A stretch of DNA of 64,000 bases from Planctomycetota bacterium (lineage in GTDB: Bacteria > Planctomycetota > UBA1135 > UBA2386). The position numbers and the translations under genes are program-made. Shown here piece by piece: positions 1 through 64,000 of the stretch. Numbering within the stretch: position 1 is the stretch's first letter; every line of letters begins with the position of its first letter. Below the pieces are notes generated by a model, which was given only the letters and a program-made list of their open reading frames with translations, was not told where the DNA came from and did not search any database. The stretch is from contig OZ245006.1 of NCBI GenBank assembly GCA_965223545.1, forward strand, positions 7,648,001-7,712,000, read 5' to 3'.

Positions 1-996
1 CTCGATGCCGGAATCCCGGTGACCAAGTGTCTCCGAATTCTCGAAGGCCAGACGCCGCAGGGACAGATGCGGCGGACGCTGGCCACCGTGCTCGAGGACG
101 TCGAGGGCGGCACCGCACTGTCGGAGGCGATGGACAAGCACCCCGGTGTCTTCGACCGCCTCTACACCAACATGGTGCGCGCTGGCGAGGCCGGCGGTGT
201 GCAGGAGGAGATCCTGAACCGCCTCGCCGGGTTCATGGAGAAGTCCGAGGAGATCAAGAGCCGGGTGCGCGGCGCGCTGGCGTATCCCGTCGTCGTGCTG
301 CTCGTCGCGGCGGTGGTCTTGCTGCTGCTGTTCATCTACGTCATCCCGCAGTTCAAGGACATCTTCATCAACCAGTTCGGCGGTCTCGAGGAGATGCCGG
401 CGCTGACTCGCTTCATCATTCGGATGGGCGAGCACCTGCAGCTGTATTGGTGGGCCTACGTCGGCGGGGTGTTGCTGCTCTACGGCATTCACCGGCTGTT
501 GGTCGCCAAGGTGCACGGCTATCGCGCCATGCGCGACCGGCTGCTGATGCGCATCCCGGTGTTCGGCGGCATGGTCAAGCGGTCGCTGGTGGCGCGCTTC
601 ACCCGCACGTTCGGCACGCTGATCCAGAGCGGCGTGCCCCACCTCGGCGCGCTGGAGATCGTCAACGGCTCGGTCAGCCACGTGCAGCTCAACAGCGCCG
701 TCGACCGGATCCATGCCAGCATCCGGGAGGGCGCTGGCATTGCGGTGCCGATGGGGGAGAGCGGGATCTTCGACGACGTGGTCGTCAACATGGTCGACGT
801 CGGCGAGCAGACCGGCGAGCTCGATCGGATGCTGGCGAAGATCGCCGACCGCTACGAGGCCGAGGTCGACCGGACCGTGGAGACCACGTTCAAGATCATC
901 GAGCCGATCCTGCTGGTCGTGCTCGCGGTGATCGTCGGCGCGATCGTCTTGGCGCTGTTCCTGCCCCTGCTCAAGATCATGGAGAAGCTGCGGTGA
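1..996 (+). CDS. pilC: Type II secretion F / PilC family inner-membrane platform protein (5' partial)
   Basis: Two T2SSF repeats (NMVRAGEAGG..LNRLA; NMVDVGEQTGELDRML) with TM segments; frame is open from base 1. Confidence 0.88.
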   Translation, partial: LDAGIPVTKCLRILEGQTPQGQMRRTLATVLEDVEGGTALSEAMDKHPGVFDRLYTNMVRAGEAGGVQEEILNRLAGFMEKSEEIKSRVRGALAYPVVVLLVAAVVLLLLFIYVIPQFKDIFINQFGGLEEMPALTRFIIRMGEHLQLYWWAYVGGVLLLYGIHRLLVAKVHGYRAMRDRLLMRIPVFGGMVKRSLVARFTRTFGTLIQSGVPHLGALEIVNGSVSHVQLNSAVDRIHASIREGAGIAVPMGESGIFDDVVVNMVDVGEQTGELDRMLAKIADRYEAEVDRTVETTFKIIEPILLVVLAVIVGAIVLALFLPLLKIMEKLR

Positions 997-1029
997 CCGC
1001 GGCGGCGCGGCCCACCTGAGGCGATCGAG

Positions 1030-2520
1030 ATGTCGCTCGCCGCGCGGTTGCTGCTGCTGATCGTTCTGCTGAACGCGGCGGTGGTGGGCGCCGTGCAGCT
1101 GGTCCTGCTGTACGGCCAGCGGCAGGCCGACGTCGCGCAGCGCGAGCTCTACCGGAGCCTTTTGTTCAAGCTGCTGGAGGACGCCTACCCGTCCGAGGAC
1201 ATCGGCGTCGGTTGGGTCCGCGAGCTGCTCGGCGTCGACAGCTTTCGCGGTGTCTTCCGCGATGTGCTGGTCGTCAGCTCGGGGTTTGCCGGCACCGTCG
1301 ACCTCAATCCCATGGGGGCCGCGCACCGACGCAGCGCGGAGTTCCCGCGCGCCGACATCGAGGCCGGCATCGCCGAGGCGTTGCGCCGGCAGGCTGCCGG
1401 GCGCGTCGAGCCGGTCGAGGCGGGCGGCGGCTTCTGTCTGGCCGTGCCGACGCGGGGCGCCGAATCGGCGGCGGCGTGGTACGTCCCGCTGCAATCGCCG
1501 AGCAGTCTGCGACTGGCTTGGTTCGCCCTGCCGGTGCTGCTGGCGACGGCGTTGACCGCGCTGCTGGGCTTCTGGATGTTGCGCCGCTTCGTCGGCCGGC
1601 CGCTCGACGGACTGGGCGCTGCCGCGGCGCGAGTCGGCGCCGGCGATGCGGGGGTCCGCGTCGAGCGGGTGTCCGGCGCGCGCGAGCTCAACGCCGTGGT
1701 CGATGCGTTCAACGTCATGGCGCAGAAAGTCGCGGGCCACACCGATGAGCTCCGCCGCGAAGTGCAGCGCGCCACCGAGGAGGCGGCGCGGCGCGAGCGC
1801 GCGTTGGTGCAGTCCTCGCGCTTGGCGGCGATGGGGACGCTCGCCGCCGGGATCGCGCACGAGATCAACAACCCGATCGGCGGCATGATGAACGCGGTGC
1901 ACCGCCTGCGCCAACGCGAGGGGTTGGACGAGCGCAGCCGCGTCTACCTCGACCTGGTGCTCGAGGGGCTCGAGCGCGTCGGTGCGATCACCCGGCGCGT
2001 GCTCGATTTCTCGCCACGGCAGATCGAGGCGGCACCGTTTCCGCTGGTCGAAGCGGTCGAGGCCGCCCTCTCACTGGTCAAGCACCGGATCGACCGGCAG
2101 CAGGTGGCGGTGTCGAGCGCGGTGCCGGCGGAACTCTACGCGATCGGAGACCGGCACGAGATCCAGCAGGTCGTGCTCAACTGCTTCCTCAATTCTCTCG
2201 ACGCGCTCGGTGGCCAGAGCCCGCCGTGCACGCTCCGAGTGCGCGGTTGGAGCGAGGGTGCCAACGTCGCGCTCGAAGTCGAAGACAACGGGCCCGGGGC
2301 CGACGCCGAGACGGTCCAGCGGGTGTTCGACCCGTTCTTCTCCGCCAAGGACCGCCCGGATGCCAGCGGCCTGGGCCTGTTCATCAGCTATTCGATCATC
2401 CGCAACCACGGAGGCGAGCTGCGGGTGAACTCGCGGCCGGGCGAGGGATTCACCGTCCGCCTGGTCCTGCCGGCGGCCCCGCCGCCGGAATTGCTGGATC
2501 GGCGTGGTGGCGAGGTATAG
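1030..2520 (+). CDS. Membrane sensor histidine kinase (HAMP-HisKA-HATPase)
   Basis: H-box LAAGIAHEINNP, DNGPG, FDPFFS, GLGL; two TM segments. Confidence 0.92.
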   Translation: MSLAARLLLLIVLLNAAVVGAVQLVLLYGQRQADVAQRELYRSLLFKLLEDAYPSEDIGVGWVRELLGVDSFRGVFRDVLVVSSGFAGTVDLNPMGAAHRRSAEFPRADIEAGIAEALRRQAAGRVEPVEAGGGFCLAVPTRGAESAAAWYVPLQSPSSLRLAWFALPVLLATALTALLGFWMLRRFVGRPLDGLGAAAARVGAGDAGVRVERVSGARELNAVVDAFNVMAQKVAGHTDELRREVQRATEEAARRERALVQSSRLAAMGTLAAGIAHEINNPIGGMMNAVHRLRQREGLDERSRVYLDLVLEGLERVGAITRRVLDFSPRQIEAAPFPLVEAVEAALSLVKHRIDRQQVAVSSAVPAELYAIGDRHEIQQVVLNCFLNSLDALGGQSPPCTLRVRGWSEGANVALEVEDNGPGADAETVQRVFDPFFSAKDRPDASGLGLFISYSIIRNHGGELRVNSRPGEGFTVRLVLPAAPPPELLDRRGGEV

Positions 2521-2564
2521 TGCCCGCCGCCCCGACAGCAGATTCGACCCGCGTGCACAAGACC

Positions 2565-3146
2565 ATGACTGCGACCTTCACCCACGGATTGATCGTCGGC
2601 GGCTTGATCGCCGGTGCGTTCGCCGCTGGCCTTTGCCTGGCTCCGGAGGCGGGTGTCCTCAGCGCGGCGGAGCGGCCGGCGTTGGTGCTGCCCCAGGGGC
2701 GGGGCACGCCGACGGTGTCGCCGCCGCCGACGACCTCGACTCCCATCGATCCGACCGCCGCTGCCGCCGATGCGCCGGCACCATTGGTGTACGGCGGAGA
2801 CGCGGGGCAATCGGCCGCCGCCAACGGCTTCATCGCGGTGACCGGCAGCTACGGCGTCGGCACCTCGGTGCTCTACGTCCTCGATACCGACGGGCGCCAG
2901 CTGGCGGTGTACGAGGCACGCGGCGGCTCGGCCAACACCCGGCGGTTGGTGTTCGTCGGCGCGCGGCGGATCGATCTGGACTTGCAGCTGCACGCCTACA
3001 ACGACAAGTCGGAGTACACCTACGACGACCTCGCGCGCGAGTTCGAGCGACGCGGTCGATCGGCCGATGGCAGCGGCCAGGGCGCGCCGGCGGCCGAGAC
3101 CGGCGCCGACGCCGTCAAAGCCGGCGAGACAGCCGGCGGCAAATGA
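2565..3146 (+). CDS. Hypothetical exported protein
   Basis: N-terminal hydrophobic segment, Pro/Thr linker, globular core (SVLYVLDT..LAVY); host-like codon usage; start chosen at ATG 2565. Confidence 0.6.
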   Translation: MTATFTHGLIVGGLIAGAFAAGLCLAPEAGVLSAAERPALVLPQGRGTPTVSPPPTTSTPIDPTAAAADAPAPLVYGGDAGQSAAANGFIAVTGSYGVGTSVLYVLDTDGRQLAVYEARGGSANTRRLVFVGARRIDLDLQLHAYNDKSEYTYDDLAREFERRGRSADGSGQGAPAAETGADAVKAGETAGGK

Positions 3147-3212
3147 TCTACAATTCTGTCCGTCCCCTTCGTTTCCGCGGCTCGTCCCCGAGCTGACCCT
3201 GTGGAGGTATCC

Positions 3213-3701
3213 GTGCCCGACCCCAATGAGGATTTCGTCTCGTTCGAGAAGGCTCTGCGCGATCTGAAGATGCAGAGCGAGGAGCTCAAGAAGCTGGTCT
3301 CCGAAGGCGAGATCCGCGCGTTCCGCGATGGCCAGTCGATGAAGTTCAAGCGCGAGGACATCGAGTCGCTCGCCGACCGAAACGAAGACGAGTTGGTGTT
3401 CGCCGACTCCCTCGAGGACGACACCGGCATGGTGACCGAGGAGCTCTCCGACGAGGAGACCCTGCTCGCCGAGGATGACCTCGAAGAGGAAGAGCCGGTG
3501 CGCCGCACGGCCGCGGCCGCCGCGCCTGCCCGCAGCCGCGCCCGCGCCGTCGAGGTCGAAGAAGAGACCAAGGAGCCCGCTTGGGTCACCGGCATCGCGA
3601 TCGTCGGCGCGATCATCGCCCTCTACGGCTTCATCGTGATCTACTCGATCGCCGCCGAGGCGCCCCCGAGCGGACTCACGTCCCTCTTCGCCAAGAGCTA
3701 G
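3213..3701 (+). CDS. Excisionase/MerR-like HTH protein with acidic linker and C-terminal TM helix
   Basis: GGAGG RBS before GTG 3213; LKKLVSEGEIRAFRDGQSMKFKREDI resembles HTH_17; hydrophobic C-terminus. Confidence 0.65.
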   Translation: MPDPNEDFVSFEKALRDLKMQSEELKKLVSEGEIRAFRDGQSMKFKREDIESLADRNEDELVFADSLEDDTGMVTEELSDEETLLAEDDLEEEEPVRRTAAAAAPARSRARAVEVEEETKEPAWVTGIAIVGAIIALYGFIVIYSIAAEAPPSGLTSLFAKS

Positions 3702-3818
3702 CGCCCGCGCCCGGGAACCGTACGGAGTCAGGCTCGATTTTCTCGGCGCACGTACGGAGCCAGGCTCCGATTCATCACACGGCGCCGCCGGGTGATGAAT
3801 CGGAGCCTGACCTGAAAC

Positions 3819-5201
3819 TCACCCAGCCTCGGCGATCGGTATGAGCTTGTACCCGAGGGATTTAGCGTTCTGTCGGAGTCCGACGATGCGTCGCTGGGTG
3901 AAGCGCTCCTCGTAGGCCTTGGCGCCTTCGTCTACGTAGTCCTGGCCGAACTTCAGCATGCGGTAGATGAGCAGGGCCAGTTTGCGGGCGATGGCAAAGA
4001 TGGCGACGTTGCCGTCCTTCGCGCGGGCGATCTTGCGGAAGTGTGCGCCGAGAGCTGTCTGAGTACGTTGGAGGGACAGGGCGGCCATCCGGAGGACCGT
4101 GGCGATCCTGCTGACCGCGATGTTGTTGCGGTGCTTCTTGATGCGCTTTCCACCCGAGACGGCTTGACGTGGGCACAGGCGTAGCCAGGAGACGAAGTGC
4201 TTCTCGGTCGGGAAAGCATCGAGGTCGTAGCCGACCTCGGTGAGCACGATCATGGCCGTGCTCGGGCTGATACCGTCGATTCGCGTGAGATCACACCCGA
4301 CGAGCCGGCAGAGGGCATCGCGAAGCTCCCGGCCGCCCTTCGTTCGGATGCTCCTCTCCTTGCGGGGGTCTGGATGCTCGGGGACGTCGGCCGTCTTGGC
4401 TTCCTCCGGTTGCAGGTCCTCGATCATCGCCATCAATCGCTTCTCGACCGACTCGATCTCGTGGTCGGTGTGCTCGAGCATCCGCAAGCCCGAAGCGAGA
4501 GTGAAGATGTGCTCCTCGATCCAGGTCCCTTGCAAGTGATCCGCGAGCTCCTTCTCGGAGATCTTGCAGCGCGGATCACGCAGTCTGGCGAGCGCTCGAG
4601 GGTCGCGTTCACCAGCGAGAATCGCGCGGATGATCGCGAGGCCGGTCTTGCCGGTGATGTCCGTTACCGCGCGATGGATCGCCACGTTCATCTGATCCAG
4701 TGACCGCTGCATCAACTGCGTGTGGCGCGTGCGCTGCGCGATCAAAGACGCGGCATGGCGTTGCAGGGTCCGCAACGCACAGATGTCCTTCGGAGGCCGG
4801 AACGAAGCGCGAATGAGGCCATAGGTGTGTAGCTTCTGCAGCCAACTGCAATCGCTGGCATCGGACTTGGAGCGGCCCGGCACGTTCTTCACCTCGCGGG
4901 CATTCGCGAGGATGACCTCGAAGCCTCTCGACTCGAGTAGCTCGTAGACGGGAATCCAGTAGACATAGGTGCTCTCCATCGCGACGGATCGCACTCCGAG
5001 CTCCTCCAGCCAGTCCGCGAGCGCCTCTAGCTGGGGCGTCGTCGTTCCGAATCGCTTGATCGGACGACTGCCGTCGGGTGCTGCTGCGCACACCCAGTGC
5101 TCGCGGCTGCCGATGTCGATTCCGGCGGCGTTGGGCTTCACGACTGGCAATACTTCCGCTGCGGGCTTCTTGCCCTTCCTCGTTCTGCTCTTCCCAGCCA
5201 T
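3819..5201 (-). CDS. IS110-family DEDD recombinase/transposase
   Basis: GIDIGS, AMESTYVYW, KSDASD (DEDD RuvC-like), TRIDGIS, C-terminal SGGK serine loop, AIARKLA. Confidence 0.95.
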   Translation of the reverse strand: MAGKSRTRKGKKPAAEVLPVVKPNAAGIDIGSREHWVCAAAPDGSRPIKRFGTTTPQLEALADWLEELGVRSVAMESTYVYWIPVYELLESRGFEVILANAREVKNVPGRSKSDASDCSWLQKLHTYGLIRASFRPPKDICALRTLQRHAASLIAQRTRHTQLMQRSLDQMNVAIHRAVTDITGKTGLAIIRAILAGERDPRALARLRDPRCKISEKELADHLQGTWIEEHIFTLASGLRMLEHTDHEIESVEKRLMAMIEDLQPEEAKTADVPEHPDPRKERSIRTKGGRELRDALCRLVGCDLTRIDGISPSTAMIVLTEVGYDLDAFPTEKHFVSWLRLCPRQAVSGGKRIKKHRNNIAVSRIATVLRMAALSLQRTQTALGAHFRKIARAKDGNVAIFAIARKLALLIYRMLKFGQDYVDEGAKAYEERFTQRRIVGLRQNAKSLGYKLIPIAEAG

Positions 5202-5204
5202 ACT

Positions 5205-5451
5205 TCATCCTCATTGTTGTGGTGGGCCCGGCCCGAGGCGGCGATCAAACGAATCTGACCTGCGGGAGTGGGCACGGCGACGTGCCCCTCACCAGTGAAG
5301 GATGGCCAACTCGGACCCAGACTGGCTCTGGGGCAAACGTGCTCCAGTGGCTATTGGGGGCGTAGCTGCCGGGCCCCTCACACGTTCCCCTCCCCCTTCC
5401 TCAGCGGCTAGTTTCCTGCCCTGAAGGGCCGACAAATCTGCCGGGGCAGGA
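5205..5451 (-). ncRNA. Candidate IS110 bridge RNA in the 5' non-coding end
   Basis: About 250 nt non-coding with several stem-loops; contains GAGCCAG (target left + core) followed by CAGGTCAG (donor left + core); RNA limits approximate. Confidence 0.6.
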
Positions 5452-5614
5452 CTGGCTCCGTACGTGCGCCGAGAAAATCGAGCCTGACTCCGTACGCACT
5501 ACGTTGACGGCGCTCGGTGGTCGCGCCAGACTGGGCCCCTGCCCGCGTCGATCTCGGTCTGTCGGCCGCGGCGCGAACAGCAGCTACGTTCGACACCTTT
5601 TGCCGGAGGGGGCC

Positions 5615-6286
5615 ATGCACCGTGTGTCCATCATCGCTGTCGCGATGCTCGCCATGTCACTCCACAGCTGCGTCAGCCCGGAGGCGCACCGCCAGCTGAT
5701 CGCCGCCAACGAGGCGCTGCGGGGGCAGATCGGCGATCTCGAGGCCTACCACCGCCAACTCGAAGAGGAGAACCGCAGGTTGGGTGGCGAGGTCGACCGG
5801 CTGGGTCGCAACGCGGTCGACGCCGCGCATTTGCGGCAGCAGAAGGAGGAGCTGGCCCGCTTGATCGAGCAGTTCCAGAACGGCGGCGGCCGCAACCTAC
5901 AGGGCGTGACGGTGCGCGAGACCGCCGAGGGTGTCGTCTTCGAGTTGCAGGGCGAGGTCCTGTTCAGCTCCGGCCAGGCGACGATCACCGAGTCGGGCCA
6001 GGGCGTGCTCGGCCAGCTGGTGCCGATCCTGCGCGAGCACCGGCACGCCGTGCGGATCGATGGCCACACGGACTCCGATCCCATCCGCCGCAGCCAGTGG
6101 CGCACCAACCTGCGCCTGTCGGCCGAACGCTCGATCGCCGTCGTCGAGTACCTGATCTCCAGCGGCGTCGATCCGGCGCAGCTGCACGTCTCGGCCTTCG
6201 GCGAGCACCGCCCGGCGGTGGCCGGAACCGACGACGCGTCCAAGAGCCGCAATCGGCGCGTCGAGATCATGATGCTGCGGCAATAG
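5615..6286 (+). CDS. OmpA/MotB-domain lipoprotein with coiled coil
   Basis: Lipobox-like LHSC, VLFSSG, IDGHTD, NLRLSAERS, NRRVEI. Confidence 0.88.
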   Translation: MHRVSIIAVAMLAMSLHSCVSPEAHRQLIAANEALRGQIGDLEAYHRQLEEENRRLGGEVDRLGRNAVDAAHLRQQKEELARLIEQFQNGGGRNLQGVTVRETAEGVVFELQGEVLFSSGQATITESGQGVLGQLVPILREHRHAVRIDGHTDSDPIRRSQWRTNLRLSAERSIAVVEYLISSGVDPAQLHVSAFGEHRPAVAGTDDASKSRNRRVEIMMLRQ

Positions 6287-6290
6287 CGCG

Positions 6291-7652
6291 ATGGCGCCGG
6301 CCAGCGTCGGGGCCGAGCAGGGGGGCCGGGCGCGAGGGCCGCGCTGCGCGATCGCCGCGGCGGGGTTGCTGGCCGCCGCGTGCGCGCCGGCCGAGGACGC
6401 CGTGCCGCGCTGGTCCCGCTACGGAGTGTTCCGCGACCTCGTCCGGTTCGACGGCCGGGCGCACGGGCTCGGCGTGTTCTTCCTGGACCGGTTCGAGACC
6501 ACCCGGCGCGACTGGTGGACGTTCTCCATGGCGCGCGGCGACGACGACGCGCTGCCGTCCATCGATCGGCCGTGGCAGGTCGACGACGGACTGCCCGCGA
6601 CCCAGGTCGACCTGCGCCGCGCCCGTGAGTTCGCGCGCTGGCGGTTCTGCCGGCTGCCGCGGATCGAGGAGTGGCGCTTCGCGGCGACCAGCGGCGGGCT
6701 CTACGCCTATCCGTGGGGCAACCGGTTCCGGGTCGAATGGGTGAACAGCGGCGAGCTCGGCCTGGATGGTCCGGTGCCGGTGGGCACGTTCGAGTCCGGC
6801 CGCGACGCCGACGATCGCGCTCCGTACGACCTGCTCGGCAACGTGGCGGAATGGACCGAATCGGTGGGGGGCCGCTGGTTCGGCGGCGCTGGCTCGGCGC
6901 TCGGCGCGACCGTGTGGTGGCCCCGCTACGCGCGCGGCGTGGTCTTGGTGCGGGCGGTGCCGGCGATGGCGGCGTGGGCGTTCGACGGTCTGCCGCCGCC
7001 GCGCGCCTTCATGGACCAGGGGCTCAAGCCGGTGCGGGCGTCGGAGGATCCGCGCGCGCTCGGCGTCTGGTGGCGCCGGTCGGCGGCGCTCTCCCGGGTC
7101 GCCGCTGCACGCGTCTGGCTTCCCAGCGGACTGCCCGCGCCCGCGGCCTGGATGCTGTTGGCGGCGGTGTCGCCGGAAGAGCCCGTGGTCGAGCCCGACG
7201 ACGTCCCCGGCGCCGGGGCCCTGTTGGAGTTGCAACGCCGCGTCGACCTGTGGCGCCAATTGCGGGGCACGGCGGCGGTCGAGATCTGGCGCCAGCCGGG
7301 GGTGCCGCCGCCGGCGGTGTGGGCGATGGCGAGCTGGGGCGGGGCCCTGCCGCGGCTGGTGGTCGGTGGCCACTTCCGCGCGCTGGTGCGCGATCGCCGC
7401 AGTTGGTCGGTGGAGCGCGCGCCCGGCGAGCGCGGCGACACCCTGGGCGTGCGGGTCGCGACCGATCCGCTGGCGCTGCTGTGCACCTTGCTGGCCGAGC
7501 CGGAGGCGCCGACGGCGGCCGAGGAACGCCAGCTGCGCGGTTTCCTCGCCGCGCACCGGGACGTGTTGGCGCCGCGGCTGGCGCAGGCGCTGCAACGGGT
7601 CGCGGTGCACGGGCCGCTGCGGGGCACGGTCACCGGGGTGCTCGGCGGATGA
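6291..7652 (+). CDS. FGE-sulfatase (SUMF1-like) domain protein
   Basis: RLPRIEEWRFAA, YPWG, YDLLGNVAEW, GVRVA. Confidence 0.75.
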   Translation: MAPASVGAEQGGRARGPRCAIAAAGLLAAACAPAEDAVPRWSRYGVFRDLVRFDGRAHGLGVFFLDRFETTRRDWWTFSMARGDDDALPSIDRPWQVDDGLPATQVDLRRAREFARWRFCRLPRIEEWRFAATSGGLYAYPWGNRFRVEWVNSGELGLDGPVPVGTFESGRDADDRAPYDLLGNVAEWTESVGGRWFGGAGSALGATVWWPRYARGVVLVRAVPAMAAWAFDGLPPPRAFMDQGLKPVRASEDPRALGVWWRRSAALSRVAAARVWLPSGLPAPAAWMLLAAVSPEEPVVEPDDVPGAGALLELQRRVDLWRQLRGTAAVEIWRQPGVPPPAVWAMASWGGALPRLVVGGHFRALVRDRRSWSVERAPGERGDTLGVRVATDPLALLCTLLAEPEAPTAAEERQLRGFLAAHRDVLAPRLAQALQRVAVHGPLRGTVTGVLGG

Positions 7653-8545
7653 GCGAAGACGGGGCGCGGTCGCCATTTGCGCACTATCTCGAGCAGATGC
7701 GACAGCGCGGCTTCCACCCCAGCCGCCGCCTCGGCCAGAACTTCCTGCTCGACCCCAGCCTGCACGACTGCATCGCCACGCTCGCCGGGCTGTGCCGCGA
7801 TGACGTCGCGCTCGAAGTCGGCGCCGGCCTCGGCTTTCTGACGCGCGCGCTCCTGGCGCGCGCGGATCGGGTGGTCGCGGTCGAGATCGACCGCCGCCTG
7901 CTGGAGATTCTGCGGGCCGAGCGCCCGCGGATGCCCGGCGGGGGCCAAGGGCTGCACCTGGTTGCGGCCGATGCGCTGCACGGCGGGCGGATCAGCGCCG
8001 AAGTCGAAGCCGCCGTGACGGCGGCGCTGAGTGGCGGGCGCCGCTTGGTGCTCGCCGCCAACCTGCCCTACGCGATCGCCGGCCCGCTGCTCGCCGAGCT
8101 GTGCGCCCTTCCGCAGCCGCCCGCCCGCGGTGCCGTGCTGGTCCAGCTGGAGTTGGCCGAGCGCCTGTGCTCGGCGCCGGGCAGCGCCGCCTACGGCGCC
8201 CTGTCGGCGGTCGTGCAGGCGCTGTATGCGTGCCGGTTGGAGCGGCGCGTCGGCCGCAACGTGTTTCGCCCAAGGCCGCGCGTCGACTCGGCGATCTGCG
8301 AGCTGGCACCGGCGCCAGCCGCCCCGCTCGCCGGCGCGGCGGCCACCGAGCGGCGGAGCTACGCGGGCTTCGTGCGGCAGTTGTTTTCCCAGCGTCGGAA
8401 GACGCTGCGCAACGCCCTGCGCACCGCGACCGTGGCGGCCGGGCTCGAAATGCCGGCCCTGTCGGAGGATCTCGCCGCGCGCCGGGCGGTGGAGCTGGGG
8501 GCGGCCGATCTTGTGGCGTTGTGGCGCCGGGCCCGGGGCTCGTGA
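7649..8545 (+). CDS. rsmA: 16S rRNA adenine dimethyltransferase
   Basis: LGQNFL, EVGAGLG, ANLPY, FRPRPRVDS, FSQRRKTLRN. Confidence 0.93.
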   Translation: MSEDGARSPFAHYLEQMRQRGFHPSRRLGQNFLLDPSLHDCIATLAGLCRDDVALEVGAGLGFLTRALLARADRVVAVEIDRRLLEILRAERPRMPGGGQGLHLVAADALHGGRISAEVEAAVTAALSGGRRLVLAANLPYAIAGPLLAELCALPQPPARGAVLVQLELAERLCSAPGSAAYGALSAVVQALYACRLERRVGRNVFRPRPRVDSAICELAPAPAAPLAGAAATERRSYAGFVRQLFSQRRKTLRNALRTATVAAGLEMPALSEDLAARRAVELGAADLVALWRRARGS

Positions 8546-8612
8546 GCGCCACCGCGCGGGTGGTTGCGCCCGGGGGCCCCGGGGGCCGGGCCGTCTGCGC
8601 CGTCGGATTGCC

Positions 8613-8640
8613 TTGACCAACTCCGCTGCCGGACTACACT
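8613..8640 (+). promoter_or_regulatory. Sigma70-like promoter upstream of dnaG
   Basis: TTGACC-N16-TACACT in an otherwise very GC-rich intergenic region. Confidence 0.55.
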
Positions 8641-8816
8641 TGTGAGGTTTATCGGATCGTTCTGATAAACCCGTCAGCACCGACGGTCCGGCTGGGCGAA
8701 GGTCGAGGGGCGGCGCGCCACGCGCCACTCGACCGCTTCTGGCGGGCGCCGAGCACGATTCCCCACGGCTCGGAAGTCGGGCGGGCGCGCACACGGGCCC
8801 CGGTGTCCCTCCCCCG

Positions 8817-10625
8817 ATGGAACGGTTCCAAGCGATCATCCAGCAGATCAAGGCCGCCACCGACTTGGTGGCGTTGATCGAGAGCTACGTGCCGCTGCGT
8901 CCCGCCGGTCGCTACTTCAAGGGGCTGTGTCCGTTCCACCAGGAGAAGACGCCGTCGTTCACGGTCTATCCGGACTCGCAGCACTACAAGTGCTACGGCT
9001 GCGGCGCCTGGGGAGACGCGTTCAAGTTCTTGCAGGAGCGCGATGGCCTGACCTTCCGCGAGGCGGTGGAGACCCTGGCGCAGCGCACCGGCGTGTCGAT
9101 CGAGGGCATGTTCGGCGCGCAACGCGAACCGCGCCGGCGCGGCCCCGACCCGCACGCCGTGCTCGCCTTGGTGCGCGACTACTTCGCGGCGGCGCTGCGC
9201 CAGCCGGCGGGCGAGGTGGTGCGCGGCTATCTGGAGCGCCGCGGCCTGGCGGCGGCGATCGAGCCGTTCGGGCTCGGTGCGCACCCGGCCCGGCCGGGCG
9301 TGTTCGGCCAGTTCGCGAAGGCGCAGAAGCTGCCCCTCGACGTGCTGGAGCAGGCCGGTCTGTTGCGGGCCGGGCGCGAGCCCTTCGCGGGCCGGCTGAT
9401 GTTCCCGATCGAGGACGCCCGCGGCCGGGTGATCGGCTTCGGCGGCCGGGCGATGGACGACGCCAGGGCCAAGTACATCAACTCGCCGGAGTCGCCGTTC
9501 TTCCTCAAGCGGCAGACGCTGTACGGCTTGCCTTTGGTGAAGCGGGCCGGCGAGCGCCAGATCGTCGTCGTCGAGGGCTACACCGACGTCATCGCCTGCC
9601 ACCTGGCCGGCTTCCAGGGCGCGGTCGCGACCCTGGGCACCGCGCTGACGCCCGCGCACGGCGAGATCCTGCGCCGCTACGCCAACGGGGGCGTCGTGCT
9701 GCTGTTCGACGGCGACCGCGCCGGCCGCGCCGCGGCGGAGAAGGCCTACCCCGAGCTGGTCAAGACCGAGCTCGAGGTGCGCATCGGTTTGGTCGGCGAT
9801 GGCGCCGATCCCGCCGATCTGCTCTCGGCGCGGCCCGGCCGCGACGCGGGCGAGATCGACGCCGCCCGCACCTCGTTCGCCGAGCTCCTCGCCGGTGCCG
9901 AGGACGCGCTGCAGATGTGGTTTCGTCTCAAGCGGTTGCGCCTGGATCTGCGCCAGGAAGTGCACGTCGCCGCCGTGGTCGAGGACTGCAAGCAGGTGCT
10001 GGCCGGGATCGACGACCGGATGCGCCGCACGCTGCTGCTCGGTCGGATGGCCCAGCAGCTGGGGATCGACGAGGCCACCCTGCGCCGGTCGATCGGCTCC
10101 CTGAAGCCGCGGGTCGCCACCGCGACCACTTCCACCGGCGCCGTCGCCGCGGTCGGCGGTGACGCGGCGGGCGGAGAGGCGGAGCCGGCGACGCCGCTGC
10201 TGGGCGCCGACCAGGACCTGCTGGCCTGTGTCCTGGCCGCGCCGCCGCTGGCGCCGATGGCCGCCGCCGAGCACGAGCTGGCCGCGCCGGTCGAGCGGCT
10301 GGTCGCCGCCGCCGACACCGCCGTGCAGGGCGGTGCCGACGACACCAATGCGTTGCTGCGAATTTTGTTCGCGCATTGCGCCGAAGACCCCGAATCGGGC
10401 AAGATCTTGGCGGTCTGCGCCGACCTCGCCCGTAGCCTCCAGGAGCCCGAAGAGGCCTTCGACCTCGTCTGCCGCCAACGCCGCGCGTTCCTCGCGCGCC
10501 GCAACGCGCAACAGCTTCGCTTCGAGCTCCAACAAGCCCGCGCCGAGGGAAACCACGATCGCGTTCAGGAACTCACTCGACGCTACGTCGAGGAGCTGCG
10601 CGCGCGCGAGGTTTCTCCACCGTAG
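8817..10625 (+). CDS. dnaG: DNA primase
   Basis: CPFHQEKTPSF zinc finger, KYINSPE, VEGYTDV and FDGDRAG Toprim motifs. Confidence 0.97.
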   Translation: MERFQAIIQQIKAATDLVALIESYVPLRPAGRYFKGLCPFHQEKTPSFTVYPDSQHYKCYGCGAWGDAFKFLQERDGLTFREAVETLAQRTGVSIEGMFGAQREPRRRGPDPHAVLALVRDYFAAALRQPAGEVVRGYLERRGLAAAIEPFGLGAHPARPGVFGQFAKAQKLPLDVLEQAGLLRAGREPFAGRLMFPIEDARGRVIGFGGRAMDDARAKYINSPESPFFLKRQTLYGLPLVKRAGERQIVVVEGYTDVIACHLAGFQGAVATLGTALTPAHGEILRRYANGGVVLLFDGDRAGRAAAEKAYPELVKTELEVRIGLVGDGADPADLLSARPGRDAGEIDAARTSFAELLAGAEDALQMWFRLKRLRLDLRQEVHVAAVVEDCKQVLAGIDDRMRRTLLLGRMAQQLGIDEATLRRSIGSLKPRVATATTSTGAVAAVGGDAAGGEAEPATPLLGADQDLLACVLAAPPLAPMAAAEHELAAPVERLVAAADTAVQGGADDTNALLRILFAHCAEDPESGKILAVCADLARSLQEPEEAFDLVCRQRRAFLARRNAQQLRFELQQARAEGNHDRVQELTRRYVEELRAREVSPP

Positions 10626-10670
10626 TTGTCCGACCGGTCCTCTACCCCACCTCCCCCTTCGCCTCCTCGC

Positions 10671-12398
10671 ATGGACAAATTCGAAACGGCCATCAAGAGC
10701 CTCATCAAGCGCGCGCGCAAGAGCGCTTCGGTGACACTGGCACAGCTCAACGACGCCCTGCCGGACGACGCCTCGTCGCCGGAGAAGATCGAGGCCGCGA
10801 TGGCGATGATCGAAGATGCGGGGATCGAGATCGTCGAGCGGGTCGGGCAGAAGTCGCCGGCCGCCGAAGCGGCGAGCCGCCGCGGCAAGAAGGGCAAGGC
10901 CAGCAAGGAGCAGGACCCGTTCGAGTCGGAGGACGAGGAGACCGAGGAGAGTTCGGACGAGGCCGCCGAAGCCGAGCTCGCCGCCGCCGCCGCCGCGGAC
11001 ATGACGGAGAAGATCGACGATCCGGTCCGCATGTATCTCACCCAGATGGGTGAGATCCCGCTGCTCACCCGCGAGGAGGAGATCAGCCTCGCGCGCAAGA
11101 TCGAGCTGACCCGCAAGCAGTTCCGCAAGGAGGTGTTGAGTTCGGGGTTCGGCCTGGCCAACGCGATCGAGATCCTGGAGGACGTGGTCCGCGGCGAGCT
11201 CGCGTTCGACCGCACGCTCAAGGTCAACCAGCAGGACCCCGAGATCGGCAAGGCGGACCTGTCCGACCGGCTGCCCGGCAACATCGACACCCTGCGGCGG
11301 ATGTACGACGCCGCCCGGGCGGATTTCGAAACGGTGACGCACAACGGATGCGCGGCGAGCACGGTCACCGAGCTGCGCAAGCGGATCGTCGCCCGCAAGC
11401 GCAAGTGCGTCATCCTGATCGAGGAGCTCAACCTGCAGGGCAAGAAGGTGCGGCCGATGATCGACCTGCTGGAGAGCAGGTTGGCCGAGCTGCGTCGCCT
11501 GGAGCGCAAGCTCAACAGCTACCGGGGCGCGCAGATCAAGAACCCGATCGCCGTCGAGCTGCGCAAGCGCGTCTCCGACCTCGAGGCCGAGGGCTTGGAG
11601 ACGATCGAGAAGCTCGACCGCCGCCTGCAGCTCGTGCGCGGTGCGTATGCCGCCTACGAAGAGGCCAAGCGCAAGCTGTCGTCCGGCAACCTGCGGTTGG
11701 TGGTGTCGATCGCCAAGAAGTACCGCAACCGCGGCCTGTCCTTCCTCGACCTGATCCAGGAGGGCAACACCGGCCTGATGAAGGCCGTGGAGAAGTACGA
11801 GTACCGGCGCGGCTACAAGTTCTCGACCTACGCCACGTGGTGGATCCGGCAGGCCATCACCCGCTCGATCGCCGACCAGGCGCGCACCATCCGCATTCCG
11901 GTGCACATGATCGAGACGATGAGCAAGCTGCGCAACGTCACCAAGAAGCTGATTCAGGCCAAGGGGCGCGAGCCCTCGATCGAGGAGGTCGCGGAAGCGG
12001 CGCAGGTCTCGGTCGAGGAGGCCAAGCGCGTGATGAAGATCAGCAAGCACCCGATCTCGCTGGACCGGCCGATCGGCGAGTCGGACGACTCGTACTTCGG
12101 TGACTTCATCGAGGACGAGGCGGTGGAGTCGCCGGTGTTGGCGGCCAGCCGCGAGATGCTCAAGGAGCGCATCGACAATGTGCTGAGCACGCTGACCTTC
12201 CGCGAGCGCGAGATCATCAAGCTGCGCTACGGCATCGGCGATGGCTACACCTACACGCTGGAAGAGGTCGGTCGGATCTTCCGCGTCACCCGCGAGCGGG
12301 TCCGGCAGATCGAGGCCAAGGCGGTGCGCAAGCTGCAGCACCCGGTCCGGGCGCGGCGTCTTTCCGGCTTTCTCGACGCCAGCCACGAATCGTCGTAG
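10671..12398 (+). CDS. rpoD: Primary sigma factor RpoD
   Basis: [51 protein letters not shown]; downstream of dnaG; start could be TTG 10626. Confidence 0.97.
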
Positions 12399-12572
12399 CC
12401 CGGCGGCGGTGACGCCCATGGCGTGGCTTCAATCGGCGGGGCGGCCTCGGCTCGGCGCCGCTGGACCGGCGGTGGGCTAAGGGACTGTCCGGCTGTCGGC
12501 CGAAAGGTCGGGGAGTTCGAGCGCAACGGTGCTCGGACCTCGGGGGAGTCTGACTCGGGGGAGTCTGAACGG

Positions 12573-13720
12573 ATGTTGCGAGCGGAAACCCAGGGCGTGC
12601 GGGTCGCCGGTTCAGAGCAGCGGTGCGCCAAGGCCGCCGTCGGCGAGATGGCGGCGGCGCTGCGCCAGCCGGGGTTGGAGCTCGTGACCCTGCACTTCTC
12701 ACCGGACTACGACCGCGACGAGCTCGCGGCGGCGGTCGCGGCGGAGTTCGGTGACGTTCCGGTGATCGGCTGCTCGACCGCGGGGGAGCTGTCGCCCGAC
12801 GGCTACCGCGACGGCAGCATGAGCGGATTCAGCCTGGGCGGGGACGACTTCCGCGCCGCGACCGTGCTGCTCGACGAGCTGCAGAACTTCGAGTTCGAGC
12901 GCGGCGCGGCCGCGGCGCGCGCGCTGCGCGAGCAGCTCGCTGCCCGGGGCCCGGCGCCGCGCGGAGCGAACAGCTTCGGCTACCTGCTGATCGACGGGCT
13001 GTCGGTGCGCGAGGAAGCGGTCGCCAGCTCGCTGTACCAGGGCCTGGGCGACATCGAGATGTTCGGTGGCTCGGCCGGTGATGCCACGTCGTTCCAGAGC
13101 ACGTGGGTGCTGCGCGACGGCGAGCTGCAGACCGATGCCGCGGTGTTCGCCCTGGTGCAGACCACGCGGCCGTTCTGCGTGTTCCAGACCCAGCACTTCG
13201 ACCCGAGCACCGAGCGGATGATCGTCACCGAGGCCGATGTCGCCCGGCGCGTGGTCACCGAGATCAACGGCAACCCCGCAGCGGTCGAGTTCGCCCGGTT
13301 GGTCGGTCTCGAGTCCGAAGAGCTCACCCCGATGATCTTCGCCAGCCACCCGGTGGTGGTGCGGATCGGCGGCAAGCCGTTCGTCCGCTCGATCCAGAAG
13401 GCCAACGAGGACCTGAGCCTGACGTTCTTCTGCAGCATCGACGAGGGCATCGTGCTGACCGTGGCCCGGGGCGTGGACATGGCGGCGCGCCTGAGCGAGG
13501 AGCTGGCGCAAGTGCACGCGCAGATCGGTCAGCCCGACCTCGTCATCGGCTGCGATTGCATCCTGCGCAAGCTCGAGATGGAGCAGAAGTCGCTGACCGA
13601 CGAGGTGTTCGACGTGCTGCGGGGCAGCAACGTCGTCGGCTTCAGCACGTATGGGGAACAGTACAACGGAATGCACGTCAATCAGACGTTCACCGGGGTC
13701 GCGATCGGCGCGGACGAATC

Positions 13721-13724
<4 letters not shown>
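12573..13724 (+). CDS. FIST-domain sensor (NosP-like)
   Basis: [39 protein letters not shown] motifs. Confidence 0.88.
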
Positions 13725-15928
<2,204 letters not shown>

Positions 15929-16031
15929 CCGCCTGACCCGGTCGTTCGGCCGCGCCCGACGCGTTCCCCACTGCGAAACGTTTCTCTGAGCGGCCTTGCC
16001 GTGTCGGTCGTCCCAGCTATCCTCCCCCTGG

Positions 16032-16739
16032 GTGCACCCCGACATCAAGAAGCTACTCGAGGTCCAGAGGGTCGACCGGACGCTGGCCAGCATCCGGAGG
16101 GACCTGACCTCGTTGCCGGAAGAAGAGCAGCGACGGCGTCAGCAGCTCGACAAGACGCGGCAACGCGCGGAGGCGGCGCAGGCGGAGCTGCAGCGGGCAG
16201 AAGTCGAGAGTCGGGCGCAGGAAAAGGGCATCCAGGCGGCCGACGAGGAGATCAAGAAGCTGCAAGGTCGGCTGAACACCGTCAAGAACAACGCCGAGTA
16301 CCAGGCCACACTGTTCCAGATCGAGGCGGTGAAGAAGGAGCAGAGCTCGATCGAGGAAGAGGGCGTAGAACTGCTCGACAAGCTGGAGACCATGCGCGCC
16401 GAGGTCGAACGACTGAAAGCCGCGCTGACCGACGAAGAGGCGACCTTCGCCAAGTTCCTCGAAGAGGCTTCGACCCTGCGCGCCGAGCGCGAAGGCGAGC
16501 TGGCCAAGGCGGGCGAGGGGCGGGACGCGATGCTCGCCGACATCTCGCGCGATGCCCTCGAGCGTTACAGCTCGCTGTTCGACGTGCGCGACGGCGAGGC
16601 GGTCTGCGCGGTCGAGGGCGAGGTGTGCACCGGTTGCTACACGCGGGTGACGCCCAACGACTTGGCGCGGCTGATGGGCGCATCGAGCATCGTGCAGTGC
16701 GGCTCTTGCCAGCGCATGCTCTACCTGGCTGACGGCTGA
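16032..16739 (+). CDS. Coiled-coil C4 zinc-ribbon protein (DUF164 type)
   Basis: Long coiled coil, KNNAEYQA, CTGC...CGSCQRMLY. Confidence 0.85.
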   Translation: MHPDIKKLLEVQRVDRTLASIRRDLTSLPEEEQRRRQQLDKTRQRAEAAQAELQRAEVESRAQEKGIQAADEEIKKLQGRLNTVKNNAEYQATLFQIEAVKKEQSSIEEEGVELLDKLETMRAEVERLKAALTDEEATFAKFLEEASTLRAEREGELAKAGEGRDAMLADISRDALERYSSLFDVRDGEAVCAVEGEVCTGCYTRVTPNDLARLMGASSIVQCGSCQRMLYLADG

Positions 16740-16744
16740 GGGCG

Positions 16745-18712
16745 TTGGGCGTACGCGGCGCGATCCACCCGGTCATGGTCGGGACCGCCGGCCACATCGA
16801 TCACGGCAAGAGCTCCCTGGTGCGGGCGCTGACCGGCACCGATCCCGACCGCCTCAAGGAGGAGCAGGAGCGCGGCCTGACGATCGATCTGGGCTTCGCC
16901 AGCCTGAAGCTCAACGACGGCCGGCTGCTCGGGTTGATCGACGTCCCCGGCCACGAGCGCTTCGTGCGCAACATGGTCGCCGGCAGTACGGGTCTCGATC
17001 TGGCGGTGTTGGTCGTCGCCGCCGACGACGGCGTGATGCCGCAGACCGAGGAGCACCTCGACATCATCGATCTCCTCGGCGTCCGCCGCGGTGTGATCGC
17101 GCTGACCAAGATCGACCTGGTCGACGAGGAGGTGGCGCAGCTGGCCGAGGACGAGATTCGCGAGCGCGTGGCGGGGACCGTGCTGCAAGACGCGCCTCTC
17201 CTGCGGGTCAGCTCGACGACCGGCGAGGGCGTGCCGGAGTTGTCGGCGGCGATCGAGGCGTTGGCCTTGGACACGCCACCGCGGCCGGCCACCGGCTCGT
17301 TCCGGATGCCGATCCAGCGCGTGTTCCAGCTCAAGGGTATCGGCACGGTGGTCACCGGCGTGCCGGTGGCGGGCGCGATCGAGTCCGGTGGGCAGGTCGA
17401 GTTCCTGCCGGGTGCGGCGCGCTCCAAGGTCCGCGCCCTGCAGGCGTTCGGCGGCAAGGTGGCGCGCGCCGTCGCCGGCCACAGCGCTGCCCTGTCGGTA
17501 CCCGATGTGCGCGCCAGCGAGCTGTCGCGCGGCGTCGTCGCCGTCTCGCCCGGGGTGTACTCGACCGGCAACGCGGTCGACGTCGAGCTGCGGTTGCTGC
17601 CCCGCGCGCTGCCGTTCGAGCACCGCCGCGAGGTGCGCTTCCACACCGGCACGGTCGAGACGCAAGGCCTGCTGCTGCTGCTGGACCGGGATCGTCTGGG
17701 GCCCGGCGAGGAGGTGGTGGCTCGCGTGCTACTCACCGATTCGTTGTGCTGCGCCCCCGGAGATCGCTTCTTGCTGCGGCTGCAGAACCCCGTGGTGACG
17801 GTGGGCGGCGGCACCGTGCTGCGCCTGCTCGACGCGCCCCGGCGCTATCGGCGGCGCATGCTGAGCGACGAGCTCGAGCGCCTGCACGCGGCGGGCGCCT
17901 CGATCGAGAACCGCGTGCACGAAGAGCTGACCATGGCCGGCGTGCAAGGTCTGACCCCGGGCGAACTCGCCGCGACCCTCGCCATCGACACCGGTGAGGC
18001 GTTGGAGTTGATGCACGAGCTCGATGACGTGCACTTCCATGAGCGCGGCGGCCGCGCGTTCTTGACCGATGTGCTGGCCGGCGGGATCGCCGAGGTGGAG
18101 GCCTCGGTCGGCCGCATGTTGCGCGATCGGCCGCTGGCGGCATCGGTCAAGCGAGCGTCGTTCCGGCACAGCCGCGCGCTGCCGGCGGTGTTGCTCGAGG
18201 CCGCGCTCGACGAGCTCGTCGCCAAGGGCAAGGTCCGCACCGGCACGCAGGGCGTGGTGACCTTCGTCGATCGGCTGAAGCCGCTGTCGCCGGTGGATGC
18301 CGACCGCCTGCGCCGCGTGGAGGCGGTTTGCCAGCAGAGGCGCTTCCGGCCGGCGACCCCGGCCGAAATGGCGGCTGCGGTCGGTGAGTCGGCGTCGGCT
18401 CTGGAGGGGCTGCTGGCGCGCGCCGCCGACGAGGGCCGCATCGAACGCGTGGGCGATCACCTCTACGACGCTGCGACCCTGCGCCGTGCCCTGCGCCGCG
18501 TGCGGCAGAACTGCCTGCGCAACGACGACGTGCTCGACATCCCGTCGCTGCGCGACGAGTTCGACACCAGCCGCAAGTTCCTGATCCCGCTGCTCGAGTA
18601 TGTCGATGGCACCGGTCTCACCCGGTTGCGCGGCGGGGTGCGGGTCTTGCTGCCATCATCGGCAATCGCGGAGCAGCTCGCGGCCGAGGACGGCGCGGCC
18701 GGCGGCGAGTAG
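16745..18712 (+). CDS. selB: Selenocysteine-specific elongation factor
   Basis: GTAGHIDHGKS, RGLTIDLGF, DVPGHERF, C-terminal winged helix SRKFLIPLLEYVD. Confidence 0.93.
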   Translation: MGVRGAIHPVMVGTAGHIDHGKSSLVRALTGTDPDRLKEEQERGLTIDLGFASLKLNDGRLLGLIDVPGHERFVRNMVAGSTGLDLAVLVVAADDGVMPQTEEHLDIIDLLGVRRGVIALTKIDLVDEEVAQLAEDEIRERVAGTVLQDAPLLRVSSTTGEGVPELSAAIEALALDTPPRPATGSFRMPIQRVFQLKGIGTVVTGVPVAGAIESGGQVEFLPGAARSKVRALQAFGGKVARAVAGHSAALSVPDVRASELSRGVVAVSPGVYSTGNAVDVELRLLPRALPFEHRREVRFHTGTVETQGLLLLLDRDRLGPGEEVVARVLLTDSLCCAPGDRFLLRLQNPVVTVGGGTVLRLLDAPRRYRRRMLSDELERLHAAGASIENRVHEELTMAGVQGLTPGELAATLAIDTGEALELMHELDDVHFHERGGRAFLTDVLAGGIAEVEASVGRMLRDRPLAASVKRASFRHSRALPAVLLEAALDELVAKGKVRTGTQGVVTFVDRLKPLSPVDADRLRRVEAVCQQRRFRPATPAEMAAAVGESASALEGLLARAADEGRIERVGDHLYDAATLRRALRRVRQNCLRNDDVLDIPSLRDEFDTSRKFLIPLLEYVDGTGLTRLRGGVRVLLPSSAIAEQLAAEDGAAGGE

Positions 18713-18924
18713 CCTCTCCGGTGCCCAAACGGCGCTGTCAAGGGGAGTTGCCGATTGCGTCGGCGGCGCTGCTGGCATCGTCTGTCGATGAGCCGGGATC
18801 CGTGCACGACGCTTCCGGCGAAGACCCGGCAGCCCGGCTCGAGTCCGGCCCCTGACGGTGCCGATAGTGAGACCGACTGGCCAGTCCGCGATTTGATACA
18901 AAGCCGTCCCCAGCAGGAGTTCCG

Positions 18925-21171
18925 ATGACCGGCGAAAACGACCCACGCGAAATCTCCGAGGAGAACGAGTTCGACGATCTCGAGGAGTCGTCGTACATCC
19001 TCGAGGATTGGGACGAGATCGACGGCGTCGTTTCGGAGATCAAGGAGGACGTCGGCAAGCAGCTGCGCGAGGCTGCGGGCCTTGACGCGGATGAGGAAAC
19101 GCTCGACGCGGACCCCTTCGGCGAGGCTGGCCTCGACGAAGACGCGGGTGACGACGTCGGCGGTGAGGTCGCGGACGCGATCGACGAAGCGCTGGCGCTG
19201 GTCGACGATCCGCCGGCGTCGGCCGAACCCGCACCCGCGGCCGCCGCGTGGCCCGCGGACGACGGGGACGAGGACGACAGCGATCTGGATGCGTGGTTGG
19301 CCTCGGCGGAGGATCCGTCGTCGGCCGGCGCGCAACCGCCGGCTGCGCCCACTCCCGAGGCGGCTGCCACCGCGCAGCCTTCGGCACCGGCCTCCGCCGC
19401 GGCGGACAGCGACGACGATCTGGGCTTGTTCGATGCTTCGGAGTTGCCCGGAGCCCCCGAGGACTTTCTGTTCGAGCCCGGCCCGACCATCGACACCGGC
19501 CGCGCGACGGCGCGGCGGTTCGACGAGGACGGTGGGACGGCTTGGGGTGGCGCGGCGCAGGACTCCGGCGACATCGGCCTGCCGGGCGGCGACGCGCCGG
19601 CGTTCGCCCCGCCGCCGGCCGGCGACGCCGCGCCGGGCGCCGCTGGCGAGGGACAGAGCTTCGACTCGTTGGAGACGTTCGAGGCCTTCGATCCGGGCGA
19701 TTCGCTGGACGACGTGACCAGCTTCGACATCGAGGAAGAGCCCGCGTTCGCCGCGCCGCCCACCCCGTCGTTTGCCGGCTCCGCGCCGGCGGACAACGTC
19801 CACAGTGTCTCTCTCGATGACGAGGCCGAGGACTGGGGCGATGAGGAGTCGGTTGCCGAGGACCAGGGCGACTGGGCGGAAGGCGACGACGACTGGCGCG
19901 ACGACAACGAGGAATACACCTCGGACTCCGACCCGATCTACGGCGAAGAAGGCGACGAGGACTACGACGGCGAGGAGGTGGCTGGCGAGTTCGACGGCGA
20001 CGACTACGCCGACGACTTCGAGGACTTCGACGACTACGCCGAGCCGGAGATCGGTGCGCAGGAGCGCCTCGACTTCGGTGAGCGCGAGCGCAGCCGCGCG
20101 CCGCTGTGGGCCGCGGCGGCCGCGGCGGTGCTGCTGCTCGGGGGAGCGGGCGGCTACTGGGCCTGGCAACAGCGGCGCGGTACGGCCGAAGACGGCGGGC
20201 AGGTCACCCTGCGGCGCGCCGAGATCGCCCGGCCGGATACGCGGCTGGCAGTGGCGGCTCCGCCGGATGCGCTGCCCGATGCAGTCGCGACGCTGACCCC
20301 GCCGGCGATCGACGTCCCGGTGCCGGAGCAGGGCGACCCGACCGAGGTCGATCCCATCGAGATCGACCCCCTGGTGGCAATTCCGCAGGGCGACCCAGAG
20401 ACCGACCCGCAGACCGACCCAGAGACCGACCCACAGGGCGATCCCGGTGCGGTGGCGCAAGCGGATCCGCCGCCAGGTGGCCAGACCGATCCGGGTGGAG
20501 AGGCGCTGCCGCAGGGCGGTGACCCGTCGGTGACGATCGCCGACCCGACGTTGCCGCCGGTCTCACCGCCCTCCCAAGCGGCGCGGCCGACCGAGGAGGC
20601 GCCGTTGGCGATCGGAGACGAGCTCGAGATCGGCGGCGAATCGGCCTTCGCCGGAATCGTCGACGCGCAGCCGCCGGCGCTCGAGGTCGATCTGGTCGCC
20701 GGCGATCACGCCTTTGCCGAGCTGAAGAACGGCAACTACTTCATCGGCAACGTCAAGGCCCTGGACGCGAACGACATCACCCTGCGGCTCGAGGCAGGCG
20801 AAGTGACGCTGCCGTTCACCGTGCTGCGTCAGGTCGGCTCCGTGGACAGCGAGGAGTTCACCCAGCTGCGCCAGCAGCGCACTGGATTCATCCGGCTCAA
20901 CAACCAGAACCGGATCCGCGGCGGCATCTCGGCGCGGGGCGATGGGCGCGACGTCGCCATCGGCCAGCACGCGCGCGTGGTGATCCCGGACACCGAGATC
21001 ATGGAGATCACGGACGAGGACCCCGCCGGCGTGCGGCTCGGCGAGGAGAGCGACGACGAGTGGGTGCGCAGCCTGGTCCGCGAGCGACTGCGCAAGCAAG
21101 CCGCTCCGCGCGCGGCCGAGCCGCCGCAGCCACCGCAGCCGCAGCCGCAGCCGCCGGCCGGCGGCAAGTGA
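18925..21171 (+). CDS. Hypothetical bitopic membrane protein with a very acidic disordered N-terminus
   Basis: AGGAG RBS; about 390 D/E-rich residues, one TM helix, Pro-rich repeats, small C-terminal beta-rich domain. Confidence 0.7.
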   Translation: MTGENDPREISEENEFDDLEESSYILEDWDEIDGVVSEIKEDVGKQLREAAGLDADEETLDADPFGEAGLDEDAGDDVGGEVADAIDEALALVDDPPASAEPAPAAAAWPADDGDEDDSDLDAWLASAEDPSSAGAQPPAAPTPEAAATAQPSAPASAAADSDDDLGLFDASELPGAPEDFLFEPGPTIDTGRATARRFDEDGGTAWGGAAQDSGDIGLPGGDAPAFAPPPAGDAAPGAAGEGQSFDSLETFEAFDPGDSLDDVTSFDIEEEPAFAAPPTPSFAGSAPADNVHSVSLDDEAEDWGDEESVAEDQGDWAEGDDDWRDDNEEYTSDSDPIYGEEGDEDYDGEEVAGEFDGDDYADDFEDFDDYAEPEIGAQERLDFGERERSRAPLWAAAAAAVLLLGGAGGYWAWQQRRGTAEDGGQVTLRRAEIARPDTRLAVAAPPDALPDAVATLTPPAIDVPVPEQGDPTEVDPIEIDPLVAIPQGDPETDPQTDPETDPQGDPGAVAQADPPPGGQTDPGGEALPQGGDPSVTIADPTLPPVSPPSQAARPTEEAPLAIGDELEIGGESAFAGIVDAQPPALEVDLVAGDHAFAELKNGNYFIGNVKALDANDITLRLEAGEVTLPFTVLRQVGSVDSEEFTQLRQQRTGFIRLNNQNRIRGGISARGDGRDVAIGQHARVVIPDTEIMEITDEDPAGVRLGEESDDEWVRSLVRERLRKQAAPRAAEPPQPPQPQPQPPAGGK
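20383..20442 (+). repeat. Five 12-bp in-frame tandem repeats (PQGD/PETD/PQTD)
   Basis: ccgcagggcgac ccagagaccgac ccgcagaccgac ccagagaccgac ccacagggcgat. Confidence 0.8.
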
Positions 21172-21228
21172 GCGCGGCCCCGCCCGATGGCTTGCGGGCG
21201 GCGGGGTTGGTAGCGTTGCGCCCTGTCG

Positions 21229-21753
21229 ATGGCGATCTGTGACGAGTGCGGCAACGACGCCCTCGCCCGGGCGCAGATCGAGGGCCAGTCGGTGCTCGAG
21301 TGCGGACTGTGCGGGGCGATCACCGGCGACGATCCGGCCGTCACCGCGGTGCTGGCGGCGCGGCAGGCACGCGAGCGCGGCTTCGATCCGTCGATCTACG
21401 CGTTGGTGCAGACCCTGGAGCAGCTCGGCGGTCTCTCGGTGGTCGCCGCCGACCCCGGCGACCCCGACGCGCTCGTTTGGCCGTTCGTGCAGCTCGCGGT
21501 CCGCGGCGCGGAGGGCTGGCGCACGGTGGAGAGCGTCGTGCAGTCGCTCGCGCTCAGCGCTGCCGGCCAAGACGTCCACTGGGTGCTGGAGTTGGAGTAC
21601 CGCCGCCGACTGGTGCTCACTCTCAAGCCGCGATTCCACCGCCGGCCGGGCGAAGTGACGGCGACGGCGGTGCGGGACGCGCAGCGCGACCTCGGCCGCG
21701 TGCAGCGCAACCTGGCCGCGCACGCGCGGCTGTCGTGGTGGTCGGCTTCCTAG
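21229..21753 (+). CDS. Hypothetical protein with N-terminal CxxC..CxxC zinc ribbon
   Basis: CDEC..CGLC; host-like codon usage. Confidence 0.6.
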   Translation: MAICDECGNDALARAQIEGQSVLECGLCGAITGDDPAVTAVLAARQARERGFDPSIYALVQTLEQLGGLSVVAADPGDPDALVWPFVQLAVRGAEGWRTVESVVQSLALSAAGQDVHWVLELEYRRRLVLTLKPRFHRRPGEVTATAVRDAQRDLGRVQRNLAAHARLSWWSAS

Positions 21754-21809
21754 TCTCGCCGCGCGTCGATCGGCTACCATCGGCGACGCCCCGCGAAACC
21801 GCGACCCCG

Positions 21810-23378
21810 ATGCCGAGCATGATCCGCGCCGCGCTCACCCTGCTTCTCGCAGCCCTAACGATGCCCTTGCTGCCGGGCCAATCCGACGCCGAGCGGCGCG
21901 AGGCGGTGGCGGAGTTCCGGCGCTACTTTCCGCGCTTCAAGACGGCGGCGGAGCGGGTGGCGGCCGTGCAGACCCTGTCGGGGATGGACTGCCCGGAGGC
22001 CGTGGCGGAGCTCATGCCGCTGCTGCAGTATCCCGACCAGGAGGTCCGCAACGCGGCCCTCGAGGTCATCGGCGCCTATCGCCAAGAGGCCAGCTTCGCG
22101 CCGATGGTGGAGGAGCTCGCCGAGGTCAAGGACAACCAGCGCAAGGCCGACATGATCCGCGTGCTCGCCGCTGCCGAGCAGAAGCAGGTGGTGCCGGTGT
22201 TGTTGGAGATGGTCACGGCGTCGCGCCGGCTCGATGACACCTTGGCCTACGAGCTGGCGCGCGCGTTCGGCGCGGTGGGCGAGGGCGAGGCCTGCCGCGA
22301 GCCGTTGCGCACGCTGTTGCAGCACAAGGGCCCGCTGGTGCGCATGGCGGCGGCCGACGCGGCCGGGAGTTTGCGCGTCAAGGGGTTGTCCGAGGAGCTC
22401 GTGCCGCTGATGTCGGACGGCGCCTGGCAGGTGGAGGACGCCGCCGTGCAAGCGCTCGGCAAGATCCGCGACCCGGCGGCGGTGCCGCCGTTGATCGGCG
22501 CGCTCGAGCGCGGTGGCCGGATGATGGAGGCGGCTGCCGATGCGCTGTTCGAGATCACCTCGCTGGACTTCGGCACCGACGCGGAGATGTGGCAGCGGCA
22601 GTGGGACAACCTGCAGTCCATCGACTGGCGCATCCCGACCGACGAGGAGCTGGCCAAGGCGAGGGCGGCCCGCGCGCGCAGTGATGCGTTCTACGGCAAG
22701 CGAGAGACCAACCAGTTCGTCGGCATCAAGACCACCTCGACGCGGGTCCTGTTCATCATCGACGTCTCCGGCTCGATGGAAGACGTCGTCGTCGAGCGCG
22801 AGCGGTTCGAGCAGCACGACGACCTGACCAAGCTCGGCATCGTCAAGTCCGAGCTGCTCAGCGCCATCGACGGTCTGTCGAAGAACACGTGGTTCAACAT
22901 CGTGGCGTTTGCCACCGATCTGGATCCTTGGAAGAAGCGGTTGGTCCCCGCCAACATCGTCAACCGGGCGAGCGCGTCGAGCTGGGTCAAGCGGCTGGCG
23001 CCGATCGGCGGCTCGGCCTCGGTCGAGCTGGCCGGCGCCGGCCTCACCGGCGCCGCCAACCTCGAGGCGGGCAAGACCAACACGCTCAAGGCGCTGATGT
23101 ATCCGTTCTCGATCGACCCCGAAGATCCGCCCAAGAGCGCGGTCACCCAGGGCAAGGTGTCGATCAAGAACAAGCTCGACACCGTGTTCTTCCTCAGCGA
23201 CGGGCGCCCCAGCACGGGCGTGCTGGTCGACACCCTCGAGATCTTGGAGGAGGTGTTCAGGGTCAACGAGGTGTTCCGCATCGTGTTCCACGCGATCGCG
23301 ATCGGCGATTTCCAGAAGAACTTCCTGCGCGATCTGGCCGAGCACACCGGCGGCGCGTTCGTCGACCTCGGTCGCTGA
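21810..23378 (+). CDS. Exported HEAT-repeat + vWA domain protein
   Basis: Signal peptide, HEAT repeats, MIDAS motif FIIDVSGSM, FFLSDGRP. Confidence 0.82.
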   Translation: MPSMIRAALTLLLAALTMPLLPGQSDAERREAVAEFRRYFPRFKTAAERVAAVQTLSGMDCPEAVAELMPLLQYPDQEVRNAALEVIGAYRQEASFAPMVEELAEVKDNQRKADMIRVLAAAEQKQVVPVLLEMVTASRRLDDTLAYELARAFGAVGEGEACREPLRTLLQHKGPLVRMAAADAAGSLRVKGLSEELVPLMSDGAWQVEDAAVQALGKIRDPAAVPPLIGALERGGRMMEAAADALFEITSLDFGTDAEMWQRQWDNLQSIDWRIPTDEELAKARAARARSDAFYGKRETNQFVGIKTTSTRVLFIIDVSGSMEDVVVERERFEQHDDLTKLGIVKSELLSAIDGLSKNTWFNIVAFATDLDPWKKRLVPANIVNRASASSWVKRLAPIGGSASVELAGAGLTGAANLEAGKTNTLKALMYPFSIDPEDPPKSAVTQGKVSIKNKLDTVFFLSDGRPSTGVLVDTLEILEEVFRVNEVFRIVFHAIAIGDFQKNFLRDLAEHTGGAFVDLGR

Positions 23379-23426
23379 GCGGGCCCGCAGGGCGGCCTGT
23401 TCACCGGCGCGGCGCGTTGCTCTATC

Positions 23427-24332
23427 GTGCCGCCGATGCTGCTCGCCCTGGTCGAAGCGATGCGCCCACACCAGTGGGTCAAGAACGCCCTCGTGTTGGC
23501 GCCGCTCGCGTTCGGCCACGCCCGGTTGGCGGGGCGCGGGGGTGTCGTCGAGGCGCTGCCGGAGGCGCTCGCGGCGACCGCGGTGTTCTGCCTGCTGTCG
23601 AGCTCGATCTATCTGCTCAACGACCTGGTCGACGCCGACGCGGATGCCCGGCATCCCAGCAAGAGCCGCCGGCCGATTCCGTCCGGGCGGCTGCCGCGCG
23701 GCGTCGCCGCCGCGGTCAGCGCGGTTTGCGCCGCGGCATCGTTGGCGTGGGCGCTCGGCCTGGGCGATGGCAGCTTCTTCCGCTGGCCGTTGGCCTATCT
23801 GCTGCTCAACCTGGCCTACTCGTTCTGGCTCAAGAAGCTGGTGATCGTCGATTGTCTGTGCATCGCGCTCGGCTTCCAGCTGCGGGTCCAGGGCGGTGCC
23901 GCCGTCGTCCAGGTGCCGCCGTCGCCGTGGATCCTGCTCTGCACGTTCTTCTTTGCCCTGTTCTTGGCCTTCTGCAAGCGCCGTGAAGAAGTCGAGCGGA
24001 TGGGCGGCGAGGGCGGTACGCGCGCCACGGTGCGCGAGTACGAGCTCGGCTTCCTGGATCAGGTGATCGCGCCCTTGGCGGCACTCAGTATCCTGTGCTA
24101 CGCGCTGTACGCGGTCGACGCCGGGTCGCTGCAGATGCACGGCGAGGGGCTCAAGTACACGGTGCCGTTCGTCGTGTTCGGCGTGTTTCGCTACCTGTTC
24201 TTGGTACACCGCCGCGGCGAGGGTGCCGATCCCGCGCGGCTGCTGTTCCGCGATTCCCAGCTGATCATCAGTGGGCTGCTGTGGGCCGCCGCGGTGGTGG
24301 CCGCGATCGCGACCAGGACGCCTCCGGCATGA
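23427..24332 (+). CDS. UbiA-family prenyl-phosphate phosphoribosyltransferase
   Basis: [26 protein letters not shown]; multiple TM segments. Confidence 0.9.
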
Positions 24333-25396
24333 CCGATGGTGGAAGAGCACCGCGTCGCGTCGCCGACTTGCGCAGCGACACGGTCACGCAGCCGACCGAG
24401 GCGATGCGAGCGGCGATGGCCAGCGCCGAGGTCGGCGACGACGTGCTGGGCGAAGACCCGACCGTCGCGCGGCTCGAGGCGGAGGCCGCCGCCGTGTTCG
24501 GCACCGGTGCCGCCCTGTTCGTGCCGTCGGGCACGATGGCCAACCAGATCGCCGTGCACGTGCACTGCCGGCCCGGCGACGAGCTGATCTGCGAGCGCCG
24601 GTGTCACGTCTACCGCTACGAGGCCGGTGGGGTGGCGCGTTGGTCGGGGACGCAGGTGCGGGCCCTCGATCACGAGCGGGGCTTCCCCACGCCCGCGCAG
24701 ATCGAGGACGCGGTGTTGTCGGACGACGTCCACGACGCGCGCTCGCGGCTGTTGGTGCTGGAGAACACCCACAACATGGCGGGGGGCACGGTGCTCGACC
24801 CGGACGGCGTGCGCGATCGGGTCGCGGCGGCGGCCCGCCATGGCTTGGCCGTACACGTCGACGGTGCGCGCCTGTTCAACGCGGCGGTCGGCCTCGGCTG
24901 CCCGCCGGCGGCGCTGCTCGACGGCGTCGACTCGGCCTCGGTCTGCCTCAGCAAGGGGCTGGGGGCACCGATCGGCTCGGTGCTGCTGGGCGACGAGGAC
25001 TTCGTCGCCGCGGCGCGCCGCGTGCGCAAGGCGCTGGGCGGGGGCATGCGCCAGGTCGGCGTGCTGGCTGCCGCCGGCCTGCTCGCGCTGCGCGACGGTC
25101 CCGGCCAGTTGGCCCGCGACCATCACCGCGCGCGCCGCCTGGCGGAGGGCCTAGGCGGCCTCTCCGGTTTGCGGGTGACGCCGCCCGATAGCAACATCGT
25201 GTTGTTGGAGCTCGAGGTCGCGGCGCCGGCCGATTTGCTGTCCACTCTTGCGCGGCGCGGCGTGTTGGCCAGCGCGGTCGACCGCCGGCGGGTGCGCATG
25301 GTGACGCACCGAGACCTCACGGACGCGGACGTCGAGCGATGCTTGCAAGCCGTCGGCGATTGGCACAGCGGCGGCGGCGCCGACCGCGGCGCTTAG
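24329..25396 (+). CDS. ltaE: Low-specificity L-threonine aldolase
   Basis: [40 protein letters not shown]. Confidence 0.92.
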
Positions 25397-25420
25397 ATCT
25401 CAGAATGTAAGGATGGACCA

Positions 25421-26758
25421 GTGACGATCTTCAAGGCTTACGACATTCGTGGCACCTATCCCGATCAGATCGACGAAGCGATCGCGACCAAGATCGGCAC
25501 CGCCTTCGCCAACTTCACCGGCGCCAAACGGCTGGTCGTCGGGCGCGACATGCGCACCATGGCGCCGTCGGTGCAGGACGCGATCATCGACGGCATCCTC
25601 GCCGCCGGCTGCGACGTCATCGACGTCGGCTTGGCGTCGACCCCGATGGTCTACTACTGCATCGGCAAGCTCGAGTGCGACGGCGGGCTCTGCGTCACCG
25701 CGTCCCACAACCCCAAGCAGTTCATCGGCTTCAAGCTGTGCCGCGAGGAGGCGCGCCCGCTGTCGGGCGACTCCGGCATCGGCGACATCGCCGGCATGGT
25801 CGAGCGCGGCGAGCTGCGCACCGCGGCGACGCCGGGCCGCCGCGAGACCGTGGCGATGCGGGATGCGTTCGTCGACCACATCGTGTCGTTCGCCCGCGAC
25901 ATCCCACCGATGAAGATCGTCGTCGACTACGCCAACGGCATGGGCGCCGCCGAGGGGCCGGCGATCTTCGCCAAGATCCCGGGCCTGGAGGTGATCCCGC
26001 TGTACGAAGAGCTGGATGGGACCTTTCCCAACCACGAGGCCAACCCGCTGTACGAGCCCAACCTCGACCCGCTGCGCGCCGCCGTGCGCGAGCACGGCAC
26101 CACGCTGGGATTGGCGTTCGACGGCGACGCCGACCGCTGCGCGTTCGTCGACGAGGAGGGTCGCACGGTGCACGCCGACTTGATCACCGCGATCCTGGCG
26201 CGCGGCTTGCTCGAGCGCTCCCCCGGCGCGGGCATCATCTACGACCTGCGCTCGTCCAAGATCCTGCCCGAGGAGATCACCCGCCTCGGCGGACGGCCGG
26301 TGCGCGAGCGCGTCGGGCACTCCTTCATGAAGGAGACCATGCGGCGCGAGGACTGTGTCGGTGGCGGCGAGCTGTCGGGCCACTTCTACTTCGCCGACAA
26401 CTTCTACACCGACTGCGGCGTGCTGGCCGCGATCATGGTGCTCAACCAGCTCGGGCAGGAGAAGGTCACGCTCAAGCAGGCCGCCGACCGCCTGCGCGTC
26501 TACCACAGCTCGCCCGAGATCAACTTCAAGGTCGACGACAAGACAGCCCTGATGCGCGCCGTCGCCGAACGCTACGCCGATGGCGAGGTCGACGAGCTCG
26601 ACGGGGTCACCGTGACCTACCCGACGTGGTGGGTGAACGTGCGGGCGAGCAACACCGAGCCGTTCTTGCGGCTGCGGCTCGAGGCCGACACCGAGGAGCT
26701 GCTGGCCGAGAAGCGCGCCGAGCTGATCGGCCTGCTCGGCGAGCCGGCAGATCACTGA
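25421..26758 (+). CDS. Phosphomannomutase/phosphoglucomutase
   Basis: FKAYDIRG, TASHNP, FDGDADR, GELSGH, RASNTEP. Confidence 0.93.
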   Translation: MTIFKAYDIRGTYPDQIDEAIATKIGTAFANFTGAKRLVVGRDMRTMAPSVQDAIIDGILAAGCDVIDVGLASTPMVYYCIGKLECDGGLCVTASHNPKQFIGFKLCREEARPLSGDSGIGDIAGMVERGELRTAATPGRRETVAMRDAFVDHIVSFARDIPPMKIVVDYANGMGAAEGPAIFAKIPGLEVIPLYEELDGTFPNHEANPLYEPNLDPLRAAVREHGTTLGLAFDGDADRCAFVDEEGRTVHADLITAILARGLLERSPGAGIIYDLRSSKILPEEITRLGGRPVRERVGHSFMKETMRREDCVGGGELSGHFYFADNFYTDCGVLAAIMVLNQLGQEKVTLKQAADRLRVYHSSPEINFKVDDKTALMRAVAERYADGEVDELDGVTVTYPTWWVNVRASNTEPFLRLRLEADTEELLAEKRAELIGLLGEPADH

Positions 26759-27543
26759 TGGAGCTGCCGACGCCCTGCGGCCTGGTCACCCTGACCAGCG
26801 ATTTCGGCCTCAAAGACCCCTACGTCGGGCTGATGCACGGTGCCGTTCGGTTGCGCCACCCGCGCGCCGACGTCGTCGATCTGACGCATGGGATCGCGGC
26901 GCACGACGTGCGCGCCGGCGCGTTGGTCGTCGCCGCCGCGATCGGCCGCTTTCCCAAGGGCAGTATCCACGTCGCGGTGGTCGACCCCGGCGTCGGCAGC
27001 GACCGCCGCGCCCTGGCGGTCTGCGCGCACGACGTCTACTGGATCGGGCCGGACAACGGGCTGTTCACCCTGGTGCTCGAGCGAGCCGGCGCCCGCGCCG
27101 AGGTGCGCGCGCTCGACGTCGCCGCCCTGCGCCTGCCGGTGCCGTCGCGGACGTTCTGGGGGCGCGACGTATTCGCGCCGGTGGCGGGGCTGCTCAGCGC
27201 GCGGAAGTTCGGCTTCCGCGCGCTCGGCCCGCGGGCGCCCGCGGTCGAGCGCATCGCCATGCCGGAGCCTGGGGCGCCGGAGGTGACCCTGGTCGACGCG
27301 TTCGGCAACCTGATCACCTCGGTGACGGCGGCGCAGGCGGCGGCCGCGGGGGCCACCGCGGTGGAGATCGCCGGCCGCACCGTGCCGCTGCGCGGCACGT
27401 ATTCCGAGGCGGAGCCCGGCGCGCTGCTGGCACTGGTGAACTCGTACGACCTGCTGGAGGTAGCGGTGTGCGAGGGCCGTGCCAGTGACGTGCTCGGTGT
27501 CGGCATCGGCGAGCCGGTCGCGCTGCGTTCGGTGGACGGGTAG
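26758..27543 (+). CDS. DUF62 SAM hydroxide adenosyltransferase / halogenase family protein
   Basis: LTSDFG, VVDPGVG, GPDNG, TFWGRDVFAP, DAFGN. Confidence 0.88.
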   Translation: MELPTPCGLVTLTSDFGLKDPYVGLMHGAVRLRHPRADVVDLTHGIAAHDVRAGALVVAAAIGRFPKGSIHVAVVDPGVGSDRRALAVCAHDVYWIGPDNGLFTLVLERAGARAEVRALDVAALRLPVPSRTFWGRDVFAPVAGLLSARKFGFRALGPRAPAVERIAMPEPGAPEVTLVDAFGNLITSVTAAQAAAAGATAVEIAGRTVPLRGTYSEAEPGALLALVNSYDLLEVAVCEGRASDVLGVGIGEPVALRSVDG

Positions 27544-27554
27544 GCTCGACCGCC

Positions 27555-28472
27555 ATGACCGAACGCGGGCGGCTGCATATCTTGGGCGTACCGATGGATT
27601 TCGGCGCCGGACGGCGCGGTGTCGACATGGGGCCGTCCGCGATCCGGGTCGCCGGCATCGGCGCGACCCTGCGCGGCCTCGGCTACGAGGTCGTCGACGA
27701 GGGCAACGTCGCGGTGCCGACGCCCGAGAGCTGCGACCCGGGCGAGCCGCACGCCAAGTACCTGCAGCCGATCTATCACGTCTGCAACCGGCTGCGCCTG
27801 CGCGTGCGGCGCATCCTGGAAGGCGGCGGCATGCCGGTGGTCCTCGGCGGCGACCACTCGATCGCGATCGGCACGGTCAGCGGCGTCGCCGAGCACTACC
27901 GCAACGAGGACGCGCGCGTCGGCCTGATCTGGGTCGATGCCCACGCCGACATGAACACGCCCGACACGAGCCCCACCGGCAACATCCACGGCATGCCGCT
28001 GGCCGCGCTCTTGGGCATGGGCGAGCGCAGCCTGGTCGAGATGGGCGGCTTCGGCCCCAAGGTGCGGCGCGAGAACGTCTGCCTGATCGGAATCCGCAAC
28101 CTCGACGAGGCCGAGAAGCAGATCGTCCGCCAATCGGGCGTACACGCCTACACCATGCGCGACCTCGACGAGCGCGGCATGGCCGCCGTCGCCGCCGAGG
28201 CGATCGCCCACGCCAGCGAGGGCTGCGCCGGCTTCCACGTCTCCTACGACCTCGACGGCATGGACCCCCGCGACGTCCCCGGCGTCGGCACCGCGGTCAA
28301 AGGCGGCATCAGCTGGCGCGAGGGCAACCTGCTGCTCGAGATGATCGCCGACTGCAAGAAGATGACCAGCCTGGAGATCACCGAGCTGAACCCGGTGCTC
28401 GACGTGCGCAATGCGTCGGGGGAGGTGGCGGTGGATCTGGCGGGGTCGGCGTTCGGCAAGCGGATCCTCTGA
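27555..28472 (+). CDS. rocF: Arginase
   Basis: GVDMGP, GGDHS, DAHAD, GNIHGMP, SYDLDGMD, ELNP. Confidence 0.93.
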   Translation: MTERGRLHILGVPMDFGAGRRGVDMGPSAIRVAGIGATLRGLGYEVVDEGNVAVPTPESCDPGEPHAKYLQPIYHVCNRLRLRVRRILEGGGMPVVLGGDHSIAIGTVSGVAEHYRNEDARVGLIWVDAHADMNTPDTSPTGNIHGMPLAALLGMGERSLVEMGGFGPKVRRENVCLIGIRNLDEAEKQIVRQSGVHAYTMRDLDERGMAAVAAEAIAHASEGCAGFHVSYDLDGMDPRDVPGVGTAVKGGISWREGNLLLEMIADCKKMTSLEITELNPVLDVRNASGEVAVDLAGSAFGKRIL

Positions 28473-28543
28473 GCGGTTGAGGGAATCGGCGGCGCCGCGC
28501 TTGCGGGGCCCCTCGATCCCGCTTGTGCCGGACGACTGCCTAG

Positions 28544-29311
28544 CCCAACTTGAACAGTTGGCGCCGAATACGAGGTCCTGGCAGGCTCTGGAGGCCGAAC
28601 TCGACGAAAGTCGGCACTACATTTCTGCAACGAGTTTGAGCTGACGAAGCCGCTTCGGGAGGCGCAGCCCGAGGCGCTCGATCAGCACGGCAGTCTCCTT
28701 GTCCGGGTCGACGACGCATCGGAGCCTCATGTCCTTGCCCGTTTCGAGCGGCAGGACGACGTCCACGGTCTGGATCCGGGCCATCTCCTCCAGAATTGTG
28801 CGCGGACTCGAGCCGAGCCCGGCCTGCTTCTGCCAACCCTCGAGCGTTTTCCACATGGCATGGGCCAAGAAGCAAACGAGGATGTGCGCGCGGACGCGGT
28901 CTTCGCGCTGGTGCCAAACGGGACGGATCTTCAGGTCGGTCTTGTGGATGCGGAACGCCGCTTCAGCGTGGTGGAGCTGGATGTAGGTCTGCCACAGCTC
29001 TTCCGACGACCAGTCCGAGACATTGGAGCGCAGGATGTAGGTCCCCTCGGTGAGCGCGGCCCAGTCCCTCCAGGCGTCGTTCTCAGACCATTCGAGTCGC
29101 AGTCCGGACCCGCGTGATGCGTCGTCCTTCACCGAGACGCGATACTTTGCGGCGGCGCGGCGATTGCGCTCGAGCAAGCGACCGATCTGACGCTCCACCT
29201 GCGTGCGGTCCGCCGGTTTCTTGGCTCGCTCGAGTCGTCTACCGAGCTTCTCGAGCCCGTCGACGATGCGCGCATCGAAGCGGTCATGCATCGCCGCCTC
29301 CTTCTTCTTGC
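28544..29311 (-). pseudogene. IS1634-family remnant: transposase C-terminal part (28617-29311) plus element end
   Basis: [42 protein letters not shown]; end CCCAACTT next to CTAG; cut at 29311 by a TGT-ended transposon. Confidence 0.8.
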
Positions 29312-29581
29312 TGTAGGGAGCCGCGTACCGCCGGTCCCAACTCGCCACCGGCGGTCACGGTCCGCCGGTGCATCGCGGTCGGGAGTCACCGGCGCAATCC
29401 GACTCGGGTAGCAGCCAACAGCTCCCGCTGAGTCGCGGCGCGGATCTGGTTCCAGCGCTCAGCGCGGCTCCTGTGGATCTGGTTCTTCCGCCTGCGGGAT
29501 GGCGGCGGGCTCAGGCTCCCGGTACGTAAGGAGACCCCACAGAGTTGGCGCTCTGAGGGGTCGATCGCGGCGCTCGACAAT

Positions 29582-30202
29582 TTGCAAACCTGCGCCGCAA
29601 GCGTGGTTACGCAGGTGCAGAAGCTACTCCGAGTCCGCGGCGGTCTCAACGCCTACGAGGCGAATCCTGACCTCCTGCTCTCCGTGGCCGAAGCGGACCG
29701 CTGCCCGTTCTGCGAGGACGGCCACCGGCTTCGACGACACGGGCTCTACCACCGGCAGCACCTCCCTCCCGGCGAGAGCGAGCCGGTGCGCATCCCGGTT
29801 CGGCGGCTGCTCTGCGCCCGATCGGGCCGGACCGTGTCGTTGCTGCCGGACTTCTGCATTCCGCGGCGCCAACACGGCCCGGAGATCCTGGGACCGTTCT
29901 TGAGCGACTACGTGTCGGGCACGCCGTTGCTCAAAGCGCTCCGTCGCGTTCGGGCCGATACGCCGGGTCACTCCGTGGCGCAGTCCCTGCGCGATGGCTT
30001 CCTGGCACGAGCTGGCCCGATCCGGACGTACCTCGCCCGGCTTCGGCACCGAGCTCTCGAGCCGCACCCTTCACTTCGTGGAATCCGACGCGACGTCGCC
30101 GCGTTGATCGCAGGTCTTTGCCACGGGTTTGCCAGCGCCGCGACGGCGTTCGTCCAACACGCTGTCGGGCTGCATCGCGTGACGCGTTCGGGCCTCGCGT
30201 AG
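29582..30202 (+). CDS. Zinc-binding transposon accessory protein (DUF6431-like)
   Basis: CPFC..HRLRRHGLYHR..IPVRRLLC..GRTVSLLPDF..PRRQH; start may be GTG 29615. Confidence 0.65.
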   Translation: MQTCAASVVTQVQKLLRVRGGLNAYEANPDLLLSVAEADRCPFCEDGHRLRRHGLYHRQHLPPGESEPVRIPVRRLLCARSGRTVSLLPDFCIPRRQHGPEILGPFLSDYVSGTPLLKALRRVRADTPGHSVAQSLRDGFLARAGPIRTYLARLRHRALEPHPSLRGIRRDVAALIAGLCHGFASAATAFVQHAVGLHRVTRSGLA

Positions 30203-30327
30203 CTCTCGGCGATCACCGGATTCGATCGGTGTTCCGCGGCCGACGTCGTGTTCGGCAACAACGCGGCCCCACGGCACACAGCGCTTCGGCTTCGCACGAT
30301 CCCCTTGTCACCGGTGACAAGGGCGCC

Positions 30328-31677
30328 ATGTCAAACGAACCCCCTTCCGACCTCGCCCTCTTCCGCTACCAGATCATCGCACCGCTGCTCTCGATCGATG
30401 GCCCGCGCGGCGCCCTCAAGCGTGAGATCCGCCGCATCGCGGCGAAGCCTCATCAGCATCCGCGACGTGGTCAGACGATCATCGGCTTCGGCACCATCGA
30501 GGACTGGCTCATGCGGTACCGCCGCGATGGCCTCGTCGGACTCGAGGACAAGCGCCGTCGCGACCAAGGTCACAGCCGCAGAATCGACGACGACCTCGCC
30601 GCCGCGATCACCGATCTCGCCGAGGCGAGACCGGCGCTCGACGGCCCGGGTCTGATCGCCGAGCTTCGAGCCGTATGAAAGGGCGGCGAGCTCCAGTCGC
30701 TCTCGACGCTGTACCGCTTTCTGCGCGCCCGTGGCCTCGATCAACGCCGTACACGCAATCGCCAGGATCACCGCGCCTTCGCCTTCGACCTCGCCGGCGA
30801 CTGCTGGCAGGGCGATGTGATGTACGGCCCAGCGCTCCCGGCCAAGGACGGGCGGCGCCGCAAGACCTACCTCATCGCCATCCTCGACGACGCCACCCGC
30901 GTCATCCCGCACGCGCAGTTCTACTTCGAGCAGCACCTGCGCAGCCTGAAAGACTGCCTCAAGCAGAGCATGCTGAAGCGCGGCGTGCCGCGTCGCTTCT
31001 ACTTCGACAACGGCCAGATCTTCCGCAGCCGCTTGCTGTTGGCGGTGTGCGCGCGGATGGGAATCCAGCTCATTCACACCAGGCCCTACCAGCCGCAGGG
31101 CCGGGCCAAGCTCGAGCGCTGGTTCCTCACCGTGCGCCGCGGGTTTCTGACTCGCATCGACGCCAATCGCCTCAGCATCGACGAGCTGAATCGGCTGCTG
31201 TTCGCCTGGATCGAGGGCGAGTATCACCAGCGTCCGCATCGGGGAATCGACGGCGAGACACCGCTCGATCGATGGCTGCGGCTGTCCGACGGGATCCGCC
31301 CCCTGCCGCGGGAGGTCGACCTCGACTTGCTGTTCATGGACGAGGTGACTCGCCGCGTAGCAAAGGACGGCACACTGACGCTGGATGGTCGCCGATTCGA
31401 GGCGGGGCCGCGGCTCATCGGCCGCAAGGTCAAGGTCCGCTTCGACCGGTACGACTTGCGCGCCGTGCTGGTGCTCACCGACTCCGGCGAGCCGGTGCGC
31501 GCGATGCCCGTCGACCTGCGCGCGAATCGGTACGTGCGACGGCTACCGGCGGATCAAGAAGCGACTCCGAAGCAGCCAAAGCCTGAGCTGAGATCGCTCG
31601 ACCAACTCGCGGATGACCTGCGCCGAGAGCATCTGGGCGAGGACGACGACGCCGAGGGAGCGTGCCATGTCTGCTGA
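30328..31677 (+). pseudogene. Mu/IS481-like DDE transposase with one in-frame TGA at 30676-30678
   Basis: ALFRYQII, STLYRFL, WQGD, ILDDATR, YFDNG, GRAKLERWF, Mu-C-terminal-like region; both halves are in the same frame. Confidence 0.82.
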
Positions 31678-32496
31678 TCACCCACGACTCGAGACCAAGC
31701 TGCGCAGCGTATTCGGCCTCAAGAGCATTCCGTTCGGCAAGGGGCTCGGGGCCGACGAGCTGTTCGTCACAGATGGTTTCCAGCAAGCACAGGACAGGCT
31801 GCGCTACCTGCTCGACCGACGCGGAATCGGTGCGGTCTTCGGAGCTCCCGGGACGGCAAGTCCACGGTCCTGCGCGCCTTCATCGACGAGCTCGGCAAGG
31901 CCGCCTACTCGGTCTGCTACGTCAGCCACAGCACGTGCGCCGTGCTCGATCTGTTTCGCGAGATCGCGCGCGGCTTCGCCATCGAGCCGCGCTACCGCAA
32001 GGCAGGCGTCCTCCGAGAGGTCAAAGAGCGCATCGAGAAGCTGTCTCACGGGCAGAAGATCCAGCCGGTCTTGATCGTCGACGATGCGCACCTGCTGCCG
32101 ACCCACGTGCTCGACGACCTGCGACTACTGACCAACTTCGAGACCGACAGTCGCGACGAGCTGACGTTGGTGCTGTGTGGGCATCCACAGCTCGAGAGCA
32201 ATCTGAGGCTCGCGATCAACGAGGCCATCGCCCAGCGCATCGTCATGCGCGTCCGGCTGCGTTCGCTACACACCGACGAGGTCCGGCAGTACCTCGAGCA
32301 CCGCCTGCAGGTGGCGGGGCGCACTGCGCCGCTGTTCCTCCCCGAAGCCACCGAGGCCATCGCGCGGGCCGCGCGCGGGATCCCACGCCTCGTCGATCGA
32401 CTGGCCGAGCACAGCTTGCTCGTTGCCCTGCGCGGCAAACGCAAGGAGATCGACGCGGATGTCGTGACCGAGGCCATCGACGAGGTCGCCCCGTGA
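31667..32496 (+). pseudogene. ExeA-like AAA ATPase, frameshifted in Walker A near 31853
   Basis: GAPG(T)GKS split across frames; IVDDAH; LVLCGHPQL; GIPRLV. Confidence 0.8.
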
Positions 32497-32838
32497 GGAA
32501 GCGACCTGATCCGCCCCGACCCGATCTGGTGCGAAGGCCGCACGGGTCGTTCGGCTGGCTCGATGCACACCTGCTCCATGAGCATTGGTTGGGTCGGCTC
32601 GGTCCCGACGCCGTCGCCGTGCTCGTCCTGCTGGCGATCGCCGCGGACCCGCGCGGTAGCTCCTACTACAGCAGGGCGCGCATGGCAGTGGCGCTGGACA
32701 TGGACGTCGGCAGGGTGGATGCGGCGTTGGAGCGGCTGACGGACCTGGGTCTCGTTGCCTTCAGACCTTGGCGAGCGCGCTGTCGCGATGTAACTGTTCC
32801 GGCAACCACGTCTGCAAACGCTCGAGTCGTTCGCCACG

Positions 32839-33177
32839 ATGGCGGCCATGTCGAAGCGAGCAGGTCGTCGCCGTGAGATCCGGCAGGTTCTCGCGCTCCG
32901 CGAGCAGGAAGGGTTTTCGCTGCGTGCGCTCTCGGAGCGGTTCGGTATCCCGATCGGTACGCTGAGTTGGTGGTCGCATCGGTTGCGATCAGAGGAGAGC
33001 ACTGGGTTCGCGGAGGTCCGAGTTGTCGATCACGATGGTCGGGGTCGGACGACTAGCGACGAGGGCGAGAGTTCGAGCCTTGTGCGGCTCAGGTTCCCGG
33101 CGGGCGTCGTCGCGGAGTTCGAGGGCGCGATTGCTCAGGACATCGCGTACCGCTTGCTGGACTCTGTGACTGACTGA
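32839..33177 (+). CDS. tnpA: IS66 TnpA-like HTH protein
   Basis: HTH (SLRALSERFGIPIGTLSWW), FAEV motif; first gene of the element. Confidence 0.8.
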   Translation: MAAMSKRAGRRREIRQVLALREQEGFSLRALSERFGIPIGTLSWWSHRLRSEESTGFAEVRVVDHDGRGRTTSDEGESSSLVRLRFPAGVVAEFEGAIAQDIAYRLLDSVTD

Positions 33178-33590
33178 TGCTGGCCTTCCCAGCGGGCGTG
33201 CGCGTGTACGTCGCCAACGAGCCAACCGACATGAGGAAGTCGTTCGACGGGCTGAGCGCGATCGTCCAGCACAGCTTTCATCGGGATCCGTTCGATGGCG
33301 ACGTCTTCGCGTTCTTCAACCGGCGTCGCGATCGCGTGAAGATCTTGTTCTGGGATCGCAACGGGTTCTGGATCTCGATGAAGCGACTCGAGCGCGGCAC
33401 GTTTGACAGCTGGCGTCCCAAGAGCGGCGACGCCACACATGTCGAAGTCGAGCGCGCACAGCTCGTGATGTTGCTCGAAGGGATTGATCTGAAATCCGCC
33501 AAGTTTCGTCGGCATTACTCACGCTCTGTTCGTATCAATGGTCGCGATGGGCGGTCGCAAGCAAACGGTCAACGTCGACGCACTGGATGA
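33177..33590 (+). CDS. tnpB: IS66 accessory protein TnpB
   Basis: DMRKSFDGL, FFNRRRDRVKILFWD, KRLERG. Confidence 0.93.
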   Translation: MLAFPAGVRVYVANEPTDMRKSFDGLSAIVQHSFHRDPFDGDVFAFFNRRRDRVKILFWDRNGFWISMKRLERGTFDSWRPKSGDATHVEVERAQLVMLLEGIDLKSAKFRRHYSRSVRINGRDGRSQANGQRRRTG

Positions 33591-35160
33591 GGCGCAGCTA
33601 CGTGCCTTGATCCCGGATCTGCTCACGCAGATCTCGTCGCTGAAGTCGCAGATGTCCGACCTTCAGCGCATGCTGTTCGGTCGCCGCTCGGAGAAGAGCC
33701 GCTACATCGACCCGCGACAGCTGCTGCCGTTCGCACAAGAGGCGGTAGAGGAAGCGAGAGCCGACGCCAAGGCGGCCGAAGAAGAGGCCGAAGAGATCAC
33801 CGTCCCCGAGCACAAGCGCAGGCGCACCAAGCGACGCAAGGACTTCCCAGAGCATCTCCCGCGGCAACGCTCCGTATTCACGATCGAGGGCGAGGACCTG
33901 CTGTGCCCTTGCTGCGGCAACGGCCGTCGGGAGTTCGGCGAAGAGGTCTCGCAGGAGCTCGAGCGCATCGAGCTCTCGTTCGTCCACCAGATCGTGAAGA
34001 AGAAGTACTCCTGCGCGACCTGTCAGGGCTACGTCGTCGTCGCCGCCGGCCCCACCCGAGTCCTCGACAAGAGCATCCTCGGCCCCGGCTTCCTGGCGCA
34101 GATCATCTTCGACCGGTTTGCCAACCACATGCCGTACGCGCGCCTGGAGAAGAAGTACGCAGCCGAGGGGCTCAGCCTGTCGCGTAGCGTCTTATGCACT
34201 TCGGCGATGCGCTGTGCCGAGCTCTTGAAGCCCGTGTTCGATGCCCATGTCGAGCAAGTTCTCGAGAGCCTCGACACCTCCGTCCTGCAGGTGGACGACA
34301 CCTACGGCAACCAGCGCAACGGCCGAAACCCCGGACAGAAAAAGATCCACGTGTGGGCGTGGCGCGATCAACACGCCGGGGTTTTCTACACCGCTACGGA
34401 CTCACGCAATCGCGGCAGCCCCAAAGAGGTCTTGGGCGACCGCGGTGGTCGGTTGCAGTGCGATGGCCATGACTGCTACAGCGATCTCGATCCAACCAGC
34501 ATCGCGCGCATCGGATGCTGGGCACACCTTCGTCGCTACTTCGTGAATGCGCGGAAGCTCGGCGACTCGACCACGGAGAAGGCTCTGGGCTGGATCGGCA
34601 AGCTGTTCGCGATCGAGAGCGTCGCCAAGAAGGGCAAAGAGGGTCGACCCCTCACGGATGACGAGCTGGTCAAGGTTCGTCAGCGCGACTCTCGTCCGAT
34701 CGCGAACGCGCTCAAGGCCTGGCTCGAGCAGGTGCACATCGACCAGCCGAGCCTCCCGAAGGGTCCGTTCATGGAGGGAGTTCGCTACGGGCTCAACCAG
34801 TGGCCTGCTCTCGAGCGCTTCCTGACCGATGGCCGCATCCGCGAGATCTCAAACAACGGCTGCGAGCGTGCTCTACGTGCAGTCGTGATCGGCAAGAAGA
34901 ACTGGCTCTTCTTCGGATCCGAGGACGGCACCCAAGCTTCACTCATCCTCTTGAGTCTCGTCCAGTCGTGTCGAGAGCATGGCATCAGCCCGCTGCTCTA
35001 CCTGCGGGATGTGCTTCACGCGATCTCGACCACTCCTGCCTCCCAGGTCGGTCAGCTGACTCCGCGTGGCTGGATGCTGGGACGGCAACGGCGTGCCCAG
35101 ATCGCCGAAGCCGACAACGCGATCGACAACGTCGTGCGTCAGTTGTTCGTGGGCTCGTAG
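33538..35160 (+). CDS. tnpC: IS66 transposase TnpC
   Basis: LFGRRSEK, zinc finger, LQVDDT, CWAHLRR, SNNGCERALR, GKKNWLF. Confidence 0.93.
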   Translation: MVAMGGRKQTVNVDALDEAQLRALIPDLLTQISSLKSQMSDLQRMLFGRRSEKSRYIDPRQLLPFAQEAVEEARADAKAAEEEAEEITVPEHKRRRTKRRKDFPEHLPRQRSVFTIEGEDLLCPCCGNGRREFGEEVSQELERIELSFVHQIVKKKYSCATCQGYVVVAAGPTRVLDKSILGPGFLAQIIFDRFANHMPYARLEKKYAAEGLSLSRSVLCTSAMRCAELLKPVFDAHVEQVLESLDTSVLQVDDTYGNQRNGRNPGQKKIHVWAWRDQHAGVFYTATDSRNRGSPKEVLGDRGGRLQCDGHDCYSDLDPTSIARIGCWAHLRRYFVNARKLGDSTTEKALGWIGKLFAIESVAKKGKEGRPLTDDELVKVRQRDSRPIANALKAWLEQVHIDQPSLPKGPFMEGVRYGLNQWPALERFLTDGRIREISNNGCERALRAVVIGKKNWLFFGSEDGTQASLILLSLVQSCREHGISPLLYLRDVLHAISTTPASQVGQLTPRGWMLGRQRRAQIAEADNAIDNVVRQLFVGS

Positions 35161-35708
35161 CCCAGCCGGCTACGGACGGTCACCGTCGTGCCCAGCGCCG
35201 GCGCCGACACGCGGTGGCGGAAATCTCTGTTCATGCGCCGGTTCGGCGCGGCGCGAAGAACGTGCGTGCCGGAACAGTTACGTCGCGATGGCGTGTGGCA
35301 GCTGCTTCCGGTCGAGTCGCAGCGGGCGCAGCGCGCGGAGCAGACCATGACTGCTGCGGATCTGCTGCGCAACATGGGGATGGTGCCGCCCCACGGCGGC
35401 ACGTAGCACGTCGCGTGGACCGAGTCGTCAACGGACGGAGTCCGGGCCGACTCGGTCGCTCGCTTCCGTCACCGGGATAATCCGGTCGCCGAGGTCGCAT
35501 CGTCACTTTGACGCACCGGAAGAACGTGACTGTGGGCCACCGGGGCTACGTGACCGCTGACAGTATTCGTCGAGGAACTCGCGGATGGCCTTCTCGAGTT
35601 GCCGCGTGCTGCGATGGACCCCACGGCGTGTGACGTTGCGATCCACGATCCAGAAGAAGCTCTCAGCCAGATTCAACCACGAGGAGTACGTCGGTGTGAG
35701 GTGTGAAG

Positions 35709-35845
35709 GTAAGCGTCCGGTGACGCCATGGCGGTCAGCGGTTGAAAAGCGACCGCCGACGCGTCTCAGCAGGATTGGCCGGCAGCGCGTGCCTTCGCCC
35801 AGCCCCAGGGCGTGAGTTCGGCGATGCGCGACGACGGCGTGGTGG
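35709..35845 (-). mobile_element. Orphan right end of IS66 type B
   Basis: Reverse complement of the last ~137 bp of 36981-39388, including the IR GTAAGCGTCCGG. Confidence 0.88.
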
Positions 35846-37028
35846 GGTGGCGTACGTAGGTCGGCGACCGGCGCTCTGGATGACCTGGAGTCATTGGAAA
35901 AAGCGGCTGCGAGCGGTCCAGGGCTTGGATCTGCGACTATTCGTCGACGCACAAAACCAACGCGTTGTCCGCCGGCGACATGTAGAGCCCAACGATGTCG
36001 CGAACCTTCTCGATGAACTGTGGATCCGTCGACAGCGAGAACGACTCTGCTCGGTTGGGACGTAACCCGAAAGCCCGCCACGTACGCCGTACAGCGTTTG
36101 GAGACACTCCGAGCTCCTTGTCGAGTTTCCGTGAGCTCCAGTGCGTACAACCTCGCGGTTTCTCGTGCAGTGTGACGTCCACGATCCGCTCGACGTCGGC
36201 GTCGGTCACCGGTAACTGTTCCGGCACGCACGTTCTTCGCGCCGCGCCGAACCGGCGCATGAACAGAGATTTCCGCCACCGCGTGTCGGCGCCGGCGCTG
36301 GGCACGACGGTGACCGTCCGTAGCCGGCTGGGCTACGAGCCCACGAACAACTGACGCACGACGTTGTCGATCGCGTTGTCGGCTTCGGCGATCTGGGCAC
36401 GCCGTTGCCGTCCCAGCATCCAGCCACGCGGAGTCAGCTGACCGACCTGGGAGGCAGGAGTGGTCGAGATCGCGTGAAGCACATCCCGCAGGTAGAGCAG
36501 CGGGCTGATGCCATGCTCTCGACACGACTGGACGAGACTCAAGAGGATGAGTGAAGCTTGGGTGCCGTCCTCGGATCCGAAGAAGAGCCAGTTCTTCTTG
36601 CCGATCACGACTGCACGTAGAGCACGCTCGCAGCCGTTGTTTGAGATCTCGCGGATGCGGCCATCGGTCAGGAAGCGCTCGAGAGCAGGCCACTGGTTGA
36701 GCCCGTAGCGAACTCCCTCCATGAACGGACCCTTCGGGAGGCTCGGCTGGTCGATGTGCACCTGCTCGAGCCAGGCCTTGAGCGCGTTCGCGATCGGACG
36801 AGAGTCGCGCTGACGAACCTTGACCAGCTCGTCATCCGTGAGGGGTCGACCCTCTTTGCCCTTCTTGGCGACGCTCTCGATCGCGAACAGCTTGCCGATC
36901 CAGCCCAGAGCCTTCTCCGTGGTCGAGTCGCCGAGCTTCCGCGCATTCACGAAATAGCGACGAAGGTGTGCCCAACATCCGTAAGCGTCCGGTGAAGGCA
37001 TCTCGAAAGCCGCTGGCGGATCGGCAGG

Positions 37029-37373
37029 ATGCGGCGGATGACGAAGAGAATCCCCGTGTGGGCTCGGGCGGAGATGCGCGAGCTGCTTCAAGAGCTGGAC
37101 ACCTCAGGCGTGACGGTCGCCGAGTTCGCGCGCCGGCGTGGCGTCAACGCAAACCGCATCTACTGGGCGAGGCGGCAAGCCCGAGCTGCGGCGGCGCCGA
37201 CCTCCGCGCAGGCGATGTCGGACTTCGGGGAGCTGGTGGTCTCTGCAGACCCGTCTCCGCGACGAGCAGCGGCCATTGAGTTGCGGGTGCCGTCGGGCGC
37301 GGTTGTCGATGTGCAGCGCGACTTCGACGAAGCGACGCTCCGACGGCTGCTCGGAGTCCTGCTGCCATGCTGA
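37029..37373 (+). CDS. tnpA: IS66 TnpA-like protein
   Basis: SGVTVAEFARRRGV..IYW; FDEATLRRLL..L.C. Confidence 0.8.
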   Translation: MRRMTKRIPVWARAEMRELLQELDTSGVTVAEFARRRGVNANRIYWARRQARAAAAPTSAQAMSDFGELVVSADPSPRRAAAIELRVPSGAVVDVQRDFDEATLRRLLGVLLPC

Positions 37374-37747
37374 GCTTTCCTCCCTCGCCGCAAGTCAAGA
37401 TCTTCGTTTGCCGGAAGCCGGTGGACATGAGGAAGAGCTTCAGCGGTCTGTCCGGTGCGGTCATCGACGTGGTCGACCACGACCCGCAATCTGGTCACCT
37501 CTTCCTCTTCTTCAACAAGCGCCGGACCATGATGAAGGCACTGGTATGGGAGCCGTCCGGTTACTGGGTGCTGGCGAAGCGACTGACGAGCGGCCGCTTT
37601 CAGGTCTTCGATCGCTCGGCCGAGAACAGCAGCCGATTCGAGATTGCGAGTAGCGATCTCGCGCTCTTGTTGGACGGCATCGACCTCCGTGGCGCGCGAC
37701 GCAGAGAAGTTCGCGATCAGGTGCTGCAACGACTGGCCGCGACTTGA
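37367..37747 (+). CDS. tnpB: IS66 TnpB
   Basis: VDMRKSFSGL, LFLFFNKRR, KRL..GRF. Confidence 0.92.
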   Translation: MLSFPPSPQVKIFVCRKPVDMRKSFSGLSGAVIDVVDHDPQSGHLFLFFNKRRTMMKALVWEPSGYWVLAKRLTSGRFQVFDRSAENSSRFEIASSDLALLLDGIDLRGARRREVRDQVLQRLAAT

Positions 37748-37777
37748 TCCGTCTCCGGTTTGTGTTAATCAGAGGGA

Positions 37778-39331
37778 GTGACGCCGCTCACGGACCTCGA
37801 CGAAGCCAACTCGACGATCGTCAAGCTGCGCGCCGAGATCGAGCGCCTTCGCGGGCAGCTCGAACTGATGAAGCAGCGCACGTTCGGACGGCGCCGCGAG
37901 CACATCAATCCGAACCAACTGCTGCTGTTCGAGGCCGGCGTCGCGCAGCTCGAAGAGCTGCGGAAGCAGGCGCAGGAAGCGGAGCAGTCGAGCGAACTCG
38001 CGAAGCCTGACCCGAAGAAGAAGCGGAAGCGCGGTCACGGTCGCGGTCAGTTCGCCGAGCACCTGGATCGGCATGTCGTCGAGGTCGACGTGCCGGAAGC
38101 GGAGCGCTGCTGCCCCGAGTGCGGCGAGGCCATGCACTGCATCGGGACTGACGTCACCGAGCGTGGCCACATCATCCCAGCGCGGTTGGTCGTGAAGCGC
38201 TACGTACGCAACAAGTACGCGTGCCCGCACGGGCACAGGATGAAGATGGCGTCGATGCCTGCCGGCGTCGTCGAGAAGGCGAAGTACGAGCCCTCCGTCT
38301 ACGCGCATCTCGTCACAGCGAAGTACGGCGACCACCTGCCGCTGAACCGCCTGCAGGGGATCTTCCGCCGCTTCGGGGCGCACGTCCCGAAGCAGACCAT
38401 GTGGGACATGCTGGCGCGCTTCGACGAGATCGCGGCGCGTCCGATCCTGGCCGAGATGCGGCGCCAGCTGCTTCAAGAAGATGTTCTTCAAGCCGACGAG
38501 ACCCCGATCAGGGTGCGACTGGAAGGCCAGAAGGGCACCCGGCGCGGTGTGCTCTGGGCCTGGCGGAGCGCTCGCGGCAGCCCCAACGAGATGGTCGTGG
38601 CCGACTTCAGGGACAATCGATCCGCGAAGGGGCCCAACGCTTTTCTCGGCGCGTGGTCCGGGACCTTGTTGACCGATGGCTACGACGGTGTGAACCCGAA
38701 AGCGCAGCAGAACGCGATCACGCGGGCTGGGTGCTGGGCGCACGCCCGTCGGAAGTTTCGGGATGCGCTCACTGCTGGTGCATCACGGGCTGGTTTGGCG
38801 CTGCGACCGATCCAGAGGCTTTTCTGGATCGAGCGCGCCGTACTGTCCCGAGCGAAGGACCGGAACCTGACCCGTGAAGCCCTCATCGAACTGCGTGAGA
38901 CCGTTCGTAGCCGCAGATCCAAAGCGGTGCTCCACGGCCTCTACGAGATCGTGTTCGGCCTCCAAGAGGACCCGGCGACCGCGGGCAACGAGCTGCTTCG
39001 CAAGGCGGTGAACTACGCCATCCGGCAGCGGGACCCGTTGCTCGCGCACCTCGACGACGGCCGGCTGCCGATCCACAACAACGACACCGAGCGTGACCTG
39101 CGCCACGTCGTGACCGGCCGGAAGAACTGGATGACGCTCGCCAGCGAGAAGGGTGGCAACGTGGCAGCTCGCCTCTACTCGATCGTGCTCAGCTGCAAGC
39201 TGGCGAAGGTCAACGTCGAGCGCTACCTCGAGGACGTCCTGGTCGCCGTCGCCACCACGCCGTCGTCGCGCATCGCCGAACTCACGCCCTGGGGCTGGGC
39301 GAAGGCACGCGCTGCCGGCCAGTCCTGCTGA
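37778..39331 (+). CDS. tnpC: IS66 transposase TnpC
   Basis: FGRRRE, CPECG, ADETP, LLTDGY, CWAHARRKF, NNDTERDLR, GRKNW. Confidence 0.94.
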   Translation: MTPLTDLDEANSTIVKLRAEIERLRGQLELMKQRTFGRRREHINPNQLLLFEAGVAQLEELRKQAQEAEQSSELAKPDPKKKRKRGHGRGQFAEHLDRHVVEVDVPEAERCCPECGEAMHCIGTDVTERGHIIPARLVVKRYVRNKYACPHGHRMKMASMPAGVVEKAKYEPSVYAHLVTAKYGDHLPLNRLQGIFRRFGAHVPKQTMWDMLARFDEIAARPILAEMRRQLLQEDVLQADETPIRVRLEGQKGTRRGVLWAWRSARGSPNEMVVADFRDNRSAKGPNAFLGAWSGTLLTDGYDGVNPKAQQNAITRAGCWAHARRKFRDALTAGASRAGLALRPIQRLFWIERAVLSRAKDRNLTREALIELRETVRSRRSKAVLHGLYEIVFGLQEDPATAGNELLRKAVNYAIRQRDPLLAHLDDGRLPIHNNDTERDLRHVVTGRKNWMTLASEKGGNVAARLYSIVLSCKLAKVNVERYLEDVLVAVATTPSSRIAELTPWGWAKARAAGQSC

Positions 39332-40318
39332 AACGCGTCGGCGGTCGCTTTTCAACCGCTGACCGCCATGGCGTCACCGGACGCTTACCAACATCCGATG
39401 CGCGCGATGCTGGTTGGATCGAGATCGCTGTAGCAGTCATGGCCATCGCACTGCAACCGACCACCCCGGTCGCCCAAAACCTCTTTGGGGCTGCCGCGAT
39501 TGCGTGAGTCCGTGGCGTTGTAGAAAACCCCGGCGTGTTGATCGCGCCACGCCCACACGTGGATCTTCTTCTGTCCGGAGTTTCGGCCGTTGCGCTGGTT
39601 GCCGTAGGTGTCGTCCACCTGCAGGACGGAGGTGTCGAGGCTCTCGAGAACTTGCTCGACATGGGCATCGAACACGGGCTTCAAGAGCTCGGCACAGCGC
39701 ATCGCCGAAGTGCATAAGACGCTACGCGACAGGCTGAGCCCCTCGGCTGCGTACTTCTTCTCCAGGCGCGCGTACGGCATGTGGTTGGCAAACCGGTCGA
39801 AGATGATCTGCGCCAGGAAGCCGGGGCCGAGGATGCTCTTGTCGAGGACTCGGGTGGGGCCGGCGGCGACGACGACGTAGCCCTGACAGGTCGCGCAGGA
39901 GTACTTCTTCTTCACGATCTGGTGGACGAACGAGAGCTCGATGCGCTCGAGCTCCTGCGAGACCTCTTCGCCGAACTCCCGACGGCCGTTGCCGCAGCAA
40001 GGGCACAGCAGGTCCTCGCCCTCGATCGTGAATACGGAGCGTTGCCGCGGGAGATGCTCTGGGAAGTCCTTGCGTCGCTTGGTGCGCCTGCGCTTGTGCT
40101 CGGGGACGGTGATCTCTTCGGCCTCTTCTTCGGCCGCCTTGGCGTCGGCTCTCGCTTCCTCTACCGCCTCTTGTGCGAACGGCAGCAGCTGTCGCGGGTC
40201 GATGTAGCGGCTCTTCTCCGAGCGGCGACCGAACAGCATGCGCTGAAGGTCGGACATCTGCGACTTCAGCGACGAGATCTGCGTGAGCAGATCCGGGATC
40301 AAGGCACGTAGCTGCGCC

Positions 40319-40732
40319 TCATCCAGTGCGTCGACGTTGACCGTTTGCTTGCGACCGCCCATCGCGACCATTGATACGAACAGAGCGTGAGTAATGCCGA
40401 CGAAACTTGGCGGATTTCAGATCAATCCCTTCGAGCAACATCACGAGCTGTGCGCGCTCGACTTCGACATGTGTGGCGTCGCCGCTCTTGGGACGCCAGC
40501 TGTCAAACGTGCCGCGCTCGAGTCGCTTCATCGAGATCCAGAACCCGTTGCGATCCCAGAACAAGATCTTCACGCGATCGCGACGCCGGTTGAAGAACGC
40601 GAAGACGTCGCCATCGAACGGATCCCGATGAAAGCTGTGCTGGACGATCGCGCTCAGCCCGTCGAACGACTTCCTCATGTCGGTTGGCTCGTTGGCGACG
40701 TACACGCGCACGCCCGCTGGGAAGGCCAGCAT
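40319..40732 (-). CDS. tnpB: IS66 TnpB (type A copy 2)
   Basis: Identical translation to 33177-33590. Confidence 0.92.
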   Translation of the reverse strand: MLAFPAGVRVYVANEPTDMRKSFDGLSAIVQHSFHRDPFDGDVFAFFNRRRDRVKILFWDRNGFWISMKRLERGTFDSWRPKSGDATHVEVERAQLVMLLEGIDLKSAKFRRHYSRSVRINGRDGRSQANGQRRRTG

Positions 40733-41070
40733 CAGTCAGTCACAGAGTCCAGCAAGCGGTACGCGATGTCCTGAGCAATCGCGCCCTCGAACTCCGCGAC
40801 GACGCCCGCCGGGAACCTGAGCCGCACAAGGCTCGAACTCTCGCCCTCGTCGCTAGTCGTCCGACCCCGACCATCGTGATCGACAACTCGGACCTCCGCG
40901 AACCCAGTGCTCTCCTCTGATCGCAACCGATGCGACCACCAACTCAGCGTACCGATCGGGATACCGAACCGCTCCGAGAGCGCACGCAGCGAAAACCCTT
41001 CCTGCTCGCGGAGCGCGAGAACCTGCCGGATCTCACGGCGACGACCTGCTCGCTTCGACATGGCCGCCAT
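40732..41070 (-). CDS. tnpA: IS66 TnpA (type A copy 2)
   Basis: Identical translation to 32839-33177. Confidence 0.8.
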   Translation of the reverse strand: MAAMSKRAGRRREIRQVLALREQEGFSLRALSERFGIPIGTLSWWSHRLRSEESTGFAEVRVVDHDGRGRTTSDEGESSSLVRLRFPAGVVAEFEGAIAQDIAYRLLDSVTD

Positions 41071-41464
41071 CGTGGCGGACGACTCGAGCGTTTGCAGACG
41101 TGGTTGCCGGAACAGTTACGGTCACCGTGCGCGGACGCCCGACGCGGGGCTCGTCCAAGAGGCCGTCGAGTCGTTGCTCAACGAAGCGCTTGCGCCACTT
41201 GCCGACCATTGCCTGGCTGACACCAAGTTCTTCCGCAACATGCTGGTTCTCCGCACCCGTGGCGCATCGCAGAACGATCTTCGCCCGAATCGCGGATGCC
41301 GCACTACCAGACCGACGCCGTACGAGGCGCTGCAGCACGCCCCGTTCGTCGTCCGTGAGCTTCAGAACCGCCTTCGGTCTACCCATCGCGCCCATGCGAA
41401 CAGATACGGAACGACCGGGGAACCTGTGAAACTAATCCCCCGAACTTTTGGCGCGACCCACTAG

Positions 41465-43026
41465 GAGTCTGCGCCACGGCAGTCGAGCAGCGGTTTCTCC
41501 GGGGCTCGCCTGCGTGATCGCGGCGACTTCCCGGATCGGACTCCCGTTGTTCGCTACGCGAGTGACCGATGTCCCCAGTGGTCGATGGGGCGTCCAGAGT
41601 GACGAATGGGGCCTCCTGCGGCCTTCTTCCTCATCGTGAGGCAGCCATTGCCGCCATTCGGCGGATGTTGAGCGCCATGCAGACGAGGTTCCACTCGCCC
41701 TTCACCTTGCGGAGGCCGCGGAGGTGGAACGATCGGAAGCCGATCACGTGCTTCACCCACCCGAAGACGGGTTCGACGATTGCCTTGCGTTTTCGGTAGC
41801 GCGCCCGCCCGCGCTTGGTCCCCAACTTCCTTCTCATCGCAGCGGTATGCGGCTGCTCTTTCGCCGGTCGCTTGGCTTGCTTGCTCTCGCGCCCAACGGA
41901 TACGTAGCCGTCGATTGCCATCGCGTCGAGCAACTCAAAGTCCTCCTCGTTCCTGTAGCCAGCGTCCGCCAACACCCGCTTTGCGGTTTCACCGGTGTTC
42001 TCAAAGCTCGCGCTCAGCACCGGGAGCAATTGGTTGTGGTCGTTGGTCGACTGGGTCACCGTGGTCGCGACGACGATCTGCTTCTTCGCGTCTACCGCGA
42101 TCTGGGTGTTGTAGCCCTGCTCGAAGGACTTGCCGGATGTCGGCATGATCCGGCTGTCGGGGTCGGTGAAGTTCTCTTGGTCCTTGGGCTTCGGCAACAC
42201 GGGCCCTCCGGGGCCAGGCCTGTCGTCGTCGTCTGCCTTTGCCTGCCGCTTGGCCTCGGCCTCCGCGGCCTTGCGAGCCTCGAGCCGTTCCTTCGCTTCC
42301 TTGATCTTCGCCAGGCGTGACTTCCGCCGGCTCAGCTCTTCCGGAAGCTCGTCGCCGCGGAAGTCCGGGCCGAAGGCTTGGTCATCGAGATCGTCCTGCG
42401 CCCGCGCAGCCCTCGTCAACTTGCGGATCTCGCTGCGAAGCTTCTTCTCCTCGCTCAACATGCGGTCGTAGCTCATCGCTTTCCGCTTGCTCGCGTTGCC
42501 CTTCACCTTGCTGCCGTCGATCGCAACCGTGCCCATCTTGACCAGTCCCGACTCCTTCGCGATCTGGACGACTTGCACGAACAGTCGCTGAAACTCGTCC
42601 AGATTAGTTTCGCGGAAGCGGCAGATCGTCCGGTGGCTGGGCGTCAGGCCCGCTGCGATCACCCGAAAGGCGATGCTGTCCTCAATCTGGGCGGCGATCT
42701 TGCGCGACGAAAACGTCCCCGTGCAGTACCCGTAGATCAGCAGCGAGAGCATCACGCGGGGCGGATAGGCCAACTCGCCCTTGCCCGACACCCGGTACTT
42801 GTCGAGCAAGTCGTCGATGTCCAACTGATCGACCGCATCGATCACGAACCACGCGAGATGGCCTTCGGGCAGCCAGTCACTTGGCGACGGCGGCAGCAGA
42901 AAACCCTGGCGGCGATTCTCTTGCTTGCGGAACTGACCCATGTCCTCTCTACGAAAGGAGAGGTCGCTCTGCCTACTGCTTCTGCCGAAACTTCTGGGCT
43001 AGCGCGTCATCCCGTGGCGCAGACTC
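41465..43026 (-). mobile_element. IS1182-family element
   Basis: Perfect 15-bp IR GAGTCTGCGCCACGG; CTAG on both sides (41461-41464, 43027-43030). Confidence 0.9.
41631..42941 (-). CDS. IS1182-family transposase
   Basis: FLLPPS..DWLPEGHLA, AIDGSKV, TDPDSRIM, LADAGY, IVEPVFG.VK. Confidence 0.92.
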   Translation of the reverse strand: MGQFRKQENRRQGFLLPPSPSDWLPEGHLAWFVIDAVDQLDIDDLLDKYRVSGKGELAYPPRVMLSLLIYGYCTGTFSSRKIAAQIEDSIAFRVIAAGLTPSHRTICRFRETNLDEFQRLFVQVVQIAKESGLVKMGTVAIDGSKVKGNASKRKAMSYDRMLSEEKKLRSEIRKLTRAARAQDDLDDQAFGPDFRGDELPEELSRRKSRLAKIKEAKERLEARKAAEAEAKRQAKADDDDRPGPGGPVLPKPKDQENFTDPDSRIMPTSGKSFEQGYNTQIAVDAKKQIVVATTVTQSTNDHNQLLPVLSASFENTGETAKRVLADAGYRNEEDFELLDAMAIDGYVSVGRESKQAKRPAKEQPHTAAMRRKLGTKRGRARYRKRKAIVEPVFGWVKHVIGFRSFHLRGLRKVKGEWNLVCMALNIRRMAAMAASR

Positions 43027-45774
43027 CTAGAGTAGGTGTGGCAATTCAGTCGTGGTGGCGCTGACCCGCGGGCATTCGAACGCATCGTTCTGATCCCATC
43101 CCCCGAGCGTGAAACGGGCCGCCAGACCCCGAGCCCGTACCTGTTCGAGCCACCGTCCGGCCACCTCCGCGGAAGCTCCGGAGTCGAGCATTGCGTCGTA
43201 GAGCAGGGTGTACTCCTGTGGCAGGCGGGTTGCGAACGTGACGGGATCGTCAGACCCGATGCAAACAGCGATGCGGTGTTCTCCGGACCCGTCTAGCGAG
43301 CAAAGCCGCCACAGTGGGTGGTCTTGAAGGTCGCCCAGATTGTCGATCAGAAGGTTCGACGATGGGTTCACCTCGACCGTGAGCCCGCGACTAGCCACTT
43401 TCCTGCGCAACCCACGCTGGAGCTCTCTGATGATCTTGCCCTCGGGTCGTGTGTCGACCCACTCGGTCTCCTGGCCTCGCGAGTAGATGTCTCTGCTCGT
43501 GAGATAGCCCAAGAGCCAGCTATCGGCGCCTCGTCCCTCGGCCGCGCCATCCGGAAAACCGAGGCTTCGCAGTGTGTCGTCGGAATGCAGATCGCGGTAG
43601 TGGCGCGCTAGAAAGGATGGCCGGAGTTCCTCCGCGAAGACTGCCATCGATAGCCGAGCGATCTCGCGTTCCACGAACGATGCACGATCGGCCTGAGGGA
43701 CGACACTTGTTGCGGCGTACATTTTCCATTCCCACACGAGGTCCCAGAGTCTCTCCTCTCGTGTGACGATTACACCGCCCGCTCGCTCTCCCCAGGATTC
43801 GGCATCCAGACCGAGAGCGAGGCCGTGCCCAATGCGATCCCCTTCTCGCAGGCCTAGGTAGTCAATCGCCTCTTCGAGTCTGCGCAGCCCTCCCAGAAGG
43901 TGTACGTAGTCTTCGCCTGCATGGACGGTCTTGTGGAGGGGACTAGATATGTCACCGAGTTTCGGTGCAAACCGTCGCGCGACCAAATCGCTGGTTGTCT
44001 CCAGGTACCGGAATACTGGAGCGAATACCCAGATCGGAACGGCCAGCTCGTCGCCTGCGATGTCGATGCCCCGGATCACGCGCATAGACAGTGGAAAGTG
44101 CCATAGGACCCAGGCCAGGGACTTTGCATGGGATCGCAGTTGGTTGTAGTAGGCTGCGAACCGATACCCTGTTGCATTGTTGATCGACGACGGGTCTGCT
44201 TCGGAGTCTGCTCCGCTTGCTCGAGGCGTGCCCGTTTCGGCTCCCCCGCCGCGTCGTTTTAGGAAGTGGAAGACCAAACCGAACTCGGTGACTCCAGTCC
44301 GCTTCGCCGCAGATATAGCCTCCCGGACTGTGCTGAGAGTGCTCGACACAGAGTCCTTCGGCGATGTCCGAACTTCCAGTGACCGGAGGCCACCAGGCGG
44401 CCTCAGTCCCTCAGTCGTCTGCAGTCCCTGGTTGTCCGCGCGCGCGGGAGCTTCGCTCATCGTGGTCAGAGCATTCGACTCTGAGTTTGGGTTGCGCGCC
44501 CCGGCGCCCCGGAAACGAGAGCCGTCGGCGAGGCCGCAAACGGAGGCGGCGGCCTCGACTCGGGCACCGATTCCGATATAGCGCTTGCTGGGTGCCAATC
44601 GTCCAAATGCGCGGACGAACCACTGCAGGCCGGGCGTCATCGGACGTAGGACGATGTTCCGATAGAAGATGCTCTGCACCCGGACAAGCTGCCAGAACAA
44701 GCGGCCGAAGGCCGTGTCGTGCTCATTGCGGTGCAGATAGCCCATCGCTGTGTGCAGGAACCGGATGTCGGAGCTCGCTTCGTCTGCAGAGGTTACGGGA
44801 AAAAAGTGGCCAATAGGGTCGCGCGACAACCATTCTTCGAGTGAGTCTGACCGCTCGCGAGGGCGCACTCCGGTAATCGACGAGTACGCGTACCGGAGCT
44901 CCGCGTGCTGAGATGAGTCGGTATCCAGGCTCCCGCGTTGTAGTTCCAGTAGGGCGTCGCGTACGCGGAGCCCGTGCACAGCGTCGAATTCTCGAACGAG
45001 AGCAGGGTTGACGATCTGGGTCAGGTAGTGTGCCATGCCCCTATCTTGCTGCCGGTCAGGTTGGGAGAGGTATGCGGCAAGCAAGTAGCGGGCGAGAGCA
45101 GCACGGAGGAGCCACGCGGAAAGATCTTTACCCTCTCGCATTGCCGCGCCGGGAGCTCGACAAGCGTCTGGTCCCCAGTCCGGATCCGCGATTCCGCACG
45201 TGGCGGCGATCCAGAGGTGACCAAACTCCAGCGCAGCGCCAAGGTGCAGGTGTGTTTCAGCGAAGCCCCTATCCGCAAGCGATCGGAGCACGAGCGGTGA
45301 TACGCTCTGAACCGATGAGGGAGGTGGTGTAACGGGCAGGGCCGCAAGGAGTAGTTCTGGTGGCATTGCGAAGGAGATCCAACGCCATGCGCGCCGCGCC
45401 GCGACCTCGCTGGGGACCGACAACACGCCGGCAAGTCGCTCGTCGACTCCGCTCAAGGCTGGGCGGGCCTTGGCGCCGTCCGGAACTAGGAAGCGCTGCG
45501 ATAGGGTGGAGACGTAGCTGGCCAGAGGGCGCGACGAACGATTAGCGTCAAACCACAGTCGGTCTCGCACTCGCACCATGTCGTCGATGGAATGCGCCGG
45601 CGTTGCGTGAATTAGGTCGCGTTCGGTGGCTCGCCAAAGCGTGCGTGTGGGTCGCGACATTCGTGGGTCGAGTCGTGTTGCGCCGATCGCGAGCGATGCC
45701 TCTGACGCTATGGGGGCAGCTGCGACTTCGGCCAGCACATAGAAGGCCGGAATTCCGGTCTGTCTACTTGTCAT
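43027..45774 (-). CDS. Large adenosine-deaminase-fold protein, RdrB-like
   Basis: ETHLHLGA, GIDIAGDE, TVHAGEDY, DRIGHGLALG, VEVNPSSN, IGSDDP; overlaps the end of the upstream ATPase gene; alternative start at 45786. Confidence 0.85.
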   Translation of the reverse strand: MTSRQTGIPAFYVLAEVAAAPIASEASLAIGATRLDPRMSRPTRTLWRATERDLIHATPAHSIDDMVRVRDRLWFDANRSSRPLASYVSTLSQRFLVPDGAKARPALSGVDERLAGVLSVPSEVAARRAWRWISFAMPPELLLAALPVTPPPSSVQSVSPLVLRSLADRGFAETHLHLGAALEFGHLWIAATCGIADPDWGPDACRAPGAAMREGKDLSAWLLRAALARYLLAAYLSQPDRQQDRGMAHYLTQIVNPALVREFDAVHGLRVRDALLELQRGSLDTDSSQHAELRYAYSSITGVRPRERSDSLEEWLSRDPIGHFFPVTSADEASSDIRFLHTAMGYLHRNEHDTAFGRLFWQLVRVQSIFYRNIVLRPMTPGLQWFVRAFGRLAPSKRYIGIGARVEAAASVCGLADGSRFRGAGARNPNSESNALTTMSEAPARADNQGLQTTEGLRPPGGLRSLEVRTSPKDSVSSTLSTVREAISAAKRTGVTEFGLVFHFLKRRGGGAETGTPRASGADSEADPSSINNATGYRFAAYYNQLRSHAKSLAWVLWHFPLSMRVIRGIDIAGDELAVPIWVFAPVFRYLETTSDLVARRFAPKLGDISSPLHKTVHAGEDYVHLLGGLRRLEEAIDYLGLREGDRIGHGLALGLDAESWGERAGGVIVTREERLWDLVWEWKMYAATSVVPQADRASFVEREIARLSMAVFAEELRPSFLARHYRDLHSDDTLRSLGFPDGAAEGRGADSWLLGYLTSRDIYSRGQETEWVDTRPEGKIIRELQRGLRRKVASRGLTVEVNPSSNLLIDNLGDLQDHPLWRLCSLDGSGEHRIAVCIGSDDPVTFATRLPQEYTLLYDAMLDSGASAEVAGRWLEQVRARGLAARFTLGGWDQNDAFECPRVSATTTELPHLL

Positions 45775-48700
45775 ACCCCAAGTCAACCGTAGGGAGATGC
45801 CCGGTCTGGTGTAGGAGATCGTCTATGTCGTCGTCCGTGAGCATCAGTTTTCCGTCGGCGAGAGTGTGTAGTGGGTGTTCTCTGCGCTTCTCTAGGTCTA
45901 CTCTGAACTGGGTGAGCTGATCGTGTTGGCTTCGTAGGTTCCTGAAGTCAGCTTGGGCCATTTGTTCGGTCAGGTCTTTTTCGATTGTCTTGAGGTCGTC
46001 GTTGATCTTTCTCAATGTCTCTTCCACAGCTTGGTTTGTGCTATTGTGCGGGGGATCGGAGGCTTCCTCTGTGAGGGGCGGTGTCTCTGGCGCAGGAGCA
46101 TCGTTTATGTCCGTGGCGCGAAGCTTGGCGACTTGCGCTTTGAGAAGGCGCGTACTGTTCTCGAGTCGCCTGAGGACTCTGGTGGGAGCAAATAGCCACC
46201 AGGCGAAAAAGCTGTCCGATTCCTTGTTGCTATAGTGATGGCAAAACAGCTTGCAGCATTGGCGGCGTTGGGTGCGTACGGAGTCGAGCAGCGCATCTGT
46301 CCATAAACTGCATAGTGACGGGTTATTCCGTGGTTCGCAGAAAATCTGTGCAACGGTAGGTGATAGTTCTCCTTTGTCGTTGGGCAGATCTAGGCCCCCT
46401 TCCGGCGCCAGGAGGGAAACGAGGCTGACGAGCCAGTCTTCCGCTAGCATTACCCAGCTGGTTTGACCATGAGCTCGGTGTGTCTCAACGGCCTTGGCTA
46501 GCTCTTCTACGCGCGCAGCTAGCTTCTCCCATGGCAATGCGTCGACGTTCGGGTTGCCGGCGCTGTCCAGTGCCTTGAAGCGCTCTGTTCCCGTCAGGAC
46601 AGCTGTAGATGCGGCGATCCAGGTGAAGGCGAGGTATTCGTAACGTTTGCCGCCTGATGCCGGATGCCGGCGCATTTGCTGAACGGCTCGATTCCATACA
46701 TGTCGGAGGTAGTTGAACTGCCAGAAACTTCTCCATCGGGGTGGGTACCACGGAACATCGACTGTGACTTCCGGCTTGAGTCTCCATCGCGTCGTCGCCC
46801 AGACCGAGTCAGGTGTCTCCCTCGGGTGCGAGTTGTCGTAGCCCTCCACGAAGGCCGCCCAGTCCCGCTTTGGGTCCGGGGTCAGGTACGGTCCCGCAAT
46901 GCCTGTTGGGGTTCGGAGGGCGAGTAGATCGTGCAGGATGATGATTGTTGCTGTGGATCGATCTGAGAGGCAGCGCCAAGATTGCTCCATGCCTTGTTGC
47001 TCGGGGTTGGACACTCTGTCGCCGGGACCGAGACGCTCAGGTCGGAAATCCCAGTCCTTAACCTGCCAGGCGAGGAGCGTGTTCTTTCGCTTCTTCTCCT
47101 CTGGGATCTCGAGCTCTCTCCCCTTGCCCCGAAGGGGCTGGAGGCTGTCGGTGTGGAATTCCCATCCTCCGAGGAAATCGCGGCGCACTGCCCGCAGGAG
47201 TCGCCGCTTCTCGGTTGGGTTGAGGTCTCGCTCCTCCTCTATGGCTTCAGCGTAGAAAGTCGCGAATGCGCCAATCGCGGGAATCGTAGCGTCGCGTACG
47301 TTCTCGATTGGCTTCTGAATCGTGTCGAGCTCTCCGAGTAAACCGCGCACGTCGGTTTCAGTGCTTGCGTCCTGGATGTTGTCACGAATGGACGCATACT
47401 CAGATTCTGCCCGCAGGAGCACGTACCAGATGTCGGAAGCGTAGCGTGGAGTTGCGACGAAGAGGGCTGCGCCGCTGTAGATTCCCTGACCCCAGCGCTC
47501 GGCGTGGCTGTCCCGTTCCGGGTCGAAAAACAGGAACTCGCTCATGTTTCTGATCTTTTGACCGCATACACACTGGTACCGCGGCTGGTGGTCCGGCGCG
47601 CGCTTGTCGTCCTCGCCGATGTGGGATTCGGGGGCCGTATTAATGATGACCGGGAGCGCCGTTAGGAGGCCATCAATCGATTTGGAATCTGCGAGGTCGG
47701 GTGGCTTGTAAGCGCGAGCTTCGCCTACGCGCATGGGTTCCAGCCGGATGCGTCGAGACGGCGCAATCAGTTTGCGCATGGTGTAGTGTGCTGTGCCGCC
47801 CAGCAGGCCAGCGAGCTCCTCTCCGTGGACCGCAGATCCGGGTCCAATTTGTCTCGCGATGTCCACAAACTCGCCGGTGAGTTTGAGCTGCATCATTGTC
47901 GTGGCAGTAGAGATGCTGCCTAGGATCACGACCAGCAGCCGCGGGCCGGATAGCAGTCTCAGCATCTGCAAGAGTTCAACCGACCTGGCAGGGTTTGTAT
48001 CGAAATCATCGATAGGTAAGACAAAGATCGGATCCTTGATATCGGGCCACCGATAACCCCTTGCCAGGTTTGCCAGGGTAGATGACAGTCGCTCACCGAA
48101 TTGCAGGCGCGCAACTTCCGCCCGCCGCGTCTCCACTTGATACACATCCGGGTCGAGAGTAGCGGCTCGTTCTCGGAGGTTGCCTTCCCAGGCAATCGCG
48201 ACATCGCGCTGAATTCTGCCCAGGTCAGCGAGAGGGTCTGAGTCCTGTGGGTGGTTGTGGCGAAGGAACCCACGCTGGTCGGGGTCACTGAGCCTCAGTT
48301 GATCGAGTGGTTCCACGCGCCGCTGGATTCGTGCGAGAATTGCAGCCAGGAGGTTGGTGGGGCGTGGCAAGACTTCCATATCGAGCGTCTCGAGCCAGCA
48401 GAGGCGTTCCCGAAGGGTTCCGATGTCGCGCCTGAGTTCGTCATAGAACGCCAAGCCATGACCGTCGCCACGGTCACCGTTGACGTCTTGGAGCTTCTCG
48501 ATCTCTCGGTCCCAATGTTCGGAAGTGCTGGCTGTGCAGCACTGGAGCAGGGACAGCAGGAGCGATGTCTTTCCTGTTCCTCGATCACCGGACACCATGA
48601 CATTGGAGCTACAGCGTCGGGCGTCGAGCTTGATCGGTGCGCCGGGAGCTGGTGTTACGTCCCCATGATCGTCTAGCAGGTCCACAGCGCGAGCCAGGTG

Positions 48701-48808
48701 CTTCACGAGGTCAAAGAAGGCGGTGCGCTGAGCTTGGTCGAAAAGACGCCATCGGAAAGGTCGCGCTTCTGGGTGGGGGAAGAACCGGGTGTCGCGGGTC
48801 TTGGACAT
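45764..48808 (-). CDS. Large N-terminal P-loop ATPase, RdrA-like
   Basis: Walker A SGDRGTGKTS, Walker B VLPIDDFD, LQMLRLL..PRLLVVILG, RKLIAPSRRI; GGAG RBS; 1014 aa uninterrupted. Confidence 0.82.
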   Translation of the reverse strand: MSKTRDTRFFPHPEARPFRWRLFDQAQRTAFFDLVKHLARAVDLLDDHGDVTPAPGAPIKLDARRCSSNVMVSGDRGTGKTSLLLSLLQCCTASTSEHWDREIEKLQDVNGDRGDGHGLAFYDELRRDIGTLRERLCWLETLDMEVLPRPTNLLAAILARIQRRVEPLDQLRLSDPDQRGFLRHNHPQDSDPLADLGRIQRDVAIAWEGNLRERAATLDPDVYQVETRRAEVARLQFGERLSSTLANLARGYRWPDIKDPIFVLPIDDFDTNPARSVELLQMLRLLSGPRLLVVILGSISTATTMMQLKLTGEFVDIARQIGPGSAVHGEELAGLLGGTAHYTMRKLIAPSRRIRLEPMRVGEARAYKPPDLADSKSIDGLLTALPVIINTAPESHIGEDDKRAPDHQPRYQCVCGQKIRNMSEFLFFDPERDSHAERWGQGIYSGAALFVATPRYASDIWYVLLRAESEYASIRDNIQDASTETDVRGLLGELDTIQKPIENVRDATIPAIGAFATFYAEAIEEERDLNPTEKRRLLRAVRRDFLGGWEFHTDSLQPLRGKGRELEIPEEKKRKNTLLAWQVKDWDFRPERLGPGDRVSNPEQQGMEQSWRCLSDRSTATIIILHDLLALRTPTGIAGPYLTPDPKRDWAAFVEGYDNSHPRETPDSVWATTRWRLKPEVTVDVPWYPPRWRSFWQFNYLRHVWNRAVQQMRRHPASGGKRYEYLAFTWIAASTAVLTGTERFKALDSAGNPNVDALPWEKLAARVEELAKAVETHRAHGQTSWVMLAEDWLVSLVSLLAPEGGLDLPNDKGELSPTVAQIFCEPRNNPSLCSLWTDALLDSVRTQRRQCCKLFCHHYSNKESDSFFAWWLFAPTRVLRRLENSTRLLKAQVAKLRATDINDAPAPETPPLTEEASDPPHNSTNQAVEETLRKINDDLKTIEKDLTEQMAQADFRNLRSQHDQLTQFRVDLEKRREHPLHTLADGKLMLTDDDIDDLLHQTGHLPTVDLGYDK

Positions 48809-48883
48809 GGTTGGTCTCCGGCAATCAGTGGATTTCGTCTGCCCTTGCTACCAGTCTACGTGAGTATAGTGGCTCATTTCTAG

Positions 48884-50361
48884 CAGACCGTTGAAAAACT
48901 TCGAGATCGAGCTGCCGTGAACTGATCGACGTACGTAGGGATGACATCCTGATCAGCGGAGGTGGATTCCATGGCACTCGGTAAGCGACGCGCAAAGCAA
49001 CAGGAGCTCTTGGTCGCGACGACGGCCCTGCCGCGATCGCCCGGCCATCCTTTCTACTCGAAGCTGAACGAGCTTCTCGCCGACGCGAAGTTTGACCGTC
49101 ACGTCGAGTCGCTGTGTGAGCCGCACTACAAAGAGGGGGGGCGGCCCTCGATCCGACTGGGCCTCTACTTTCGGATGTTGCTGGTTGGCTACTTCGAGGG
49201 AGTGGATTCGCAGCGCGGAATCGCGTGGCGTTGCAGCGACAGTCGCTCGCTGCAGGACTTTCTCGGACTGCTCCCGACCGAGCGCACCCCGGATCACTCG
49301 AGCCTGACCGTGATCCGCAAGCGGTTGCCGGTGGAGGTACACGAGGAAGTGTTCGCGTTCGTCGTCAAGATCGCGAAGTCCAAGGGCATTGTGAGGGGCA
49401 AGGCGCTGGCCGTGGACACGACCACGCTGGAGGCCAACGCGGCGATGAAGTCGATCGTTCGCAAGGATACCGGCAAGGGTTGGAGCGACTACGTGCGTGA
49501 ACTTGCGAAGGAAGCAGGCATCGAGGGCCCCACGGAGGAGGACCTGCGGCGATTCGATCGCAAGCGCCGCGGGAAGAAGACTTCGAACAAGGACTGGGGG
49601 TCGCCATCTGACCCCGACAGTCGAATCACGAAGATGAAGGACGGACGGACGCACCTCGCGTACAAGGCCCAGCACGCGCTGGACACCGAGTCCGAGATCC
49701 TCGTCGCCGCAACAGTCCACCATGCCGACACTGCTGATAGCGAGGCGCTGAAAGAAGCAGTCGTCGAGGCCGAAGCCGCGCTGGTCAGTGCCGAGCACGA
49801 CACCCCGTACGAAGAGGTCGTCGCCGACAAGGGCTACCACAAGACCGAGACCCTCGCTTGGCTGGACCAGCGCGGTATTCGCTCCTACATCCCGCAGCCG
49901 GGATCACGACGGAACCGCAAGTGGACTGACAAGCCAGCGTCCTGGCAGAAAGCGTATCGAGCCAACCGACGACGAGTTGCAGGCCCGCGGTCGAAGGTGC
50001 TCCAGCGACACCGGAGTGAGCGCGTCGAACGCAGTTTCGCTCATACCTGCGAGTCAGGAGTAGTCCGACGGACATGGCTACGCGGGATCGAGAACATCAA
50101 GAAGCGGTACGTGGTCCATGCCGCAGCAGGCAATCTGGGGACCATCATGCGGAGCTTGTTCGCGGTCGGGACGCCGAAGGCATTGCAGAGGGGGGGCTGC
50201 GGCCTTCTTGAGGTCTGTTTCGAGATCCACGACCCGTTCCGACATCGAATCGACTGCTGGGTCGTCCGGATCGTCGGTTTCGTTCGGCGGATCGGTGATT
50301 CGCGGCCGCACGGCATACGTCTCTTCCCGCGAGACCAGATCTCCCCTTCTTCAACGGCCTG
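48884..50361 (+). mobile_element. IS5/IS1182-like element
   Basis: IRs CAGACCGTTGAAAAA / CAGGCCGTTGAAGAA; CTAG at 48880-48883 and 50362-50365. Confidence 0.85.
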
Positions 50362-50365
50362 CTAG
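48971..50365 (+). CDS. DDE transposase (DUF772, IS5/IS1182-like)
   Basis: GRPSI..YFRMLL, TPDHSSL, VDTTTLEANA, SDPDSRI, VADKGY, VERSFAH. Confidence 0.88.
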   Translation: MALGKRRAKQQELLVATTALPRSPGHPFYSKLNELLADAKFDRHVESLCEPHYKEGGRPSIRLGLYFRMLLVGYFEGVDSQRGIAWRCSDSRSLQDFLGLLPTERTPDHSSLTVIRKRLPVEVHEEVFAFVVKIAKSKGIVRGKALAVDTTTLEANAAMKSIVRKDTGKGWSDYVRELAKEAGIEGPTEEDLRRFDRKRRGKKTSNKDWGSPSDPDSRITKMKDGRTHLAYKAQHALDTESEILVAATVHHADTADSEALKEAVVEAEAALVSAEHDTPYEEVVADKGYHKTETLAWLDQRGIRSYIPQPGSRRNRKWTDKPASWQKAYRANRRRVAGPRSKVLQRHRSERVERSFAHTCESGVVRRTWLRGIENIKKRYVVHAAAGNLGTIMRSLFAVGTPKALQRGGCGLLEVCFEIHDPFRHRIDCWVVRIVGFVRRIGDSRPHGIRLFPRDQISPSSTAC

Positions 50366-50482
50366 CTCGACGAAGCGCGGCAGGTCGCCGCGGTCGGGGT
50401 CCACCTCGACCCGGGCGCGGAAGGTCTCGAGATGCTCCGCCGTGTTGTGACCGAACTGCAGCTTCAAGCCGCTCTGACCGAT

Positions 50483-50519
50483 GTCAAGGATTGCTAATCT
50501 TTGACGGGTGTGCTAGGCT
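50483..50519 (+). promoter_or_regulatory. parD promoter with overlapping operator palindrome
   Basis: TTGCTA-N17-TAGGCT with extended -10 TG; palindrome GTCAAGGATT-GCT-AATCTTTGAC at 50483-50505. Confidence 0.55.
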
Positions 50520-50642
50520 CTACCAATGAACGTCAACCTCACGCCCGAGCTCGACGAGCTCGTGCAGAAGAAGGTCGCCTCCGGCCTCTACAACGTAAGC
50601 GTCCGGTGAAGGCATCTCGAAAGCCGCTGGCGGATCGGCAGG

Positions 50643-50987
50643 ATGCGGCGGATGACGAAGAGAATCCCCGTGTGGGCTCGAGCGGAGATGCGCGAGCTGC
50701 TTCAAGAGCTGGACACCTCAGGCGTGACGGTCGCCGAGTTCGCGCGCCGGCGTGGCGTCAACGCAAACCGCATCTACTGGGCGAGGCGGCAAGCCCGAGC
50801 GGCGGCGGCGCCTACGTCCGCGCCGGCGGTGTCGGACTTCGGGGAGCTGGTGGTCGCCGCAGACCCGTCGCCGGGACGAGCAGCGGCCATTGAGTTGCGG
50901 GTGCCGTCGGGCGCGGTTGTCGATGTGCAGCGCGACTTCGACGAAGCGACGCTCCGACGGCTGCTCGGAGTCCTGCTGCCATGCTGA
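50643..50987 (+). CDS. tnpA: IS66 TnpA-like protein
   Basis: Near-identical to 37029-37373. Confidence 0.8.
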   Translation: MRRMTKRIPVWARAEMRELLQELDTSGVTVAEFARRRGVNANRIYWARRQARAAAAPTSAPAVSDFGELVVAADPSPGRAAAIELRVPSGAVVDVQRDFDEATLRRLLGVLLPC

Positions 50988-51361
50988 GCTTTCCGCCCTC
51001 GCCGCAAGTCAAGATCTTCGTTTGCCGGAAGCCGGTGGACATGAGGAAGAGCTTCAGCGGTCTGTCGGGTGCGGTCATCGACGTGGTCGACCACGACCCG
51101 CAATCTGGTCACCTCTTCCTCTTCTTCAACAAGCGCCGGACCATGATGAAGGCACTGGTGTGGGAGCCGTCCGGTTACTGGGTGCTGGCGAAGCGACTGA
51201 CGAGCGGCCGCTTTCAGGTCTTCGATCGCTCGGCGGAGAACAGCAGCCGATTCGAGATTGCGAGTAGCGATCTCGCGCTCTTGTTGGACGGCATCGACCT
51301 CCGTGGCGCGCGACGCAGAGAAGTTCGCGATCAGGTGCTGCAACGACTGGCCGCGACTTGA
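50981..51361 (+). CDS. tnpB: IS66 TnpB
   Basis: Identical translation to 37367-37747. Confidence 0.92.
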   Translation: MLSFPPSPQVKIFVCRKPVDMRKSFSGLSGAVIDVVDHDPQSGHLFLFFNKRRTMMKALVWEPSGYWVLAKRLTSGRFQVFDRSAENSSRFEIASSDLALLLDGIDLRGARRREVRDQVLQRLAAT

Positions 51362-51391
51362 TCCGTCTCCGGTTTGTGTTAATCAGAGGGA

Positions 51392-52945
51392 GTGACGCCG
51401 CTCACGGACCTCGACGAAGCCAACTCGACGATCGTCAAGCTGCGCGCCGAGATCGAGCGCCTTCGCGGGCAGCTCGAACTGATGAAGCAGCGCACGTTCG
51501 GACGGCGCCGCGAGCACATCAATCCGAACCAACTGCTGCTGTTCGAGGCCGGCGTCGCGCAGCTCGAAGAGCTGCGGAAGCAGGCGCAGGAAGCGGAGCA
51601 GTCGAGCGAACTCGCGAAGCCTGACCCGAAGAAGAAGCGGAAGCACGGTCACGGTCGCGGTCAGTTCGCCGAGCACCTGGATCGGCATGTCGTCGAGGTC
51701 GACGTGCCGGAAGCGGAGCGCTGCTGCCCCGAGTGCGGCGAGGCCATGCACTGCATCGGGACTGACGTCACCGAGCGTGGCCACATCATCCCAGCGCGGT
51801 TGGTCGTGAAGCGCTACGTGCGCAACAAGTACGCGTGCCCGCACGGGCACAGGATGAAGATGGCGTCGATGCCTGCCGGCGTCGTCGAGAAGGCGAAGTA
51901 CGAGCCCTCCGTCTACGCGCATCTCGTCACAGCAAAGTACGGCGACCACCTGCCGCTGAACCGCCTGCAGGGGATCTTCCGCCGCTTCGGGGCGCACGTC
52001 CCGAAGCAGACCATGTGGGACATGCTGGCGCGCTTCGACGAGATCGCGGCGCGTCCGATCCTGGCCGAGATGCGGCGCCAGCTGCTTCAAGAAGATGTTC
52101 TTCAAGCCGACGAGACCCCGATCAGGGTGCGACTGGAAGGCCAGAAGGGCACCCGGCGCGGTGTGCTCTGGGCCTGGCGGAGCGCTCGCGGCAGCCCCAA
52201 CGAGATGGTCGTGGCCGACTTCAGGGACAATCGATCCGCGAAGGGGCCCAACGCTTTTCTCGGCGCGTGGTCCGGGACCTTGTTGACCGATGGCTACGAC
52301 GGTGTGAACCCGAAAGCGCAGCAGAACGCGATCACGCGGGCTGGGTGCTGGGCGCACGCCCGTCGGAAGTTTCGGGATGCGCTCACTGCTGGTGCATCAC
52401 GGGCTGGTTTGGCGCTGCGACCGATCCAGAGGCTTTTCTGGATCGAGCGCGCCGTACTGTCCCGAGCGAAGGACCGGAACCTGACCCGTGAAGCCCTCAT
52501 CGAACTGCGTGAGACCGTTCGTAGCCGCAGATCCAAAGCGGTGCTCCACGGCCTCTACGAGATCGTGTTCGGCCTCCAAGAGGACCCGGCGACCGCGGGC
52601 AACGAGCTGCTTCGCAAGGCGGTGAGCTACGCCATCCGGCAGCGGAACCCGTTGCTCGCGCACCTCGACGACGGCCGGCTGCCGATCCACAACAACGACA
52701 CCGAGCGTGACCTGCGCCACGTCGTGACCGGCCGGAAGAACTGGATGACGCTCGCCAGCGAGAAGGGTGGCAACGTGGCAGCTCGCCTCTACTCGATCGT
52801 GCTCAGCTGCAAGCTGGCGAAGGTCAACGTCGAGCGCTACCTCGAGGACGTCCTGGTCGCCGTCGCCACCACGCCGTCGTCGCGCATCGCCGAACTCACG
52901 CCCTGGGGATGGGCGAAGGCACGCGCTGCCGGCCAGTCCTGCTGA
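51392..52945 (+). CDS. tnpC: IS66 transposase TnpC
   Basis: Near-identical to 37778-39331. Confidence 0.94.
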   Translation: MTPLTDLDEANSTIVKLRAEIERLRGQLELMKQRTFGRRREHINPNQLLLFEAGVAQLEELRKQAQEAEQSSELAKPDPKKKRKHGHGRGQFAEHLDRHVVEVDVPEAERCCPECGEAMHCIGTDVTERGHIIPARLVVKRYVRNKYACPHGHRMKMASMPAGVVEKAKYEPSVYAHLVTAKYGDHLPLNRLQGIFRRFGAHVPKQTMWDMLARFDEIAARPILAEMRRQLLQEDVLQADETPIRVRLEGQKGTRRGVLWAWRSARGSPNEMVVADFRDNRSAKGPNAFLGAWSGTLLTDGYDGVNPKAQQNAITRAGCWAHARRKFRDALTAGASRAGLALRPIQRLFWIERAVLSRAKDRNLTREALIELRETVRSRRSKAVLHGLYEIVFGLQEDPATAGNELLRKAVSYAIRQRNPLLAHLDDGRLPIHNNDTERDLRHVVTGRKNWMTLASEKGGNVAARLYSIVLSCKLAKVNVERYLEDVLVAVATTPSSRIAELTPWGWAKARAAGQSC

Positions 52946-53214
52946 GACGCGTCGGCGGTCGCTTTTCAACCGCTGGCCGCCATGGCGTCACCGGACGCTT
53001 ACTCTACAACAACCAGAGTGAGGTGGTGCGCGAGGCGCTGCGGTTGCTGGCCGAGCAGGACCGGCTGCGCGAGGCGCACCTCGAGAGGCTCAGGACGGCA
53101 CTGGCGGCGGGGCTCAAGGAAGCGGACCGCGGCGAGCTGCTGGACGGTCCGGAGGTCGTCGGCGAGATGCGCGAGTTCTTGCGGCAGCGCGGGAAGTCCG
53201 GGGAGAGGGGCTGA

Positions 53215-53403
53215 GTGGCCTACCGACTCAGCCCGCAAGCACGACAGGGATTCCAGAGCATGCTCGACTACGTGGATCGTGAGTTCGGCGTCCGCGTTGC
53301 CGGTCGCGTCCTCGACGAGTTGGAGGCGGCGTTCGAGAGCTTGGCTGAGAACCCGCGCATCGGGGACCGCCGCGAAGACCTCACTGCCGACGATGAGATA
53401 CGG
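53215..53403 (+). pseudogene. parE: ParE/RelE toxin, C-terminally truncated
   Basis: MAYRLSPQARQG..LAENPRIGDRREDL..EIR then unrelated sequence; the usual H.I.Y...V.I.RV.H C-terminus is absent. Confidence 0.75.
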
Positions 53404-53581
53404 CTCGCCGCTCGGCATCCGCATTCAGCTGCGCCGGCCACGTTCACATCGAAGACTACACGACTATTGGTGGGATTGAGCACCAATTCCGACCAGCCGT
53501 TCTCAAACGGCGGCGTGCCGGACATCGGGCTCGAGTGCGCCGGCAAAGGTGGGGGTGGGCGACGAGGTGGTGGCGCTCGGC

Positions 53582-53870
53582 GAGCGCGCTGCCGCGACGG
53601 CGTGTGGTAGCTGCGTCCGGCCGAGTCGGAGCGGGCGCAGCGCGAGGAACAAGCCACGACCGCTGCGGATATGCTGCGTAACATGGGGCTGGCTCGCCCC
53701 GCGGCGACACGTAGCACGTCGCGTGGACCGAGTCGTCACCGGACGCGGCCCGGGCCGACTCGGTCTCTCGCTTCTGTCACTGGGATAATCCGGTCACCGA
53801 TATCGCATCTTCAGTTTGCTGCACCGGAAGAACGTGACAGTGGTCCACCTGGGCTACGTGACCGCTGACA
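53582..53870 (+). mobile_element. Diverged orphan right end of the Mu-like transposon
   Basis: Colinear with 35282-35562, ending in ctacgtgaccgctgaca, with many substitutions. Confidence 0.85.
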
Positions 53871-54130
53871 TCTACCAACAGGTGGGTTTGGTGCTGGGCG
53901 AGGCCAACCGCATCCAAGGCCTCGGCGACATCGCGCTGGCGGGGTCGGGGCGCGACGCCGCGCCGGGGGGCCCACGAAGAGGCACTAACGCTCTACGAGC
54001 GAATCCCGGAGCCCTGCAGACGAATGCACGAAAGCACGAGCGATCCGCGGTGTCCGCGTGGTGTGCCATTGGCCGCGAGGATCTGATCCAGCAATACGGC
54101 TTGACCGACTGCGGAGAGGGAGCTGATTGA
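53871..54130 (+). pseudogene. TPR-repeat protein C-terminal remnant
   Basis: YQQVGLVLGEANRIQGLGDIAL, then HEEALTLYERI in a shifted frame. Confidence 0.5.
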
Positions 54131-54186
54131 CCGGTCGTCTGTGGCGCTTCGTCATCGCGAGGAGCGTCGACGACGTCCGCGCCCGC

Positions 54187-54438
54187 CTACTCCGCCCGGC
54201 GCACGAAGCTCGCGAGCAACAGCAAGACCACCGCACCCAACAACGCCGTAAAGATCGCGCCGACGATGCCCTCGCCGAGGTGTAGGCCGAGCTGGCCGCA
54301 GAGCCAGCCGCCGACGATGCCGCCGAGGATGCCGACGATGATGTTGCCGAGGAGGCCGAAGCCGCGGCCCTTCATCAGTTGGCCGGCCAGCCAACCGGCG
54401 ACGGCGCCGACGAGGAGGAAGACGATCCAGTGTTCCAT
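54187..54438 (-). CDS. GlsB/YeaQ/YmgE small membrane protein
   Basis: GAVAGWLAG.LM..GFGLLGNIIVGILG..VGG. Confidence 0.88.
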   Translation of the reverse strand: MEHWIVFLLVGAVAGWLAGQLMKGRGFGLLGNIIVGILGGIVGGWLCGQLGLHLGEGIVGAIFTALLGAVVLLLLASFVRRAE

Positions 54439-54548
54439 GCCGGCAGTCGATCCGGCCGGAGCCGCCGTGGCCATCGGGAAACCCCGGATTTGGCCGGCGG
54501 GGAATGCCCTCGGCAGGCGGTGCAGCCTCCCGGGCGTGGGGGAGCGCC

Positions 54549-55979
54549 TCAGAGGTCGCCGAGCACGGCGATCGCGAACACCGGTGGCAGCAGCGCGCGC
54601 AGCGCCGCCGGCTCCCGCTCTCGGTCGCGCAGGCGCCAGGCGCGCAGCAGGCGCGCGCGTTCCCCCGCCCCGAGGCGTTCGTCCTGCAACGCCGCCACCA
54701 GCCGCGCGCCGCCCTGTGGGTGCCGGGCGCGCAACAGCGCTTCGATGCGCACCGCCTGCAGTCTGCGGTCGCTCGCCGTCGCCGGGGCGTCGAGGTCGGT
54801 GGGCAGGGCCGTGCGCGGCGCGAGCAGGGCCAGCCCGGCGGCGGCGCGGGTCAGGCTGTGGCTCTCCTCGAGCTCCAAGAACAGCTCTTGCAGGGTGATC
54901 ACGGCCTCGCGGTCGCCGGTGCGCGCGGCCAGCGCGGCCGCTGCGCTGCGCACCGCGCCGCTGTTGCGCCGGTCGCGCGCGACCTGCAGGCAGGCATCGG
55001 AGAGATCGGTTGGCAGGGCGCGGCCGCGGTCATGCGCCGCCAGCATTGCCTGCTGCACGCGCTCGGTGGGATGCTGTAGGGCGCGCAGCAGCAGGTCGCG
55101 GCGCGCCACCTGGGCGCCGAACGCGCGCACCGCGGCGACCGCCGCCGCCACCTCGACCGGCGCAGTGCTCTTCAGCGCGTGCTGCGCTGCGACCAGCGCA
55201 GCCGGCGCCCGCGCCGCGGTCAGCGCGCGCAGCGCGGTGCCGCGCACCTCCGGACTCGGATCGTCGGTGGCGAGCGCCAACACCAGCGGCGCGACCTCGG
55301 CGGTCAGCGCCTGCGGGCGCCGGAGCACCGCCTCCAGAGCGCCGAGGCGGTCGTGCTCGGCCTCGGCGCGCAGCCACTGGCGGAGGTCGAGCGCCCGCCC
55401 GTCGCAGGCGGCCCACGCGCGCAGGGTCAGCCGGCGCAGCAGGGGATCGCGATAGCTCTTGTCGCCGAGCAGCCGCTCCAACGCCGGTGCCCGGCTGGCG
55501 TCGCCGCGGCGCGCGATGCCGTGCAGCAGGGCGGCCAGCGGCTCCCGGTGCCGCCGATGGCCACCGCCGCTGATCCGCCGCAGAAAGCCGTCGACGGCGC
55601 GGGCGCCGCGATCGTCGGGCAGGATCGCGAGGGCGTAGGCGGCGGCCGCGCGCCGCGCGACCGAGTGCCCCGGGCGCAGCAGCACGTCGCCCAGCAGCGA
55701 TTCCGCGCCGGCCGTGCCGAGCTCGCCGAGGGCGACCAGCGCCCGCACCGCCGCCTGCGGGTCGCGGTGGCGGGCCAGCGCGAGTAGGCGGGGATAGTGG
55801 CGGGAGTCGCCGCTCACCGCCAGCGCCAGGGCGGCCTCGCCGCGCACCTCGCCGTCGTCGTGGGCCAGCATCGCCGCGATCGAGGCCTCGACCGGCGGCG
55901 CCGCGTCCTGCGCCACCACTCCTGCGGCGACCACCACGCCGGTCACGAGCCGGACGAGTCGGTGTGCGCAGGCGCTCAT
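54549..55979 (-). CDS. Exported HEAT-repeat protein
   Basis: Signal-like N-terminus; VRGEAALAL and DPSPEVRGTALRAL repeats. Confidence 0.65.
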   Translation of the reverse strand: MSACAHRLVRLVTGVVVAAGVVAQDAAPPVEASIAAMLAHDDGEVRGEAALALAVSGDSRHYPRLLALARHRDPQAAVRALVALGELGTAGAESLLGDVLLRPGHSVARRAAAAYALAILPDDRGARAVDGFLRRISGGGHRRHREPLAALLHGIARRGDASRAPALERLLGDKSYRDPLLRRLTLRAWAACDGRALDLRQWLRAEAEHDRLGALEAVLRRPQALTAEVAPLVLALATDDPSPEVRGTALRALTAARAPAALVAAQHALKSTAPVEVAAAVAAVRAFGAQVARRDLLLRALQHPTERVQQAMLAAHDRGRALPTDLSDACLQVARDRRNSGAVRSAAAALAARTGDREAVITLQELFLELEESHSLTRAAAGLALLAPRTALPTDLDAPATASDRRLQAVRIEALLRARHPQGGARLVAALQDERLGAGERARLLRAWRLRDREREPAALRALLPPVFAIAVLGDL

Positions 55980-56195
55980 GGCTGTGCGTTCTTGCCCATG
56001 GATTCGTCGTCGGATTCCCGCACCCGATGGCGGCGGCGTGGTGCCCCCCCCATGGGAGCTTGGGAAAGTCTACCGGACCGGCGGCGCGAACGTCGCTGTC
56101 ACCGCCCGGCCGAGGCCCCCGCAAAGGGGTGTCGCGTGCGATGCAAAGGCCATTCCATGCGACGCGCGGCCGGCCGATGATGTTCCGACGTCGCG

Positions 56196-57365
56196 ATGAA
56201 GATCGGCTACTTGGACTGCTGTGCCGGCGTCGCCGGTGACATGTGGGTCGGCGCCCTGCTGGACGCGGGGCTGCCGTTCGCCGCCGTCGAGCGCACGGTC
56301 GCGGCGCTGCCGCTGCCCGGAGTGAGCGTGCGGCAGCACCGCGTGCTGCGCGCGGGCCTCGGCGCGGTCCAGTTCGAGGTGTGCCGCGCGCCGGGGCCAC
56401 GACCGCACCGTCATTTGGCCGACATCGTCGCCATTCTCGAACGCGCCGCGATTCCCGCCCGTGTCCGGCAGCGCGCCGTGCAGGTGTTCACCGTGCTGGC
56501 CGAGGCCGAGGCCACCGTGCACCGGACCTCGGTGGACGCGGTGCACTTCCACGAGGTCGGCGCCGAGGACACCATCGTCGATGTGGTCTGCGCCTGCGCC
56601 GGCATCGAGGAGCTCGGCCTCGAGCGGCTCTATGCCTCGCCGGTCGCGGTCGGCAGCGGAGTGGTGCACTGCGAGCACGGCACCCTGCCGGTGCCGGCGC
56701 CGGCGACGGCCGCGCTGTTGACCGGGGTGCCGGTGGTGGCCGGCAGCGTGGCGGGCGAAGCCACCACGCCGACCGGCGCCGCGCTGCTCAAAGTGTGGGT
56801 GGCCGAGTTCGCCCCGGCGCTCACGTGGGTCCCCGAGCGCTCGGGCTACGGCGCCGGCGAACGCGATCCAGACGCACTCCCCAACGTGCTGCGGCTCACG
56901 GTGGGCCACACCGCCGCCGCCCCCGCGCACGCGGTGGAGACCGTGCTCGAGCTGCAGTGCACGCTCGACACCGCCTCCGGCGAGCAGCTCGCCTACCTGA
57001 TCGACGGCGCGCTCGCGCGCGGCGCGGTCGACGCCCACGTGCAGGCCGTGCACATGAAGAAGGGGCGGCCGGGCCAGCTGCTGTCGGTGCTCTGTCCGCC
57101 CGCGCAGCGCGATGCGCTGCTCGAGTTCCTGCTCGAGGAGTCGACCAGCTTGGGGGTCCGTTGGCGTTCTCTGCAGCGCGCGGTGCTCGAGCGCTGGGGC
57201 GAGGCCGTCGACACCGAGTGGGGTGTCGTGCGCTACAAGGTGTGGCGCGCGCCCGGCGGCGACGTGCTGCGCCGGCCGGAAGAGGACGAGGTCCGCCGTC
57301 TGTTGGTCGAGACCGGGTTGTCGCGGCGGGCGTTGCTGTCGCGGCTGCCGGGCGACAAGCCCTGA
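56196..57365 (+). CDS. larC: Nickel-pincer cofactor biosynthesis protein LarC
   Basis: GVAGDM, HFHEVG..DTIVD, HGTLPVPAPAT, TPTGAA, MKKGRPG. Confidence 0.92.
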   Translation: MKIGYLDCCAGVAGDMWVGALLDAGLPFAAVERTVAALPLPGVSVRQHRVLRAGLGAVQFEVCRAPGPRPHRHLADIVAILERAAIPARVRQRAVQVFTVLAEAEATVHRTSVDAVHFHEVGAEDTIVDVVCACAGIEELGLERLYASPVAVGSGVVHCEHGTLPVPAPATAALLTGVPVVAGSVAGEATTPTGAALLKVWVAEFAPALTWVPERSGYGAGERDPDALPNVLRLTVGHTAAAPAHAVETVLELQCTLDTASGEQLAYLIDGALARGAVDAHVQAVHMKKGRPGQLLSVLCPPAQRDALLEFLLEESTSLGVRWRSLQRAVLERWGEAVDTEWGVVRYKVWRAPGGDVLRRPEEDEVRRLLVETGLSRRALLSRLPGDKP

Positions 57366-57383
57366 GGCCTCAATCCCGGCCTC

Positions 57384-58829
57384 TCAGAACTCCTTGCGCC
57401 GGCTGGAGGAGGCGATGCTCAGCGCCTTGCGGTACTTGGTCACCGTGCGCCGGGCGATGTGGATGCCGTGCTGGCCGAGCTCCTCGACCAGCTGATCGTC
57501 CGACATCGGCTTGGTCTTGTCCTCGGCGTCGACGATCTCCCGCAGCTTCTGTTTGATCGCCTGTTGGCTGACCATCTCGCCGCTGTCGGTCACCGTGCCG
57601 CCGGAGAAGAAGCGCTTCATCTCGAAGATGCCCTGCGGCGTCTGGATGAACTTGCCCGAGATCGCGCGGCTCACCGTCGAGATGTGCACGCCGACGGCGT
57701 CCGCCACCTCCTGCATCTTCATCGGCTTGAGGTGTTGGATGCCGTGGCGGAGGAACTCGGCCTGGCGGTCGACCACCTCGCGCGCGATGCGCTGGATCGT
57801 GTTCTGCCGCTGGTGCACGGCCTCGATGAACCACTTGGCGGCGTCGATCTTGCGCCGCAGGTACTCGTAGACCTTGGGGTCTTCGCGCGCCTCCTTGAGC
57901 AGCTTGCGGTAGACCGGCGAGAGCGACAGCTCGGGGATCGAACCGCGCTCGGTGCGCACTTCGAAGCGACCCTCGACCTCGTCGACGGTGACGTCGGGCA
58001 CCACGGTGGCGTTGCGGATCGGGGTGAAGTCCCTTCCGGGGTGCGGGTTGAGGTGGTGTCTGAGGAACTCCCAGCTCTCCTTGATCTCCTCCATGGTCGC
58101 GCCGGTGGCGCGCGCGATCTTCGGCAGCCGGTTCATCGCCAGGTCGTCGAGGTGGTCGCCGACCAGGCGGACGGTGAGCGGGCGGGTGTAGCTGAGCCGT
58201 TCGAGCTGCAGCAGCAGGCAGTCGCGCAGGTCGGCGGCGCCGACACCGGCCGGGTCCAGGTCGCGCAGCAGCGCGATGGCCTCCTCGGCCAGCGGCAGCG
58301 GCACGACCAGATCGGCGGCGACCTGCTCGGCGGTCTCCTGCAGGCGCCCGTCATCGTCGAGGCTGTAGACGAGGTGCTCGATGACGCGAAACAGGGCGTC
58401 GGAGACTTCCATCATCCGCACCTGCTCGAGCAGGTGCTCGGCCAGCGAGCTGTGCGGGCCCGGCGTGTTGTTGAGGACCTCGATCTTGCGGTCGCCGTCC
58501 TCGCCGTACTCGCGCGCCGGCCGCGAGCCGCGGTCGGCGCGCGCCTCGAGCTGCTCGAGCTCGCTCGCGTACTGATTCTGCAGCTTCTCCTCGAGGGAGA
58601 GCGACGACTCGCCGTCCGCCTCGCCGCGTTCCGGTTCGCTCCGATCGTCGCGCTCGCGCTCGCCCTCGCTCAGCTCGAGGAAGACGTTCTCCTGCAGCTC
58701 GGTCTCGATCTGATCCTGCAGCTCCATCATCGGGCACTGCAGGATCTGCATCGCCTGGATCATCTGCGGCGACTGGACCAGCCGCTGCTCGGTTCTCAGG
58801 CTCTGGTTCAGACCTAGGCGCATCGACAT
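57384..58829 (-). CDS. rpoN: RNA polymerase sigma-54 factor
   Basis: Q-rich region I, DPAGVGA.DLRDCL, HISTVSRA, RpoN box ARRTVTKYR. Confidence 0.96.
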   Translation of the reverse strand: MSMRLGLNQSLRTEQRLVQSPQMIQAMQILQCPMMELQDQIETELQENVFLELSEGERERDDRSEPERGEADGESSLSLEEKLQNQYASELEQLEARADRGSRPAREYGEDGDRKIEVLNNTPGPHSSLAEHLLEQVRMMEVSDALFRVIEHLVYSLDDDGRLQETAEQVAADLVVPLPLAEEAIALLRDLDPAGVGAADLRDCLLLQLERLSYTRPLTVRLVGDHLDDLAMNRLPKIARATGATMEEIKESWEFLRHHLNPHPGRDFTPIRNATVVPDVTVDEVEGRFEVRTERGSIPELSLSPVYRKLLKEAREDPKVYEYLRRKIDAAKWFIEAVHQRQNTIQRIAREVVDRQAEFLRHGIQHLKPMKMQEVADAVGVHISTVSRAISGKFIQTPQGIFEMKRFFSGGTVTDSGEMVSQQAIKQKLREIVDAEDKTKPMSDDQLVEELGQHGIHIARRTVTKYRKALSIASSSRRKEF

Positions 58830-58920
58830 CGGGGACTCGCGTGGTTGCGGACCACCGCGAGTATACCGGCGCCACGGTTGGACACCTGCTGGCAACCGGC
58901 ATCCCCGTGCCGGAGTCTGG

Positions 58921-60675
58921 TCAGCGCATGTCGACGCGGACCGACTGGCGGGCGCGATAGGTCTGCGCGCCGATCTGCACCAGCGGTCCATCGCCCAACG
59001 ACAGCGGCTGGTTGTTGGCCAGGGGGCCGGTGTGCCCCAGGTTGGCGGTGTGCTCGGCCGACAGGTAGAGGTCGCCGCCGGTCTTGGCCTCGGTGGCGTG
59101 CCGCTTTGGTGGCGACGAGTAGGTCAGGTCGACGCGCAGCTCGGCGGCGGGTCCGCTGGCCGTGGGGTAGACCATCATCGTGTTCTGCGTGCCCGAGAAC
59201 ACCGGCATCACGATCGGGTTGGCGACCGCCGACTTCTGCGCGATCTCGACGTCGAAGTCGCGCACCTGCGTGGTCTCATGACCGCGCACCACCGCGTGCT
59301 GGCGCTCGATGAGCATCGGCAGCGTGATTTCGTGCAGCGTCGCCGGCAGGCTGTCGGCCGCGCCCTGCGCTGCCGTGGCGAACGCGGCCGCGGCGTGCGC
59401 CGGCACCAGCGCGGTGTGCAGGCGGACGCGGGCGGTGCGCAGCTGGCGGTCCTGCATGGCGGCCAGCAGCTGGGCGGCGTCGCGCTGCACGTCGGCGCCG
59501 GCGCGCAGCAGCAAGAAGTTGCCGGTGAGGCGCAGGCCGTCGTGGTCTTCGAGCTGCAGCAGGCTGCGCACTTGGTCTTCGAGAGACGACTCGTCGAGCC
59601 GATCCTCCGCGCCCCAGTCCTCGGCGGCGACCATGCTCTCGGGCTGGTCGTAGTCTTCGCGTACCTTGAGCACGCGCGCGGTCAGGGCGTCCGTCAGCAT
59701 CGCCGACACCGGCAGCACTGCCGTGCCGCCGCCAGCGGGCGGCGCGTCGGCGGACGCCGACAGCGCCAGAACGAAGCGCGAGCCGGCTTCGGGCGCGCCG
59801 CGCACGGTGACCAGCAGGGCGCCGCCGTTGGGGATCCGGCCGGAGAACGCACCCGACGTCGTGTTCACGTGGGGCACGTGGAGCGACGGCATGTCGTCGA
59901 CGCCGATGTTGCGGGTCTCGATCGGCCCGCGCAGCTCGCCGACGCAGAACTGGGCGAACACCGCCAGCTCCTCGGTGCCGATCAGCGCGTGCGGCTCGAC
60001 CGTGAGCTGGACTCCCTCGAGCAGCGAGCGCGTCTTGGGGTCGCCGATGTTGGAGGACTGCGCCACCTCGACGTCGTAGTCGTAGACGTAGCCCGTCGCC
60101 CGCGTGTTGTGCAGGGCGGCCGCGTTGCCGGACACGCAGGTCGAGCGGCCACTCCAGAGCTCGGGCAGCCCGGCGGTCACGGCGGCGAACTGCTCGGCGG
60201 TGGCGACGATCGGAACCTCGCGTTCGTCTTCGATCCCGTACAGCGTCGCTCGTAGGCGGACGTGCCGGACCATCGCGGATGCGATCCGCTGCAGCTCGCG
60301 TTCGACCTCGGCGACGCGGTCGCGGGGACCGGTGAGCCGCAGGGTCATGCCTTGCAAGGACACGGTCATGGTCTCGTCATCGAACTCCTCGGGGGCTTGC
60401 TCGTAGGCGATGTCCGTGATGAAGTCGGGGTCGATCAGCCGTTCGTTCTCTTCGCGTAGACCCAGCAGGTCGGTGGTCTGGTCGCGGAAGCCGAGCAGCG
60501 AACCCAGCCGTGGCGGGGGCACCGCGTCGGCCACGCCGAGCCAGTCGCGGATCGGGATGTCGCGCACCACGCGCGCGGGGTTCGGGTCGGCCTGCGGCAG
60601 CAGGTTGGCGAGGGTCATGCAGGTGGTGACTAGTAGGCTCATGGCAGTCGTCGGTCGGTACGGAGTCCTGGCCAT
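58921..60675 (-). CDS. Hypothetical exported protein with duplicated secretin-like module
   Basis: Internal repeat YVYDYDVEVAQSSNIGDP / QVRDFDVEIAQKSAVANP; start may be 60642. Confidence 0.55.
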   Translation of the reverse strand: MARTPYRPTTAMSLLVTTCMTLANLLPQADPNPARVVRDIPIRDWLGVADAVPPPRLGSLLGFRDQTTDLLGLREENERLIDPDFITDIAYEQAPEEFDDETMTVSLQGMTLRLTGPRDRVAEVERELQRIASAMVRHVRLRATLYGIEDEREVPIVATAEQFAAVTAGLPELWSGRSTCVSGNAAALHNTRATGYVYDYDVEVAQSSNIGDPKTRSLLEGVQLTVEPHALIGTEELAVFAQFCVGELRGPIETRNIGVDDMPSLHVPHVNTTSGAFSGRIPNGGALLVTVRGAPEAGSRFVLALSASADAPPAGGGTAVLPVSAMLTDALTARVLKVREDYDQPESMVAAEDWGAEDRLDESSLEDQVRSLLQLEDHDGLRLTGNFLLLRAGADVQRDAAQLLAAMQDRQLRTARVRLHTALVPAHAAAAFATAAQGAADSLPATLHEITLPMLIERQHAVVRGHETTQVRDFDVEIAQKSAVANPIVMPVFSGTQNTMMVYPTASGPAAELRVDLTYSSPPKRHATEAKTGGDLYLSAEHTANLGHTGPLANNQPLSLGDGPLVQIGAQTYRARQSVRVDMR

Positions 60676-60725
60676 TGGGCGACACAGGACGGTGAGTTGG
60701 TCGGGTGGCCGGGTCGGCCGGGGCG

Positions 60726-62312
60726 TCAGCGCTCCGGTTGGCTTCCCCGCCGAAACAGGGCCGCGGCGATCGGCAGCTGGTGCCGGTCGAAACCGCCTGC
60801 GGCGAGAAACGCGCGCTCTTCGTCGGTGGCGTCGAGGGCGTGGATGCGGCGCTGCACCCCGTCGGCGCGGCTGCTGGCCAGCGCCGCCAACAGCAGCTCG
60901 GGGCGTCGGCCGCGGCGCAGCTCGACGAGCAGCGCGCGCTCGATCTCATCGGCCGGCCGTCGGCCGAGGGCACAGGCGGCCAGCTGCGCCAGCTCCAATC
61001 GCGGGCCGAGCAGGGTCTGCACCAGGTAGCGGAGGCTCGCGGGTGTCTGGCGGCGGGCACCCAGCGCGAGGATGCAGCGGTGCTGCTCGCCGGCATGGCG
61101 GGAGGCGCGCGCCAGATCGACGAGCGTGGTCGTGGCCGGCGCCGGCAGGGGGCCGAACCAGCGCTCGGCGCGATCCGCCGCGCGCGGCGCGTCCGGTGCG
61201 ACGAGGCCGCGGGCCTGCACGGTGCCCCACAGCGACAGCAGCAGACGCACGCGGTCGGGGCGCCGCGCCGGCCGCTGCACGGCGGCGACCAACTGCTCGG
61301 TGGCGTCGGGGTCGTCGGTGGCGTCGTCGGCCAGCACGACATCCATGCGCGGGTCGCCGATCCAGGCGCAGACCGTGCGCAGCGCGGGATAGGGCCGGCG
61401 CTCGAGCGCGCGGCGCAGGCGGTTGCGCAGCTCGGGGCGGTGGCGGCAGTGCTCGAGCACGCGCTCGAGCACCGCGCCGTCGGGCAACCCGGCGACGTGC
61501 TCTGCCCAGCGCAGCGTGCCGCTGCTCGCGCCGTCGGCGTCCACCGCGCCCAGCGAGGCCGCGATCAGCGATGCCGCGCTCTCCTCGGCGGCGCGCCGTG
61601 TGGCATCGACCACCCGCAGGCCGAGACCGTGGCGCCGCAACAGGCCGGTGGCCTGCAGCGCGGCCAGAGCCGGGGGGCCGGCGTCGAACGAGGGATCCCG
61701 TCGGCTCTCGCTCCTGGAGCGCGCGGTCGCGTCGCGCTGCGTGCGCCGCGGTGGCAGGACGTGCTCGAAGCTGCCATAGCCGTCCACCGCGGCGGGAATG
61801 GGAATCTCGACGGCGGCTTCCGGTTCCGGTGGCGCGATCGCCACGACCGGTTCGGCCGGCGCCACCGCCATCGGCCCCGGCGCGTGCTCGGCCACGGTGG
61901 GGGTCTGCTGGGGGGGCTCCTGCGGCTCGTCCCCGCCACCCGCCCGCGGCAGCACCAACGCCGCGGCAAAGCCGGCGGCGACCAGGGCCGCGCGGCGCCA
62001 TGTGCGTCGCAGTGCAGGTCGGCGCCGCGGCGGCATGCTCTCCTGCGCCGCGACGGCGCCGGCGAGCAGCCGGTCGGCGGTGCGGCGATCGACCGGCACG
62101 GCCGCGCTGGTGGCGATCACCGCGTCCAGCCGGCGCGCCATCGCCAGCGCGCGCTGGCACTCCGGGCAGCTCTGCCGGTGACGGCTGAGCCCGTCACCGG
62201 GCGCCCCCGCCTCGCCGTCGAGAAAGTGCGCGATCACGAGATCGGTTTGCGGGCACGGGTGCCGCTCCGGCTCGGCCGGCGACGGGCCGTGGGGTGGTTG
62301 GCCGGTTGTCAT
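60726..62312 (-). CDS. Putative anti-sigma factor (zinc finger HxxxCxxC, TM helix, helical C-domain)
   Basis: HRQSCPEC, TM segment; ATGA overlap with the ECF sigma gene. Confidence 0.7.
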   Translation of the reverse strand: MTTGQPPHGPSPAEPERHPCPQTDLVIAHFLDGEAGAPGDGLSRHRQSCPECQRALAMARRLDAVIATSAAVPVDRRTADRLLAGAVAAQESMPPRRRPALRRTWRRAALVAAGFAAALVLPRAGGGDEPQEPPQQTPTVAEHAPGPMAVAPAEPVVAIAPPEPEAAVEIPIPAAVDGYGSFEHVLPPRRTQRDATARSRSESRRDPSFDAGPPALAALQATGLLRRHGLGLRVVDATRRAAEESAASLIAASLGAVDADGASSGTLRWAEHVAGLPDGAVLERVLEHCRHRPELRNRLRRALERRPYPALRTVCAWIGDPRMDVVLADDATDDPDATEQLVAAVQRPARRPDRVRLLLSLWGTVQARGLVAPDAPRAADRAERWFGPLPAPATTTLVDLARASRHAGEQHRCILALGARRQTPASLRYLVQTLLGPRLELAQLAACALGRRPADEIERALLVELRRGRRPELLLAALASSRADGVQRRIHALDATDEERAFLAAGGFDRHQLPIAAALFRRGSQPER

Positions 62313-62899
62313 GGCGCGAGGTGCCTCCCCATGCGGGTCATGATCCGCCGGCGCGCCTCGAGCACCAGCATGCGCGCGGCGCCGGTCGAGCACTGCAGTG
62401 CGCTGGCGATGGCCTCGTAGTCGAGTCCCTCGAACGCGCGCAGGTGCAGCGCGGTGCGCTGGCGCGCGGGCAGCCGTTCCATGGCCTCCTCGATGCGGTC
62501 GTGCAGCTCGCGCATCACCGCCGGCTCGTCCGGCGCGGCGCCGAGGTGGTCGGGCACTTCGATGTGCGCCAGCGGGGTGGCGCGGTCGCGCCGGCGCCAG
62601 CGCGCGGGCTCGCTGGCGAGGCGGACCTGGATGCGGAACAGCCAGGTGCGGAACGACGCTTCCCCGCGAAACTGACCGATGCCGCGGAGGGCCCGGACGA
62701 GGGTCTCCTGGGTGAGGTCTTCGCCCCACTGGTGGTCGCCGGTCAGCCGGCGGCCGAGGGCCAAGAGCGATCCCAGATGCGGCCGCAGCAGCTCTTGGAA
62801 CGCGGCCGTGTCTCCGGTCTGGCTGCGCTGCAACAGCGCCAGCTCGTCGTCGGAGGGCTCGGGAGAGTGCGGGCGGGTCTGTTTCAGGTCCAGTCTCAT
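62309..62899 (-). CDS. ECF RNA polymerase sigma factor
   Basis: GDTAAFQEL, EDLTQET, FRGEASFRTWLFRI, LPARQR..EGLDYEAIA. Confidence 0.9.
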   Translation of the reverse strand: MRLDLKQTRPHSPEPSDDELALLQRSQTGDTAAFQELLRPHLGSLLALGRRLTGDHQWGEDLTQETLVRALRGIGQFRGEASFRTWLFRIQVRLASEPARWRRRDRATPLAHIEVPDHLGAAPDEPAVMRELHDRIEEAMERLPARQRTALHLRAFEGLDYEAIASALQCSTGAARMLVLEARRRIMTRMGRHLAP

Positions 62900-63044
62900 G
62901 GTTGCAGACGACCGGCGCGGCCGCCGCACGGCCGCTCGACGGAGGTGCAGACCCCCGCGACGGCGGCCCCGTCAGGTGGATTTTGCCGTACTCCTCGCTC
63001 GCGCGCCGCGGCCGCGATGGACGAACGCAACCCCGGCGCGCGGT

Positions 63045-63941
63045 TCAGCGCAGCATAGAGAAATACCCGGAGTAGAACGACAGCACCCGCCAGCCGATCC
63101 ACACCGCCGTCAGGGCGTACACGGTGCCGCCGAGGCCGACGACGAGCGCCGTCGCGGTGCGCTGCAGGACGTCCCGGCGGCGGCCCGCGGCGCGGCGCAA
63201 CGCATCCTCGAGCTCGCCCGACATCTCGCCGGGTCGCAGCAGCGAGAGGGTCTCGGCGTCGAGCGCCGCACTCGCCCCCAGGGCGTCGGCCAGCGAGGTT
63301 TCGCCCCCGGCCAGCAGCTGGCCGGCCTGCGCCAAGCGCAGCCGGACCCAGGCGATGCGCACGGTCTTGGTCGCCAGGTCGTGCGCCTCGACGATGCCGA
63401 CGCCGGCGCCGTACAGCATCTCCATCGCGTCGAGGTACGCGGTCTGGCCGACGTCGTGCGACAGCCGGCGGAGACCGGGTATCGGACTGCTGGTGAAGGC
63501 GGGATCGGTCGCCGCGCGGTGGGCGAAGAACGCCACCGCGAGCACCAGGGCGACGATCGCCAGCGGACCGGCCAGCGCCACCCAGACCCGGCCGTTGCCC
63601 ACGGCGGCGAGCAGGCCGAACGCCGCCATCGACAGGGCCAAGAGCAGCGCCGGGTAGGCCAGTCGGCCGAGGAGTCGCCGGGCGAGGGTGGCGTCCGCCG
63701 TGCGGCGCGCGGCGATCGTGCGCAGCACCCGCGGCAGCTCGCCGACTTGCTCGGCGGCTTCGGCGGCGCGCACTTCCGCCGGCGACAGCGCCAGCCCGGC
63801 CGCGGTCAGCCGCGCGGTGAGCGGGCCGCCGCCGGCATCGGCCAGGATGCCGTCGGCCGGCAGGCCGGCGTCCAGCGCCGAGGCCAGGTCTTCGAGGCGC
63901 ATCGCCAGCCGCCGGTCGGCGCGCGGAGTGAGTCGGAGCAT
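63045..63941 (-). CDS. Type II secretion F family protein (divergent)
   Basis: AAEQVGELP, LAYPALL, PGEMSGELEDAL; TM segments. Confidence 0.75.
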   Translation of the reverse strand: MLRLTPRADRRLAMRLEDLASALDAGLPADGILADAGGGPLTARLTAAGLALSPAEVRAAEAAEQVGELPRVLRTIAARRTADATLARRLLGRLAYPALLLALSMAAFGLLAAVGNGRVWVALAGPLAIVALVLAVAFFAHRAATDPAFTSSPIPGLRRLSHDVGQTAYLDAMEMLYGAGVGIVEAHDLATKTVRIAWVRLRLAQAGQLLAGGETSLADALGASAALDAETLSLLRPGEMSGELEDALRRAAGRRRDVLQRTATALVVGLGGTVYALTAVWIGWRVLSFYSGYFSMLR

Positions 63942-64000
63942 CGAAACGGAATTGCCGGGTGGGGCGGTTGGGATCGGGTTTTGGGCGGCCCGCTCGCGGG

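Follow-up and report, generated by a model that had tools for sequence, protein, structure and literature searches.

The window (the whole stretch of 64 000 nucleotides that was analysed) carries on its reverse strand two overlapping genes, called as open reading frames, that encode a 1014-aa AAA+ ATPase and a 915-aa deaminase (Table 1). The large ATPase gene lies directly upstream of the large adenosine deaminase gene, as RADAR (rdrAB) requires, and the overlap, counted from the deaminase ATG start, is 11 nt; with the TTG at 45786 as the start codon the deaminase would have 919 aa. Gene order, sizes and overlap agree with the first-pass annotation of this DNA, and the sequence motifs that it had listed were all located: GDRGTGKT (residues 74–81) and IDDFD (266–270) in the ATPase, and HLH (175), HAGED (618), RIGH (647), NPSSN (803) and SDD (within GSDD, 840–843), together with LEVR (466), in the deaminase. 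The GC content of the operon, correctly described as low for the host, is 60.4%, as compared with a genome mean of 69.7%, and was equally low in 5 of 1394 same-size windows of the genome. No ftsZ was found in the host genome (91% complete), in which 14 DUF1501 genes scored over the cut-off; the absence of ftsZ and the distribution of DUF1501, which we take to be markers, are consistent with Planctomycetota and with the non-proteobacterial host proposed earlier.

Table 1. Positions in the window of the two genes, their parts and the flanking elements.
Feature	Position	Strand	Basis
RdrA-type AAA+ ATPase, 1014 aa	45764..48808	-	ORF, family profile, predicted structure
AAA+ module, residues ~8–470	47399..48787	-	motifs, model, HHalign
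Trp-rich alpha/beta C-terminal lobe, residues 471–880, candidate sensor	46169..47398	-	conserved in lineage
Variable helical-hairpin tail, residues 881–1014	45767..46168	-	model; poor conservation
RdrB-type adenosine deaminase, 915 aa	43027..45774	-	motifs, fold match to EcRdrB
Private 44-aa in-frame insert before LEVR strand	44389..44520	-	alignment of relatives
Putative Shine–Dalgarno sequence GGAGA	48819–48815	-	read from sequence
-10-like hexamer TATACT	48868–48863	-	read from sequence
IS1182 element, CTAG both sides	41465..43026	-	NF033551 383 bits, cut-off 270
IS1182-like element, CTAG both sides	48884..50361	+	NF033551 179 bits, below cut-off

Flanking insertion sequences and promoter region

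Insertion sequences (IS) abut both ends of the operon. The right CTAG (43027–43030) of the downstream IS1182 element holds the stop codon of the deaminase, and the upstream IS1182-like element, an 85% identical copy of which is present elsewhere in the genome, lies 71 nt from the ATPase start. The operon had been described as intact amid pseudogenes: it is intact in both frames and in its catalytic residues, but its neighbours are a stack of insertion sequences some of which are intact (IS1182 and IS66 transposases above the cut-off) and some truncated. A composite transposon between two 99%-identical IS66 copies (36980–39388 and 50594–53002) was ruled out because an 8-bp target duplication flanks the right IS66 separately and the genome holds eight full-length copies of the element.

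The upstream IS lies 11 nt upstream of the sole -10-like hexamer, and the -35 position matching TATACT falls inside the element. Because a scan for sigma-70 promoters found no full promoter, the Shine–Dalgarno sequence and the hexamer are given as putative. The position of the IS favours silencing of this copy; that the copy is silenced or otherwise impaired, although its family is RADAR, is possible but doubtful, and would be compatible with the interpretation preferred below. Against it stand the two intact frames and catalytic residues in an IS-riddled island, and the placement of both CTAG-flanked elements: they occupy the two CTAG sites at which the coding sequence is left whole, and none of the 13 internal CTAG sites has been hit (a chance of about 1 in 105 under random placement, a post hoc figure). 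No RNA run was listed among the sequencing runs with the sequence, and low-share runs yielded only short fragments.

The ATPase and its C-terminal lobe

Profiles were required for the ATPase, since single-sequence searches gave one relative and no PDB match. With the family profile the best PDB match was E. coli RdrA (EcRdrA, E 1e-9), and HHalign gave 96–98% to five RdrA-type lineages over residues 17–350. Sequence likeness to Streptococcus suis RdrA (SsRdrA) was found only at the P-loop (E 0.05–0.13); an EcRdrA-type protein likewise gave no match to SsRdrA at E 1. When the predicted structure was compared with 48,161 representatives, EcRdrA (Z 18.8; range of the comparisons 18.8–20.8) and SsRdrA (Z 17.1, 434 residues) ranked first and second, followed by BrxC (Z 12.9). 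The module contains Walker A K80, Walker B D267/D268, crown helices, central-channel helices and lid R455, and K80, D267, D268 and R455 are invariant in 142 clade ATPases; R455 was assigned to sensor 2 from the PxR motif and from how it aligns with an RdrA-type protein of Rhizobium. The sensor-1 position (S298) is Asp in 105 of the 142 and Ser in the ATPase of the window and 17 others. In the model, helices 153–251 and 299–347 form the crown bundle before Walker B and the helices between strands 4 and 5; they sit where RdrA has them (PMC9994260), and the profile alignment with EcRdrA spans both insertions. An RdrA-type AAA+ core with the RdrA insertions is thus present, as judged from profiles and model. 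Prediction of a homodimer of the module (residues 8–485) gave a score of 0.00, which counts neither way.

The proposed check of HMM scores, made with PADLOC and NCBIfam models, placed neither protein under the NCBIfam equivalogs, although the RdrA and RdrB models (NCBIfam/PADLOC, Aliivibrio/Salmonella-type members) were the best family matches for both. The ATPase scored 19 bits with PADLOC and 30.5 with NF041743 (cut-off 600), as compared with 73 and 128 for an EcRdrA-type protein; the deaminase scored 190.5 with NF041744 (cut-off 800). Scores below the cut-offs were rejected as a sign of novelty, because known RADAR systems fail likewise: a Pantoea near-copy of the E. coli system (EcRADAR) gave 127.8 and 114.6, and R. 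phaseoli N841, RADAR according to Table S1 of PMC9994260, gave 105.5 and 172.2. Of 12 relatives tested, only six had an ATPase that reached E≤0.01 with any RdrA model of PADLOC.

Trp makes up 4.4% of the C-terminal lobe, whereas five other RdrA-type proteins have 0.5–1.5% in their C-terminal part, and W675, W687, W705, W730 and D627 are kept in 90–100% of 142 lineage ATPases. The Trp-rich region noted earlier is, on this sequence evidence, a real conserved feature of the lineage and a candidate for its sensor layer. The further suggestion of a different sensor region stays a hypothesis, because known RdrAs, which have the lobe in common, are likewise dissimilar in sequence beyond the ATPase domain (PMC9994260), and the full-length model partly superposes on EcRdrA (477–542 residues, to model residue ~839, rmsd 9–12 Å). 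The same observations bear on a sister system, in which the catalytic cores of RADAR would be joined to a sensor lobe not homologous to that of RdrA and the output would differ, inosine nucleotides acting mainly as a signal to interchangeable partners. The conserved Trp residues, the beta strands and the lack of a profile match between the lobe and those of five other RdrA lineages speak for such a system; the divergence yet common lobe of known RdrAs and the alignment of 542 residues with EcRdrA, which a 463-residue AAA+ module could not supply, speak against it, and with the neighbourhood data given below we consider it improbable. The tail, earlier called coiled-coil-like, is modelled as a hairpin of helices (875–902 and 923–976); it is poorly conserved, equally long in 15 of 149 relatives, and is not a family feature.

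The deaminase

The predicted zinc ligands are H175, H177, H618 and H650, with E621 as the catalytic residue, plus D842; the four His residues and E621 are conserved in 119–120 of 120 sequences, and the active site aligns with H498/E501/H530 of EcRdrB. The model superposes on EcRdrB (8FNV) with Z 32.3 and rmsd 3.8 over 679 residues (17–891 versus 1–798), whereas other deaminases reached Z≤22.9 over at most 377 residues. The CRISPR-associated deaminase Cad1 aligns over the barrel only (276–328 residues), and, unlike Cad1, the protein has no CARF or CARF_ADA match. The RdrB architecture, a deaminase barrel with three shell-forming insertions, is accordingly present in the predicted structure. At the acidic three-fold interface of EcRdrB (E595–E597) the window has two Glu residues; these columns vary across the clade, and the triad is not conserved in it.

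The insert before LEVR, noted earlier as about 45 aa long, is real: 59 residues occupy a site at which all but one of 119 relatives carry 15, and positions 418–457 are predicted to be disordered (pLDDT<50). The whole stretch that includes it is identical in contigs of two runs from one study, which may be the source of this DNA. Because none of the 119 relatives shares it, it was ruled out as a subtype marker; it has no second copy in the genome and no self-duplication, which rules out a repeat or mobile element. An insert at a site of otherwise fixed length favours impairment of this copy, as do departures at 14 of 173 near-invariant columns (median 4, with relatives chosen by profile score, a bias); the prediction of a disordered loop argues the other way.

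Relatives, neighbourhoods and interpretation

The lineage is large: clustering at 50% identity gave 872 clusters that reach E≤1e-30 (fragments included). Its relatives number hundreds and come from Planctomycetota, Myxococcota, Acidobacteriota and other groups; no relative was found in viral contigs. The ATPase gene is directly upstream at all 59 related loci with more than 1 kb of upstream sequence. Spread is patchy: among 400 other genomes from the phylum, 3 have any RdrB-type gene, and among 5 from the family, none. RADAR is thought to be rare (<1% of genomes, 7 phyla; PMC9994260), and the lineage spans phyla absent from that list. The tree did not place the clade inside accepted RADAR lineages (AU p 0.254) and, rooted with the host's ordinary adenosine deaminase, did not settle the deep order. 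No account of the lineage was found in the open literature searched; fig. S19 of the Kongming preprint (bioRxiv 10.1101/2024.12.20.629578) may show it.

With the RADAR of E. coli P0304799.3 (RdrA 8FNT/8HR8, RdrB 8FNV; PMC9994260) the operon shares gene order, similar protein sizes (1014/915 versus 947/799 aa), Walker A/B, the crown and channel insertions, the PxR lid motif, the zinc tetrad with its Glu and the full-length RdrB fold. It differs in its low structural identity (11–13% for the ATPase, about 20% for the deaminase), in the Ser at the sensor-1 Asp, in the lobe without profile match, the private insert and the helical tail, and in the interface triad. Like the RADAR of S. suis SS993 (RdrA 8FNU, the second-best fold match), it comes from a host outside the proteobacteria, and Table S1 notes no third gene for that system. 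This table (PMC9994260, 280 systems) includes RdrA proteins of up to 1182 aa and many Firmicutes and Bacteroidetes hosts, with a third gene mostly not noted; large size, a non-proteobacterial host and a missing third gene are thus all normal for RADAR, and, the insert being private, three of the four features first thought unusual are not so.

Directly after one clade member (L041, 100/100 inside the clade) follow, after 47 nt, KomB (E 1e-59 to 8ZSG, with His at the catalytic Asp) and then KomC (E 4e-99), with no KomA between. Since KomBC is a dITP-activated effector, this position supports deamination of dATP; the linkage was seen at 1 of 93 loci, and one between RADAR and KomBC is already mentioned in the Kongming preprint (bioRxiv 10.1101/2024.12.20.629578). 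Kongming (KomABC) also uses a deaminase that makes dITP, but the window has no KomB or KomC and pairs a 915-aa RdrB-type deaminase with an ATPase; its genome gave no match to KomC and only a weak, far-away match to Ham1 (E 2e-5). Two unrelated membrane-protein families adjoin 11 and 7 of 93 loci, an arrangement that resembles the RADAR subtypes associated with Csx27 and SLATT (Gao 2020, outlined in PMC7699616). Neither family matches a SLATT or other model, and the 4-TM accessory of the clade matched nothing in PADLOC, Pfam and NCBIfam and no named Atlas cluster. These families and KomBC would suit a sister system with interchangeable partners; yet neither membrane gene occurs at 32 of the 38 loci with both flanks readable, and the window's genome has neither family nor KomBC, the operon abutting IS at both ends with no membrane-protein gene adjacent in the window.

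Defence, toxin–antitoxin or mobile-element genes made up 18 of 140 nearest neighbours, as compared with 0 of 74 control genes (categories set after the list had been seen, control from three genomes). This linkage to defence is modest: genes of these kinds were absent next to 50 of 64 loci, and named defence genes numbered only 7 of 140. A conserved methyltransferase/UvrA-like/TauD cassette faces 16 of 93 loci, and many loci lie amid housekeeping genes, as would be expected of a non-defence module of nucleotide metabolism or natural-product synthesis. Such a role is highly improbable: the cassette lies on the opposite strand, and most loci, like the genome of the window, do not have it; the spread is patchy with foreign GC, the RdrB architecture is full, the RdrA-type partner is obligatory and the host has its own ordinary deaminase.

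The analysis shows the gene order, catalytic residues that are intact, predicted folds of the RdrA and RdrB type, a pairing that is fixed and a spread that is patchy. We put the probability at about 0.8 that the operon is a horizontally acquired, stand-alone RADAR (rdrAB) of a deep, divergent lineage, and most likely it would act against phage by converting ATP and dATP into inosine nucleotides. It is a branch of known RADAR and not a new kind of system, because it is a distant RADAR relative in a large lineage that current models mostly miss. The first reading as RADAR-like is borne out for both proteins by sequence profiles and structure, whereas "undescribed system" was too strong; of the proposed new RADAR subtype or sister system, the distinct, uncatalogued lineage stands and the part on the sensor region stays a hypothesis.

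RADAR assembles as a heptamer on a dodecamer. By analogy with the E. coli and S. suis systems (PMC9994260), the ATPase would form a two-layer ring, the crown of which docks on the hollow deaminase shell. On phage infection the C-terminal lobe, with its Trp-rich fold as the lineage's version of the sensor layer, would sense a cue; the deaminase would then convert ATP and dATP into ITP and dITP, thereby poisoning the nucleotide pool and aborting infection. In a bolder and rather unlikely extension, the lineage would be a RADAR subtype of its own, its new Trp-rich alpha/beta sensor domain responding to a different phage cue and its inosine nucleotides feeding swappable partners (the KomBC NADase, the two membrane-protein families and perhaps the methyltransferase/TauD/UvrA-like cassette). 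If so, Planctomycetota and Myxococcota would possess a large defence platform, based on nucleotide signalling, that has escaped notice until now.

Because current models hardly detect the ATPase, the lineage is probably under-represented in inventories of defence systems in Planctomycetota and Myxococcota. The C-terminal lobe of the lineage, a third and deeply sampled version in which candidate surfaces are conserved, gives a starting point for finding what RdrA senses, and the L041 locus is a concrete operon for testing the proposed dITP relay from RADAR to KomBC.

Operon and genomic surroundings

The first-pass annotation had described an overlapping two-gene operon with ATPase motifs and a complete set of deaminase motifs, and this was borne out: both open reading frames (ORFs) are present, the deaminase ATG lying 11 nt inside the end of the ATPase gene, and all motifs were found. 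The GC content is indeed below that of the host (60.4% in the operon against 69.7% in the genome; 5 of 1394 operon-size windows across the genome are as low), and the abundance of CTAG (14 in the operon compared with 1 per 5 kb over the genome) likewise points to foreign origin. Contigs from two runs of one study, possibly the source of this DNA, match the stretch without a single difference. The host genome, in which ftsZ was not detected and 14 DUF1501 genes scored above cut-off, is consistent with Planctomycetota.

The operon had also been placed amid pseudogenes; its frames are intact, but the surroundings are stacked insertion sequences (IS). The stop codon of the deaminase gene lies within a CTAG that coincides with an IS1182 end; on the other side, 71 nt upstream of the ATPase start, there is an IS1182-like element. 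A gap of 11 nt separates this upstream IS from the sole -10-like hexamer, and expression of the window copy may be affected. Thirteen CTAG sites within the two genes are free of insertion, and both reading frames survive despite many IS targets. The window deaminase is further from consensus than 118 of 119 relatives. One IS66 type of the island has eight near-identical full-length copies in the genome. An interrupted short gene and the 131-aa ORF after it, which we take to resemble a ParD/ParE-type toxin–antitoxin pair, gave no match in an NCBIfam search.

Comparison of the two proteins with RdrB and RdrA

The best family matches of the deaminase were to RdrB, the adenosine deaminase of the anti-phage system RADAR (E 4.9e-45 in PADLOC; 190.5 bits in NCBIfam, where the cut-off is 800), with E. 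coli RdrB as top PDB match. A model built from 120 sequences (pLDDT 89.9) was aligned with E. coli RdrB (8FNV; Z 32.3, rmsd 3.8) over 679 residues (17-891 against 1-798), compared with 309 for the next-best structure outside RdrB (Z 22.9); judged from the model, the shell-forming insertions of RdrB are therefore present, beyond the barrel alone. Residues H175, H177, H618, E621, H650 and D842 are kept in 119-120 of 120 sequences. The insert of ~45 aa reported earlier exists, as 44 residues predicted to be disordered, but is private to the window copy, which has 59 residues there where relatives have 15 (118 of 119) or 20 (one).

As a single sequence, the ATPase gave weak matches to RdrA, the RADAR ATPase (PADLOC E 9e-5; NCBIfam 30.5 bits, cut-off 600), and no match in a PDB search; with a profile of 13 relatives, E. 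coli RdrA ranked first (E 1e-9; next match 0.012). When the ATPase model (83 of 142 aligned sequences used; pLDDT 85.7) was compared with 48,161 chains, the first three matches were E. coli RdrA (Z 18.8, 477 residues, rmsd 9.8), Streptococcus suis RdrA (Z 17.1, 434 residues, rmsd 9.3) and BrxC (Z 12.9, 293 residues). Alignment with 8HR8 (E. coli RdrA) covered 542 residues, up to model residue 839 (Z 20.8). Two features reported for RdrA (PMC9994260), the helices of the crown and those linking strands 4 and 5, occupy the corresponding places in the model.

The Trp-rich C-terminal region was confirmed: Trp makes up 4.4% of its residues, compared with 0.5-1.5% for five other proteins of RdrA type. 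The region is kept across the lineage, and two beta-sheet elements are modelled in it. It gave no profile match to five other RdrA-type lineages, whose profiles hold 1-2 sequences each; the N-terminal part matched all five at 96-98%. This presumed sensor lobe of the clade (the window operon and its relatives) is likely to be homologous to that of RdrA, because known RdrAs retain the lobe although their sequence similarity is confined to the ATPase domain (PMC9994260). The C-terminal tail, described earlier as coiled-coil-like, is helical in the window copy but variable, being as long in just 15 of 149 relatives.

Extent of the lineage and neighbouring genes

Clade loci numbered 20 in genomes, of which the weak match L020 was left out, and 74 in metagenomes (from the best 80 of 202 stretches); the locus set was 93, 85 of them distinct at 90%. 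Among the named hosts are Planctomycetota, Myxococcota, Acidobacteriota, Verrucomicrobiota, Desulfobacterales and Proteobacteria. In 59 of 59 loci with >1 kb of upstream sequence, the ATPase gene is 5' of the deaminase, and an ATPase profile search returned 872 clusters at E <= 1e-30. Trees support the clade at 100/100 and separate about six deep lineages of RdrB type, this clade among them, without settling their branching order (AU p 0.254). An RdrB-type gene occurs in 3 of 400 other genomes of the host's phylum, once within the clade. The nearest relative in trees, L001, which comes from an unpublished genome, adds one membrane-gene case and one row to the counts; no conclusion rests on it alone. 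Literature searches, whose scope did not extend to Gao 2020, the 8HR7 paper and fig. S19 of the Kongming preprint, gave no account of the lineage.

Neighbours were scanned as the 140 nearest non-redundant ORFs out of 370 (64 loci, within 2.3 kb), in categories set after the list was seen, with some labels provisional and ORFs called crudely. Defence, toxin–antitoxin or mobile-element genes made up 18 of 140, spread over 14 loci, whereas the 74 control ORFs, from 3 genomes and non-independent, included none (Fisher p 4e-4). Only 7 of the 140 are named defence genes, and 50 of 64 loci are without any neighbour of these kinds.

Two mutually unrelated families of small membrane proteins stand beside 11 and 7 of 93 loci (4/38 and 2/38 where both flanks are readable), and neither occurs in the window's genome. 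The first, without a family match, is a candidate lineage-specific accessory. The methyltransferase/UvrA-like/TauD cassette (41-85% identity between distinct loci; Myxococcota, Acidobacteriota, metagenomes) was not found in the window's genome. The ATPase of the second L003 pair matched no RdrA model, and the 725-aa protein of L068 no family.

Features of the window and of related loci
Feature	Position	Strand	Description
ATPase ORF	48808..45764	-	1014 aa
Deaminase ORF	end at 43027	-	915 aa counted from ATG
Nested-IS island	window 28600-53900		25 kb; several IS66 types, two IS1182-family, one IS630 fragment
Interrupted short gene, 131-aa ORF	window 50525-53610		IS66 insertion with 8-bp target duplication
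Deaminase, KomB, KomC	L041:352-4383		
CRISPR-like array	L009:12965-17141		~64 repeats, 61-nt spacing, begins ~45 nt past deaminase
First membrane family	L002:6618-7214, L005:5979-6590, L001:9780-10289, L071:2010-2549, 7 more	either	170-245 aa, 3-4 predicted membrane segments; up- or downstream of operon
Second membrane family	L040:2413-2958, L081:6892-7704, L091:6377-6943, L109:774-1232, L070/L072:5562-7094, L042		15-45 nt from operon in four loci; fused to IPT/TIG domains in two cases
Cassette (16/93 loci)	L011, L012, L016, L048, L058, L064, L073, L075, L077, L088, L089, L092, L093, L096, L097, L106	opposite	downstream; SAM methyltransferase, 1420-1490-aa UvrA-like ATPase, TauD dioxygenase, 161-aa protein
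Second ATPase-deaminase pair	L003:14429-19521	-	another deep RADAR-type lineage, tail-to-tail with clade operon
Extra clade deaminase	L068:350-5740		upstream of operon, then 725-aa protein, IS110
HMUDK_hel, MazG_C genes	L067:3138-5113		immediately 5' of clade operon; nucleotide-modifying

Relation to RADAR and proposed mechanism

In the HMM check, RdrA and RdrB were the best family models, but both scores were under the NCBIfam cut-offs; on sequence, the window proteins fall outside these equivalogs. Accepted RADARs are also below the cut-offs: a Pantoea plasmid system that nearly duplicates the E. coli RADAR of known structure scores 114.6 bits for RdrB (under the window's value) and 127.8 for RdrA (over it), and R. 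phaseoli N841, a RADAR in Table S1 of PMC9994260, scores 172.2 and 105.5. A low score would thus be compatible with membership. By BLAST, the window deaminase reaches 129 and 109 bits against those of two accepted types, which reach 81 against each other; the ATPase is the more distant of the window's two proteins from known RADAR. Table S1 (280 systems, 7 phyla, RdrA lengths up to 1182 aa) is without Planctomycetes, Myxococcales, Acidobacteria and Verrucomicrobia; as Alphaproteobacteria are represented in the clade (L009; Jiella), some rows could be clade members. RADAR subtypes are treated in PMC7699616; PMC13454610 and 10.1101/2024.10.10.617714 were also drawn on.

At L041 the clade deaminase is followed, after a 47-nt gap and with no KomA between, by overlapping genes for KomB and KomC, an actual example of a RADAR-KomBC operon. 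KomB matches 8ZSG at E 1.4e-59 and carries His in place of its catalytic Asp; the KomC match is at E 3.5e-99. The Kongming preprint (10.1101/2024.12.20.629578) reports that dITP activates KomBC and already mentions RADAR-like systems adjoining KomBC; this one locus, with its deaminase next to KomBC, therefore supports dATP deamination by the clade.

Leaving aside the equivalog scores and the C-terminal lobe, the window operon agrees with RADAR in every test run. Catalytic sites are intact, predicted folds are of RADAR type, pairing is obligate, and distribution is foreign and patchy. With a probability of roughly 0.8, it would act by a RADAR-type mechanism, by analogy with PMC9994260: an ATPase ring would dock on the deaminase shell, the C-terminal lobe would serve as sensor, and on phage infection the deaminase would turn ATP and dATP into ITP and dITP, leading to abortive infection. 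Of the earlier proposal of a new RADAR subtype or sister system, the distinct lineage stands, but the system itself is of the known kind: the clade is a new lineage of RADAR.
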